IMG/VR virus record: IMGVR_UViG_3300028591_000073
Coordinates: 160,001 to 224,000 of that record
DNA: 64,000 nucleotides
Direction: 5' to 3' (one strand)
From: a virus
Lineage: Duplodnaviria; Caudoviricetes
Shown in pieces: positions 1 to 64,000 of the stretch. The translations under genes were made by a program, and so were the position numbers. How positions within the stretch are numbered: the first letter of the stretch is position 1; each line of letters opens with the position of its first letter. The notes beneath the pieces are model-generated. The model was not told the DNA's origin. It ran no database searches and saw only the letters and a program-made list of their open reading frames with translations.

Positions 1-248
1 CGGTATCTTTTTCCATCAACATGGCCGTCAGAAACACCCTTGTCATCAATGATTCTACCATGTGAAGCATTTGCAATGATGCCAAGTCTATCATACTCGA
101 CCGAATCAATGATACCGTAGTTTTCTATTCGAGCAGACATGGAATTATTTCCAATCTGTTCAAGAATAGAGAACTTCACAACCATGCCAGGTTTTAAATC
201 ATAGGTATTAAAACCGAACTTCTGAATGGGTGTTAATAAATTATTCAT
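1..248 (-). CDS. hypothetical protein, truncated at window edge (MNNLLTPIQKFGFNTYDLKPGMVVKF...)
   Basis: Manually read open frame running off position 1; ATG overlaps stop of upstream gene; shares the F..YDL..G motif of neighbours. Confidence 0.6.
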   Translation of the reverse strand, partial: MNNLLTPIQKFGFNTYDLKPGMVVKFSILEQIGNNSMSARIENYGIIDSVEYDRLGIIANASHGRIIDDKGVSDGHVDGKRY

Positions 249-555
249 CTGATGACCCCTCCTGTTCTTTAGTAAACGAGACTGCATAACAATCTTGTTT
301 TGATTCGAGCAATTCCAATTCATATTCATCCATCTCATTATAATTGATACATAATTCCCAGTTGTTAGCTTTTTTAAAATTTTTGAGTTCAGAGGTTTGA
401 TACGCCCTGGTACAATAAAATGTTAAATGTGTAGGTCTCGCTTCTGTCAAAAGTCCATAATACGTATGGTGGTAATCATGCACAAAGTATGGGGCACCAA
501 CACGAAAACAATCAACATTGAACAACTTACATTCTTTTGTATATTTATCATCCAT
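241..555 (-). CDS. hypothetical protein (small paralogous beta-domain family)
   Basis: ORF track; start moved to MDDKY behind AAGGAGGG RBS; FNVDCFRVGAPY motif. Confidence 0.7.
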   Translation of the reverse strand: MDDKYTKECKLFNVDCFRVGAPYFVHDYHHTYYGLLTEARPTHLTFYCTRAYQTSELKNFKKANNWELCINYNEMDEYELELLESKQDCYAVSFTKEQEGSSDE

Positions 556-571
556 GATAAGTCCCTCCTTG

Positions 572-1021
572 TTATTTGAATGCATAATAATCGGTTACTG
601 CTCCATCGATTGGAACAACTGTTGTATTATCATGAGATAACACCTTTACATCAAAACCCAATTTCGTAGTAGAATTCATATGAATTGACACAGAAAACAC
701 ATCTCCCCAAGCGGTCGTGTCATAAGTGTCAAATAAGTGAATATAACGATACCATGATAATGCTTCATCGTTATTATCGGAAAGATGGCGTTTATCAAAA
801 AATTTATTATTAGAATGAGTAATTGCGGTTTTTACAGACATTAATATTTCAAGATATTCGGGTGTTAATTCTACAATGATACCTCTGTTTGTGATAGTAC
901 AATCAACAACGTCACCACAATCACAATGAGTATCTTTGATGGTAAACTCTACATAATCTCCAACATGCAGTTTGTCCAAATCATACTGATAAACCGTCTT
1001 GGCTATGAAGTAATTCGACAT
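572..1021 (-). CDS. hypothetical protein (same family)
   Basis: ORF 149 aa with GAGGAGG RBS; YDLDKLHVGDYV motif. Confidence 0.75.
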   Translation of the reverse strand: MSNYFIAKTVYQYDLDKLHVGDYVEFTIKDTHCDCGDVVDCTITNRGIIVELTPEYLEILMSVKTAITHSNNKFFDKRHLSDNNDEALSWYRYIHLFDTYDTTAWGDVFSVSIHMNSTTKLGFDVKVLSHDNTTVVPIDGAVTDYYAFK

Positions 1022-1184
1022 AGATATTCCTCCTCGTTATTTATCTAAAAAGCATTTTATAATGGAATAGATAGTTGCTGGGATAATGGTAGATCCCAAC
1101 AACAGTAAAATGATAAAACGTGAAATACGTTCCTTCTTATGCTTATATTCTTCCGGAACATATTTCCAATGGTGGTGTTTTACA

Positions 1185-1403
1185 TTACTTCTCTTCCGAG
1201 GCATTGCTACTCACCAACCCATCCATGTATGGAGAAACAGCATTTACAAACATCGGAAAAGAGAGTGCTTGCCTAAGTAAATTCTGTTTCACTTTTGGAC
1301 GTTCCTCATTCAGTTTATCAAACCCTCGATACATATTATGCTGGGCTTCTAATTCCCCAGAAACATCTATCAGTTCTTCCACAACATTTTTATTCATCAT
1401 CAT
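1185..1403 (-). CDS. small hypothetical protein
   Basis: ORF overlapping upstream stop, same-strand operon. Confidence 0.55.
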   Translation of the reverse strand: MMMNKNVVEELIDVSGELEAQHNMYRGFDKLNEERPKVKQNLLRQALSFPMFVNAVSPYMDGLVSSNASEEK

Positions 1404-1719
1404 TTGGAACTTCTCCCTTCACAACAGCTTCATGATATCCTAACAAACCTTGTTCTTCGAGTACATCATTTGTTACAGACTTCTGACATGCTGTTTGCAT
1501 CTCGGTATATTTCTTTGCAATATTGATTCGTTCAAAACGATAATCATCTGACACAACCATTCCGGGTGTGATGGAAATCTTCCCATATGGTGTTTCGAAC
1601 ACAATAAGATTGTCTTTCACCTCAACGCATTTTCCAATAAATGTATGTTCATATCTGGAAGAAACCGAGTAGCTTTCTCCGATACAAAATACATTTGGAT
1701 TGAATATGATTACATTCAT
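1390..1719 (-). CDS. hypothetical protein (same family)
   Basis: Start moved to MNVII behind GAAGGGAG; FNPNVFCIGESYSV motif. Confidence 0.7.
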   Translation of the reverse strand: MNVIIFNPNVFCIGESYSVSSRYEHTFIGKCVEVKDNLIVFETPYGKISITPGMVVSDDYRFERINIAKKYTEMQTACQKSVTNDVLEEQGLLGYHEAVVKGEVPNDDE

Positions 1720-1738
1720 ATTGATATCTCCCTTCATA

Positions 1739-1960
1739 TTAAATTTTCCATATTTTCCAACCAGAGCCACGATACATGTTGTCAATATCTTTTACCAATA
1801 CGGATTGTTTTGTCCCATTATCAGCATCTCTAAAATGCAGCATCAGATTTTCATCTTTGCCATCACATCCTTCATAGATACCATCTGCACATGTTCCATC
1901 TTTTGTTTGGTATCCATAAACAGCTCCGACAATCATACTATCCTTGATATTATTACTCAT
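1739..1960 (-). CDS. small hypothetical protein, similar to N-terminal domain of 2548..3492
   Basis: AAGGAGG RBS; DSMIVGAVYGY..EGCDGKDENLMLHF vs DGMVVGAIYNF..EGCGEDLLLIF. Confidence 0.65.
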   Translation of the reverse strand: MSNNIKDSMIVGAVYGYQTKDGTCADGIYEGCDGKDENLMLHFRDADNGTKQSVLVKDIDNMYRGSGWKIWKI

Positions 1961-2555
1961 CATCATCCTCCTTTTCACACGCATATACTTCATACCTGTC
2001 AACATTTGTTTTATCAATCTTTATTGAATCCACACTTGATATACCATTTTCCCTAATATAATAATAGAATTCAAGATAATCATCAGTTATATTATTGAGA
2101 CGAATATAATATTTCCATTCTTTTGTTTTGGAATCGTAAATGTGATATGATTGATCAATTTCCAAATGAGCATTCCAAGGATACTCAACTTCCATGTATG
2201 TTAAATTTTCCAACCAGATTAAGCTGTCATCTTCAAGTTTTTCAAGAATTATTTCGACTTTTAAGTTATCAAGATGCTCAATAGACATACTGTATTCAAC
2301 TAATGTATCATCCAACTCACTACTTGTATTCCGATCAAACTGTAATGATACAACTCGGAATTTCAATAATTTACCATCTTCTGTCACTTCATCCAAAATG
2401 GCAAGATGTCTTGTTCCATTTGTAAATGAATACACTGGATTTCTAGTGATATAACAGAACTTCCCACCAGTCAATTCTTGTGCAATTCTATTACAGTCCC
2501 ATACTCTTTTCAGTATGGGACTCTGAAATATCTCAATCTTTTTCATTTTATCCAT
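1953..2555 (-). CDS. hypothetical protein
   Basis: ORF track; start moved to MDKMKK behind GAAGGTGA. Confidence 0.7.
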   Translation of the reverse strand: MDKMKKIEIFQSPILKRVWDCNRIAQELTGGKFCYITRNPVYSFTNGTRHLAILDEVTEDGKLLKFRVVSLQFDRNTSSELDDTLVEYSMSIEHLDNLKVEIILEKLEDDSLIWLENLTYMEVEYPWNAHLEIDQSYHIYDSKTKEWKYYIRLNNITDDYLEFYYYIRENGISSVDSIKIDKTNVDRYEVYACEKEDDDE

Positions 2556-3492
2556 TCTCACCTTCACCTCTACATGTGAGCTCATAAATCTTAATCTTAC
2601 CACTGGCCAATTCATCCTGATATACCTGATAGGTACCAGCAGAATTTTTATCAGATATAACTGCAAATAAAATTGATGATTTACCAGGTATAGGTATTAC
2701 TGGTCCATATAATGACCTATAAATACCATCGGTCTCATTACCATCACTATCTTGAATACGATATGCTTTACCAACCTTCAGTTTGTCAATATCCCATTCC
2801 AGTTTTTCTTCTTTCTTGAAGATGTCGTCTATCTTGATTTCCTCATGAGTGCATGCACTATCACCTTTGAACAATTTGAAATTTGTCTCGACAGGATCGC
2901 ATACGATTTTGTCATGATATAACTTCGCACTTTCGCAAGAAACATCAGTAAATCCCACAGTCCTTGCAAACGCAATATGCATACCAGCTCTATCAAGTGT
3001 TGGTCCATAATAAAGTGCTTCATACCTCTCATTATCGGAATTTTTTATTAAGAAATGACGAACACCATTTGTCGCACGATAAAATGCTTTTTCATCGAAT
3101 TTATATCCTTCGATTTTCTTTACAAGTTGCATTGGCTTGGGAACTGTGTCAGGAGATAATAAAGAATAAGCCCGATTAATTCTTTCACGCAATTTTTTAT
3201 CAAATATTTCATCAAATTCATCAAGAAACTTCATATCAGTTTTATCCTTTTCCTCTTCAATAGGTTTGGAAATGAGACTGGCAGCACCAATATCATTTGC
3301 CATAATACGAAACACCGTGCCATTCTCGGCAGATTTAAAAATCAATAAGAGGTCTTCGCCACACCCTTCAAATCCAATCAACGTATATCTGTATCTCCAT
3401 CCACCAGTACCTTTGCCAATGAAATTATAAATGGCTCCAACAACCATCCCATCACGATATTCTTTTTCAAGCTTTCTTCCATAATTAGTCAT
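2548..3492 (-). CDS. multi-domain hypothetical protein (same family)
   Basis: Start MTNYG behind AAGGAGG; WDIDKLKVGKAYRI motif. Confidence 0.75.
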   Translation of the reverse strand: MTNYGRKLEKEYRDGMVVGAIYNFIGKGTGGWRYRYTLIGFEGCGEDLLLIFKSAENGTVFRIMANDIGAASLISKPIEEEKDKTDMKFLDEFDEIFDKKLRERINRAYSLLSPDTVPKPMQLVKKIEGYKFDEKAFYRATNGVRHFLIKNSDNERYEALYYGPTLDRAGMHIAFARTVGFTDVSCESAKLYHDKIVCDPVETNFKLFKGDSACTHEEIKIDDIFKKEEKLEWDIDKLKVGKAYRIQDSDGNETDGIYRSLYGPVIPIPGKSSILFAVISDKNSAGTYQVYQDELASGKIKIYELTCRGEGENG

Positions 3493-3633
3493 ATTAATTT
3501 CCTCCTTAATGTGATGGAGCAGGACAACCAACAACGATTGCCCCATCTCCAAACATGAATATTATAAACATTATGAACACAATTACTATTGCAAGAAGCA
3601 AATAGAAATCATTATCGGGTCTTTTCATCTGAA

Positions 3634-4401
3634 TCACTCCATGCGATATACATCATAATCAGCATATTCAAATCCAGGACGAACCAGAATCTCTACATAA
3701 CAATTGTCTGGATATTTCGGGTCATTAGAATTGGATGCATCACGTTCTGCAGTGACAAATACCAGACAGGTTTCGGTAATCTGTGACAGTAAAGCAAATG
3801 TAGTCTTACCATCTTTCACAAGGCGATATGGATTTCCAATTTTCAATACATCAAGATTCCATTGTTTCCCCAGTTCAATCAAAGACGTACGATGAATTTC
3901 TTTTCCTGACTTGAAGTTGATGATATAACATTCCTGATTCCAGAGTTTGTCCTTCGTAACACCATACATGTGGGCAACTCCATCGCGGACGTATTCAAAC
4001 ACATGAGCAGCGCTTTCTTCATCATACCGGATATAGATTGCGGGGTACAAAATTTCATCAATACGGAGCATGCAGAATGGATGATAATCATCGGCACCAA
4101 TTATCTCTCGGAAATTAGGTTTCCATCTGTATGGCACATCTTTATCATCTACTAAAAGCTGAATCTTCTTCTCATTATCAGATTCATCAGAATCCAGCTC
4201 AACAACATCCATCAACGAATATGGAGCGATACAAAGGAGTTTACCATCGTCACTGAACAGGAGACTCTTATTACCGCATGAAGGAAACCTCTCAATGACG
4301 AACCTGAGATTATGTTTTTTTACAATATTTTTGTCGTCATCTTCATATGTGATGGTGTACTTTTTACCACATACGAATTCACCTGACCATTGTTTATTCA
4401 T
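3634..4401 (-). CDS. multi-domain hypothetical protein (same family)
   Basis: ORF 255 aa, GAGGAGG RBS; WNLDVLKIGNPYRL motif. Confidence 0.75.
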   Translation of the reverse strand: MNKQWSGEFVCGKKYTITYEDDDKNIVKKHNLRFVIERFPSCGNKSLLFSDDGKLLCIAPYSLMDVVELDSDESDNEKKIQLLVDDKDVPYRWKPNFREIIGADDYHPFCMLRIDEILYPAIYIRYDEESAAHVFEYVRDGVAHMYGVTKDKLWNQECYIINFKSGKEIHRTSLIELGKQWNLDVLKIGNPYRLVKDGKTTFALLSQITETCLVFVTAERDASNSNDPKYPDNCYVEILVRPGFEYADYDVYRME

Positions 4402-4418
4402 AATAAATTCCTCCTCAG

Positions 4419-4607
4419 TTATAATACCCTTGATTCTTCACCATCTATTTCAAGATATGATTTCTTGTGAGATGTCTTATCAACAACCCACATGATTCCA
4501 TTCCATGCCAGAATGAGAATCGTTGTAATTGCCATCGCTTTCGCTTGACCAGTGTAATAGTCTGTGAGACTAATCTTTCTTAAGGTTAACTTTTTCATTT
4601 TCATCAT
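4419..4607 (-). CDS. small membrane protein
   Basis: AAGGAGG RBS; one hydrophobic segment (AMAITTILILAWNGIMWV). Confidence 0.6.
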   Translation of the reverse strand: MMKMKKLTLRKISLTDYYTGQAKAMAITTILILAWNGIMWVVDKTSHKKSYLEIDGEESRVL

Positions 4608-4849
4608 GTTCCTCCTTATAATTATATTTTGCAGTATTTACAACAATAATCGTTCTGCAAATATTAGAAACTATTCTGTCGATTAATAACGTTGCACAAA
4701 TGATTATTATGATAACAATACCAACTGTCATATTTCATGCTTCCTTTCTTCATTATGTTTTTCATGTTTTTTGTATTCATATATCTCATAGATATGACAA
4801 GCAATCGTAATGCATGCACTGATTGCCCAGCAAACAAATAGTGCATTAA

Positions 4850-5017
4850 TCATTCCATATCATCTTCCTGTTCCACCACGTGATATTGTTCATTGAACTG
4901 TTCAAGTGTTAACGTTTCCCAAACGGGAGCGTGAAGATGTTTCACCTTCACATTGTCCTCTGTTTGTTCACGAATCACCACGAGTTCTTTCGTTTCATTA
5001 TTCTGATACAGCTTCAT
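4850..5017 (-). CDS. small hypothetical protein (55 aa, MKLYQNNETKELVV...), below ORF-track cutoff
   Basis: Manually translated; GAAAGG upstream; start context equivalent to that of 5296..5661. Confidence 0.5.
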   Translation of the reverse strand: MKLYQNNETKELVVIREQTEDNVKVKHLHAPVWETLTLEQFNEQYHVVEQEDDME

Positions 5018-5291
5018 TGTTATCATTCCTTTCGAGTGGATGTACTGTCAGTATGAAACATCCATCATCCCATACATATCCACGATGTTCACCATTTATA
5101 TCAGTGAAATTAAAATGCCATTTAGTATCGATGCGTGCATAATTGTTTAAATAACCATCAAAGTCATGCCAGAGAAACGGGCAATTAGATTCATCAAGCC
5201 AATAAAATTTAAAATGATATGGCTCATCTGGCAAGATGTCATCAAGTGAGATTCTTTTTGCTTCGGTTTTCTTTCTTGATTTTATCCTCAT
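4998..5291 (-). CDS. hypothetical protein, paralogue of 5636..5908
   Basis: MRIKSRKK..PYHFK..FDGYL..PLER.DNNEA shared by both. Confidence 0.7.
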   Translation of the reverse strand: MRIKSRKKTEAKRISLDDILPDEPYHFKFYWLDESNCPFLWHDFDGYLNNYARIDTKWHFNFTDINGEHRGYVWDDGCFILTVHPLERNDNNEAVSE

Positions 5292-5295
5292 ACTC

Positions 5296-5661
5296 TCATC
5301 TTCTCATCCTTCCTTTATTGGTAATCACAATTTCTCTCCACAGATAATGTTTTACATCTTCCGGATGTATGAAAAATTTAACACACTCATCCTTTGATAA
5401 ATCATTACGATATATAACGTAATAACCATCTGTCGTCAATTGAATATAACCGTGACCGAGATACATTTGACCTTTCCTGTTAACAAGAGTTCCATGTGAA
5501 GTATTCATGAAATCCTTGTTGTTGGTTGTTAAAAGATTTGGTTTCCCATCAATGAAAAATTCTTTTGCTGTATCATAATATCCAATTTCAAAAAATGGCA
5601 ACTTTTGGTTATTGTCAAAAGCTTCATTTGACAATCTACTTACTTTCTTGATCAGCTTCAT
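5296..5661 (-). CDS. hypothetical protein
   Basis: ORF track, start moved to MKLIKK. Confidence 0.65.
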   Translation of the reverse strand: MKLIKKVSRLSNEAFDNNQKLPFFEIGYYDTAKEFFIDGKPNLLTTNNKDFMNTSHGTLVNRKGQMYLGHGYIQLTTDGYYVIYRNDLSKDECVKFFIHPEDVKHYLWREIVITNKGRMRR

Positions 5662-5908
5662 TATTATCAATCCTTTCAAGTGGGTATGCTTTCAAAATCC
5701 AATGTGATCCCTGCCACAAATAATACCCGAATGGTATCTCGTTTAAGTCCATAAAATGAGCACTAGTTCCTTTAGTTCCTGTAAATTCAACGAGATACCC
5801 ATCAAATTCATAATCAACCTGTCTAATCAATTTAAAATGGTAAGGTATCTCTTTAGATATCTGGTCAAATGGAATCTCATTTCGTTTCTTTCTTGATTTT
5901 ATCCTCAT
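5636..5908 (-). CDS. hypothetical protein, paralogue of 4998..5291
   Basis: Shared motifs and shared DNA at gene start. Confidence 0.7.
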   Translation of the reverse strand: MRIKSRKKRNEIPFDQISKEIPYHFKLIRQVDYEFDGYLVEFTGTKGTSAHFMDLNEIPFGYYLWQGSHWILKAYPLERIDNNEADQESK

Positions 5909-6932
5909 ACTCTCTTACCTCTTTCTCAACATCTACATTGTACTTTTCGTTTATAAAATCCAGTAGACCTTCGATTGGTTCTACAATTGTGGATGTTGTT
6001 TCTGGTAATTCTAGTTTATCAGATTCTTCCACAGGTTCTTCTGTCACCATCTTGTATGATAAGTTTGTATTCTGTTTGTTGATGTTCATGATTTCATGAT
6101 ATGTTTGTAAATCCGTGTTGTCAGAATGAATCACAAACCGATGTGGCGTTTCGATGTTATTGGATAATGCATCACGCAGTTCTTCTGGATTGTGAATCTC
6201 AATGGTTTTGAATTCTTTTGCAAATGGATTCTTAATTGTTGTGACTTTAAAGTCTTTATCACACATGAAGAATACTTTGGGAACATCTTCTCCGTATCGG
6301 AATCGTAATAAAGAACCAGTATAGTATACATTCTCACCAAAGTCGGTGTATTCATGATAATGACCAAATACACATAACTTGGAATGTTGTGATAACCATT
6401 CCACGGAATGCATATATTCAGTACCATGAGCAGTTACCACTTCTTTTTGTTTGGATGACATTGGTCCGTGCCCAACAATCAAATCGAACATTTGGTTTCC
6501 ATTGGATAGTTCGGAATAATCCACATTTCCATATTCTTGTGGTAAATATAAGACCTTCATTCCATTTGTCCATTCCGCAGTACACCAAGTATCCGTATAG
6601 AATACGGATGCTTCCGGAAAATGGTCCAAGAACTGTTTGAAGATTTTCATTTGTTTTCTATCATGGGAGAAGGTTCCTTCAATGATATGAACGGGGACAT
6701 GTTTCATATTTCCCCGTCCACATTCATTCAATACCAATCTAGTTAAGAATCGAGCAGCTTGACAATTCTCTTCGATATTGAGATGTCTATCAAATAAGTC
6801 GCCTGCTATCACAATACAATCACATGGTTCTTCATGTTCTTTAATGAGTTTGAAAGCATATTCCAATGAGTTCATAAAATCTTCGAATGGAAGTTTCACA
6901 CCCAAATGAATATCTGACATAAAGAATATCAC
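5877..6932 (-). CDS. sbcD: SbcD/Mre11-like DNA repair nuclease
   Basis: Metallophosphoesterase motifs SDIHLG, IAGDLFD, EGTFSHD, GH, GHYH, YTGSL. Confidence 0.85.
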   Translation of the reverse strand: MIFFMSDIHLGVKLPFEDFMNSLEYAFKLIKEHEEPCDCIVIAGDLFDRHLNIEENCQAARFLTRLVLNECGRGNMKHVPVHIIEGTFSHDRKQMKIFKQFLDHFPEASVFYTDTWCTAEWTNGMKVLYLPQEYGNVDYSELSNGNQMFDLIVGHGPMSSKQKEVVTAHGTEYMHSVEWLSQHSKLCVFGHYHEYTDFGENVYYTGSLLRFRYGEDVPKVFFMCDKDFKVTTIKNPFAKEFKTIEIHNPEELRDALSNNIETPHRFVIHSDNTDLQTYHEIMNINKQNTNLSYKMVTEEPVEESDKLELPETTSTIVEPIEGLLDFINEKYNVDVEKEVREYEDKIKKETK

Positions 6933-7276
6933 ACGTCATCCTCCTCCTCATGAAGCGAATCATGACCATATATCACATCATTCATACTATAGTCAGTCTC
7001 AAGTTTTGTCATTGTATCAGAGATTTTTTGTCGTGGAATAATGATAAAATGACCATCGATATCCCATGGGTCTGTATACACTCTGAATGGAACATCAGCA
7101 CGTATCAAATCATCATTGATATACTGGGCTAGGTAATTGTTGGAAATATGATAATTGACACAATATTCGAAATACTTCCGGAATATTGGTTCCATGATAC
7201 GAATCCATTTTCTTGTTTCAGAGTATGAACAACCCTGCAATCTCTTCTGACGTTTGTTCTTGATTCTACGATTCAT
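6929..7276 (-). CDS. hypothetical protein
   Basis: ORF 115 aa, GAGGGTGA RBS, basic N-terminus. Confidence 0.65.
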   Translation of the reverse strand: MNRRIKNKRQKRLQGCSYSETRKWIRIMEPIFRKYFEYCVNYHISNNYLAQYINDDLIRADVPFRVYTDPWDIDGHFIIIPRQKISDTMTKLETDYSMNDVIYGHDSLHEEEDDV

Positions 7277-7299
7277 ACTATCACCCTCTTAAAAGAATC

Positions 7300-7653
7300 T
7301 CATTGATTACCACTCCATCCCCATATCAAATCATCATAGTGTTTGTATTCACCATATAGATGTTCACATTCTCTCACATCATCCAAGAATTGACGAGTCA
7401 TACAATCTTTCAAAGCTCCCCTCACACCTGATGCCCATAACAATGAATCTGTATCAAACTTCCATCCAAATTTACGAATTGCTCGTTCTTTCGATGTAAG
7501 TGGTTTCACTCTCTCGTTCAATGACATATCACAGAAATGACATGCTTCTTCAAGCATTGCTGGTTTATAACTTGACATCATTTCTTGCCATATGCTTTCC
7601 ATAAATAAGCTGTCTCTAATCCATTCATCAATTCTCGTCCAATCATCAGTCAT
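7300..7653 (-). CDS. hypothetical protein
   Basis: ORF 117 aa in operon. Confidence 0.65.
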   Translation of the reverse strand: MTDDWTRIDEWIRDSLFMESIWQEMMSSYKPAMLEEACHFCDMSLNERVKPLTSKERAIRKFGWKFDTDSLLWASGVRGALKDCMTRQFLDDVRECEHLYGEYKHYDDLIWGWSGNQ

Positions 7654-7667
7654 GTATCATTCACTCC

Positions 7668-7874
7668 TTAACTAAACTTTTCAATGATCATATGATCAAA
7701 CCATTCTTCCGGTAAACTAAATATGCTATTCATAAAATCATCCCGAAGAAATTTGAGAAATCCCCCACGGTTACCAACATACTTTCCCATCACGGGATAT
7801 CCATCCTCATCAATTTTAATGATATACCAAGCATCTATGGCGAGGTCTTTGTAACTATTCACTCTGTTGTTCAT
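7668..7874 (-). CDS. small hypothetical protein
   Basis: AAGGAG RBS, in operon. Confidence 0.6.
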   Translation of the reverse strand: MNNRVNSYKDLAIDAWYIIKIDEDGYPVMGKYVGNRGGFLKFLRDDFMNSIFSLPEEWFDHMIIEKFS

Positions 7875-7888
7875 ATAACGTATACTCC

Positions 7889-8725
7889 TTAATCGTAGAA
7901 TGGGTCATGAACAAAGGAAGAACCTTCTTCCATTACCCTCATAAATAATGGCATGTTTTTATCCAACAACTCTTGTTCTCCAAAGTGTTCAGGACACTCC
8001 TTAATGTGTTTGGAGAATTCTGGTTGTGCTTTAATCACTTCTGATAATTCTACAGGTTTAATACGACCACCCAACCATGCAACATCAATATGATTATTGT
8101 AATGGACCCAATATTGGGGTTGTCTTGAATTACCTTCTAAATTAACGCCAATTCCAACTTTCGTAGGAGGTTTACTATGAATATGTCCGTGCACATTCAA
8201 TTCACAATCATGTTCTTGTGGCATGTGTGAAAACAGAATGTCATGCCATTTAAAAGAATCCACGATGTATAAGAAACCACATGACCGGTAAAACTCCTGG
8301 TCAAACAAATCATTGTTGCCACGAACCAATACTTTCTTGCATACGATTTCTCTCATTTGATTTCTCAAAGAATCTTTATCTTGAAATTCACCATCGACCA
8401 AATCACCAAGATTGATTAATAGGTCATTCAACTTTACGATTGATTCAACAGCTTTGATGACTTGGCTGAAGTCTTTGCGTTTGTTACAAGCTGGCTGATT
8501 CTTGGAAATACGTTTCCAAAGATGCCAGTCTGTACATAACCAAACGGTATTTCCACGTTCACGTGTCTCATCAATGAGTTTTGCAATATGACTTTGGTCA
8601 GGATGCTGTTCTGCATCTTTCAAACGTTGTAACATCTTTTCTTCTTTGATACGACGTTTCTCTTCACGTCGTTCGGTACGTTTTTCAGCCATTGCTTTGC
8701 GGGTTTCATCACTATGTCTTGGCAT
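7889..8725 (-). CDS. calcineurin-like metallophosphoesterase (phage type)
   Basis: Motifs TDWHL, LGDL, RGNND, SHMP, VHGHIH; charged N-terminal extension. Confidence 0.8.
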   Translation of the reverse strand: MPRHSDETRKAMAEKRTERREEKRRIKEEKMLQRLKDAEQHPDQSHIAKLIDETRERGNTVWLCTDWHLWKRISKNQPACNKRKDFSQVIKAVESIVKLNDLLINLGDLVDGEFQDKDSLRNQMREIVCKKVLVRGNNDLFDQEFYRSCGFLYIVDSFKWHDILFSHMPQEHDCELNVHGHIHSKPPTKVGIGVNLEGNSRQPQYWVHYNNHIDVAWLGGRIKPVELSEVIKAQPEFSKHIKECPEHFGEQELLDKNMPLFMRVMEEGSSFVHDPFYD

Positions 8726-8793
8726 AAAATACCATCACCTTTCTTATTTTGTAATTTTTTGTGATATAAGAATGTAGATAAATGCAAAAAAGA

Positions 8794-8815
8794 ATCCCCC
8801 GCATATGCGGGGGAT
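8794..8815. terminator. GC-rich palindrome with GCATATGC core; further copies at about 11304, 17483, 24668, 31046, 33533, 40387, 51125, 58652
   Basis: ATCCCCCGCATATGCGGGGGAT; copies lie just after genes, often between convergent genes. Confidence 0.7.
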
Positions 8816-8825
8816 ATGAAATGCA

Positions 8826-16381: not shown

Positions 16382-17263
16382 TCATTCGGCTGCTGTAGCT
16401 GCAAGAGCAGCTTCGACGCATTCAGACGCCACTCTGATTGCATCTTGCTTGGTGGCACAAGCCGCTATGCTCAGCCAGTTTGTCACAAACGTGACGCCAT
16501 CCGGCTTCTGGTCAAGCCATTTCGCCGGAAGTTTCCAGGCGGGGTCTACGACCTGGATGTTGTAGCTGCCCGGGTCGCGACCCGGGAACACGGCCATTTT
16601 CAGACCATGTTCCTTGGCATACGCCTGCCAAGGTACAAACTTATCCATCACAAGGATGGAATCATTCAGTACCTGTGCATGTTCTGCCAGCCAGCTTGCT
16701 GCCTTTGCAGCAGACAGGTCTTTTTCAATGGCATTCACGAGAGCAGGTGTTAGCCAGTCCACCGCTCTCATAAATGCATCGTTGGGATTCTCGTCAGAAT
16801 CCCAAGTGGGATAGAAGTCACGGACCGTCGTCCATGCCGGCGTCCAAACGACCCCCGTATCATGGAGGTCGATGGAATGGATGATACTACTCAACGTGGG
16901 GAACTCATCCTTTCTTCCCCACGCCTCCCACAAGAGGCCCACGGCAGCGTGGACTTCATCGTGAGGTGTGCCTCTCTTCAGGAGGATACTGCCATCCTCC
17001 TGCACCACCTCTTCGTCCTTGATAGGACGATACTGGTGGTGGTCAAATAAGGCCACCCCATCATGCTGACGGCCGACATCAGCGATGATGTGCTGCACAT
17101 CTGCAGCTTTCACATCCGGGTTGTTATTACGAATGATGAGTACATCCGGAAACTGCAGACGCAGCAGTGCTGCGACTGCAACATCATCGGCATGAAACAT
17201 GCCGGAATGTACTGTAACGGATTTTACTGCGGATGTAAAATTAAAAAGATTATAAGTAGCCAT
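16382..17263 (-). CDS. MYG1-family (UPF0160, DHH-like) exonuclease/hydrolase
   Basis: VHSGMFHADDV, IIADVG, FDHHQ, AAVGLLW, IDLHDTG, WKLPAKW motifs; start MATY behind GGAAAGGAG; visibly GC-richer than genome. Confidence 0.85.
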   Translation of the reverse strand: MATYNLFNFTSAVKSVTVHSGMFHADDVAVAALLRLQFPDVLIIRNNNPDVKAADVQHIIADVGRQHDGVALFDHHQYRPIKDEEVVQEDGSILLKRGTPHDEVHAAVGLLWEAWGRKDEFPTLSSIIHSIDLHDTGVVWTPAWTTVRDFYPTWDSDENPNDAFMRAVDWLTPALVNAIEKDLSAAKAASWLAEHAQVLNDSILVMDKFVPWQAYAKEHGLKMAVFPGRDPGSYNIQVVDPAWKLPAKWLDQKPDGVTFVTNWLSIAACATKQDAIRVASECVEAALAATAAE

Positions 17264-17432
17264 AAGGCTCCTTTCCACCTTTGCAGGTGTACCGACTTAT
17301 GGTCTCGGGTAGACCTAAAATAACGAACAGAAATATTCAGTGATTGCTTTCTAAGTTTGATCCGTTATGTCGTATTTGACTTCCTATAAAGATAGGTGTG
17401 ATCATTAATACTAGCAATTTGATATATTTCTA

Positions 17433-17458
17433 TATCATACAAATAATATCTATATGAA
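17433..17458 (-). promoter_or_regulatory. conserved AT-rich promoter-like motif; copies on + at 34151-34176, 39384-39409, 51161-51187, 54023-54048, 54979-55004
   Basis: Consensus about ATANATATMATTAATATGATA, usually preceded by CTATTATT, upstream of accessory genes. Confidence 0.7.
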
Positions 17459-17511
17459 AAATTAAAAAAATAGAAAAATGGAAATCCCCGGCATATGCCG
17501 GGGATTGTTAG

Positions 17512-17772
17512 TTACCATTTCTGACCACCACTCAACCATGGGTTTACCACGCCAGACTGTTGTGGTGTTCCAGTCTGTTCTCTTTGAAGTTGTTCTCTGT
17601 CTGCTTTCCATACGGTCGGATATACTTGGTGTGTATTGAATGGAAGTGCACCCTTTACAAGCATATCTTCTAATATGGAAGCAAAGTCAGGATTGCCCTC
17701 ACATAAATGTGCGGGTGTTGTTGTCTCACCATACATGTTATCCATGGCTGTTGCATCTGTATAAATATACAT
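17512..17772 (-). CDS. hypothetical protein
   Basis: GAAGGAG RBS, followed by palindrome terminator. Confidence 0.6.
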   Translation of the reverse strand: MYIYTDATAMDNMYGETTTPAHLCEGNPDFASILEDMLVKGALPFNTHQVYPTVWKADREQLQREQTGTPQQSGVVNPWLSGGQKW

Positions 17773-17844
17773 AACATATCATCTCCTTCTGAATGTGTTT
17801 TGGAGTATTGTTCTCCTCATTCATGGAAATGATATATCTATGAA

Positions 17845-19638
17845 TTATGCATTTTGTATCACTTGAACCAATTGATTCAATGTTCCAATATCAGCAGCAA
17901 CTACCTTTGCAAGTGTCGAATAAGATTTCGTTACGACTTTCATGTATTCAATGCAATTATTATATACCTTTATTTTCGTGCGATAAATGGAGTTGTTGTC
18001 ATTCTCCAATCCTTCCAATTCACCAACAAAGTTATTTGTAATATCTGTCCAAAATGCAACAGTCTGTGAAATGATATCTAATATACAGAAATAGTTTTTG
18101 AAACCGGAGATATCGATACCTTGTGGAGTTTTTGCAGCATTCTCAATACCATTTCCAAAATGACGCAACTGTTGTTCATCTGCTGGGAAGGAATCAAAGA
18201 ATAAGTTCGCAACACCGGCAGCATTCTGTTGTGTCACAACAACTTTGGTTTTCATCAAATCCAATTGTTGTAACCGTTTCAAACAAGTCAATGCCGGAGG
18301 TTTCTGTTGATATTTTGGATCATGAGCTTGGAATATTTGTCCAACAGAACCAATTACATTTGCATATCTTCCATTTCTGATTTCAGACAACTTAACAACC
18401 TCTTGTGTTAACCAGAATGCCATATTTGCGAAATACATTAATGGTTCAATTTCCATAGAAGAAGTACGATCATTCCACAAGTATAACATAACACCATTCT
18501 TGAATAATGCACCAATTCCTCTGTTCTTAACAAACTTTGCCAATGCATAAATACGGTGGTTTGTTTTTTCAACAATAGAACGAATCAGATTTGTTACTTT
18601 TCGAATGAGTTTGATGATACCTGCAAATGCACCGACAATCAAATGGAAGCCGGACATCTTTCTGGAGTATACACGGTCTGCAGTTGTTGCAATTTCTTCT
18701 TGGAAGATCTGTGGCTGTGCTAGTTTCATGACACCTTCGGTAATATAATCATCCGTGGAATATTCCAATACAAACTGTACGGTTTCCATATACAAGAATC
18801 CACGTTCCATTTCTTCCACAGCTTCTTGGATTTCTTTATTCTCCACTTCAACATTACCAGCATCATCTTTTGAAATAGAAGTAACATGCAGATTGAATTT
18901 GTCAACTGCTGTTGCCATGGCAGAACCTTCATCCATGCCCATGGCCAATAATTCTTCATATTCCTTACGGATATCTGGATCCTTGGGTTTATATTCTTCG
19001 CCAGTGATTTCTGCTTTTGCAAACAAGAGCTGTTCCATATGATATCTTTCTTCATCTGCAATATCTGAATACAAACGCTGAAGAATATCCACTTTGGATG
19101 TCTTGGCAGCTTCCAAATAATCTGATAAAGCCTTTGCTTCATCTGCAACAAACTCCATGACTTTGGCAACTTCAGCTGGATCATATTGATTGTTGGGGAG
19201 ATCATCGCCGCCATGTTGGCCGAATGTGCTCATATCATCTTCATTATCATCTTCGATTGGAGTGTCTGTTGGAGTTTCGGTATCTTCATCTTCAGTTTCT
19301 TCCGGAATTGTACCATTAATTCCATCAGTTTCCACAGGAGCTTTGTTATCGGTATCTTCACCTTGCATATCATCTGTTGTATCTGTGGTATCATTCATGT
19401 TGTCATCTAATGATGCATTGTCAGATGTTTCATCATTCACTTCCGTATCAGAGTCAACATCTTCTTCGGAGTCTTCTTCTCCATCTTCCTGATAATAGCT
19501 ATCGTTCATGGCTTCAAAGAAAGCATCCAGACCACGTGCAGAACCAGACGGAATTAAACGATTTGGTTTCTTTCTCTGAGTTTCGAATTGTTCTTCTCTC
19601 TGTCTACGTGCAAATGTTTCAATGGATCTATCCATCAT
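17845..19638 (-). CDS. probable virion protein with acidic N-terminus and ferritin/rubrerythrin-like helical motif
   Basis: DEAKALSDY..DIADEERYHMEQL (E..ExxH); YQE/IQEA motifs. Confidence 0.65.
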   Translation of the reverse strand: MMDRSIETFARRQREEQFETQRKKPNRLIPSGSARGLDAFFEAMNDSYYQEDGEEDSEEDVDSDTEVNDETSDNASLDDNMNDTTDTTDDMQGEDTDNKAPVETDGINGTIPEETEDEDTETPTDTPIEDDNEDDMSTFGQHGGDDLPNNQYDPAEVAKVMEFVADEAKALSDYLEAAKTSKVDILQRLYSDIADEERYHMEQLLFAKAEITGEEYKPKDPDIRKEYEELLAMGMDEGSAMATAVDKFNLHVTSISKDDAGNVEVENKEIQEAVEEMERGFLYMETVQFVLEYSTDDYITEGVMKLAQPQIFQEEIATTADRVYSRKMSGFHLIVGAFAGIIKLIRKVTNLIRSIVEKTNHRIYALAKFVKNRGIGALFKNGVMLYLWNDRTSSMEIEPLMYFANMAFWLTQEVVKLSEIRNGRYANVIGSVGQIFQAHDPKYQQKPPALTCLKRLQQLDLMKTKVVVTQQNAAGVANLFFDSFPADEQQLRHFGNGIENAAKTPQGIDISGFKNYFCILDIISQTVAFWTDITNNFVGELEGLENDNNSIYRTKIKVYNNCIEYMKVVTKSYSTLAKVVAADIGTLNQLVQVIQNA

Positions 19639-22600
19639 TCATCAGTCCTTTCGGTTAATTTCATAAAGAACACATGATCATCCTCATCACATACATTCCA
19701 ACCATATTTCTTGTACATGTGGAATGCTCGTTTGTTCTTTTTGTTTACGGACAAGTAGGTTGCACCAAAGTCATCTACGGCAATCTGTAAAAGATCCACG
19801 CCATAATCATGTCCCTGATATTCCTCTGATACTTCCAATGCGGTAATCCAACGTTGTCCATTAATCTTCTTCTCAACTGCAACATATGCTACGACAATAT
19901 GATTTTCATCAATATAAATTGCACCTTTTGTATTATCATTCACACGAACACGTCGCAATCCATGTTTAAACACACCTTGATCTTTGTATTTTTTGACGGA
20001 TTGTTCTGTTAATGGAATATAGTGATACTTCTCTTTCAAGGTATTATGATTTGTTCCCATATAAGATTCTTGTACAAATCCTTTGAGTGCAGATTCCATT
20101 TCCGATACGGACATGTGGATCTTATCATTATCGAAAAATGATTGATGGAATTGTAATCCTTCTTGCGTAAACAGTTGTGTTGCATTTAATAGATTAATGA
20201 TATCAAATGCGGTATTATCATCCATTTGTTGGATCTGCTCATTGATCTTCATGCCATCATCAGATAAATATTTATGATCTGACAAATATTGCCAATATGT
20301 TTTCATTGTCTTTGTTTGATGATTAATACGGATTTCATTCTTAATAAACTTGCCATTGAGATATACTTGATTGATGTATCCAACATACGTATCTCCATCA
20401 CGTGGTTCAAAGGAAGACACATCAATGAGATCTTGTTTCATAAGCTGTAAATCCTCTTGTGATAAATGTAAATCAAATGTTTGAATCAGATGAGATACAA
20501 CATCATCCATATTCTCAACTAAGAAGACACCATTCTTCTCATGGGTCAATGATGTTTCAATCAATACAATGGAATCTGTATCATTTGGAACAATGGTAAA
20601 CTGATGCCAAAATGACATGTCATTATTGTTGTGCTGTTCAACTGCAATAGACTCGGATTCTTGTTGGATACTTGTATCTTCATCTTCTTCGGGTGGTTGG
20701 GTGTGGTCAATATTACAATTCAAGAAGAAGGTTTGACATGGCAATCCTCGATCCTTCAACAGCTTCGCAACATAGAAAGAATGCTCGAAACATACACCAA
20801 GTTTGGATTGTTCCATTGATTGAATGGACTGAGAATGGTATGTGGAAATCATCTTCCAAGAATCTTTGAATGGAGATGCTGTAATACGTTCCCCATTCTC
20901 ATCTAAGCATCCATAATGTATCTGAGAAGCTTGTTGGAATACTTCTTGACATTGCTGTCTGAGAGAGTTGATGTCTACCGCTTCTTGAACAATTTTCCGA
21001 TTCTTCAATTCTTTTTTATAGAAATCATTGGAGAAGATTAAACTTTTGATCGTTTTAAAAGACCCTTCACAAAGACGATTGCATGTTGATAATAGCTCAT
21101 CATCTTCTTCATAATTGTGATTAATTACGTGCTGAATCTTTCCATTTTCATTTATCATGAAATGAATCGTAATATCAGACAAACGAATGTACTCATTCCA
21201 ATACGTGTCTTGAATATGTGATTCGATATATTTCTCCCATATTTTACGTTTAGACCAATCAAATGTGACACAATAATTTCCATCATCTTCTTCAATTTCA
21301 AATCCTTTATCTTTCAGATCGTAAATAGAATCATCAACACCCATTGCATATGATATACATTTATCATGATAATCTGCTTCTTGATAAGGATGATATTTTG
21401 GATCATCTGAATGCTGTCCAGTCCAATGTACTTTTACATCGACTTTCTTTTGATTAGACCAATCGATATGATCGATGTCATATATTAGATATTCTCTATG
21501 AGGAGACATCCAATCATATTTTCCGATATGATCTTTTAAATCCGAAATATCGACTTCATATACATATCCGCTCATATCCTTTGTGTGTTCGGTTTCATCA
21601 TTCAACCCTTCCACTTGCATGTGAATCTCATCAATATATTCATTTTTAGGATGAGCCCATTCGTCATAATGATAGTTAAATCTTCCATGAGGAATTCCCA
21701 ATTCTTCTTTATTCTTAGACACTGCAAAAATACATGCCAATGATTTGAATGGGGTTACAAACAATGGACGATCACAATCAATCCCATCTTTATATTCATT
21801 CGGTGTTCCAAAATAAACTTTGTCATATTTCAGATCTTTCACTTCATAGATCTTATCATGATTTGTTGCATTTGGATGTGTCGTTTGTATCGGATGATAT
21901 GCTTCTTGTACTTTTTTATCCAAGTATGGTTTCAATGATTCCCAGTTCTCCCAATCCATACCCAATTCCTTTACACGTTTCACAATGTTCTTTGCCAATT
22001 CTTCTTTGTATTCATCGGGTGCTTTATTAAAAAAACGAACGGCTTGTAAGACATGTTTCTCATCCGTCAAAGGATACTTCCTTAATTCAGGAATCCCAAA
22101 TTGAGAATCATCCAAATCATTTCTGTCATCGGTAGATAACTTTGCTTCTTGATACACTTGATCCCATGATGTAATCGGTTCTGTCATTGATGCAAGATGA
22201 ATGTTAATCTTCGGAATATATGGTAGCTTCACTTTGATACTAACACCAGGCACAAAATCACAAACCTCAATCATCGATATAAACAACATACGGAATGCTT
22301 GATACAAAGGGACTAATTTCACCATTCCTGGACTAGAATCAAATGCATCGATTGCCGTTTTTACCAACTTGAATCTCATATTTGTATTTGTACGAATATT
22401 CTTAATCCATGATGGTTCTTTATTCTTTTCCAAATGACCAGGCGGTAGCGTTTGTTTCAAATCATCAATGAATTGATCACGCCGATCATGTAGTTGATCA
22501 TACATCTTTTGGAACGGTTCTCCACCTACTTTTTTCATCTGATGCAATGTCATTAATGTTTTTTCCCACAACTTCTGATAATCTACAACTGCTTTATTGA

Positions 22601-24569
22601 TATCCTTTTGATAATCTTGGATCACTTTTGTTCGATCAGGAGGAGTTTGTACTTCCTCTTGATATACATCATCTGCTGATTCATTATCATAGAACTTGTC
22701 CACATAAGAATCCATGATCTTATCCAATATCTTATGAGATGCCTTTTCTGTCAAATTACCAACTAACTTATCACCAATATGATCATTAATGTGTAATTCA
22801 CGTTTCTCATATTCCCACACATCCATCATTTTCTGAATGACAATTTTCACACCACCACGATTGAAATTTCGATTTAAGTCAATAATATTATCTCGAATTT
22901 CATAAATCAATCGATCGATGTATTGACGGTGAGACATACTACGTTTTTCTGGTTTACGAGCAAATCCCAAGCGAGAAGTTTTGATTGGTACCTCGGTATA
23001 GTCTTCTTCAATGTTATCATAGATCTCTGCTAATTTATTATACAAAGAAGCCAATCTTTGCACGATTTCACGTTTTGTCATATGATTCATTTCTTTCCGA
23101 AGATATACGATCTCCGAATTGAAGCTCATGGCACGTTCAAAGTTCTTCTTTTCCTCATATGTTGCATCCGTATGTCTCCAACCGCTGACACCTCTACGTG
23201 AAAATGCAGCTGCTTCTTGATATACATCATCGAAATCACTCTCCAAAAAAGATTCTTTCATTGGCCTTGTTGGAGAAGTGCTTGCTGTATTGATAATATC
23301 TTTTAAAAGATTAATATACAACGTGGAACCTTTTAATTGCAATTGTAATTCAATTGTAATATATCTCACATACTGTTGAAATGCAGGAGATTGTTGTACA
23401 TTTGGATTCAATTGTTGCTGTTGATCCTTGATAAATTGATTTGTTGACGTAAGTGCCTTATAGCATGGCCCAATCATTTTTGTATATTGTTGAATCACCT
23501 GATCAATTTGTTGTTTGGAATATACATCCCTTGGTCTATTTTGTGTTGAAACCGCTTCCAATTGTTTGTATTTTGCAAGAACCTGTTGATCTTGTTCAAT
23601 CAACTTTTGATATTCTGCACCTTTCGATGGGTCAAATTTTGAATATCTATCGGCATTTTCAACATGAGGAGCTTGTTGTAATGAAATCATTATGGACTCA
23701 AAATTTATTTTATCCAATGCAATTTTTGAATAATTTAATTGTAAAGCTCGTTGTGTCAATTGTTGCACTTGTTTATTCTGATAATTAGCAGAAATTTGAT
23801 TGATCATTCTGGAGATCCAATTCTTGATACGATCCCACGTAGATACTTGATTCACACCATTATCATATCCATTATGTGGAACATTAGTTTGTTTTACTTT
23901 CCCAGATTCCATAAAATAAGATTCCAATAAATATTCAATTTCATAATCATAATTGAAATCCAACACATCAGATTCTTCCACAATTTGGGGTTGTTCTTTT
24001 TTCGTCATATCATCAAACACCCACTTTCCATGTTCAATCATCCAATCCATATATTCACCAATTTCACAACCATATTTTGGATGGCTATTTGTGTATTCAA
24101 AGACAGAGTATTTCACTCCATTCAAATGTTCTTTGTTTCTAGAACCTCGAAAACATCCCCATGCTGCCATCTTTAATAAATCTCTCAATTTAGAAAAAAT
24201 ATGAACACCTTGAGAATTCTTCATGGAAGATTCTACCCAAATAAACTTCCCTTCTGTTTCGATGACAACAAAAGTGTGTGTATCATAATCAGGAGGTGTT
24301 TCGGTAATTAAATAGAATTTACGACATGAGACATCGCGTTCTTTCAACCATGCCTCTTCATATTCGACATAATCAAAACAAATTCCACCACCATTTTGTT
24401 CAAACTCATCAGGAGATTGGAATCGATAATATTTCGCAATGTCTTTGTTGGATACATGTGTCTTCAGTTTTCCGTCTTTCGCAATACCATACTCAAAATG
24501 CTTGTCGAGATGTTTATACAACTCTTCACACAGTTTCTTTGTTTCCTTTAATGAACCCACATCTATCAC
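19635..24569 (-). CDS. large multi-domain protein: two transglutaminase/papain-like domains, ART-like domain, C-terminal GNAT; probable processed internal virion protein
   Basis: GGICFDY..HTF..WVES and GVCFEH..HQF..LIET; YFGT..LFVTP..GYVYEV; LEVSEEYQGHDYG..NKRAFHMYKKYGW; repeated xQE(A/S) linkers. Confidence 0.75.
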   Translation of the reverse strand: MIDVGSLKETKKLCEELYKHLDKHFEYGIAKDGKLKTHVSNKDIAKYYRFQSPDEFEQNGGGICFDYVEYEEAWLKERDVSCRKFYLITETPPDYDTHTFVVIETEGKFIWVESSMKNSQGVHIFSKLRDLLKMAAWGCFRGSRNKEHLNGVKYSVFEYTNSHPKYGCEIGEYMDWMIEHGKWVFDDMTKKEQPQIVEESDVLDFNYDYEIEYLLESYFMESGKVKQTNVPHNGYDNGVNQVSTWDRIKNWISRMINQISANYQNKQVQQLTQRALQLNYSKIALDKINFESIMISLQQAPHVENADRYSKFDPSKGAEYQKLIEQDQQVLAKYKQLEAVSTQNRPRDVYSKQQIDQVIQQYTKMIGPCYKALTSTNQFIKDQQQQLNPNVQQSPAFQQYVRYITIELQLQLKGSTLYINLLKDIINTASTSPTRPMKESFLESDFDDVYQEAAAFSRRGVSGWRHTDATYEEKKNFERAMSFNSEIVYLRKEMNHMTKREIVQRLASLYNKLAEIYDNIEEDYTEVPIKTSRLGFARKPEKRSMSHRQYIDRLIYEIRDNIIDLNRNFNRGGVKIVIQKMMDVWEYEKRELHINDHIGDKLVGNLTEKASHKILDKIMDSYVDKFYDNESADDVYQEEVQTPPDRTKVIQDYQKDINKAVVDYQKLWEKTLMTLHQMKKVGGEPFQKMYDQLHDRRDQFIDDLKQTLPPGHLEKNKEPSWIKNIRTNTNMRFKLVKTAIDAFDSSPGMVKLVPLYQAFRMLFISMIEVCDFVPGVSIKVKLPYIPKINIHLASMTEPITSWDQVYQEAKLSTDDRNDLDDSQFGIPELRKYPLTDEKHVLQAVRFFNKAPDEYKEELAKNIVKRVKELGMDWENWESLKPYLDKKVQEAYHPIQTTHPNATNHDKIYEVKDLKYDKVYFGTPNEYKDGIDCDRPLFVTPFKSLACIFAVSKNKEELGIPHGRFNYHYDEWAHPKNEYIDEIHMQVEGLNDETEHTKDMSGYVYEVDISDLKDHIGKYDWMSPHREYLIYDIDHIDWSNQKKVDVKVHWTGQHSDDPKYHPYQEADYHDKCISYAMGVDDSIYDLKDKGFEIEEDDGNYCVTFDWSKRKIWEKYIESHIQDTYWNEYIRLSDITIHFMINENGKIQHVINHNYEEDDELLSTCNRLCEGSFKTIKSLIFSNDFYKKELKNRKIVQEAVDINSLRQQCQEVFQQASQIHYGCLDENGERITASPFKDSWKMISTYHSQSIQSMEQSKLGVCFEHSFYVAKLLKDRGLPCQTFFLNCNIDHTQPPEEDEDTSIQQESESIAVEQHNNNDMSFWHQFTIVPNDTDSIVLIETSLTHEKNGVFLVENMDDVVSHLIQTFDLHLSQEDLQLMKQDLIDVSSFEPRDGDTYVGYINQVYLNGKFIKNEIRINHQTKTMKTYWQYLSDHKYLSDDGMKINEQIQQMDDNTAFDIINLLNATQLFTQEGLQFHQSFFDNDKIHMSVSEMESALKGFVQESYMGTNHNTLKEKYHYIPLTEQSVKKYKDQGVFKHGLRRVRVNDNTKGAIYIDENHIVVAYVAVEKKINGQRWITALEVSEEYQGHDYGVDLLQIAVDDFGATYLSVNKKNKRAFHMYKKYGWNVCDEDDHVFFMKLTERTDE

Positions 24570-24716
24570 CTCTTCTTATATATTATACTATATACACATT
24601 GACCTCCGGTCAATTTAATACTATACATGAATATTTAGAAAATAATAGTTTGTTTACACAGGAACTACGGGGGCATGAGCCCCCGCATATTCCCATATGT
24701 TTTCACTCGTTTGTGA

Positions 24717-24986
24717 TTAGAACCAACGGCCAATCTTCGGTGTTGTTGCTTCTGTATGCTTTGTATAGCCGTAAGTTGTGTCAGATCTTTCTTCCAATTC
24801 AATATCCGGGATGCCGTCATAAGACTTGAGAGCACCGTTACCACCAGAGATGATAGATTCCGGATTAAATGAATTGAATTTAGAATCAAAGAGGTCCTTG
24901 TAACCAGAGGAACCAGCATCATAGCTTTCCTGATAAGGTGCAGCACCATCAAGAGAGAATCCGTATTCGAAATCCTGTTCAAACAT
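24717..24986 (-). CDS. small hypothetical protein
   Basis: AAAGGAG RBS; YQES motif. Confidence 0.65.
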   Translation of the reverse strand: MFEQDFEYGFSLDGAAPYQESYDAGSSGYKDLFDSKFNSFNPESIISGGNGALKSYDGIPDIELEERSDTTYGYTKHTEATTPKIGRWF

Positions 24987-25003
24987 AATCTTTTACTCCT
25001 TTT

Positions 25004-26398
25004 CTATAGATTAGATAATGCATTATCTGATTTATCATACAACATCTTCAGATAGTCATTGATATATAACTGGTTTACAGAAATAATCAATCGATATGTC
25101 GATGTGTAATTTACTGTTGTGAAAATGATTTTACGATGTACCCAATCAATGTCATATCCTTCCGTAATCAGTGAATGATTTTCACGTAGCATTACGGAGA
25201 TAAATAACTTTGGATCGATGTGATTTTCCAAATGATAGTCGATCATTCGTTCCAATGTTAACCCCAATACCGAACCGAATTCGATTTCTCGTTCATTCCA
25301 GTCCAATTTAATGATTGGGCGAGAATGGATTTTCCATCCATATGGCAATGGAAAATCTCTCTCGTTAAATGTATCCGAGAAGATTGGTATCGAGATTGAA
25401 CACGGTCTTGGTTGTAACACCCGATATGGTCCTGGATTTGGAACGGATAAGTCAAACATACCAATCGTGTTAAACTCACATCTCAATGTGAAAGTAATGG
25501 GGCAATCGCTTTCCACTAAGTTATTTTGTTTCGTCACCTGGGTATAGTTTAGGTCTGAAATCTTACATAATAACGATGTCATGTAGTAGGTATAGAATGC
25601 ATCCTGATGTCTTCCAGAAGAGAATCGATATGAAATGGGGAAAATAGAATTCATATTCAGATAATCTAAGAAACGTGCAACGCTTCCATGCTCATCTTTC
25701 ACAGGCATCTTTGCATATCGAGCAGTTTCTTCTAAGAATCCATCTGGGATTGCCAACTCCAAAGCAGTATCAATATCAAAAAAATGTCCATCCGTAGGTA
25801 TGCGGTTAATCAAATAAGAAGCCCATTTCAATTGTTCTGTTGCACTCTGGAAAGATAGTACAAAATCAAAATTGACAACAACACGATTGAGTTTACCACG
25901 CCATTCAATTCCATCTGATTTGGAGAAAAGTAATAACTCCATCTCAGACCGATTCCGGAATCTACTCGATGTAGTTTGCCAAAGTGTTGTACCAAAAGAT
26001 CCTGCAGCTAATCGATCATCGAGTCCGGATAAAGAAACACGTGGATTCACAATACACATTGGATATGGCATTGTCCGTATCTGTTTCGGAGTGTGACGCA
26101 ATTGTCGATGTGCGATCTTTGTAGAAGGCATAACCGTTTCAAATGTTCCATTTGGAAATTGATCTACCATGAATTGAAGTATGATTGCCGTCACATTACC
26201 AATGGTATGTACCATGTCAGTACCACTTTGGCATGCTAACGACAACGCATATCCATGTTTTAATCTTGGATCAGAAGGATTTAAACTATTATATTCATAA
26301 TGCATCCCAGGTCGATAAATGTTTTGATCAGTCAATCCCTCATTAAAATTGTTTCGGTTCTGATCATTTAACCGAGCATCATTATAATTCTGGCTCAT
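25004..26398 (-). CDS. probable virion structural protein
   Basis: Long beta-rich ORF in structural operon; no specific motif recognised; start placed at MSQNY. Confidence 0.6.
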   Translation of the reverse strand: MSQNYNDARLNDQNRNNFNEGLTDQNIYRPGMHYEYNSLNPSDPRLKHGYALSLACQSGTDMVHTIGNVTAIILQFMVDQFPNGTFETVMPSTKIAHRQLRHTPKQIRTMPYPMCIVNPRVSLSGLDDRLAAGSFGTTLWQTTSSRFRNRSEMELLLFSKSDGIEWRGKLNRVVVNFDFVLSFQSATEQLKWASYLINRIPTDGHFFDIDTALELAIPDGFLEETARYAKMPVKDEHGSVARFLDYLNMNSIFPISYRFSSGRHQDAFYTYYMTSLLCKISDLNYTQVTKQNNLVESDCPITFTLRCEFNTIGMFDLSVPNPGPYRVLQPRPCSISIPIFSDTFNERDFPLPYGWKIHSRPIIKLDWNEREIEFGSVLGLTLERMIDYHLENHIDPKLFISVMLRENHSLITEGYDIDWVHRKIIFTTVNYTSTYRLIISVNQLYINDYLKMLYDKSDNALSNL

Positions 26399-26399
26399 A

Positions 26400-26837
26400 T
26401 TAAGCAGAATGCTGTGCACGCGAAATCAGAATAGACATAATATTGGTTAATGTCGTTATATCATAATAACGAATTCGTTTAAAATCGAATTCTAAGATGG
26501 ATGGACATTTGTTCAATATCATGATCAGTCTCCACATGTTGGTGATTCCATATTTGTCATAAGAATATAACTTCGGATTGTATTTGTATTTGGCATCGAA
26601 ATCCTCGTACCGATACAAGTTTCCTCCAACATTATAGGAGTTTAATAATTCATAAAAATCTAATGGTAAATACTTAGTGATGATCTCCCATTTGTTAGGA
26701 GGTTGATAGTTATTCACCATCGGTTCTGTTTGCGGCACAGTCAATGTTGCACTTTCTGAGATATTTCCGATTGTGTATAGATCGGAGTTAATATAGCTCA
26801 ATAATGAGGGAATCGAGGTCTTTTCATCCGATGTCAT
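26400..26837 (-). CDS. probable baseplate wedge-like protein
   Basis: KYKYNPKLYSYDKYGITNMWRLIMILN resembles T4 gp53/LysM-like wedge motif (R/N-P..S...YG...WW.I...N). Confidence 0.55.
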   Translation of the reverse strand: MTSDEKTSIPSLLSYINSDLYTIGNISESATLTVPQTEPMVNNYQPPNKWEIITKYLPLDFYELLNSYNVGGNLYRYEDFDAKYKYNPKLYSYDKYGITNMWRLIMILNKCPSILEFDFKRIRYYDITTLTNIMSILISRAQHSA

Positions 26838-26851
26838 GGAAACACCTCCAT

Positions 26852-27121
26852 TTATAATCGCACATACATATTGAATGGATCGTTGTCATCACACACCAAT
26901 GTCGCTTGTAACTGTTCTTGAATCACGATTGGTTCAGTTGTTCTTAATCTTACTTCAAATCCTGACGATAGTTGAAATTGGTTCGATGTAAAATCGATAG
27001 AAGAAAATACTGGAGAAGTGACTGTAATGGTATCACCGTCCGAAAATGTACCAGTAGATGTGATTTGACAAGTGGATGTATGTGGGATGTTATAAGTAAT
27101 TGGATAATACTGTAACAGCAT
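26852..27121 (-). CDS. small hypothetical protein
   Basis: ATG overlaps upstream TAA. Confidence 0.6.
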   Translation of the reverse strand: MLLQYYPITYNIPHTSTCQITSTGTFSDGDTITVTSPVFSSIDFTSNQFQLSSGFEVRLRTTEPIVIQEQLQATLVCDDNDPFNMYVRL

Positions 27122-28098
27122 TAATATGCTTCTTTCTTCTGGGGAAGAGGAGCAACGCCGCCATTAATGGTTTCGCCAATTGCATAACCGGAGTCGTTTA
27201 GAGACTTCGCAAGTACATCTGTGGTAGCTGCGAATCTACGAGCAGATCTCTTCATCTGTTCCATAGCAGCCTGAGACAGAGCACCATTACCAACATACTG
27301 TGCAGCATATGCACCAGCACTCTTCTTAGTAGAATCAGATTCCAGTGCATTTGTTACAGATTCACAGAAGGTCTTCAGTGTGTATGCAGTTCTGATATAG
27401 TCAGCAATATCGGCAACACATGGGTTTGCGGATTCCATTACAGTCTGATCAGCAAGTGCAGCAGTTGCATATTCCATGCTGATGACAAACTTGTTCAGAT
27501 CGCCTTCAGAATAATCGGATTCGGATGTGACTGCATATTCAGCAACAAAGGAACCGGACATATTTGTCTTAAGACCGAATGCAGGAAGCATGTCCTGAAT
27601 GGATCTCATATAAAGACCAGCATTTGTACGAAGAGATGTACCATCCTTGAAACCACGGCTGATTGCAGTTCTGTCATTCTTTGCTCTCTGTGCAATTTTC
27701 TTAGCAGTTACTTCTGCAAATTCATCAAAATCATTTTCTTTCAAACCATCCGGAACACCGGTAATCTTGGCAGCACCACAAATGGCTTTCCAGCTCTTGT
27801 CAGCAGCAGTTGCAACTTTGGATGTAGCCATTTCCATCAGATTGAGGAATCCATTAGAAGAACGGGAGAATGCTTCCTGAGCAACACCCAGAGCTTCTCT
27901 ACGATCAGTTGGCAGACCTGCTTCTGTTGCGGCTTCCTGAATATAAGAAATATCGTTCTTGTCCAGATCCATGATATTTACTGATGCATTATAGATTGCG
28001 CCAGCTACATTAATCTGACCCATTGCTTCTTGAATATATGCATCCTGAGGACAGGAGTCGCCAGTTGCATAATCAAGCATCAAATCTGTAAACTTCAT
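27121..28098 (-). CDS. probable abundant virion (internal head) protein
   Basis: Ala-rich; YIQEA, VAQEA and VMESA motifs. Confidence 0.65.
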   Translation of the reverse strand: MKFTDLMLDYATGDSCPQDAYIQEAMGQINVAGAIYNASVNIMDLDKNDISYIQEAATEAGLPTDRREALGVAQEAFSRSSNGFLNLMEMATSKVATAADKSWKAICGAAKITGVPDGLKENDFDEFAEVTAKKIAQRAKNDRTAISRGFKDGTSLRTNAGLYMRSIQDMLPAFGLKTNMSGSFVAEYAVTSESDYSEGDLNKFVISMEYATAALADQTVMESANPCVADIADYIRTAYTLKTFCESVTNALESDSTKKSAGAYAAQYVGNGALSQAAMEQMKRSARRFAATTDVLAKSLNDSGYAIGETINGGVAPLPQKKEAY

Positions 28099-28219
28099 AA
28101 TTAGTAAAGTCCTTTCGTAATTGGATTTTCACAACAGAGCATTTTGAGGAAGAGCCCCCTGATCCCCAATAGTCTGTGTAAATTAACATTGAGTTGATAT
28201 AATATATACTATAGGTATC

Positions 28220-31006
28220 TTATTCTCCCTTGGAATAAGATTGAGAAATGAATTGTCTCCAGCACTGCTCCAATTGATCACGGATGGTATGGTAATCATA
28301 TTGCATGCACTTATCATAATAGATGCGAAGGAACTGTGCACCACGTTCTGTCACTTCATTTGTTGTCAATACAGAATCAGATCCGATATGTTTCATTTCA
28401 TCTTTTCCAGCAGGTGTTAATAAAGAATGTTTATCAAGGAATTTGTAAACTTCTTTGAATCTCTTAATGACATTCTTCTCATCCATTCCTTGATCAGTGT
28501 GCCAAGAAACTTTATCAAACTTTTGGAATGATTTATCGGAATAATATTGACGACGTGCAAAAGTAATGGAATTGATCGTATCATCAGAATTCAATACTAC
28601 TTCAATTGACATGATCTTAGAAACAAGCTTGTCATCACCTTCTGGTTTGATGTCAAGTGCTTTCTTTCTCAGATTATCAATCTTCCCAGGGAACACAATG
28701 GATCGATCAAGTTCAATTTGGATGTCCTTGATGATGGTAACACGAGCCACTTTATCGCTTTCATAATATACGATAAACTTTCCATAATCATCCATTTCTA
28801 CTGTGGATTTTTTTGGCTGACCAAAATCCTTTTCCAGTTTCTTTTGTGTCTTTGTACGTGTTGCACCAAATTCGATATCCTCAACTTCCTTACCAGGTTT
28901 TACTTCCCATTCAATCAGTTCGTCTTGGTCTTTCCGTTTGCTATTACTGACTACACCAGCGCCATCATATGATTCATCCATTTCAGCATACCATGAAGAT
29001 TTCAATTCACCAGTCTCTGGATCGATGTAGAATTCTTCTTCCAATTCATCATCTTCATCGTCATCATTTTCGGAATCTTCTTCATCATCATCTTCATCAT
29101 CATTGTCTTCATCGTCAATGTCTTCTTCGTCATCGTCTGTGTCTTTGTCTTTATCGTCATCTTCAGAATTATCTTCGTCTTTGGATTTGTTATCTGTATC
29201 CTTTTCGGGATCATTTGCTTCATCATCTTCATCAAGATTGGCATCGGAATCATCTTCATCGGATTCTTGGTAATAGGAGGATTGCATTTCACCATTTTCA
29301 TCCAGATAGAATTCTTCTTCATACTCTGGTTCATCTTCATCAGAAATGACTTCAATGTCTCTTCTATATGGTTCAGCACCAACGATTGGACCATGGTCAT
29401 ATCGATTGATCAAATCATTTGCTCTGGACTTATAAGAATTGATGATATCGACCTTGAGAGAACGTTTTCTCATACCTTGATCAACGAGTTGATGATAACG
29501 TGGATCTCCCTCTTCCTTAGCCAGCATTAAAGCAACGCATGATGTTACAATGTTCATGATGGTATCATCTGTTAATCTCATGCCATTGATTTCCACACCG
29601 TTCTTCTCCGCAAGATCTTGGAGTTCCTTTTGTTTACGATAATGAACAAGCATTTCACCAACTTTTGCAAACATGGCATCTTCTCCAGATTCCATTGTGA
29701 CATTACCATCGGCTTCATCGATATCATATTCAAACAACCAAAGCTTCTTTGCAATATCACGGACATGACGAATCACCATTGGTTGAGAACGTTCACATTC
29801 TGTGATCATATCTTGTTGCAAATTATTAATCATCTTGATTGTCTTCTTCATTAAAGATTTACTTGGTTTTTCATTTTTGGGGTCTGATAAGATTTCAATA
29901 TTCTTTTCGATATTCTCAATATCCTGATCGATAACTCTCTTAAGACCTTGATAAGAACGCTTGGGATCATGCGCATCATCATGTTTACTGGAATAATAGG
30001 ATTCACGACGTTCTTTCAATTCATTGAAGATATTTGTCATTTCTTCCAAGATGGCTTCTTTCGATGCTCTCTTCATTAGTGTCTTATACAGATGCTCAAG
30101 ATCTTTGGAAGAATTAGCAATGAATGTGTAGTAGTTGTTCTCACCAAGGCGGGATTCCATTGCTTCATCAATGTCTTGTTTTGCGGTCTTCTTAATGAGT
30201 GCAGCCGCTTCCTGATAACGATAGGATTCTGATATCTTATCACCGATTTTATTTCCAGCATCTCGAACAGCTTCACCGGCTTTACGTTTTACGGTACGTG
30301 CAGCTTTATCAACCTTATTCTTGGATTCAAAAGCATCGAAGATGGCATTACGGGCATCCATTCTGGATTGTGCTGCATCTCGCGCCCATTTATCTTCCAT
30401 ATCATAGTCATGTTTGTAAGCACGGGGGATTGTATTTAGAGTTTCTTTTACAGCACCACCAAAACTGCCAGCGTTCTTGATTTTATCAAGGTCATCTGCG
30501 GCATCATCAAATCTATCTTTGATACCACTACCTAGTTCATGGAAACCTCTCTTAAGACCTTTGACGACTTGATGACCTGTTTCTTTGATACCTTCTTTAA
30601 AACCTTCTTCTTCGACATCGATTTCTTCATCATTATCATCTGATGTGTCATTTTTATCGGTGTCATCATCTTTGGTATCTTTCTTCTTAGATGATTTCTT
30701 TTTGGATTTCTTCTTATCATCCTTTTTATCGTCCTTATCATCAGAATCCTCATCGTTTTCATCAGAAGAACCATAATCGAAATCATCATCAACATCTACG
30801 TCGGCAGGTTCAATAGTTGCACCTTGGTCATTATCAAGATCATACTTATCATCATACTTTTCGGACGTATTGGATTCTTCATCATCTACATCAGCTTTTG
30901 CTTTCTTAGCTTCTTGGTAGATATGAGAATCGCCTTTGTATCGAACTTTTTGTTCTTGTACTGGCTCTTCGTCGAGCAGTTTGAGTGTATCTCCAAAATC
31001 AATCAT
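28220..31006 (-). CDS. large acidic low-complexity protein, probable internal virion protein
   Basis: Two long D/E tracts; IYQEA, RYQEA, YYQES, TMESG motifs; GAAAGGAG RBS. Confidence 0.7.
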   Translation of the reverse strand: MIDFGDTLKLLDEEPVQEQKVRYKGDSHIYQEAKKAKADVDDEESNTSEKYDDKYDLDNDQGATIEPADVDVDDDFDYGSSDENDEDSDDKDDKKDDKKKSKKKSSKKKDTKDDDTDKNDTSDDNDEEIDVEEEGFKEGIKETGHQVVKGLKRGFHELGSGIKDRFDDAADDLDKIKNAGSFGGAVKETLNTIPRAYKHDYDMEDKWARDAAQSRMDARNAIFDAFESKNKVDKAARTVKRKAGEAVRDAGNKIGDKISESYRYQEAAALIKKTAKQDIDEAMESRLGENNYYTFIANSSKDLEHLYKTLMKRASKEAILEEMTNIFNELKERRESYYSSKHDDAHDPKRSYQGLKRVIDQDIENIEKNIEILSDPKNEKPSKSLMKKTIKMINNLQQDMITECERSQPMVIRHVRDIAKKLWLFEYDIDEADGNVTMESGEDAMFAKVGEMLVHYRKQKELQDLAEKNGVEINGMRLTDDTIMNIVTSCVALMLAKEEGDPRYHQLVDQGMRKRSLKVDIINSYKSRANDLINRYDHGPIVGAEPYRRDIEVISDEDEPEYEEEFYLDENGEMQSSYYQESDEDDSDANLDEDDEANDPEKDTDNKSKDEDNSEDDDKDKDTDDDEEDIDDEDNDDEDDDEEDSENDDDEDDELEEEFYIDPETGELKSSWYAEMDESYDGAGVVSNSKRKDQDELIEWEVKPGKEVEDIEFGATRTKTQKKLEKDFGQPKKSTVEMDDYGKFIVYYESDKVARVTIIKDIQIELDRSIVFPGKIDNLRKKALDIKPEGDDKLVSKIMSIEVVLNSDDTINSITFARRQYYSDKSFQKFDKVSWHTDQGMDEKNVIKRFKEVYKFLDKHSLLTPAGKDEMKHIGSDSVLTTNEVTERGAQFLRIYYDKCMQYDYHTIRDQLEQCWRQFISQSYSKGE

Positions 31007-31075
31007 ATCGATTGCTCCTTTCGTATAAAAAATTTACAAATGCGTTAACCCCGGCATATGCCGGGGTTATTTACA

Positions 31076-31399
31076 TCAACGGAAACAATTGTACTGTTCA
31101 CCAAGCTGTGTTTGGTAACTGGATAACGGAATGCATTCAACATTGGGAATGACAACAGATGGATCATTAAATAATGATTCATACTGTTGATTCACAATCT
31201 TGGTTCCGATATCAAATAGAATGTTCAACTTATGTTCCACATCCGAAGTAGTAATTCTTATCATCTTTCGATATGTTGTCACATAATCAAGAAGCTGTTT
31301 TCCCAAATGTTGTAATTCTACTTCGTCCAATCCTTTGATTTCTTGTTCACGATTATCTCCTTGAATAATCATTGATAACACCTCACTTTCCATGAACAA
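31076..31399 (-). CDS. hypothetical protein
   Basis: ORF 107 aa followed by palindrome terminator. Confidence 0.55.
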   Translation of the reverse strand: MFMESEVLSMIIQGDNREQEIKGLDEVELQHLGKQLLDYVTTYRKMIRITTSDVEHKLNILFDIGTKIVNQQYESLFNDPSVVIPNVECIPLSSYQTQLGEQYNCFR

Positions 31400-31456
31400 T
31401 TCGACAATACATCTTCGATGTACACTTTAATATTATATATAAAGGAGAAATGAATT

Positions 31457-31915
31457 ATGTTTGATATGACAAATGAGGAAGCCATCATTCAAATGATCAA
31501 GGATAAAGATGAAGATTGTTATGTAATTCCATTATATGTTCACATCAATAACAACCATTACAATCTTTGGGAAATGGATCAGATTAATGACTTTTCTCCA
31601 TATACCATCAAAGTTGGGTTTGGGTCTTCTCGAGGATTAATGATCAAATCACAATTACCAGCTGAGTGTGTATATGAATTCAATATGGAATTGACATTAC
31701 ATCAGTATGATTATGACAAAGATGTTGATCGATTTTATTATGTATTTGAGACTGGGTTTATGGAGGAAGAAGAATTGAAAGATGATTTTCATAAACAGAT
31801 TCAAGCATACATGGATGCGATTGCGGAACATGTGAAGAAACATGTGGAAGAACGAAGAATGGAGGTGAGAAAACAAATGATGGAAGATGAAGACAATTAC
31901 ATTAGTACTGGATAA
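31457..31915 (+). CDS. hypothetical protein
   Basis: AAAGGAG RBS, 152 aa. Confidence 0.7.
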   Translation: MFDMTNEEAIIQMIKDKDEDCYVIPLYVHINNNHYNLWEMDQINDFSPYTIKVGFGSSRGLMIKSQLPAECVYEFNMELTLHQYDYDKDVDRFYYVFETGFMEEEELKDDFHKQIQAYMDAIAEHVKKHVEERRMEVRKQMMEDEDNYISTG

Positions 31916-31918
31916 GTG

Positions 31919-32003
31919 AAACTATTATTTCATTTTTGAACATGTATATTATTAAATTGACCGGAGGTCAATCAATGTATAATAATATTATATAATGAAA
32001 GGA
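31919..32003 (+). promoter_or_regulatory. 85-bp promoter-like element, identical to reverse complement of 11202-11286
   Basis: Direct comparison. Confidence 0.75.
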
Positions 32004-32015
32004 TATGTATAAGGT

Positions 32016-32270
32016 ATGAAGTATGTGTTATTTGTTGTTGTGTATGTGGTGATAGACATCCTGACATGTTATGGAATTAATTCGTGGATTTCGAAATGGT
32101 TGCTGGAACGAGCACATGACAAATGGGGTGCATCTTATTATCATAATATGACAAATAAACAAAAGAATTGGTTTGAAACAAGACAAACAATACATGAATG
32201 CACATGGGATATGATTGCAAGTGTCATATTGGTTGTGATACTTCTTAATGTATTCGAATTCGGAAATTAA
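32016..32270 (+). CDS. small two-TM membrane protein
   Basis: Two hydrophobic segments; behind repeated promoter. Confidence 0.65.
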   Translation: MKYVLFVVVYVVIDILTCYGINSWISKWLLERAHDKWGASYYHNMTNKQKNWFETRQTIHECTWDMIASVILVVILLNVFEFGN

Positions 32271-32286
32271 GAAAGGAGGATTATTT

Positions 32287-32544
32287 ATGGATTATTTGAT
32301 CAGTCTAGGTATCATCGGTTGGTTTATTTCGTTTATTGTCATGACAATGTTATCATCATTTTTAACAGACATGATTATGTTATTGATTCATATGCTATTC
32401 TTGAGAAATGTGGATTTCAATACATTATCAGACAAGAAACGAAAACTTTATGATGGATTTCATGATGTTCTAAGAACATCATTATGGATTGCAGCAATGG
32501 CTTGGACAGTGATTATGATTTTCAGTAGCTGCTCTCATCGGTAA
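32287..32544 (+). CDS. small two-TM membrane protein, similar architecture to the previous gene
   Basis: GAAAGGAGG RBS before MDYLIS; hydrophobic ends. Confidence 0.65.
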   Translation: MDYLISLGIIGWFISFIVMTMLSSFLTDMIMLLIHMLFLRNVDFNTLSDKKRKLYDGFHDVLRTSLWIAAMAWTVIMIFSSCSHR

Positions 32545-32569
32545 CATACAAAATTTGAAAGTGAGGTAG

Positions 32570-33526
32570 GTGAGTGAGATGGATCATGATGCATTAACAA
32601 AATTCAAGGAAGAATTATTGAATACTGGATTATTCAAGCAAACCCCGAGTGATCCAAATCAATATCGGTGTAAAACTTGTCCATTTTGTGGAGATGAAAA
32701 ATCTCACATGTATGTGAGAATCACATTAAGTGATGATACACCGGTATTGTATCATTGTTTCAAATGTAATGAAAGTGGAATCATCAACAAAGAATGGTTG
32801 GATTATTTTGGATTGGATATTAAAATACCAAAACAAACATATCGTAAGAAATTGGACATTGCTAATGTATCCACAATTGTGAATACCGTCTCTTGTAATG
32901 AGAATGATAACTTTGAAATGGTTTATCAATACATCTATGATAGAATTGGAGAACGAGTTACCTTGGAACAATTGCAGATGTTTCAATATATGGGCAATCC
33001 ATTTCAATATGTCAAAGAGTATTTAGAACCTGAGATTCAGAGTGATTATTATTTGAAACAAAGATGCTGGTTTAAATTAACAAACGGGAATATTGTTGGA
33101 AGAGCCTATGATAAGAACGACAAGATGCGATGGTTTCGATATCAAACAAAGAATTGTGTTGGTAGAGGTTTGTATACGATGAAAGAACCAATCGACTTGT
33201 ATAAAACGATTAATGTATGTATCGCCGAAGGTATCATGGATGTGATTGGATTGTATTATCATTACCCGACATCCAATGCATTTCACATTGCTGTATTGGG
33301 AAAAGATTATCAAGTGGGTATCCAGCATATGTTGAACATGGGTGTGTTTGGTGACTCTGTATGTATCAAGATATTCAAAGATGCAGATGTGGATTTAAAC
33401 CGTATCCGTATCGATAAGAACATCCGAAGATTATTCAAGAAGATAGAAATCTACCAGAACACTTTAGACTCTGATTATGGTGTTAAAGAAGACAAAACCG
33501 AAATTGTTAGAGTAACAAAATTATGA
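32570..33526 (+). CDS. DNA primase (Zn-finger plus TOPRIM)
   Basis: CPFCGD..H..HCFKC zinc-binding domain; IAEGIMDV TOPRIM; DAD; DYG. Confidence 0.85.
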   Translation: MSEMDHDALTKFKEELLNTGLFKQTPSDPNQYRCKTCPFCGDEKSHMYVRITLSDDTPVLYHCFKCNESGIINKEWLDYFGLDIKIPKQTYRKKLDIANVSTIVNTVSCNENDNFEMVYQYIYDRIGERVTLEQLQMFQYMGNPFQYVKEYLEPEIQSDYYLKQRCWFKLTNGNIVGRAYDKNDKMRWFRYQTKNCVGRGLYTMKEPIDLYKTINVCIAEGIMDVIGLYYHYPTSNAFHIAVLGKDYQVGIQHMLNMGVFGDSVCIKIFKDADVDLNRIRIDKNIRRLFKKIEIYQNTLDSDYGVKEDKTEIVRVTKL

Positions 33527-33566
33527 GTGATAACGGGGGCATGTGCCCCCGTATATTTTTTTATCA

Positions 33567-33836
33567 TTAACCAATCTCAATTGCTTTATTTTCAAATTTT
33601 TTATATGCATCAAAATAGATGCAATTGTTATCCTTATCATATGTGCATTCATAATACATACCATCTGGCAATGTCGTAGACAATAGTGCTTTCATATTAC
33701 CGAGAATAAAACAATGCCAAACGATATACACTGAGAAATTGACATCTGGATCACTTTTATCCAAATGATCCAACACATATTTTTTCACAATAGATTCTGC
33801 TTTACTTAAGAACTCTGCATCATTCATTTGTATCAT
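33567..33836 (-). CDS. conserved small phage protein (DUF6275-like)
   Basis: VYIVW..LGNMKALLST..DGMYYE.TY....IYFDAYKKFENK pattern. Confidence 0.7.
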   Translation of the reverse strand: MIQMNDAEFLSKAESIVKKYVLDHLDKSDPDVNFSVYIVWHCFILGNMKALLSTTLPDGMYYECTYDKDNNCIYFDAYKKFENKAIEIG

Positions 33837-34137
33837 CTCCCGGACAGATTCCGTGTTTTACACGATCTGCAAGTTCAGATCTCTTCGCATTGTTCCAACG
33901 ATCCACACTTGAAGTTAGGTAACCGGTTATGCGCGCTATTTTAATAAATGGAACGTTTGTCTCATCTTTGTTCTTGTATTCATATTTCATAGAAACATCT
34001 TCAGTACTATCCTCATTCTTTTCAATTGTAAGTTCGATATCAGTAAATTCTACATTTGGAAATTTCTCTTTTAAATAATCCACGTAGATCTTCTTTTCTT
34101 CAGGAGACATCGCTCCACCTTTCACTGTAATATTCAT
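33820..34137 (-). CDS. stand-alone NrdD C-terminal glycyl-radical domain protein
   Basis: ARITGYL..RWNNAKRSELADRVKH, the C-terminal signature of class III RNR, in a 105-aa protein. Confidence 0.75.
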   Translation of the reverse strand: MNITVKGGAMSPEEKKIYVDYLKEKFPNVEFTDIELTIEKNEDSTEDVSMKYEYKNKDETNVPFIKIARITGYLTSSVDRWNNAKRSELADRVKHGICPGDDTNE

Positions 34138-34286
34138 ATTAAAACCTCATTTCATATATATATCATTAATATGATAGACATCACGATGGTCATGTCTATC
34201 AACCAACTGAGATCCACACCTCGGTTGGTTAAACAACCGTTTTGATCATCAACAGTCAAAAATATTTTCTTAGGAGGTTTTTAATT

Positions 34287-35174
34287 ATGCTGAAAAATGT
34301 CAGATTCGCTGAAGTTAAACTTAAGGACATTGAAAGTGGTGTTCCATTCAAAGTATACCATTGTCGTGTCGGGAAAGATTATGATATCTTTACAGAAAAG
34401 ATGGGGGTGTTTGAAGGGGTACCAATGAAGATTCAACTGACCATCAATTACACCAAGACATCTTATCATTCAGATGAAGAAGCTAAGATGGAGACGCATT
34501 TTCTCATTCGAGATTTTTATGCCGTATTCAGTATCGGGGAAGAGGAAATAGAAATGAGATGGGATATGGATGATTTCTTATCAGTCCAAGCTCGAAATAA
34601 AATACTCATGAACAGTATATATGGGATATCTGGAATACAGAGTGTGTTATCTGCGAAACATTTGTTGCCACCACAAAGAAGAAATGGTCCGTTGACATTT
34701 GATGGAGAACTTACAATGAACAATATCATGTATTCTTTTTGGAAAATTGCAACTCTCATGCATTTATCACTGATTGGAGACTGCTCTTGGCTTTACAGCA
34801 TTTCAAACCCTGCAGGAATCTTCGCTGCTATTCATTCAGCATTTACAATCTTTCCGATTGCAAAGAAGTGTTATATGAGTATTGTTAAATCTAATGAGAG
34901 AATTGCAATAAATCAATTAACACAAGTCATTGAATATTGTCAAACGAATGATTCATTTAATAACAGACCCATTGAAGCAGTCGTTGCACCAATGGTGAGT
35001 GCTATCCATGAATGTGGTAAACCAGAATTATTCCGAAACATTCCCATGGAAGTTCGAACAATACTGGTACCGCATTTCAATAAAGGAAACCAGCATGAGA
35101 TTGTTTCCGAACTCAATCATTATACAGATGGACGGTATCATGATTTAAATGACATGTCCATGTGGGAACTTTAA
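34287..35174 (+). CDS. hypothetical protein, LNHY..WEL paralogue family (1)
   Basis: C-terminal IPMEVRTILVPHFNKGNQHEIVSELNHY..WEL; start behind TAGGAGG. Confidence 0.75.
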   Translation: MLKNVRFAEVKLKDIESGVPFKVYHCRVGKDYDIFTEKMGVFEGVPMKIQLTINYTKTSYHSDEEAKMETHFLIRDFYAVFSIGEEEIEMRWDMDDFLSVQARNKILMNSIYGISGIQSVLSAKHLLPPQRRNGPLTFDGELTMNNIMYSFWKIATLMHLSLIGDCSWLYSISNPAGIFAAIHSAFTIFPIAKKCYMSIVKSNERIAINQLTQVIEYCQTNDSFNNRPIEAVVAPMVSAIHECGKPELFRNIPMEVRTILVPHFNKGNQHEIVSELNHYTDGRYHDLNDMSMWEL

Positions 35175-35191
35175 TCAAGGAGGAAATTGTT

Positions 35192-36058
35192 ATGAAAATT
35201 ATCAGTGATATGAAAGTGAAAGACTTTCCGTCAGGAGTGTCTTTTAAGGCATACTATCAAGAACCAAGACTGACACATCAGGGTGGTTTGTTATTCGATG
35301 AACCATATACCGGCTCATTGGAACGTAATTCGGTTCCGAAACTGGATGCATCATATGGAACTTGGTTTCCAGTAAGGACAAAAGAGACCTATCATTATCG
35401 TGCGGATGATGTGATGGAATGTGACATCACCATCACGTACCATGAAATTGATGATGACTTGGAAAACCAGCATAAATTGGATGATGATGCAGAAATAGTG
35501 ATTGATAAAATCGATGTCTCGATGATGAGACATGGTATAAAAATCACAAATCATTATTATGGGACGCATGATGATAATGAAGTGTTTAGTCGCCATAGTA
35601 GGATAATCGATTGGTTCTCTTCGAAGGTTAAACTTCAATATTTTCCTTTGATCAGTGTAATTGGTAAATGTTATCATATACTGTGTGGTGAGTTCACAGA
35701 ACTTGTATACACTGAACCAGCATTGAATCAATTGTGTGACTGCGAAATGATTATTAGAGGTATTGCATCATCGGAATCAACACCTTGGTTGGCAGAGACA
35801 CTTCTCAGTCGTTATTGTGAACTAACTGAGAAAAGAAACGATATATCACAAGTGGCATTCTCCCAGACGACATTGTTCATGCTTATATATGAACTCGTGA
35901 ATCAAAACCGGGGAGAGGTATTACGTATAATACCATTGACTCTGAGAACACATCTGATTGCAAGGTTTAATGAAGCTGGGAAACATGCAATTGTCGCAGC
36001 GTTAAACCATTACCACAAAGGGGATTACAGAAATCCCGGAAAGGATTTGGTATTATGA
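35192..36058 (+). CDS. LNHY..WEL family paralogue (2)
   Basis: IPLTLRTHLIARFNEAGKHAIVAALNHYHKGDY. Confidence 0.75.
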   Translation: MKIISDMKVKDFPSGVSFKAYYQEPRLTHQGGLLFDEPYTGSLERNSVPKLDASYGTWFPVRTKETYHYRADDVMECDITITYHEIDDDLENQHKLDDDAEIVIDKIDVSMMRHGIKITNHYYGTHDDNEVFSRHSRIIDWFSSKVKLQYFPLISVIGKCYHILCGEFTELVYTEPALNQLCDCEMIIRGIASSESTPWLAETLLSRYCELTEKRNDISQVAFSQTTLFMLIYELVNQNRGEVLRIIPLTLRTHLIARFNEAGKHAIVAALNHYHKGDYRNPGKDLVL

Positions 36059-36843
36059 AAATAGAAATGAGTATAAATGGTGGTGCTTTCGTGGAATTAA
36101 CATTGGATGATTTCCTGAATGCAAAACTAGAAACAGGCACCCCAGAGATTAGATTTGTTAGAAACGATACACATGTTGGATGTCATAAATATCCAAGTGT
36201 TGCAGTGACCGCAATCATCGATTGTATACCGAGACAACGTCCTATATTCAGTATTTACCATCATCTTCTTGATTACGATGCCGATTACTCAGTATATCAA
36301 CTCACAAGATTTGATTTATCAATCCATCATATCAATAATCCAAAATATGATATAGAGGTTCAGATGGAAAGACAGGCTTTAGCTGATATTGAGATTTTCA
36401 ATGATACCAATTTATTGGATACAATGATTTATCCAATCTTAGATATAGTAAATCAAATCATTAATTTCAATTGGATGGTACTTGAAAACTATCGGCTTGG
36501 TTTCTCTGATATGTTCAACATTTTCAAAGCAATTCTGATTGGAATCGCAAAGAATCCAAATCTAGCCAGTCAGATTGAGAATATGTTGATTGCATTGTCA
36601 TTGGAACCAAAGGAGAAATATTTACAAGAGAAATATGTGCGGTTATGCATTGCCATTTGTGAAACAATTCATACATCGACACAAGAGTATGAGATTTACA
36701 AATGCATCTCAACTTCCATGAGAGCAAAACTCATTGAGCATTTCCTCAATGAAAATAAACCGGATATCGTGGCACAATTGATACACTTCTCTAATCCGGT
36801 TAAAATTGAAGACATTCCCAATGATGACAGATGGAGTTTATAA
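36055..36843 (+). CDS. LNHY..WEL family paralogue (3, divergent)
   Basis: MRAKLIEHFLNENKPDIVAQLIHF..RWSL. Confidence 0.7.
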   Translation: MKIEMSINGGAFVELTLDDFLNAKLETGTPEIRFVRNDTHVGCHKYPSVAVTAIIDCIPRQRPIFSIYHHLLDYDADYSVYQLTRFDLSIHHINNPKYDIEVQMERQALADIEIFNDTNLLDTMIYPILDIVNQIINFNWMVLENYRLGFSDMFNIFKAILIGIAKNPNLASQIENMLIALSLEPKEKYLQEKYVRLCIAICETIHTSTQEYEIYKCISTSMRAKLIEHFLNENKPDIVAQLIHFSNPVKIEDIPNDDRWSL

Positions 36844-36868
36844 TTAATTAATTATAGGAGGATTCATT

Positions 36869-37888
36869 ATGGAAAAAATAGAAGATTATTTAGTAGAAAC
36901 GACGATTGGTGACATGAAGGATGGAAGACTGATTCGCATGTATTATCAAGGGAAAGGATATGCGGATGACAAAGAATGGTCTTTAATGACACAACCAGTA
37001 TTTTCCAGACCGATTGATGGAGAGGTAGAAGCACCGGTTGTCAACAACAGCACTTATGGTGCTTATGTGTTTTCACCTACTCCGGTGGTACATCCAACGG
37101 TACCAATTCGTTTTGATAAAAAGGATGCAATAGGATATGACATCTATATCAACATCGATAACTGTGATTTGGATTCTGACAGATTTAATATCAACAAAAT
37201 TGGCTTCGGTATCCACAGTGATGGTATCACATTAAGTGGTTCATTGCATCCTATCGAAGGTCCTGTAGTGTCTGATAATCCTATAGAAAATATGCGTAAT
37301 TTGTGGATATATGGTATTAGTGACCCGCTCACTGATGATTTGTATGGATTATATGGTCATAACTGTCATGTTCGGAGGATACCAATCGTGTTCAAACTGA
37401 TTGAATCAGCATGGAATTTCCTTAAAGGTGATAAACCAATCTGGAAATTCGACAAATCTTTCATGAGCAACGATACAGATGAGCAAGCTTGGAAAATGGT
37501 AGTCACAATGATTTTGAATTCGGAATATACAATGCTTCATCAATCTTTGATGAATGATTATATTGCCGAAGCAGAAAATTACTTTCATAGGATGGAAGAA
37601 AATGAGAAAGATATTAAATCATTGGCCGGTGGCAATACCATTGCCATACCCATGCATAATTACCCGTATTCGTATTTTCAGGATGCATTTGTATTCATGT
37701 CAGATTTCTTTGATATCTTGACCGAATGTAACAAGTTGGAATTATTACGCCAGATTCCATTGGAAACGCGGTCAAAGATGATTCAATTATTTAACAAAGC
37801 TGGAAAACATGAATTAGTGGCTTTATTAAACCACTACCACAAAGGTGACTATAGGTCACTTGATACAATGGAGGGGTGGGAGTTATAA
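36869..37888 (+). CDS. LNHY..WEL family paralogue (4)
   Basis: Near-duplicate ends with 38001..38930. Confidence 0.8.
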   Translation: MEKIEDYLVETTIGDMKDGRLIRMYYQGKGYADDKEWSLMTQPVFSRPIDGEVEAPVVNNSTYGAYVFSPTPVVHPTVPIRFDKKDAIGYDIYINIDNCDLDSDRFNINKIGFGIHSDGITLSGSLHPIEGPVVSDNPIENMRNLWIYGISDPLTDDLYGLYGHNCHVRRIPIVFKLIESAWNFLKGDKPIWKFDKSFMSNDTDEQAWKMVVTMILNSEYTMLHQSLMNDYIAEAENYFHRMEENEKDIKSLAGGNTIAIPMHNYPYSYFQDAFVFMSDFFDILTECNKLELLRQIPLETRSKMIQLFNKAGKHELVALLNHYHKGDYRSLDTMEGWEL

Positions 37889-38000
37889 AAGTAGAGCACA
37901 ATGGCCGGGCTAAGCCCGGCCTACATACTCTGTCGTATCTATCAATAAATAATAACAGATAGAGTTTATAATTAATTAATTTATTATAGGAGGATTCATT

Positions 38001-38930
38001 ATGGAAAAAATAGAAGATTATTTAGTAGAAACTACAATTAGTGACATAAAGGATGGGTCACCAGTACGTGTTTATTATCAAGGAAATGGAAATGTAGATG
38101 ACAAAAAAGCGTCTTTAATAACAAACCCAATATTTTCCGAACCAATTGATGGAGAAGTAGAAGCTCTGTGTAACTTCCCCGACAATTACGTCTATTGTGT
38201 TTTTCCATCTCGTTTAGAACATCCAAAGGCGCCGATTCGTTTTGATAAAAAGGATGCATTAGGATGTGACATCTATATCAACATCGATAACTGTGATTTG
38301 GATTCTGACAGCTTTAATATCAACGAATTCAGATTCATCATCTATAGTGATGATATCACATTAAGTTGTTCATTATATCCCGCCACAGTTCCTAAATTCA
38401 TTAATGATTTGGATTGGAAATTATATGGCCCTAACCATCGTGTTCGAAATATACCAATCGTATTAGATTTAATTAAATCAGTATGGAATTTCCTTAAAGG
38501 TGATAAACCAATCTGGGAAGTGGAAGACAAATATTCTATCACCACCGAGACAAATATACAAGTTTGGAATACGGTGATTAAAATGATTCTAAATTCAGAA
38601 TACGCCATCCTTCATCAAAGATTGATGGGTGATTATATTACTGAAGTAGAACATTTGGTTGATAATATGGAAGACTATACTAGAGACTGTATCAATTCCA
38701 TGTTCAAACGTAAACCGTTGGATTATGATTTCAATTATACAGTTACCCTCATTGATATCTTGAAAGAATGTGATAAGTTGGAATTATTACGTCAGATTCC
38801 ATTGGATACACGTTCAAAGATGATTCAATTGTTTAATAAAACTGGAAAACATGAAGTGGTAGCTTTATTAAATCATTACCACAAAGGAGACTATAAGTCT
38901 CTTGATACAATGGAAGGTTGGGAGTTATAA
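38001..38930 (+). CDS. LNHY..WEL family paralogue (5)
   Basis: Duplicate of 36869..37888 with indels in the middle. Confidence 0.8.
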   Translation: MEKIEDYLVETTISDIKDGSPVRVYYQGNGNVDDKKASLITNPIFSEPIDGEVEALCNFPDNYVYCVFPSRLEHPKAPIRFDKKDALGCDIYINIDNCDLDSDSFNINEFRFIIYSDDITLSCSLYPATVPKFINDLDWKLYGPNHRVRNIPIVLDLIKSVWNFLKGDKPIWEVEDKYSITTETNIQVWNTVIKMILNSEYAILHQRLMGDYITEVEHLVDNMEDYTRDCINSMFKRKPLDYDFNYTVTLIDILKECDKLELLRQIPLDTRSKMIQLFNKTGKHEVVALLNHYHKGDYKSLDTMEGWEL

Positions 38931-39179
38931 AGCTTATAAAGTTAGAGTACAACGGCCGGGCTTAGCCCGGCCTACATACTCTGTCGTATCTATCAATAAA
39001 TAATGAAAGGATGTCTTTTTTATATCACCGATGAGGAAAGCGAGGAATAACTCATCGGTGATACTATTTAATGGAGGTCGTACCTATGCCAAGTACGCAA
39101 GTAACAATGCAGTTGGTGAATACATTGTACTCTACCTATATGTTATCCAACACATACAATTATTTCTTTATTCTACACA

Positions 39180-39335
39180 AAGGCTTTTCCATCGCGACTT
39201 TTGTAACTGTTTTCTTTTGTGTACAATATGACTGATACTAATACTACTATATCTATTACTGTAAAATCCCTATTGTATACAATGTATATTATAATATTAT
39301 ATGGCTTCGCCTTATCATTCCGTCAATATGTAGTA
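39180..39335. repeat. non-coding ~150-bp element; inverted copy at about 53815-53978
   Basis: 37-nt exact match AAGGCTTTTCCATCGCGACTTTTGTAACTGTTTTCTT plus TATTGTATACAATGTATATTATA and CCGTCAATA blocks in the same order. Confidence 0.8.
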
Positions 39336-39660
39336 ACAGTTTTTATTATAAAATATGATAAAAATATTCTATTATTTCAATATTTGAAATATATATAATT
39401 AATATGATAAAGAAGATAATAATTTATCTACTATATCGAGATGACATAACATCCCAAACTTGGGACTAGCTATATGCTAGTGACCTAACGGGATTCCTGT
39501 GCGTACAGGCCGTCGAAAGATATGGGGATAGATTGTATCTATCATTATCCAGTTATACTCAAGCTCGCCATAGGCAGCTAGTCACTGTTGATCGAGAGGC
39601 GTGAAATACCTCATTGATCAGGCTTGATATAATTGAAATAACTCTAAGGAGGATTTTACT

Positions 39661-40326
39661 ATGGCAAGAAATATTTTTGGCGGAAACCTGATTCTGGATT
39701 CTATCCAGAACGGTCTGTGTGGCGGTTACAACAATACCACTGTGAAGGAACAGGAGGTTGCTCCTATCTCCATTAAAACAGTGCCGACAACCCCCACAAC
39801 TGCTGCACCTGTTCCGGTACAGACTCAGACCCCCGTACCCACACCGCAGGTTCCCCAGGCACAGAGCCATGTACAGGTACAGCCGTCCGCAGAGGCTGCT
39901 ATGTATCTCGGTGCTCACGCATATGTGCAGGCACTGAGAGCTCAGCAGCAGGCACAGGCGAACGCTGCAAACATCGCAGCAAATCAGCACCTTGCTGACG
40001 CCCGCCACAAAGGCCAGGTGGCCTTTAACAAGATGGTGGGTGAAGCCATCGGAGAATGTGCCGAAGGCATTCATCAGAATGCTGAGGCCATTCGTGGCCT
40101 TCAGCACAGAGCAGCCAATGCTGAAGCTCGCGCCAAAGCCCAGCAGGCTGAGCTCGATGCAGCAAAGGCCGAGATGCAGAAGCTGAAAGCTGAACAGGCT
40201 GCCCAAAAGGCTGAGATTGAAAAGCTCAAGGCCCACAACAAAATCCAGGATAAGCGCCTGGATAATGTTGAGGCCAATATGAGAAAGGCCAACGCTTTCA
40301 TGCAGAAATTCGGAAAGAAGAAATGA
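39661..40326 (+). CDS. Pro/Gln/Ala-rich coiled-coil protein
   Basis: AAGGAGG RBS, GC-rich codon usage, long heptad region, palindrome terminator. Confidence 0.75.
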   Translation: MARNIFGGNLILDSIQNGLCGGYNNTTVKEQEVAPISIKTVPTTPTTAAPVPVQTQTPVPTPQVPQAQSHVQVQPSAEAAMYLGAHAYVQALRAQQQAQANAANIAANQHLADARHKGQVAFNKMVGEAIGECAEGIHQNAEAIRGLQHRAANAEARAKAQQAELDAAKAEMQKLKAEQAAQKAEIEKLKAHNKIQDKRLDNVEANMRKANAFMQKFGKKK

Positions 40327-40457
40327 TTTCCATATCTACATGATAATCTGCCTGCCTGAATCCTGCATCTGCCGTCACCACAACAACTCCCCCGCATATG
40401 CGGGGGAGACACGGTTGCGGGTTCATGCTAACAGCAAAAATGTTTTTTATTGTTTTT

Positions 40458-43400
40458 TCATTTTATCGTATCCCATGTAGATGTTTCAGAATTGAATGCA
40501 TGGAATTTGATTCCCGTATCTGCACGATCTTCCATAATGATTGTACGAGCAGATTCATCATACCCCGTCTCTTCATTGTAGATTCGGTCAATTGTGCTAA
40601 TGCTTGTGGAATGGATCAACTGCATTTGAATGGGGATATGACGTGTATTTGTTTCATCATTCTCAAAGATGAAACCATGTACTCGTGGGAATACACAGGT
40701 CCAGTTGCCAGTTGGTAATACATCGATTTCATCCTTTAATGTACCTCGACTGAGTATCAGTTTGAAGTCTTCATCCAAATATACATGTTCACCAGAAGTG
40801 TCTTCCTCATGATAGATGGAGTTTGTATAGATATCATAATCCAATATCAATTCACCAAGTGTATTTTTTGTAAACAAAGAAGGTGTCTCAGCACGGTTGT
40901 CGGAATAGATGTCGATATCAGCCCAATCATTCTGAATACGTTCGATATAGAAAGATTGTCTTTCTTGGTCGATATGGTACTTCTCATGGAATGTAGATGT
41001 TGGATCGAATACCCACATCATAGGTCCTACATTCGGAACATCCCAAACAATTGTAGTATTGGCATTGGAATTAGTATACTTTTCATACTTTAACGAATTC
41101 TGAGGTAGTAATGACCAATCATCTCCAGCAACTAAATTATTGAATCCACGTGCAATGATCAAGCATTCAAATTCTGTATTTGTCACATTCTTTGGTTCTG
41201 TCCATTTAAATGCCAAATAACAATCAGATTGCAAAACATCATTATCTTTCAATACTTCCCAAACATTATCCGTGATTCTTTCAATTGGCTTTGTTACTTC
41301 TTCTCCATTCATAGTTGTTGTCTCAGTTTCACGTTTTTCAACGTTGTAACGAAGCATACCATTCCCAGCTCCTAATTTACTATGAGAACGGAATTTACAC
41401 AAATCAATCTCATGTAATTTGTTAGTGGTTGATCCAATATCATCCACTTCAATTGGTGTTGATTTTGTATCGATGATATGCACAAATGATGGTGTGGATA
41501 AGGTATCCAACCAAACTGGAAGATTGTGATCTTCATATAAAATACTCATCACAGATATCCGACGAGGAAGCATCATGGATGTGACAGCATCATATGTGGT
41601 CTGATGATATTGATCAGATGTGCCTCCTTGGAATTCGGCAAGCTGTGTATCAGAAACCCATTTCTCTTCATCAGTATCATACAAATATAACCACAAACCA
41701 TCATCCAATTTCACCAATGCAAATAAGTCTGTAAATAAATCGCCATATGTTGGAATATAATCCATCAGATTCTTCAAATGTAATGTACATTTAAATCCAG
41801 TACCATTTCCAATTGCTGGTGAAGTACCATAAGATTTTGTGTATTCACTGATAATCACACCATCACTGTCTGTATGCAAATCGAAGTTGGAAATCGAAAT
41901 GGGATCATATGTCGACTCATCCATAGAACCAACCTTCATTGCAGAAATTGTGAATTCTTTGACTCCTCCACCACTTGTAATGTCTGTTACATTATATTGG
42001 AATGCGAATCCACCAATATAGATATAACCGACATCGCCAAATTGATATCCGGTACCAGCTGCTGTGATTTCACCGGCTTCTACCAAACTTGGATCGATTC
42101 TATTTTCCAAATTCAGTAATTGATGATACATCTTGTCCGATAAATCAAAACTGTTCAATTCAGATAGATTTTCGAATACATATCCTTTACGTGTATATGA
42201 TACGCTTCCAGACTTCTTGGCATCATCATATGCCGTCATCGACATGATTGTGAAATTCTTTTGATAACTTTCGATCGCCTTTTTGAAGTATGTGGCTTTT
42301 GTTTCTTCATCTTCCCATGCTTGGTTGATTTGCAATTCATATTCTTCATCGGATGTATTTTCATCTTGCGGGTTATCTAATTTAAACAAAGCAAATGCTT
42401 TTCTCATTACTTCATCAAATGTCAAAGTTTCTGTAATTGTGGGACGAACCCAATGACTTCCCATTTTGTTATATAAGCGATCTTTATCTTCCGTTGAGAA
42501 ATTCACATCTGTTCTGACATAGTTTGGATCAACAACAGACACTGGTGCAATACCAGAGATGCCAGTTAATTGTACAATCGATGTAGGAATATCACAGATA
42601 CGAGCAACGGTTCTGTCTGGCTTTGGATATTTGGAAGTGCGATTATTTTCATATTCTGCGTCATCATTGCTGAGATAATAGACACGACCAACATCCGATA
42701 TTTCAGATAAAGGATATAAATCAAATTGCAACCCAGTATCAATTGATTCGCCTGGCGTATGTCCAGAACCATAATCCGCATCATAAATTGTTTTGACAAT
42801 ATGCCAATATCCTTGTTCGGGGACATCATTGATTGTCAAATCTTGATATGGTGCAAAATCCAGTAACCTAAAGAATCGAACACGTCCAGATGCATCAATT
42901 CCTTTGTCTTTATAGATACTTGGTGAATAGATACGGCAAATGGTACGGTCTTGGTCATCGATACATGTTAATGGTGAATCTGGATACAGCTCCGGGTCAC
43001 CACTATCTTGAACGATAACACCAAATTTACAATCAATAGAACGGTACATGTTCCCACCATAACCATCATATTCAATCCAATATTCATACGCATATGTCAA
43101 ACGTTTCTTGCATTCATAAACATAAATGTCTTCATCTGTAATGGGGTTGTCAATATCGAATTCTATTGTTGTACCAGTTGTTGGATCGGTATATTCACCA
43201 ACAATATTCATGTTCGCTATCAATTCCGTATTATTCTGATATTTTGCAAATGGATAGGAATATAAGAAGCTATCAATCATTGTTTCACCATATGTTTTTG
43301 GCATATACAATTCACGTTCATCGGTGGTTAATCTCATCCATTCTAATTTCATTCTCGCAATATATGCAGACTTTGTTTCTCCTGATTCTTGTGGATGTGC

Positions 43401-45017
43401 TTCTTTATATGCTTCCAGACCTTTTTCTTGTCTGGTGCTTGCATACGTATTGAAATTTCTTCTGACATATTCTAAAAATACAACGCCCAACGGAATACCC
43501 TGATATTCTGCATCCATAGGCACTTCCATATTGGATATACATTCGGTGTAGAAATCATATTGAATATCGGGATTTTTACCAAGGTCGAATAATAGCGCTG
43601 CTGTTTGACGTGAGCCAGGAACCAGTGGATCGTAATTAGGTGCATTATGCAATGCATAAACTGCCATAAATTCACGAATACGATTTTCATCCATATCATT
43701 TAGCCATTGTGGTAAACCATCCCAAGTGTTCAATAGATATGGATAATATTGATAAGTGTCCGAATAGGGATTTCCAGAACTCATTTGAATACCGGTATAA
43801 CCGATATCTTTTGTGATGTGTACATTCTGCACAGTGTCAGAATAATATTGAATGTCCAATATTGGAATTAATGGATTATTTCCCAAAGCCATGCAGTTTT
43901 GATCGAAAACACTCATTTTGATTCGATATGTTCCCTCATCCACATATTCCCATTCTTCATTTGGATGCATGGTTAATACACTATGTGCGGTAGAAATGAG
44001 ATAGTCATAATCATCGATCTTAACCGTAAAATTCAAAGACTTGGAAAAGTCTGCATTGGTATGATTAAATGTACCAGAGCTAATTGTGACGATGAAATAC
44101 GATTCAGAAGTTGGTCCGTCTTCTGGTGTTGCATCTTGATTACCATCGGCACCAACGTATACTCTTGCGGAATATACATCAGAAGTTCCTTCGTTTCCGA
44201 AACACATTAATTGTGTTCCATTTACACTTCTGAATTTTGCATTAAGAATTCTTGGACCTTGTGAAAGCAATGTGGAATTGGCATCAAACCAGAATAATGG
44301 ATATCCAATAAATTGATTATCCGTCACACCAAGTGTATGATAAGATCCATTTCCTTCATACTCCAATGGAAGTGTTTGTAATGCGGATGCCAATGGATAA
44401 TAGTAATACACATTTCCCGTCGCGATCATGGAAGTTGTGGTTCCATCTTCCATACCAATCTGAATCGATTCAGAATAAGTCTGTGTGTCTTCATTCAATA
44501 ATTCTACATATGCTTTTTTTGTACGGAGCCATTTTGTGGCAAACACATCATCTGTTGAAGTACTACCGGCAAATGGAAGAATAACGGTTTCACAATCTTC
44601 AAATCGAATGCGATAATGTTTCGTTTTCGGTAAATCATCTGTCAAGGTATCATCTTCTGAAAAATCATCGGCATTTATATTTGTCGGATAATTAATAGAT
44701 GTGATACGTACAAAACAAAATCCAGCCACGTCACAACAATATGTGAATGCTGATGGTTCTAATGAAAAAATATATTCCAAATGATTTGTCAAAGAAATGG
44801 AATTCAAATCACCATATACCTTTTCCTGTTTTTCTGATTCCACAATAATGTCGGAACCCTTGTTATCAATTTGACCAATATATTGATCCCGCGTGACGGG
44901 ATCAATTAATGTCTTCTTTTTATCTGTTTTTAATAACCAATGTTTGCGTTCTTGCTCTGTAATTAACGCCAAACTGTTATAACCTAGATACCAATGAATC
45001 TTATGAATCATCTTCAT
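40458..45017 (-). CDS. large probable tail/baseplate-associated structural protein
   Basis: 1519 aa, beta-rich; shares GRVYYLSND..YENN..KP.RTVARICDIPT and AGTGY..GD domains with next gene. Confidence 0.65.
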   Translation of the reverse strand: MKMIHKIHWYLGYNSLALITEQERKHWLLKTDKKKTLIDPVTRDQYIGQIDNKGSDIIVESEKQEKVYGDLNSISLTNHLEYIFSLEPSAFTYCCDVAGFCFVRITSINYPTNINADDFSEDDTLTDDLPKTKHYRIRFEDCETVILPFAGSTSTDDVFATKWLRTKKAYVELLNEDTQTYSESIQIGMEDGTTTSMIATGNVYYYYPLASALQTLPLEYEGNGSYHTLGVTDNQFIGYPLFWFDANSTLLSQGPRILNAKFRSVNGTQLMCFGNEGTSDVYSARVYVGADGNQDATPEDGPTSESYFIVTISSGTFNHTNADFSKSLNFTVKIDDYDYLISTAHSVLTMHPNEEWEYVDEGTYRIKMSVFDQNCMALGNNPLIPILDIQYYSDTVQNVHITKDIGYTGIQMSSGNPYSDTYQYYPYLLNTWDGLPQWLNDMDENRIREFMAVYALHNAPNYDPLVPGSRQTAALLFDLGKNPDIQYDFYTECISNMEVPMDAEYQGIPLGVVFLEYVRRNFNTYASTRQEKGLEAYKEAHPQESGETKSAYIARMKLEWMRLTTDERELYMPKTYGETMIDSFLYSYPFAKYQNNTELIANMNIVGEYTDPTTGTTIEFDIDNPITDEDIYVYECKKRLTYAYEYWIEYDGYGGNMYRSIDCKFGVIVQDSGDPELYPDSPLTCIDDQDRTICRIYSPSIYKDKGIDASGRVRFFRLLDFAPYQDLTINDVPEQGYWHIVKTIYDADYGSGHTPGESIDTGLQFDLYPLSEISDVGRVYYLSNDDAEYENNRTSKYPKPDRTVARICDIPTSIVQLTGISGIAPVSVVDPNYVRTDVNFSTEDKDRLYNKMGSHWVRPTITETLTFDEVMRKAFALFKLDNPQDENTSDEEYELQINQAWEDEETKATYFKKAIESYQKNFTIMSMTAYDDAKKSGSVSYTRKGYVFENLSELNSFDLSDKMYHQLLNLENRIDPSLVEAGEITAAGTGYQFGDVGYIYIGGFAFQYNVTDITSGGGVKEFTISAMKVGSMDESTYDPISISNFDLHTDSDGVIISEYTKSYGTSPAIGNGTGFKCTLHLKNLMDYIPTYGDLFTDLFALVKLDDGLWLYLYDTDEEKWVSDTQLAEFQGGTSDQYHQTTYDAVTSMMLPRRISVMSILYEDHNLPVWLDTLSTPSFVHIIDTKSTPIEVDDIGSTTNKLHEIDLCKFRSHSKLGAGNGMLRYNVEKRETETTTMNGEEVTKPIERITDNVWEVLKDNDVLQSDCYLAFKWTEPKNVTNTEFECLIIARGFNNLVAGDDWSLLPQNSLKYEKYTNSNANTTIVWDVPNVGPMMWVFDPTSTFHEKYHIDQERQSFYIERIQNDWADIDIYSDNRAETPSLFTKNTLGELILDYDIYTNSIYHEEDTSGEHVYLDEDFKLILSRGTLKDEIDVLPTGNWTCVFPRVHGFIFENDETNTRHIPIQMQLIHSTSISTIDRIYNEETGYDESARTIIMEDRADTGIKFHAFNSETSTWDTIK

Positions 45018-48000
45018 CAGTCTCCTTTCCTGATACTAATTTCCATCGATCAATGGATTCGTTATAATAATATAGCCTCTTCCGATGTAATAAGATGCAA
45101 TATTTGGAAATATCTTCCATCGTCACATCATCCTTCATATGAAATCCTTGTAAAGTTGCATCATCTGGCAACTTGAAAAAGAATAGTAATTCAGAATCAT
45201 ACACGCCACCTCGACCAGTTCGATATGCTGAAGGATATTGACGAATGGAGATATTGTGCATCGCACCTGTTGGCTGTTCCGTTAATGGTTGATAACGGCG
45301 GTTTTGTGTTCGTAGCACAACATCATCCGCATTACCCAATTTTTGTAATGGTAATTTGTCATCATCTACATTGGGGTGATATGGGTGTTTTGGTTGGTCT
45401 ATCGTGCATTCTTCATAACCAATATACTTCCAAACATCCACATCCAATATCACACTACCGCTAATTTCTGTCCATAACTGTAACCCAGCGGATATTTGTG
45501 GAAAGTCTACATATAATACCTGATAATGATCTGTGGTTTGTGATATATTATATGTCACTTCCATCGTATTCTCATATGTTGTGGACTTTGGATTGAATAC
45601 ATAAACAATCGGTTGCATGTTTTTGTGATTTCGTATTTTACCAGTATTTGCAAATATCAATTGATTGGATAATCCACCTCTACTATGAAGCTTTGCTTTA
45701 TGTGCAACAGGTAATTTGAATTCACGATTGTTATTGATATTGGGATAGATTTGGTAAATGGAAATGTTGCGATGTTCTTCATCACCGACTTCTTTATATG
45801 TGATATAACTTCCTTCATACAAGATGGCATGATGATCGATATATTCCATCACTGCATTTTCATATAATGCTTTTGCTTCACTTGGATAATTGTTCATCAT
45901 CATATCTAATGTTTCATCGATGATTTCGCTTCTTGCAACAGTTGTGATATTAGATACAGCCCATAGATATTGATAAGAAGAACCGAATGTATATTTCGAA
46001 ATGTCCCATTGAAATTTTTGCATCATAATACTGAATAAACCACGATTCTTTCTGGTATCCATATCATCATATGGATTGTCAGTAATCGTATCACCTGTCA
46101 TTTGACAAACCGAAACCCATGATAGTCCTGTCAAGGCCAAATACTTCTCACGCCAATCATCACGGGAATCCCATAAAGATTGGATTCTTGTATCATACGC
46201 TTCATCAGTTTCATCATCATGTTGTCCCAAGTCCAAATCTTCTACCATCAATGCAATGGCTGCTTTTTCATCTTCATGATATTGATATTCGTATAACCAA
46301 ATATTTCCTAACATATCAAATTGAAATGTGAATAGATTCGGAATATGAGAATATCGGATATATTGCTCCATTAATACAGGAGAATCATATGGCCAAACAT
46401 GATCAGCTAAATGGAGATGTAATCGCAAACCTTGACTCTTGGATGCATATTGTGCCTTTTTAATTGTGAAACAATCGATGTAGGAATCTCTGGCATAAAA
46501 ATTCATAACGGGAATTTGTAAATCTGGGGCATCTGGATTATACGCTACAACCTCTGTCACACTGCCTGTTCCATCTACCGTTGCCACAACACCTTTCATG
46601 ATGTGTCCGGCAATATACCCTTGCACGGTATCTCCAACACGATAATCAACACCGCCACTGGCAATCGTCCAATAATAGTCACCATCCAATGCTTCATTCT
46701 TTGCATGAAGCCCATCTGTCATTGTAATCGTCGGATTTAAAATGGATGGTGCAAAATATGTCTCCCGCATGTATTCGTAGGATAATGTATCATCCAATAA
46801 TTCTTCCGCACCAAAGATATATCTGCCATTTTCATCATGAACAATCACACCATTATTGATGATTTGCCATACACGTTCACGATCCAACAAGGTATATGCT
46901 TGCTCGGATCTGGTGTAATATTCATCAATTGTTAAAGTTGGTGCAATACCCTTGATGCTGATGAGCTGTCCCATATCGGTTGGGATATCACAAATACGTG
47001 CAACCGTTCGTTTTGGTTTGCTCGCAATTGCAATTTCATTGTTTTCATAAGAAGCTCCATCATTGCTGAGATAATAAACTCTACCGGTTTCTAATTCTGG
47101 ATCCAATCCCATCACACCTAATGAGAATATACGATTTCCATGATAGATAAATTTCTGACTGTCTTGATATCCCTTCTTGTTGATATCAATAAATGTGTCA
47201 CGGTTGATGTATCCAATATCAGATGCGATATTATTTGCGGTTAGAATCTTATCTTCAATCGTCTTGTATGTTCTCATGTTTGCGTAATCAAAAACAATGG
47301 CTGATTCTGCATCTTCTACAATGTCATTCATTTTGGTTTGTGGAATTGCACTATCGATCAGCATGGCTGCAACATAATTGTTCATCGCAATATTCTGATT
47401 GACATCTGTTCTATCTTTAATGGCGTACATCTCCGTATGAGATCTGGATACGTCCCTCGGTAATTTGTAAGCATAATATGGAGGTAAACCATCGAAGTCT
47501 CCCAAATTAAAAATTGTTCCATTCTTTTTGATGACAGCATGTTGGGAATATTCCGATGAGGTATCTGAATGGATACCAATGGCAACATTATGTCGTGATA
47601 CATCATCATCCGTCAATACATCCATTTGTGGTATTATTTTAAAAATGGGATTCAGCAATGGAGAAGTATTTGTATATCCATATTCCATATATCCATAGAT
47701 GGGATTCTGGTATCTGGTACCATCATAATCCCAGTCACCATCGACAGGTTTCCGGAATTGCCAATGTGAAAATCCCCATATACCATCTTCTACAAATCGA
47801 AGTCTGACATGGTTGTTGTCAAATGTTACTTTCACAACACCACGATGATTATCTACTCCAAATGGATCATCATTTTCATAACCAACAAATTCGATATAAT
47901 CAATCTCTTGTGTTTGATTGGACTCGATATCATTTTTAGTTCCAATATTGAATACATAACGTGGATGTACACGGATTAACCAACGTGTGTTGGTAGATAC

Positions 48001-48855
48001 ACCAGATGCCGGAGTATTGTCTTCTCCATAAGCATATGGAAATAGATAATGTGTTCCATGTCCATCTGTACCAGCTGTCAATATGGGCCAATCTTGATTT
48101 CCGGTATTACCATTGAATCCAATTGTTGGTAACGATCTTAAATTGTCAAACGTCATCCAGATAAACGGCAATTCTTCCATCCATGTTTCAAACGTAACAG
48201 TTTGTAACTCACCTTCAGTTGATATTGTCGAAGTATCTGATGCAATTAACATTTCTTCCAATGTTGCATCTGTGCCAAATGGTGTTGTATTCTCAAACCA
48301 ATATGTGGTGGATGTTGGACTTTCAGATGCAGTATGATATGCAACCAATGGAAAAACGTCATAGTCCTCTGATCCTTCGTATGCTTGTACATGTAAGAAT
48401 GGAGGGGATGTTGTCTTCCATACAACATGTGGATATACTTTATTTTCAGAATCCGACAAGGCTCGTGGTAGTATCACTTTCTTGACATTCGTAAATGTGA
48501 GATACACTTTGCGATTATGAAGAACCCCTTTTTTTAGTATCGCCATGACACAACATTCTTGTTCATAACTGTCTCTGTTGTCCGAATACTTTAATTCAAA
48601 AAATTGTTTAAAAGCATCTTCACTCGTAGAAAGTAACTGAATATCGCCCAGAGGTGGGCGATCTAATTTCAACTTCCTTGTTTCTAATAGTAATTCAGAA
48701 CCCCAGTTTTGTATGTTACTGGAGTATTGTGTTTGATTTGTTGCGGTATATCCAAATGACTTTGGTGTATACCCATTAAACAGTCTCTCATCCATATGTA
48801 ACTTTTGCCTCATGGAGTCTGGAGTAACATTTGGAGTTTGACGAATCACATTCAT
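45001..48855 (-). CDS. large probable tail/baseplate-associated structural protein, paralogue of 40458..45017
   Basis: 1284 aa; shared domains as above. Confidence 0.65.
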   Translation of the reverse strand: MNVIRQTPNVTPDSMRQKLHMDERLFNGYTPKSFGYTATNQTQYSSNIQNWGSELLLETRKLKLDRPPLGDIQLLSTSEDAFKQFFELKYSDNRDSYEQECCVMAILKKGVLHNRKVYLTFTNVKKVILPRALSDSENKVYPHVVWKTTSPPFLHVQAYEGSEDYDVFPLVAYHTASESPTSTTYWFENTTPFGTDATLEEMLIASDTSTISTEGELQTVTFETWMEELPFIWMTFDNLRSLPTIGFNGNTGNQDWPILTAGTDGHGTHYLFPYAYGEDNTPASGVSTNTRWLIRVHPRYVFNIGTKNDIESNQTQEIDYIEFVGYENDDPFGVDNHRGVVKVTFDNNHVRLRFVEDGIWGFSHWQFRKPVDGDWDYDGTRYQNPIYGYMEYGYTNTSPLLNPIFKIIPQMDVLTDDDVSRHNVAIGIHSDTSSEYSQHAVIKKNGTIFNLGDFDGLPPYYAYKLPRDVSRSHTEMYAIKDRTDVNQNIAMNNYVAAMLIDSAIPQTKMNDIVEDAESAIVFDYANMRTYKTIEDKILTANNIASDIGYINRDTFIDINKKGYQDSQKFIYHGNRIFSLGVMGLDPELETGRVYYLSNDGASYENNEIAIASKPKRTVARICDIPTDMGQLISIKGIAPTLTIDEYYTRSEQAYTLLDRERVWQIINNGVIVHDENGRYIFGAEELLDDTLSYEYMRETYFAPSILNPTITMTDGLHAKNEALDGDYYWTIASGGVDYRVGDTVQGYIAGHIMKGVVATVDGTGSVTEVVAYNPDAPDLQIPVMNFYARDSYIDCFTIKKAQYASKSQGLRLHLHLADHVWPYDSPVLMEQYIRYSHIPNLFTFQFDMLGNIWLYEYQYHEDEKAAIALMVEDLDLGQHDDETDEAYDTRIQSLWDSRDDWREKYLALTGLSWVSVCQMTGDTITDNPYDDMDTRKNRGLFSIMMQKFQWDISKYTFGSSYQYLWAVSNITTVARSEIIDETLDMMMNNYPSEAKALYENAVMEYIDHHAILYEGSYITYKEVGDEEHRNISIYQIYPNINNNREFKLPVAHKAKLHSRGGLSNQLIFANTGKIRNHKNMQPIVYVFNPKSTTYENTMEVTYNISQTTDHYQVLYVDFPQISAGLQLWTEISGSVILDVDVWKYIGYEECTIDQPKHPYHPNVDDDKLPLQKLGNADDVVLRTQNRRYQPLTEQPTGAMHNISIRQYPSAYRTGRGGVYDSELLFFFKLPDDATLQGFHMKDDVTMEDISKYCILLHRKRLYYYNESIDRWKLVSGKETDEDDS

Positions 48856-48958
48856 ACGATCACCTTATTTCTTATTTTGATAAACATATAATTGACATGA
48901 CGATGTACCAGACGATACTTCGTTAATTTATTCTACTATTTATAAGGAGGAAAAAATT

Positions 48959-50590
48959 ATGCTCGATTATTGTATCTCGAACATGGAAAACCCGCTGGAA
49001 CACATCACGGTTGACATGGGTGAAGACAGACCTCTTGTGGACTTTGTTATTAAAGCCATTAGTGGTTTACAAATCATCAATCAACTGCGACTGTATCCAA
49101 TCGAAGGTGCGGATAATGCACCATTCGTTGCAATTGGAAATTGGCATTGGAATCCCCATCCCTTGTCAGGGGATATTCAAACCAAACGTCGTGAAACAGG
49201 AACAAAGCTGAAGACAAAGAATATCTCCGACAACCGTATTGGTGTATTGGATTTTGATGTGTATGTGGAAGCACGTGACAAGAATAAGAATCTTGTATCA
49301 CAAGTCATTCACAACACACTTCACATTCCGATTGCTGATGAAAAAGGTAGATATTATTTGGACAATCTTCGTTATTCCGAATATCAGCTTGTAGACAAAT
49401 TATTGTATCCTGGTGGAAAAAATACCTTCACCATCAAGTCTCTACTGCCGGTTGTCATTCGCTATGAAGATGCAACAGCCGTATCCATGGATGGAATGAT
49501 TGTTACAGCCAAGGTTGGTATGGTGAAAATCTTCACTACGATGGAACCGATTCTGTCTTGTTTCATGCATGTGCCGGCGGTACTGAGTTATTTGGAGGTC
49601 TTCCCAATCTTACAGTTCTGCGACCATGTCTATGAAGATAAAAATGACTTCGAATACTTCAAACCTTTGGAAGATGTCGACATCTATATCAAGGCATACA
49701 AGAAAGGCTTGAATAAGTTCGAATATGTCAGAACCATTTTGGTGATGGCAATCCAGCTCATCCAGTCATATCATCCAAATAATATCGATGAACTGAGAAA
49801 TCCACAATGGTGGGTATATCAGTTAAGTTATTATGATGGAATGGTGGAACATCGTGGTGCTTGTCATCAGATGCATGTGGCAAGAATGTTGGATACTATC
49901 AGTGCTCAGGTATTACCCATTCCTGAGATTGATAAACGTATCATGATTTCATTGTTGAAATATGTACTCCAAACAGAATTTGATGATATGAACTTCTTCT
50001 CATTTGAGAATAAGCGTCTCAGAAGAAATGAGGTTATCAGTACAATTATCACAGCAATGGTATCTGATAAACTGAAACAGATGTTCCGTTATGGTGCATT
50101 GGCGATGATGTCTGATATCGAAGGTTGTTTCAAGTTCTCACCTGATTGCATCTTGAGAAAGATGTATGAACTTGGCACGGTTCATTCCATCGACTTTGCC
50201 AATGATTTAGATTACCCTCACTTGTTATCATATACAAGGAAGGGTCCAAATTCGCTTGGCCGTTTAGATAGGCATAAGATTGGTTTCATCCACAAACAAA
50301 TGAACCCATCCATGATTGGAAAGGTTGACTTCATCGAATCCTCGAAAGATGTTGGTCAGTCTGGTACAATCTCACCATATGCCGATGTATCCGTATTCTC
50401 AGATGTGAACGTTAATAAGTATCCGAATATTAAGTTTGATTTATACAAGTTCATTGAGAAGGAATTCCCCAACAGAGCCCTCAGATTTGATGCAAACAAT
50501 ATTGCGGAATATAACCAGATTCTGGATAAGATGGTGATGTCGGTATATATGGATATGGATTATCATATCAAACCAAAGGAGGCAGTATAA
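48959..50590 (+). CDS. multisubunit phage RNA polymerase beta subunit, N-terminal part (phiKZ/AR9-type split RNAP)
   Basis: IPIADEKGRYYL..YQLVD; YTRKGPNSLG..MNPSMIGKVD..SSKDVGQSGTISP resembling the beta fork-loop region. Confidence 0.7.
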   Translation: MLDYCISNMENPLEHITVDMGEDRPLVDFVIKAISGLQIINQLRLYPIEGADNAPFVAIGNWHWNPHPLSGDIQTKRRETGTKLKTKNISDNRIGVLDFDVYVEARDKNKNLVSQVIHNTLHIPIADEKGRYYLDNLRYSEYQLVDKLLYPGGKNTFTIKSLLPVVIRYEDATAVSMDGMIVTAKVGMVKIFTTMEPILSCFMHVPAVLSYLEVFPILQFCDHVYEDKNDFEYFKPLEDVDIYIKAYKKGLNKFEYVRTILVMAIQLIQSYHPNNIDELRNPQWWVYQLSYYDGMVEHRGACHQMHVARMLDTISAQVLPIPEIDKRIMISLLKYVLQTEFDDMNFFSFENKRLRRNEVISTIITAMVSDKLKQMFRYGALAMMSDIEGCFKFSPDCILRKMYELGTVHSIDFANDLDYPHLLSYTRKGPNSLGRLDRHKIGFIHKQMNPSMIGKVDFIESSKDVGQSGTISPYADVSVFSDVNVNKYPNIKFDLYKFIEKEFPNRALRFDANNIAEYNQILDKMVMSVYMDMDYHIKPKEAV

Positions 50591-51120
50591 TGGATAAGAT
50601 AACTCACACGATGTATCGTTGTTCTGTCAATAAACAAATCAAAGTGGAGTATCAATTCCAAAAGAAAACCGATGGCAAATTTAGTACCATTCGTGAATTC
50701 AAGAATAACATGTATATTGAACCTTCTTTCTCGTTAACAATTGGGGAGCCATATGGCTCCCCTAATCGTATATTCATTGTTAGCAAAGATTATTGGCAAT
50801 TTGTCATGTTATTGGAAAAGAGTGTCAGATTGATTCAAGAACATGTGTTAGAATTGTTTCCCGATTTGTCATCCAATGAATTTGAGATTGATTCCCGGGT
50901 TTTAGAACGATTCTCAACTGAAAAAGCAATGCATATTAATGGAATGACCATTCTCCCGTGTACATGGTCAAATGATGTAAATGAAACATTTCCGGCTATC
51001 TTAGTGAATACCATACATGGTAGCTGTCGCATTCCATTAGAAGATGCTATGGTTATCTCAAAGATGTTATCCACATTTGACCCGATTACTTTCGGATTGT
51101 TGATGATGAACATGTTTTAA
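50590..51120 (+). CDS. hypothetical protein
   Basis: Translationally coupled to RNAP gene (TAATG). Confidence 0.7.
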   Translation: MDKITHTMYRCSVNKQIKVEYQFQKKTDGKFSTIREFKNNMYIEPSFSLTIGEPYGSPNRIFIVSKDYWQFVMLLEKSVRLIQEHVLELFPDLSSNEFEIDSRVLERFSTEKAMHINGMTILPCTWSNDVNETFPAILVNTIHGSCRIPLEDAMVISKMLSTFDPITFGLLMMNMF

Positions 51121-51232
51121 TATGTACGGGGCCATATGGCCCCGTGTTATTTTTTTGATCTTATATCTATATATAATTAATATGATAATATCATATGAAA
51201 AATAAAATAATAATTTGAAAGGAGGATTTCAT

Positions 51233-51757
51233 ATGACAATTTATCAGCTGAAACAATTAGGTTATCATAACCTGAGCTCAAAATCCATGAGCTCGAATAT
51301 GGTAAATGTTTGTAATCAATATGGAATTACCATAATGATTGCAAAACGTAAAGACCTGCGTGCAGCAGGTATCGATGTGCAACACGACCAGAATCACCAG
51401 GTCGCTGCTGCAAACATCGAGGATCGTTTAATCGTCCTTAACCAGGACGGTTTGAACGATCTTGGTCTGCGTCTTCATGAGGCGTGGGCAGTGATATGGC
51501 ATGAGATCGGCCACATCGTTCTTCACACAGAAAATGAACAGGAAGCCGATCTCTATGCCATCAAAAATCTTAAGGCCGAACTCGGAAACGAGGAAGGCAT
51601 CAATGCATACTTTGGTGATATTTGTAAGACGTACATCTATCATATGATGCGGCGTCACAAGGAATCATCTAAATATGCATTTAGATTGAAACATCAGAAA
51701 GCCAATTACAAAAGATTCTTGGACGAAGTTCCAATCCCGAGTAATTGTGATTTCTGA
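51233..51757 (+). CDS. HExxH zinc metallopeptidase (IrrE/ImmA-like)
   Basis: IWHEIGHIVLH..EQEADLYA; GAAAGGAGG RBS. Confidence 0.7.
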   Translation: MTIYQLKQLGYHNLSSKSMSSNMVNVCNQYGITIMIAKRKDLRAAGIDVQHDQNHQVAAANIEDRLIVLNQDGLNDLGLRLHEAWAVIWHEIGHIVLHTENEQEADLYAIKNLKAELGNEEGINAYFGDICKTYIYHMMRRHKESSKYAFRLKHQKANYKRFLDEVPIPSNCDF

Positions 51758-51801
51758 AAATAGAGAACAACTCCTTCCATTCGGGAGTTGTTTTTCTTGT
51801 G

Positions 51802-53730
51802 TTATTGTTGTGAAATTCTAGTATGTCGATTGACAATTGTATGGAATGCGTTTGTCATGGATTCACCCATGTTATAGAATATATTTTCATAATAGGATGC
51901 AGCCAATGCCAATCTGGTCACTAAACGAGCTGCAGAATTAGAACGGTATTTATCAACACCTGTACATTGTGCAATGTAATCAAACATGGTTTGGTTATTC
52001 AAGAAATATGCCGGTTTGTTCATTGGTGTTGTTACCATCGTATGACATAAGTCTGTAATTTGCATTGTAACATTAATTGACAAAGGATATCCATTCACAC
52101 TTAATGCATTTCCTTCCGGATTTTTTTGTACACTAACAGATGTGATCATTCCCAATCTCGTTCCCCACACACCTGGGATGCTGCATTGAATGAGTGGCGG
52201 ATATTGATATGCTGCAGCGGAGTGCTCTGACATCTTTGGTAGACACATTCCCAAGATGTGAAACAAGGGAACAAGTACCTCTGTAAGATAAGTATACGGA
52301 TCACCACGTGAAGCACGAAGTTTTACGGAAACGGACATGCCGGATGTAGCCGAAGCTTCGGTGAAAATCTGTGGATAGATGGTATGGTCGCCCAAATAAG
52401 AACGAGCCATACTTGAAAATGCAGAAGCCGTGAATCGACCAACACCAAATGTCAATGCTTGCATGACTCCTTCTGCTGCATTAATTGCAGAACCGGCTAA
52501 TGACACAACTTGGTCATCAATAACATTTGCGGATGAGTTTGTAATAAATGCCAACTCAGCACCAATTGCCGATCCTTGTTTCATGACGCTGGAATAGATC
52601 TGTGATTCACCAACATTGTTTGTGTATGATTCTGATTCTGTTACAGTATCAATCATAAAGGAAACATATTGATTTGTTTCTCCGGCCATATTATCAATAT
52701 TGGTTGCAGTTCCAACACCCTTACCGTCCATATCGGATGTGATATAACGATAATTTGTCCACACATCATCTGCACCAGATTCATATCGAACATGCATGCC
52801 GATTGGATATAATTGGTTGCCGATACGAACACGTGCACTCTGTAATCCAAGCATCACGACAGCTGCATTAATCATCATTTTTACATTATTGATGTACGTC
52901 TGCCAGTCTGCTTCAAAGGTGTAAAATGGTTGATTTACGGATAAAGAATGAATCAATGGAACACCGAGACCAACCAATCGAGAATCGAAGTTTTCCATGA
53001 ATTCATCTGCACCACGGGTAATTTTATCCCATGCAAGTGATTTGATATCCGATGCCAAATCATTTCCATAATCACCATAATCGCCATATCGACTGGATAA
53101 TTCTGCTTGGTCAACATAAGTAATACGATTGGAACCTCCAACACCGTTGTCTTCTTCTGTATTTGTGATGCTTTGTGCTGTGGAAGCCACACCAGCTAAT
53201 GCATCTTGTACAGCACCAACACCTGTTGCGGTGACTTCACCACTATCTGATGTGGTTTCTGTTGCTTCTTCCGTGGTTGTTTCTGAAGTGGTTTCTAATG
53301 GAATCTTTTCAGCAGCCAATGCTTGTTCGATCAAGGTGTCCATTTCTGCAGTGGCTATTTTGGATGGTGCACCTGCTGGAGCAACTGCATCACCTGATGT
53401 GTTAAAAACATCATATCGATCCAATGCCACTTGGTATGTTTTGAATTGACGAATGATATCTGCAATGGAATTATAACCGCCTGTAAATAAAGCTCTACCA
53501 ACAAAGAAATTGGCAACTTGTGCTGGTTTTAATACATTATTTCGATACCAATCTCCGGTAGCTCCTTCATTCTGACCATCCATTGATGAATCAATTCTCA
53601 TATCACATAAATCGGATAATTGTGGAGGTGATCCAAATAAACGTGGAGAATAGTTTGGTTCTATTGGATTATTTTGAACAAATGATTCTTTTGATTTCGC
53701 TTGTCCTAATCCAGGTAAAAAGAATGACAT
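51802..53730 (-). CDS. probable baseplate hub/tail-tube-initiator-like structural protein
   Basis: C-terminal YPPLIQC..GMITSVSVQK..GYPLSINVTMQITDL resembles T4 gp48/gp54/tube-type fold. Confidence 0.55.
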   Translation of the reverse strand: MSFFLPGLGQAKSKESFVQNNPIEPNYSPRLFGSPPQLSDLCDMRIDSSMDGQNEGATGDWYRNNVLKPAQVANFFVGRALFTGGYNSIADIIRQFKTYQVALDRYDVFNTSGDAVAPAGAPSKIATAEMDTLIEQALAAEKIPLETTSETTTEEATETTSDSGEVTATGVGAVQDALAGVASTAQSITNTEEDNGVGGSNRITYVDQAELSSRYGDYGDYGNDLASDIKSLAWDKITRGADEFMENFDSRLVGLGVPLIHSLSVNQPFYTFEADWQTYINNVKMMINAAVVMLGLQSARVRIGNQLYPIGMHVRYESGADDVWTNYRYITSDMDGKGVGTATNIDNMAGETNQYVSFMIDTVTESESYTNNVGESQIYSSVMKQGSAIGAELAFITNSSANVIDDQVVSLAGSAINAAEGVMQALTFGVGRFTASAFSSMARSYLGDHTIYPQIFTEASATSGMSVSVKLRASRGDPYTYLTEVLVPLFHILGMCLPKMSEHSAAAYQYPPLIQCSIPGVWGTRLGMITSVSVQKNPEGNALSVNGYPLSINVTMQITDLCHTMVTTPMNKPAYFLNNQTMFDYIAQCTGVDKYRSNSAARLVTRLALAASYYENIFYNMGESMTNAFHTIVNRHTRISQQ

Positions 53731-53814
53731 ATCTCATTACTCCTTTCTATACGTATAAGATTATTTAAGCGTCTATATATGGATTTTATCATAATAATAA
53801 TAAAAGTTAGAATA

Positions 53815-53978
53815 TACATACTATTGACGGGATAATAACGACGGAGGAGTTATTATCCTTATATAATATACATTGTATACAATAAGGAATTAATAATAGT
53901 TATAGTTTAGATATACTATATAGAATTCCATTTGTATACAGAAGAAAACAGTTACAAAAGTCGCGATGGAAAAGCCTT
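53815..53978. repeat. inverted copy of 39180-39335 element
   Basis: Direct comparison. Confidence 0.8.
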
Positions 53979-54092
53979 ATATGATAACCCGCCGAAAGGC
54001 GGGTATTCTATTATTCTCTCTTTTCATATAGATATCATTAATATGATATAGAAATATATCAAAATAAATTTATTTATAAGGAGGCTTTCAAT

Positions 54093-54905
54093 ATGAAAGT
54101 TAGAACTGGAAATTTCGAATTTGTGACAAACATTAATGACGACATCCGTTATGACACATTGAACAGGTTGTGCAATATCTCCAATGAGAATGTGGAGCTT
54201 GTGTACGGCATCGATTACGAAAAGCATGCCGCACACCATTACAACAAGCTCAGCCATGTTCATAATGGTATGAAATATTGGGTAGACGCTATCATGCCAG
54301 AGCATGCGGATGTCAAAACCGGGTTTGCCATTGATGTTCTTCATAAGGGAAATGATACATGGACAAAATCAAGTATTTCAATTTTCCCGATTGAAGATGG
54401 TGTGAAAAGAGAGAAACCAGTTGTTCAATTTGAGCAAACAAAGGGGTTCGAAAATCTTTTCCATGCAAGAAATGGCATGGTGCTCTCAACATGGGTACAT
54501 GAAACAATCAGATGCCCTGTGGTCCAGTACATTGTTGGTGAGATCAGTTTCTCTGATATCGTTGAGAAGTACATGCTGTACTCAAACATCCCGTGGGATG
54601 GCATGACCACTCTGTTCTCGATGATTACAGAAGAACAGAGAAGACAACTCATCAACGAGCATACGGATACAGATAACAAATGGCATGTGACAGATGTCAT
54701 CTATCAAATTGAACTCCTCGCAAATGCAGAGTTAATGAACAACATGCATGACTATGACGAGTTCAAAAAGAAGTTTAAAAGAGAAGATATCCTTTCCGCA
54801 ATCAGAGATTGCAATCGGAAGGGAAATCACGAACTTCAAATCTTCCTCAATCACTGTGTCCCGCAGGAAACTGAGGAAGATCGGAGAAAGAGATGGGAGC
54901 TGTAA
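54093..54905 (+). CDS. hypothetical protein, distant member of LNHY..WEL family
   Basis: C-terminal NRKGNHELQIFLNH..RWEL; same promoter motif as the 34-kb cluster. Confidence 0.7.
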   Translation: MKVRTGNFEFVTNINDDIRYDTLNRLCNISNENVELVYGIDYEKHAAHHYNKLSHVHNGMKYWVDAIMPEHADVKTGFAIDVLHKGNDTWTKSSISIFPIEDGVKREKPVVQFEQTKGFENLFHARNGMVLSTWVHETIRCPVVQYIVGEISFSDIVEKYMLYSNIPWDGMTTLFSMITEEQRRQLINEHTDTDNKWHVTDVIYQIELLANAELMNNMHDYDEFKKKFKREDILSAIRDCNRKGNHELQIFLNHCVPQETEEDRRKRWEL

Positions 54906-55217
54906 TATGCTCCTGTCTCTATCCCTTCGGGGAATACATGATATCCATCAATATTTTATTTTTCTATTATTTTAATTTTTGAAATATATATAATTAATAT
55001 GATATCAATGAATATCAAATTCATTTGTTAGTAGATCTAATGCGAAGGGATCGAAAGCAATTGAGGATGATGGAGATATCGGATGAAGCTTACATCCTAA
55101 AAGAAAGCGATCCTTCTCATACCAGCCGAGAAGTAAAATAACGCTGGAGTCACTGGCAACAATACAAAGTGGGACGTCCGAGGATTAGTGAACCTCGCCC
55201 ACAAAGGAGAAATTCTT

Positions 55218-55469
55218 ATGACATTATTCACACTGATTGACAGATTATCCGATAATGACATCTTCGCAATGCCTTTCGATAGCTACACAATCACCCTAGT
55301 CAAGTACAATCACAAAGAAACTGCCGATTACCTCCCAGGCATGGTCTCCATAGGTCAGGTGGAGTACGACCATATCGATGATGCGGTAACCAATCCGCAC
55401 ATCGATATGGACAACGATACCCTCACAGACGCCGACAAGGCTTTGTTGAAGGAGGTGTTCAATCTCTGA
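55218..55469 (+). CDS. small acidic hypothetical protein
   Basis: AAAGGAG RBS before MTLFT. Confidence 0.65.
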   Translation: MTLFTLIDRLSDNDIFAMPFDSYTITLVKYNHKETADYLPGMVSIGQVEYDHIDDAVTNPHIDMDNDTLTDADKALLKEVFNL

Positions 55470-55632
55470 TCAATCAACCTGAGTAGGTTGTAAAACTACT
55501 CAAAGAAAGGATCACTGTGTAGGTGAACCCTCAGCAATAGTTGAGGCCGCCGATAGCTGATCCGACATCCATACTCGGACTGTCGTGAGACAGCCCTTCC
55601 CGTGTAAATCATCTTAGAAAGGAGGTGATTAC

Positions 55633-55851
55633 ATGAAAAAGAATTTCGTTCTTGGTTCCAGTCTTGATTCAGTTGAAGACGATGTGCTCGGGTTCGCCCG
55701 CAGACACAATCTGACAATTGAAGACAGACGTGAATATGACGAAGAGGGCAGACAGGAATTTGAATGTGACAGATTCATCCCGTCATACCTCAACGTCAAA
55801 TTCATGGATAGAAAGGGAGTCAAAGTCAACGTAACATTTGTTTACGAATGA
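55633..55851 (+). CDS. small hypothetical protein
   Basis: GAAAGGAGGTGA RBS. Confidence 0.7.
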   Translation: MKKNFVLGSSLDSVEDDVLGFARRHNLTIEDRREYDEEGRQEFECDRFIPSYLNVKFMDRKGVKVNVTFVYE

Positions 55852-55876
55852 TCTAACTCCAATCTATCTTGGATAA

Positions 55877-56082
55877 GGACGCCCCGTACGTGGGGGAAGG
55901 ATAATAAATACGCGTATACAGCCTAGGCATGCTGTTATAAAAACCGCCCACCAAATTGAGGTCCTCGGCATGACCGTCATTAGAAAAGAACTGCCGGTGT
56001 CCTGAGTATGACACCTAGCCAAAAAAGAACTGCTCACAATCCAGGTCCTGAATATGACCTGGATAACAAAAAGAACTATTCA
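55877..56082 (+). ncRNA. array of H-type pseudoknots (one type-A plus four tandem type-B units) followed by terminator at 56082-56107
   Basis: Stem-CTNRRYAT-stem, A-rich linker, AACY plus loop-complementary tail; compensatory changes between units. Confidence 0.65.
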
Positions 56083-56280
56083 AAAGGAGATCCAAGATCT
56101 CTTTTTTCTTTTAACTTTTTTCTTTTTTGGCATGTATATACTTAATTTGACCGAAGGTCAAATTGTAATAATAACATTAATAGAGAATTCATAATATTTT
56201 ATATTTATGGATATATAAAGTTATTATGTACAGACACCTTAGGTCTTGTATAAAATGTCATATGAAAGGAGAAATGCAAT

Positions 56281-57108
56281 ATGCCTATTGCGAGTATCAT
56301 CTCGGGATTAACAGCGCTTGCGGGAAGTGGTATGGCCGTAGCAAAGATGATTCGAGATGATAAACAATCACGATATCCACCGGAATATCTCATGTACAAA
56401 GACATGATGAAAGATGCTCGGAAATATGGATATCCACCGATGGGAATGATGATACAACAACCATTCATTGCTCCCATGGCACAACCACCACAACCAATTA
56501 TGGTGCAACCAGATTTGGTGAATCAGATTCTTCAGGAATATCAGAAACAACAGTTGTCACAAATGATTGCGAATATGGTCACACAAGCCATTCAGAAACG
56601 TTTGAGTCAGCCGCAACAAATGTATGTTCCCAGAAGACCAGATTATGGTTATCAACCTCAACCTGTCCAACCCATCTCGTATGGATATCAACCTCGGGTT
56701 CCACCACCATTACCAAATCTTCAATATTATGCGGAACCGATGTGGGAGACGCCTGCAGATGGAGTCGCTGTCCAAACTCCACCTCCAGCACCATCCCCAT
56801 ATCAACTTGCCTTGGTTCCAAAACCAATTCCCATGCCACAACCACAGCCTCAACCGTATGTCGCTCCGATACCACCACCGCCTCCGAGTGTGAAGTTCTG
56901 CCAGCCTGAACAATTTGTACAACAGCCACAGCCACAGACACCACTTGTGATGCCTGGTAGCGGAAATATGTATCAATCCCAATTATCATGGGAATCGTCG
57001 AATGCTTTTAATGTCGACCAGAATGGTTTGCAGTCATTTATCTCACATTGTGACAATCGACCAAAGGTTCCTGATAATTATGTCGGGAACACATTAGACG
57101 TGTGGTGA
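56281..57108 (+). CDS. Pro/Gln-rich low-complexity protein
   Basis: GAAAGGAG RBS; 275 aa, probably largely disordered. Confidence 0.7.
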   Translation: MPIASIISGLTALAGSGMAVAKMIRDDKQSRYPPEYLMYKDMMKDARKYGYPPMGMMIQQPFIAPMAQPPQPIMVQPDLVNQILQEYQKQQLSQMIANMVTQAIQKRLSQPQQMYVPRRPDYGYQPQPVQPISYGYQPRVPPPLPNLQYYAEPMWETPADGVAVQTPPPAPSPYQLALVPKPIPMPQPQPQPYVAPIPPPPPSVKFCQPEQFVQQPQPQTPLVMPGSGNMYQSQLSWESSNAFNVDQNGLQSFISHCDNRPKVPDNYVGNTLDVW

Positions 57109-57205
57109 TAAATATGAAAAACCGATATGACATACGGATACGAAGTCCGACAAAGAATGATGTTCTTTCGAAATCAAAATTATCAATATTAATGGAGGTC
57201 TTATT

Positions 57206-57577
57206 ATGGATATGCACGCATTATCTTCCGACAATGTAAACGCCATCTTTGATGGTATGGTAGCTGGAGCACAGCAGACGCAAGATGCTTATCAGCAAAC
57301 CATGAATACGTTCCAGAGTACTGTTGGTACGCAACAGCCGATGAATGAACCTCGTCGTGCTGATTATTTCCAACAGACATATCAGCCGAGTCCCGGGTAT
57401 CAGAATGGATTCATCAATCCACAACCTGCTATGCAAGCACCCCGTCAGGATTATGGATTTGGATATGACGAAACATCATATGCAACTCCGTATGGCTCGA
57501 TGTTTGGTGGAGCACCACAGCCCATCTCTCAGGACACACAATATTTTGGATTCTATAATCCCGCATATGGAAAGTGA
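57206..57577 (+). CDS. Gln/Tyr/Gly-rich small protein
   Basis: GGAGG RBS; ends GFYNPAYGK. Confidence 0.7.
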   Translation: MDMHALSSDNVNAIFDGMVAGAQQTQDAYQQTMNTFQSTVGTQQPMNEPRRADYFQQTYQPSPGYQNGFINPQPAMQAPRQDYGFGYDETSYATPYGSMFGGAPQPISQDTQYFGFYNPAYGK

Positions 57578-57586
57578 GGTATCATT

Positions 57587-57949
57587 ATGACATTCCAGGA
57601 ATTTTGTGATAGATTTGCAAATCCTGAACTGATTGAGATTACCTGTACTGATGAGGTTCCACGTGAATTCGTGGAACCCATCCATACTTTGGTGAATCTC
57701 ATCCGTCTCAAGGTGCAGAGAGCAGATACTATCAAAATCTCATTCATTCAGAACAAGTTTGATGACATGAACGAAGTTCGTCGTATCATGGACGAAGTGT
57801 ATCATGGTGAGGTGAACGAATCCATCTCTCAAGCATTATCAAAGAATCTGTATGGATTGGAATTTGGATTATTAACATCATCGGAGATGGCCATTATTAA
57901 AGTTCTGACCATTTACCTTATGATACAAAACGCAACCAATGAATATTAA
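57587..57949 (+). CDS. hypothetical protein
   Basis: GAGG RBS, operon. Confidence 0.7.
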   Translation: MTFQEFCDRFANPELIEITCTDEVPREFVEPIHTLVNLIRLKVQRADTIKISFIQNKFDDMNEVRRIMDEVYHGEVNESISQALSKNLYGLEFGLLTSSEMAIIKVLTIYLMIQNATNEY

Positions 57950-57966
57950 TCAAGGAGGAAATTACT

Positions 57967-58632
57967 ATGAGTATCGTAATGCCAAGAGAAAACAACAAAG
58001 CAGGCTGGCAGCCGCTTCCCAACAAATTTTATGAAATCTCCGTTGGAGACATCCAGAAGTATCTGGAAGATGAAATCCTCGGATTCAAGATTGCAACTGC
58101 ATGGAAGAGATGGACTGGCATCTCCGCATACAGCAGCTATCTTCGTATGAGAGTTGTTCTCTCTCCTAAGGATATCGAAGTGTCTGAACATCGTAATGAC
58201 TATGTTGGAAGAGTACTTCGTGAATATTCTGCTGAAAGAAATCTCAACAAGAATGTCATGGATTCTCTCAAGCCATTTATGTATCCGGCTAACATGAAGC
58301 AGATTTATATGGCACAGAACTATGACAAGCTGAAGCATCTGAATGACCTCGGCGTTGTTGGTGATAAGCTGGATGAACTGGTAAACTGGTCTCAGATTAA
58401 CTATGTTCGTGACAACAATACTGGCAAGGATTATTATAGACTCTATCTGGCTCCTGAAAAGATTGTCTTCGATGGATTGACGAATGCAGAAACCGGTAAG
58501 ATTGATGGTACACTGTATATTCGTAGAATCTATGGTACAAAGGAAGAACAGTTCCGTCTGCTGGTAGAACGTGTATTGACAAATAATAGCGTGACCGAAG
58601 ATTTGAGTGTTGACCAGATTTATGCTCTCTGA
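57967..58632 (+). CDS. hypothetical protein, probably highly expressed
   Basis: AAGGAGG RBS, own palindrome terminator. Confidence 0.75.
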   Translation: MSIVMPRENNKAGWQPLPNKFYEISVGDIQKYLEDEILGFKIATAWKRWTGISAYSSYLRMRVVLSPKDIEVSEHRNDYVGRVLREYSAERNLNKNVMDSLKPFMYPANMKQIYMAQNYDKLKHLNDLGVVGDKLDELVNWSQINYVRDNNTGKDYYRLYLAPEKIVFDGLTNAETGKIDGTLYIRRIYGTKEEQFRLLVERVLTNNSVTEDLSVDQIYAL

Positions 58633-58718
58633 TAAATAAACCCATGAAAGCAATGGTGGGGCATTTGCCCCACCATTCTGCTTTATTTAACCAATATCAC
58701 ATGAAAGGATGTGATAAC

Positions 58719-59816
58719 ATGAATGTGATTGAATTAAATGAATTGATTGACTTGACAAATCGTTTTTTTGATCATGGAGCATATCCAACGTTGACAATTG
58801 GTGGTATTGTGGGATCACATCCTTTGTCCCATATATTGGATGTTGCAACAGATATGGTTTCTTTTGAAAGCATCCTCATTGTCGAAGGATGTGGGGACTT
58901 TTGTTATATTCCCAAGAAACCAATTCCGAATTACATCCCATATCAACAATTGTTCATCGACATGTTTGTGGAGAATGTAAAGCCATATGATCCATTTGCT
59001 CCTCGTTTATGGGAAGAGAACCAACCGAAAATCAAAGCAGTTGATCAAGAATTCATCCGTCGATTTCAATTGGTCATTATCAACAATGCACATTTAATTG
59101 AACCAGAAATGTTGCGAATGATTGTAGATGTATGTAAATGGAAATCTGTATTGATCGGAGATCCATTTGATGTGGGTGGTGAACCATTTATGGATGCACC
59201 AACGATTGTCAATTGTTTGGAAAAACAATCACCCATTATTGGAATGGCTCGTAAGTTATGGGGTGTGCCAACTTATGCGATTGACAAAAAAGCTCCTGGC
59301 ACGGTAAATAGTGGAAGAGTCACTCGTAAAGGCATTGGTAAATTGGATGGTAGAACGTATATCTCCAATCATCTGGATTTGGTACAAGCAGTACAAGATC
59401 AACAACGAAAACAAGCCTTTCGTAAAGGTCAGAAATTTTTTGTAACAGATGACAGAATTTACAATATCATGGAAGAAAAGAATCATCAATTGCAACATAT
59501 TACCAAGAATGCATTGCTGATTATGGGTCGTACAAATTCTTTATCACAGATACCACAACAATTTCAGATTCACCATTCCAAATATACGATAAGATGTGAT
59601 GTAATCTATGACCATATTGGAACTTATCCAAATGAATGGGATTATCGTATTAAAGTAAAACCGGCGAATATATTATCTGTGGCAGATGCCAAATATCATC
59701 GATATTTCAATACGGTGTTTGTTTGTATTGGAGATGTGTCTAAACGAGAATTATATTCAGTCATGAAGAATTCTGTTAACTTGACACTATGTGGTGTGAA
59801 AGGAGTGAGTGAATGA
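58719..59816 (+). CDS. degenerate Dda/RecD-like SF1 helicase homologue
   Basis: Motif order retained but altered: LTIGGIVGSHP (Walker A), LVIINNAHLI (Walker B), LIGDPF, ANILSV, RELYSVM. Confidence 0.6.
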   Translation: MNVIELNELIDLTNRFFDHGAYPTLTIGGIVGSHPLSHILDVATDMVSFESILIVEGCGDFCYIPKKPIPNYIPYQQLFIDMFVENVKPYDPFAPRLWEENQPKIKAVDQEFIRRFQLVIINNAHLIEPEMLRMIVDVCKWKSVLIGDPFDVGGEPFMDAPTIVNCLEKQSPIIGMARKLWGVPTYAIDKKAPGTVNSGRVTRKGIGKLDGRTYISNHLDLVQAVQDQQRKQAFRKGQKFFVTDDRIYNIMEEKNHQLQHITKNALLIMGRTNSLSQIPQQFQIHHSKYTIRCDVIYDHIGTYPNEWDYRIKVKPANILSVADAKYHRYFNTVFVCIGDVSKRELYSVMKNSVNLTLCGVKGVSE

Positions 59817-60439
59817 AACTATTTGGATTCGATATTGTTCGTTGTTCAAAAGCAGACTATCAAGAACTCGACACATATCAGAAAACCACAGTTGAATTAT
59901 ACAATCGACTTGTGGAATATGGTGACTTTACTGCGAGAATCATTGGAAAGCATGATGATAATGAAGAAGTCGTATTACAAATGATTTTTGAACGAACGGA
60001 GACATGTTGCAAATTGATTTTATTATATATGGCAAATCAATATTCTATTCCAATCACATCGTTATCTGTATCGACACGAATGAGTCAACTTCGACAGCAT
60101 GCTTCACAATTACAACAGTATATCTTACAACATCTCACTGTTCAATCCAGAATGGATGAACATAATGAAGATGCTGAATATGAAGAAGAATATGCAGAAA
60201 TCAGAGATGAATATGAAGATGTGAATGTGAAATATTATAAAGCTCGAGATCATTTGGCAAAGGTATTATATTCTGATATCACAGCCATGATATCTGTTGT
60301 ACAATATGATTTCTTCCAAATCATATTCGGAGTAGATATTATCCGAGATAGAAAAAAACGAACGAAAGTTCCTAAAGGTACACCCGCTTTTGAAGTGAGA
60401 ATCTTCAATGAAATTAAATCTGATAACGGAGGTAAATGA
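59813..60439 (+). CDS. hypothetical protein
   Basis: ORF 208 aa coupled to previous gene. Confidence 0.7.
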   Translation: MKLFGFDIVRCSKADYQELDTYQKTTVELYNRLVEYGDFTARIIGKHDDNEEVVLQMIFERTETCCKLILLYMANQYSIPITSLSVSTRMSQLRQHASQLQQYILQHLTVQSRMDEHNEDAEYEEEYAEIRDEYEDVNVKYYKARDHLAKVLYSDITAMISVVQYDFFQIIFGVDIIRDRKKRTKVPKGTPAFEVRIFNEIKSDNGGK

Positions 60440-60442
60440 ATC

Positions 60443-62218
60443 ATGAGTATTACAATTAATGAAGCAGAAATGATGGGTCAAGGTAAAATGGTGTATGATT
60501 ATACTTCCTTTAGTCACGATAACCATGTGAATGTTATTACGGAACAAGCATTCAAAAAGCTCGTGACAGACACATTCAAAACCATTGTGTATGTTCTCAA
60601 AGAAACCTATGGACCATATGGTTCCAGTATCATGATTTCTGAAAACAATGAAACGACTGCAACGAAAGATGGTTATAACATTTATAATGCACTTGGTTTC
60701 TCTCACCAGTACAAGAAGATGGTATATCTCGCCATCAAGAATATCATTGAAAGAGTCAACAATAATGTCGGCGATGGCACAACCTCTTGCATTTTGTTGG
60801 CTGAAAAGATTTTCAATAAGTTGAATGTACTGGTACAGACATCAGAAGATAAAAGAAATATAAAAGACATTCTTGACCTGATTGAAGAAAATCTTTTTTC
60901 TTCTACCAAACTTGCTGTTGACAAGGGTAAAGATGGACCCATCAAACCTCTCACGGAAGGTTCTTTATATGCATTGCTGATGGTGGCTGCAAACTATGAT
61001 GGGGAGCTCGTGGATTATTTGGTAGATGCACTTTGTCCAGTTTGTCAAGATATCAATGACCCTCGTACACCAATTGTTTCCATGAATAATGTCATCGTGG
61101 ATTCTGAAAAGATGTATGAATCATCTTCTACCACATACAAGGTACAAACATTACCTGGCGATTATCGTATCCGCATTAACATGGATGAAACATTCGCATT
61201 GTCTATTGAGAATAAAACCAAGATGAAAGTTGTATTATACGACCACACATTTGGTGAATCTGAATGGACAAATCTGATGGCAGGAATTGGTGAAGGAAAT
61301 GATGAAAACATCATGATTATTGCCCGCACTTTCTCTGCATCCTTCATGAATAATATGTGGGTTCGTTATTGTGGTAAACGTGCAATGGTAAAAGCAAGTG
61401 TTCCGATTTATCTCGTGGAAGTAGACTCTGGATATTTCCAAGATGAAATTCATGACTTGGCTGCTGTGTTGAAAACAAAATCACATACCATTCACGATTT
61501 GCAAATCAAGAAGGATGAACTTTCCGAAGTAGAACTATCCGTTTATAATTACAATTGTCTGGCATTCTATGGAGTAGAATCTCCCGAGGAATATGTGGAT
61601 GTGCTCCAAATTAAATATGCCAATGAAAAGAGTTATGCAAAAAGAACATTGTTGAGTGACCGTATCAAAGCATTGCAGATGAAGTCCAAGGATTCTATTA
61701 TCACAGTACGTGCGGAATCCACACTGGAACAGAAACTGTTATCTGATAAACTGGATGACTGTATCGCCATTGCAAAATCCGCATTGGAATACGGTGTGGT
61801 TCCAAACATGCTTTGGTACGGATATCAGCGTATCATCAGATTGAATGATGAAGAAGACCACAAAATTCCATTGACATATAAGATTCTCGATGCAATTGCT
61901 GGAAGTATTAAAGAACTCGCAGATGATATCTGGTATTCGAAACACAATAAACCAACCGATGTAGAGATGGTAGAATGGAATGCAAAGAGAAATTCTTTTT
62001 ATGAAAAGATGATTGAAGGAGAATCTTCTTATGATATCATCAATGATGAATTTACAGATATGAGAACACTTCCGACATCAGCGCAGTATGACATGGAAAT
62101 TATTGTGGCATCTATTTCCATCGTCAAGTATATCCTTTCTGCTCGTGCACTTATCTTTGATGCACATCTCATGCGTCCTCAGGGTGACGAAGGTCATTTT
62201 CAATTTAACGGCGATTAA
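60443..62218 (+). CDS. phage-encoded GroEL-like chaperonin
   Basis: ETYGPYG, TKDGYNI, VGDGTTS, D.IAIAKSALEYGVVP motifs. Confidence 0.85.
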   Translation: MSITINEAEMMGQGKMVYDYTSFSHDNHVNVITEQAFKKLVTDTFKTIVYVLKETYGPYGSSIMISENNETTATKDGYNIYNALGFSHQYKKMVYLAIKNIIERVNNNVGDGTTSCILLAEKIFNKLNVLVQTSEDKRNIKDILDLIEENLFSSTKLAVDKGKDGPIKPLTEGSLYALLMVAANYDGELVDYLVDALCPVCQDINDPRTPIVSMNNVIVDSEKMYESSSTTYKVQTLPGDYRIRINMDETFALSIENKTKMKVVLYDHTFGESEWTNLMAGIGEGNDENIMIIARTFSASFMNNMWVRYCGKRAMVKASVPIYLVEVDSGYFQDEIHDLAAVLKTKSHTIHDLQIKKDELSEVELSVYNYNCLAFYGVESPEEYVDVLQIKYANEKSYAKRTLLSDRIKALQMKSKDSIITVRAESTLEQKLLSDKLDDCIAIAKSALEYGVVPNMLWYGYQRIIRLNDEEDHKIPLTYKILDAIAGSIKELADDIWYSKHNKPTDVEMVEWNAKRNSFYEKMIEGESSYDIINDEFTDMRTLPTSAQYDMEIIVASISIVKYILSARALIFDAHLMRPQGDEGHFQFNGD

Positions 62219-62318
62219 TATGTATATGATTAATGTGAATGGGCGGGTTATCCCGCCCAACATTAATTCAACTAACTTTTTGACGAAAGTTTAGAATACG
62301 AATTGGAGATGAAAAGCC

Positions 62319-63812
62319 ATGAAGCAATTGAAGTCAAATATTTATAAACACATCTGTTCTATCTTAGCATCTGATAAAGCAGATTTAAAGAGCTCTCAGA
62401 ATCAAGTGTTATTCTCAAGAGTCATTTCGGAATATCCATCAAAGTCAGTGCATTGTTTATCAGCACATCGATTACTATCTTTCTATGAGAGAAATGTGAA
62501 TAGTGTTTCACTTATCTTGGAGATTATGAAAGATGAAGGGGAAGACGAAGAGATTATTGAGAATATTAAATTCTTACGTGAGAATCCCAGTATCAAAGGA
62601 CAATCTGAAGTCACAAGTCTGTGTGTTATTTTAGCTGACTATGTCAAGTATGCAAAGATATTAAAGGTGAAGAATTCTTTCATTCAAGCAATGGATATGT
62701 TGGATGATGATGAAGCACCTATCAAAGAAACGGTTGACACATTGTACAAGATGTCCAATGATATCATGAACGCATACAATATTGCCAATGTGACAGCCAC
62801 ACAACATACGTTTGATACAAATGACAAGGATGCCATGAAAACAGTAATTGCATCCACATTGGATGCACGTTCAGCTGATAAATGTATCATCACATCCATT
62901 CGAGCTTTAAACCAAATCTTATCACCCGGATATTTGTCTGGATGTTTGTATGTGTATGCGGGATTGCCTGGTAACTACAAATCGGGCATTCTGTTACAAT
63001 CTCATGTGGACACGTGTCGATATAATGAACATCTAAAGAATGTCACACATGGAAAGACACCAATCTCCATTTATATCTCAATGGAAAATACCATGGAACA
63101 GACAGTTCGAAGATTGTGGAGTCTGTTGTTTCCTATGGCTGATATGAATAATTTCTCTGTTGATGAAATTTGTGAGATGATTAATAGTACCTTAACGGAA
63201 AAGGGAATCAGAAGTGTCTTGCTGTATTATGGATATCGAGAGAAGTCCACTGCAGATATTGCGAATATCATTCGTTCATTTAATACAGAAAACACGGAAG
63301 TTGTGGCATTGTACTTCGATTATATCAAGCGAATCAGAAGTGCTCGTACAGATGCAGCTGCAACATCATCTGAAAAGAGTGAATTGCATGCGATTATGAA
63401 TGAATTCAAATTGATTGCTGTTCAATTTAATATCCCAATTGTAACAGGACACCAGCTCAATAGAGTCGCTGCACAAGCAGTTGATGATGCGACTTCTCAT
63501 GGAAATTATGATAAGTCAGCAGAAGTGCTTGGACGTTCTCAAGTTGGTACCGCATTTGAAGTACTTGAAGTATGTGACTTCTTGGGTTTAATCAACATTG
63601 AGAATGCTGGTGATAATAAGTATCTGATGATTAAAGCAGGTAAGCAAAGAGACAAGCAAGGTTCTTCATCAGACCAAGAAATCAATGCCATTCGTCATCC
63701 ATTCTTATCGGTAGATTCCTTTGCATTAAAGCCAGATATCATGGAAAACTGCTCTTTGTCCATTCCAATCTTCTTTGGTAGACAAATGCAAAACTTTGTT
63801 ACAAATATCTGA
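62319..63812 (+). CDS. DnaB-like replicative helicase (jumbo-phage type)
   Basis: AGLPGNYKSG P-loop, YISMEN, YFDYIKRI, IVTGHQLNR, GKQR. Confidence 0.85.
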   Translation: MKQLKSNIYKHICSILASDKADLKSSQNQVLFSRVISEYPSKSVHCLSAHRLLSFYERNVNSVSLILEIMKDEGEDEEIIENIKFLRENPSIKGQSEVTSLCVILADYVKYAKILKVKNSFIQAMDMLDDDEAPIKETVDTLYKMSNDIMNAYNIANVTATQHTFDTNDKDAMKTVIASTLDARSADKCIITSIRALNQILSPGYLSGCLYVYAGLPGNYKSGILLQSHVDTCRYNEHLKNVTHGKTPISIYISMENTMEQTVRRLWSLLFPMADMNNFSVDEICEMINSTLTEKGIRSVLLYYGYREKSTADIANIIRSFNTENTEVVALYFDYIKRIRSARTDAAATSSEKSELHAIMNEFKLIAVQFNIPIVTGHQLNRVAAQAVDDATSHGNYDKSAEVLGRSQVGTAFEVLEVCDFLGLINIENAGDNKYLMIKAGKQRDKQGSSSDQEINAIRHPFLSVDSFALKPDIMENCSLSIPIFFGRQMQNFVTNI

Positions 63813-63908
63813 AAATAATTATTTTCGGTATATGTATAATTAAATTGAGAAGAACCCATACCATGGGATACTCTTCTCAAAAATATTATTTTAAGGAGGG
63901 CTCGCTTT

Positions 63909-64000
63909 ATGAGCATCTTACAACTTCAATCACGGGTGTTAGGTCCGGACACCAACGTGGATTATTCCACAATCATCATGCAGTCGTATCCTGCATTTGC
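63909..64000 (+). CDS. start of a gene truncated by window edge (MSILQLQSRV...)
   Basis: AAGGAGG RBS and promoter-like motif upstream. Confidence 0.55.
   Translation, partial: MSILQLQSRVLGPDTNVDYSTIIMQSYPAF

Follow-up and report, generated by a model that had tools for sequence, protein, structure and literature searches.

The window analysed here, 64,000 nt in length, covers positions 160001-224000 of a 294,548-bp virus record. The phage is a rumen jumbo phage with a genome of 294.5 kb, which encodes a chaperonin, a divergent DnaB and five tRNAs. Its best match among sequencing runs was a sheep gut metagenome, and relatives were found in bovine gut. A host from the Bacillota is suggested by this habitat together with strong GGAGGUG-type SD sequences. 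An array of RNA pseudoknots lies at the 3' end of a putative transcript of ~1.1 kb, whose features are given below. R1 denotes a covariance model built from outside members of the pseudoknot family to which we assign the units, and R3 a model of cptI repeats.

54984-55003, + strand: putative early-type promoter motif, AT-rich, 14 genome copies in a motif scan, kept in strains
55034-55059, + strand: P1, small and weak candidate pseudoknot of the 5' leader; stem changes in strains L043 and L052 keep pairing
55081-55108, + strand: P2, H-type pseudoknot of the 5' leader; a stem 1 G-C pair is A-U in L047
55113-55147, + strand: P3, H-type pseudoknot; loop and tail covary in L047, L051 and L052
55218-55469, + strand: ORF A, 83 aa
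55475-55502, + strand: P4, single family pseudoknot just past the ORF A stop; R1 17.9 bits, E 6e-4
55509-55634, + strand: structured leader, one long and two small hairpins, kept in strains
55633-55851, + strand: ORF B, 72 aa, small beta-alpha-beta-beta-beta protein, exchangeable cargo
55882-55916, + strand: U0, fifth pseudoknot of the array, linker end like that of cptI linkers; no R1 or R3 match
55918-55950, + strand: U1, family pseudoknot with degenerate loop-tail stem; R1 24.8 bits, E 3e-6
55960-55997, + strand: U2, pseudoknot with long linker and 6/6 loop-tail pairs; R1 only 9.2 bits, for the hairpin part
55996-56036, + strand: U3, canonical family loop and tail, long linker; R1 31.9 bits, E 1e-8, partly circular
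56039-56082, + strand: U4, 9-bp stem, long linker; R1 22.7 bits, E 2e-5; Rfam 6A 19.2 bits, below the cut-off
56082-56112, + strand: intrinsic terminator, hairpin plus U-run

The initial annotation had described four tandem H-type pseudoknots at 55918-56082, and all four are present there as U1-U4, each with a stem of 4-9 bp and a loop of 8 nt. Spacers between the array units measure 0-9 nt, a hairpin follows each unit within 0-9 nt, and U1 starts 66 nt past the preceding stop codon. We could also corroborate that the tail complements the loop and changes with it: loop nucleotides 2-7 are paired with the tail at 6/6 positions in U2-U4, including wobbles in U2 and U3, and the paired sequences co-vary between units. 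U1, which had been called the weaker unit, carries two loop-tail mismatches (4/6 paired, five pairs in strain L051). The linkers of U2-U4 comprise 12-16 nt and end in AAAAGAAC (AAGAAC), while that of U1 ends in AAAAAC, as in the family. The terminator described as following immediately after the array is indeed found there. The count of four holds for these units, but it missed U0 and the four earlier knots of the same transcript (P1-P4). A knot scanner reported four knots in 55852-56125, a number reached by 1 of 2000 dinucleotide shuffles; the four probably include U0 instead of the weak U1.

[quoted passage not shown] A metatranscriptome contig matches 55017-55606 without differences and stops short of the array; such contigs carry no strand or end information. 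Compensatory changes among strains were observed in P2, P3 and P4, in the last case for the loop-tail pairing in L051 and L052. In L044 (1-60), and also in L043, L045 and L050, the slot of P4 is occupied by another pseudoknot that is built alike, with a 10-nt loop and a GUAAAA linker. Judging by this slot, strains seem to exchange knots as modules. The structured leader (fold z -5.3 for 55468-55635) has no Rfam match, its last hairpin (55602-55634) is predicted to mask the ORF B start region (SD and AUG), and the leader may be a translational switch. In L051 and L052 a protein of 25% identity takes the place of ORF B, L050 has ORF B without U1-U4, and in one sequencing run the leader is separated from the array by 349 other bases. 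Cargo genes are exchanged between strains and the RNA parts are retained.

The wild strains were gathered by searching for homologues of ORF A and ORF B, the small proteins encoded upstream of the array. Array identity among them is 157-163/165 nt (95-99%), compared to 71-84% for true ORF B homologues. U0 was found in every strain that covers its site, and in L045 the terminator is a different hairpin plus U-run, so that its structure is kept and its sequence replaced. Loop-tail changes among close strains are few and non-compensatory, with three breaks and two neutral or improving changes. The strain data show selection on the array but do not by themselves show the loop-tail pairing; the loop-tail stem is supported by covariation between units and between phages. 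In the related phage G001 (75% complete) the motif was not found and an RNA polymerase subunit gene occupies the slot of the array. Patterns for the exact array had no match in viral contigs.

The units share a build that recurs in other phages: a short stem, an 8-nt loop CUNNRYAU, an A-rich linker ending in AAC and a six-pair loop-tail stem starting with A-U. U1-U4 all conform to this loop closed by a stem 1 of at least 4 bp. A search pattern made of the U3 loop and tail only, with the stem unconstrained, gave at least 119 metagenome-contig and at least 117 viral-contig matches. A stem of at least 4 bp was present in 83 of 116 distinct cores among the matches listed, compared to a mean of 15 and a maximum of 25 for shuffled arms, and only two of these 83 stemmed cores lie inside long ORFs. 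Variant loops carry the matching tail in 25/26 matches; the U1 loop is among them, so that other phages have this loop together with a tail that pairs. In an alignment of 56 outside members 98.8% of the cells pair, and six of the nine pairs change on both sides. The top four matches of R1 in the 64-kb window were U3, U1, U4 and P4, with U2 weak at 9.2 bits; the score of U3 is partly circular, as the seeds derive from the U3 motif, and that of the other units less so. On covariation, model score and strain conservation, the array is judged to be a real structure under selection whose units are copies of the family, U2 weakly so.

Neither the region nor 20 family loci, when scanned against Rfam 15, gave a family for the knot, and the tenpI and cptI repeats gave no significant match to the family model. 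The family is common in phages and has no Rfam entry. Cultured cyanophages carry the knot between genes, and a likely member was found in a Pseudoalteromonas phage. Two or three copies within 200 nt occur in at least 9/85 contexts, a lower bound, since units of the AAGAAC type were not detected by this tally. The AAGAAC linker itself is rare (0/83 cores among the matches listed; two viral matches), and none of the other contexts (0/85) has a member that abuts a terminator. What is new and unusual here is therefore the head-to-tail, terminator-abutting stack of four units with the rare long AAAAGAAC linker.

One option of the initial annotation was a ligand-binding array, and it noted the similar topology of preQ1-I aptamers. 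In such a reading, tandem small-molecule aptamers would control the terminator. The H-type topology, the A-rich linker with its A-tract and the adjoining terminator agree with preQ1-I (RF00522). However, the Rfam scan gave no preQ1 match at E<=10, six of the eight loop nucleotides are paired and vary between units, leaving no room for a free and constant pocket, the array takes a 3' position, and no antiterminator was seen. We regard this aptamer reading as highly improbable.

A stop codon lies within 30 nt of 25/72 family members, and a U-rich run follows 18/83 cores. Knots after stops might thus halt post-termination scanning or insulate cistrons, while the stack pauses RNA polymerase and tightens the terminator. 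Coremin, a viral pseudoknot discussed below, stalls scanning ribosomes and causes frameshifting in E. coli (PMC10520033, PMC10321173), which would be in line with such a barrier. The distance between the stop codon and U1, the needlessness of four to five copies for this purpose and the lack of any other terminator-abutting member make this reading improbable for the array.

The unpaired bases L1 C, terminal loop U and AAAC are invariant across hundreds of unrelated phages, and among the matches listed an RBS lies within 60 nt of 32/83 family cores. These observations, like the conservation of U1 in sequence despite its degenerate pairing, could reflect a multivalent site which titrates a conserved host or phage protein (e.g. 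a ribosomal, decay or chaperone protein), with the single pre-RBS copies recruiting it. On the other hand, tertiary contacts would explain invariant bases equally, as in coremin and cptI, no co-conserved candidate protein was found, and ORF B is exchangeable. A protein-binding array is in our estimate clearly unlikely.

The initial annotation had also proposed a mimic of type III antitoxins. Such a decoy would soak up or distract TenpN, CptN or ToxN during infection, with the antitoxin-shaped knots of the transcript not being canonical antitoxins. Likeness to known antitoxins is real but superficial. U2-U4 resemble tenpI (PMC12283969, PMC13682666) in being H-type knots with a long A-rich L2 containing AAAAGAA, their linker end AAAAGAAC is close to the AAAAGAAA of tenpI and rare within the family, and U3 has the GCUCA tail. 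Like tenpI, the array consists of non-identical tandem units that end in a terminator; a layout of array plus terminator is that of type III antitoxins (PMC12283969), and non-identical tenpI repeats can both function (PMC13682666). U0 and P3 resemble cptI (PMC4627078), which has a one-nt L1, an A-rich L2 and an S2 of 5-6 bp: the linker end of U0 is alike, and loop variants of P3 match cptI loops at 7-8/9 nt. Potential targets exist, as TenpN was found in 13/399, CptN in 11/300 and ToxN in 22/301 genomes of what is probably a sample of the clostridial class. Phage mimicry has a precedent in the pseudo-ToxI of PhiTE, a tandem pseudoknot array without a toxin (PMC3475682).

The quantitative comparisons, however, place the units elsewhere. 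The sole Rfam echo in the region is the 19.2 bits of U4 with 6A (RF02925), at a cut-off of 41.2. Rfam 6A is a tenpI antitoxin, because a terminator and a TenpN gene (NF047358) follow four of seven 6A or 6A-like loci (L013, L025, L035, L038). ToxI was not matched in the Rfam scan of the region. A model from 29 tenpI repeats (R2), which found 7/10 held-out loci at 30-76 bits and missed three divergent ones, scored the array at 11.4 bits with E 0.9. R3, built from 54 cptI repeats, found 13/13 held-out loci and had no match to the array. Consequently, the covariance search for ToxI, CptI and TenpI proposed at the outset ended without a significant match in the array, and the resemblance of P3 and U0 to cptI was discarded since the model search gave no match.

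Further differences point in the same direction. The array lacks the GA(A/U)GA flank, the ~8-nt single-stranded tails and the ~50-nt period of tenpI, has another loop and S2 register and no promoter of its own, and also lacks the GC/GC stem core and the AAAUGU-type flank of cptI; the 45-51 nt period of the antitoxins is absent. Type III toxins grip single-stranded ends, whereas the array spacers are only 0-9 nt long. In the tenpI layout the TenpN gene follows the terminator, while here the next gene encodes a 275-aa Pro/Gln-rich protein. A search of the genome found no TenpN (NF047358) and no CptN or ToxN (NF047359, PF13958). ORF A and ORF B were considered as partner toxins and rejected: neither has family matches (for ORF A none in PHROG, NCBIfam, Pfam or Atlas), and the best fold Z of ORF B, 6.7 (<7), is uninformative and not MazF-like. 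ORF B was also dismissed as a partner of the array on account of strain L050, which has it without U1-U4, and of its replacement in L051 and L052. The PhiTE pseudo-ToxI is a near copy of its antitoxin that keeps most ToxI positions and has near-identical repeats, whereas the array units differ from each other and from the collected antitoxins and fit the mini-pseudoknot family far better. As the model scores and the flank, spacer and toxin tests are all negative, the units are not members of the tenpI or cptI antitoxins. A non-canonical decoy is unlikely, though the rarity of the long AAGAAC linker and the match of the P3 loops to those of cptI leave it some probability. Among the antitoxin loci that were collected, two 6A copies precede an integrase in L028, and no toxin adjoins them. 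Genome G201 (L059/L075) carries tenpIN and cptIN back to back, a pair that also occurs in the viral record L363/L475.

The closest resemblance is to coremin (xrRNA-C, xrRNA-WCC), an exonuclease-resistant RNA element of BNYVV, SPlV5 and RnHV2 (PMC10520033, PMC10321173). Array and coremin share a GUC/GAC-type stem 1, a one-nt C as L1, an A as penultimate loop nucleotide, AAAC before the tail and a GAG/CUC loop-tail core, as in the Watson-Crick variant of coremin; tandem repeats and 3'-UTR or intergenic sites occur likewise. Compared to the coremin loop YG(NN..)AD, the first C, the penultimate A and the last D of the array loops conform, but position 2 is U, while coremin requires G there (PMC10520033). 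Coremin tolerates loops of 6-8 nt, and CGAGUAA is resistant (PMC10520033, PMC10321173). The array loops have 8 nt and six Watson-Crick loop-tail pairs, compared to two or three in coremin, and their carrier is a DNA phage of bacteria. Coremin has a hairpin, hp2, directly downstream, and a hairpin is present after each array unit; in the family such a hairpin is not enriched (13 vs 15 of 83). Xrn1 proceeds through ordinary pseudoknots (PMC10321173), and exonuclease resistance of the array can therefore not be assumed. Since one flaviviral xrRNA stops the bacterial RNase J1 (PMC5760640), a roadblock mechanism is possible in bacteria. Our literature search found no paper on coremin-like elements in phages.

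We propose that the array acts as a stacked nuclease roadblock, which either leaves a stable 3' RNA of ~200-230 nt or shields the mRNA end. This option of the initial annotation gains support from the apparent membership of the units in a coremin-xrRNA-like phage family. Like the plant-virus coremin xrRNA, each knot would be a small obstacle that halts processive ribonucleases mechanically, with the stem of the next unit, or the terminator, providing the downstream hairpin that coremin needs. Decay in the 5'-to-3' direction, by RNase J in a host that is probably from the Bacillota, would halt at U0/U1 and leave the stable ~200-230-nt RNA, comparable to the ncRNA3 made by BNYVV. The stack might likewise protect the mRNA from trimming in the 3'-to-5' direction, and the differing loop-tail sequences of the units would limit cross-pairing and recombination. 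The most plausible role of the stable RNA would then be to sequester a nuclease or RNA-binding protein of the host. Transcription of the + strand, the nuclease block and the accumulation of the 3' RNA or protection of its end are what we infer from these comparisons.

The nuclease roadblock is favoured by the conservation of the array, which exceeds that of the genes, and by the hairpin after every unit. A limit is that a 5' block at this place would protect the array only. To our knowledge, gammaproteobacteria mostly lack RNase J, and the likely member in a Pseudoalteromonas phage argues against a strict dependence of the family on this enzyme. The conservation of the degenerate U1 fits recognition of its sequence as well as mechanics. 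An exonuclease block is more likely than antitoxin mimicry for the array, and we hold it tentatively, at somewhat below even probability. Both ideas may be combined in a coremin-like knot that was rebuilt into an array, giving a stable sfRNA-like ncRNA with converged tenpI- and cptI-like surfaces that serves as an uncleavable toxin decoy of several specificities; this we consider quite improbable.

Exonuclease-resistant RNAs have so far been described from eukaryotic RNA viruses. If the knots stop RNase J, phages would use the same trick to control RNA decay, and the array would be the sole one of the ~85 contexts examined that is expected to give a stand-alone decay product. With four natural loop-tail variants on one scaffold it offers a ready test case. 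Tandem A-rich pseudoknots followed by a terminator are not automatically orphan antitoxins, and the value added by this analysis lies in the arrangement of the knots and in the quantitative exclusion of tenpI and cptI membership.

Besides the units of the array, R1 finds four further copies outside the window, at positions 4745, 98910, 248914 and 249583 of the genome (G000). An SD lies ~20-115 nt downstream of each of the five dispersed copies, P4 included, and one copy is part of a 5' leader. The same hairpin module and SD come after the knots at 4745 and 249583, and the knot at 248914 is followed from 249028 onward by an ORF with a DFNGDAD stretch that resembles the NADFDGD motif of RNA polymerase. 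In phages L387, L267 and L265 an RBS is immediately preceded by two or three tandem family knots that differ from one another. Downstream of the array, a perfect palindrome at 56144-56164, which recurs ahead of the homologous gene in the related phage L001, is a possible promoter hairpin or operator.
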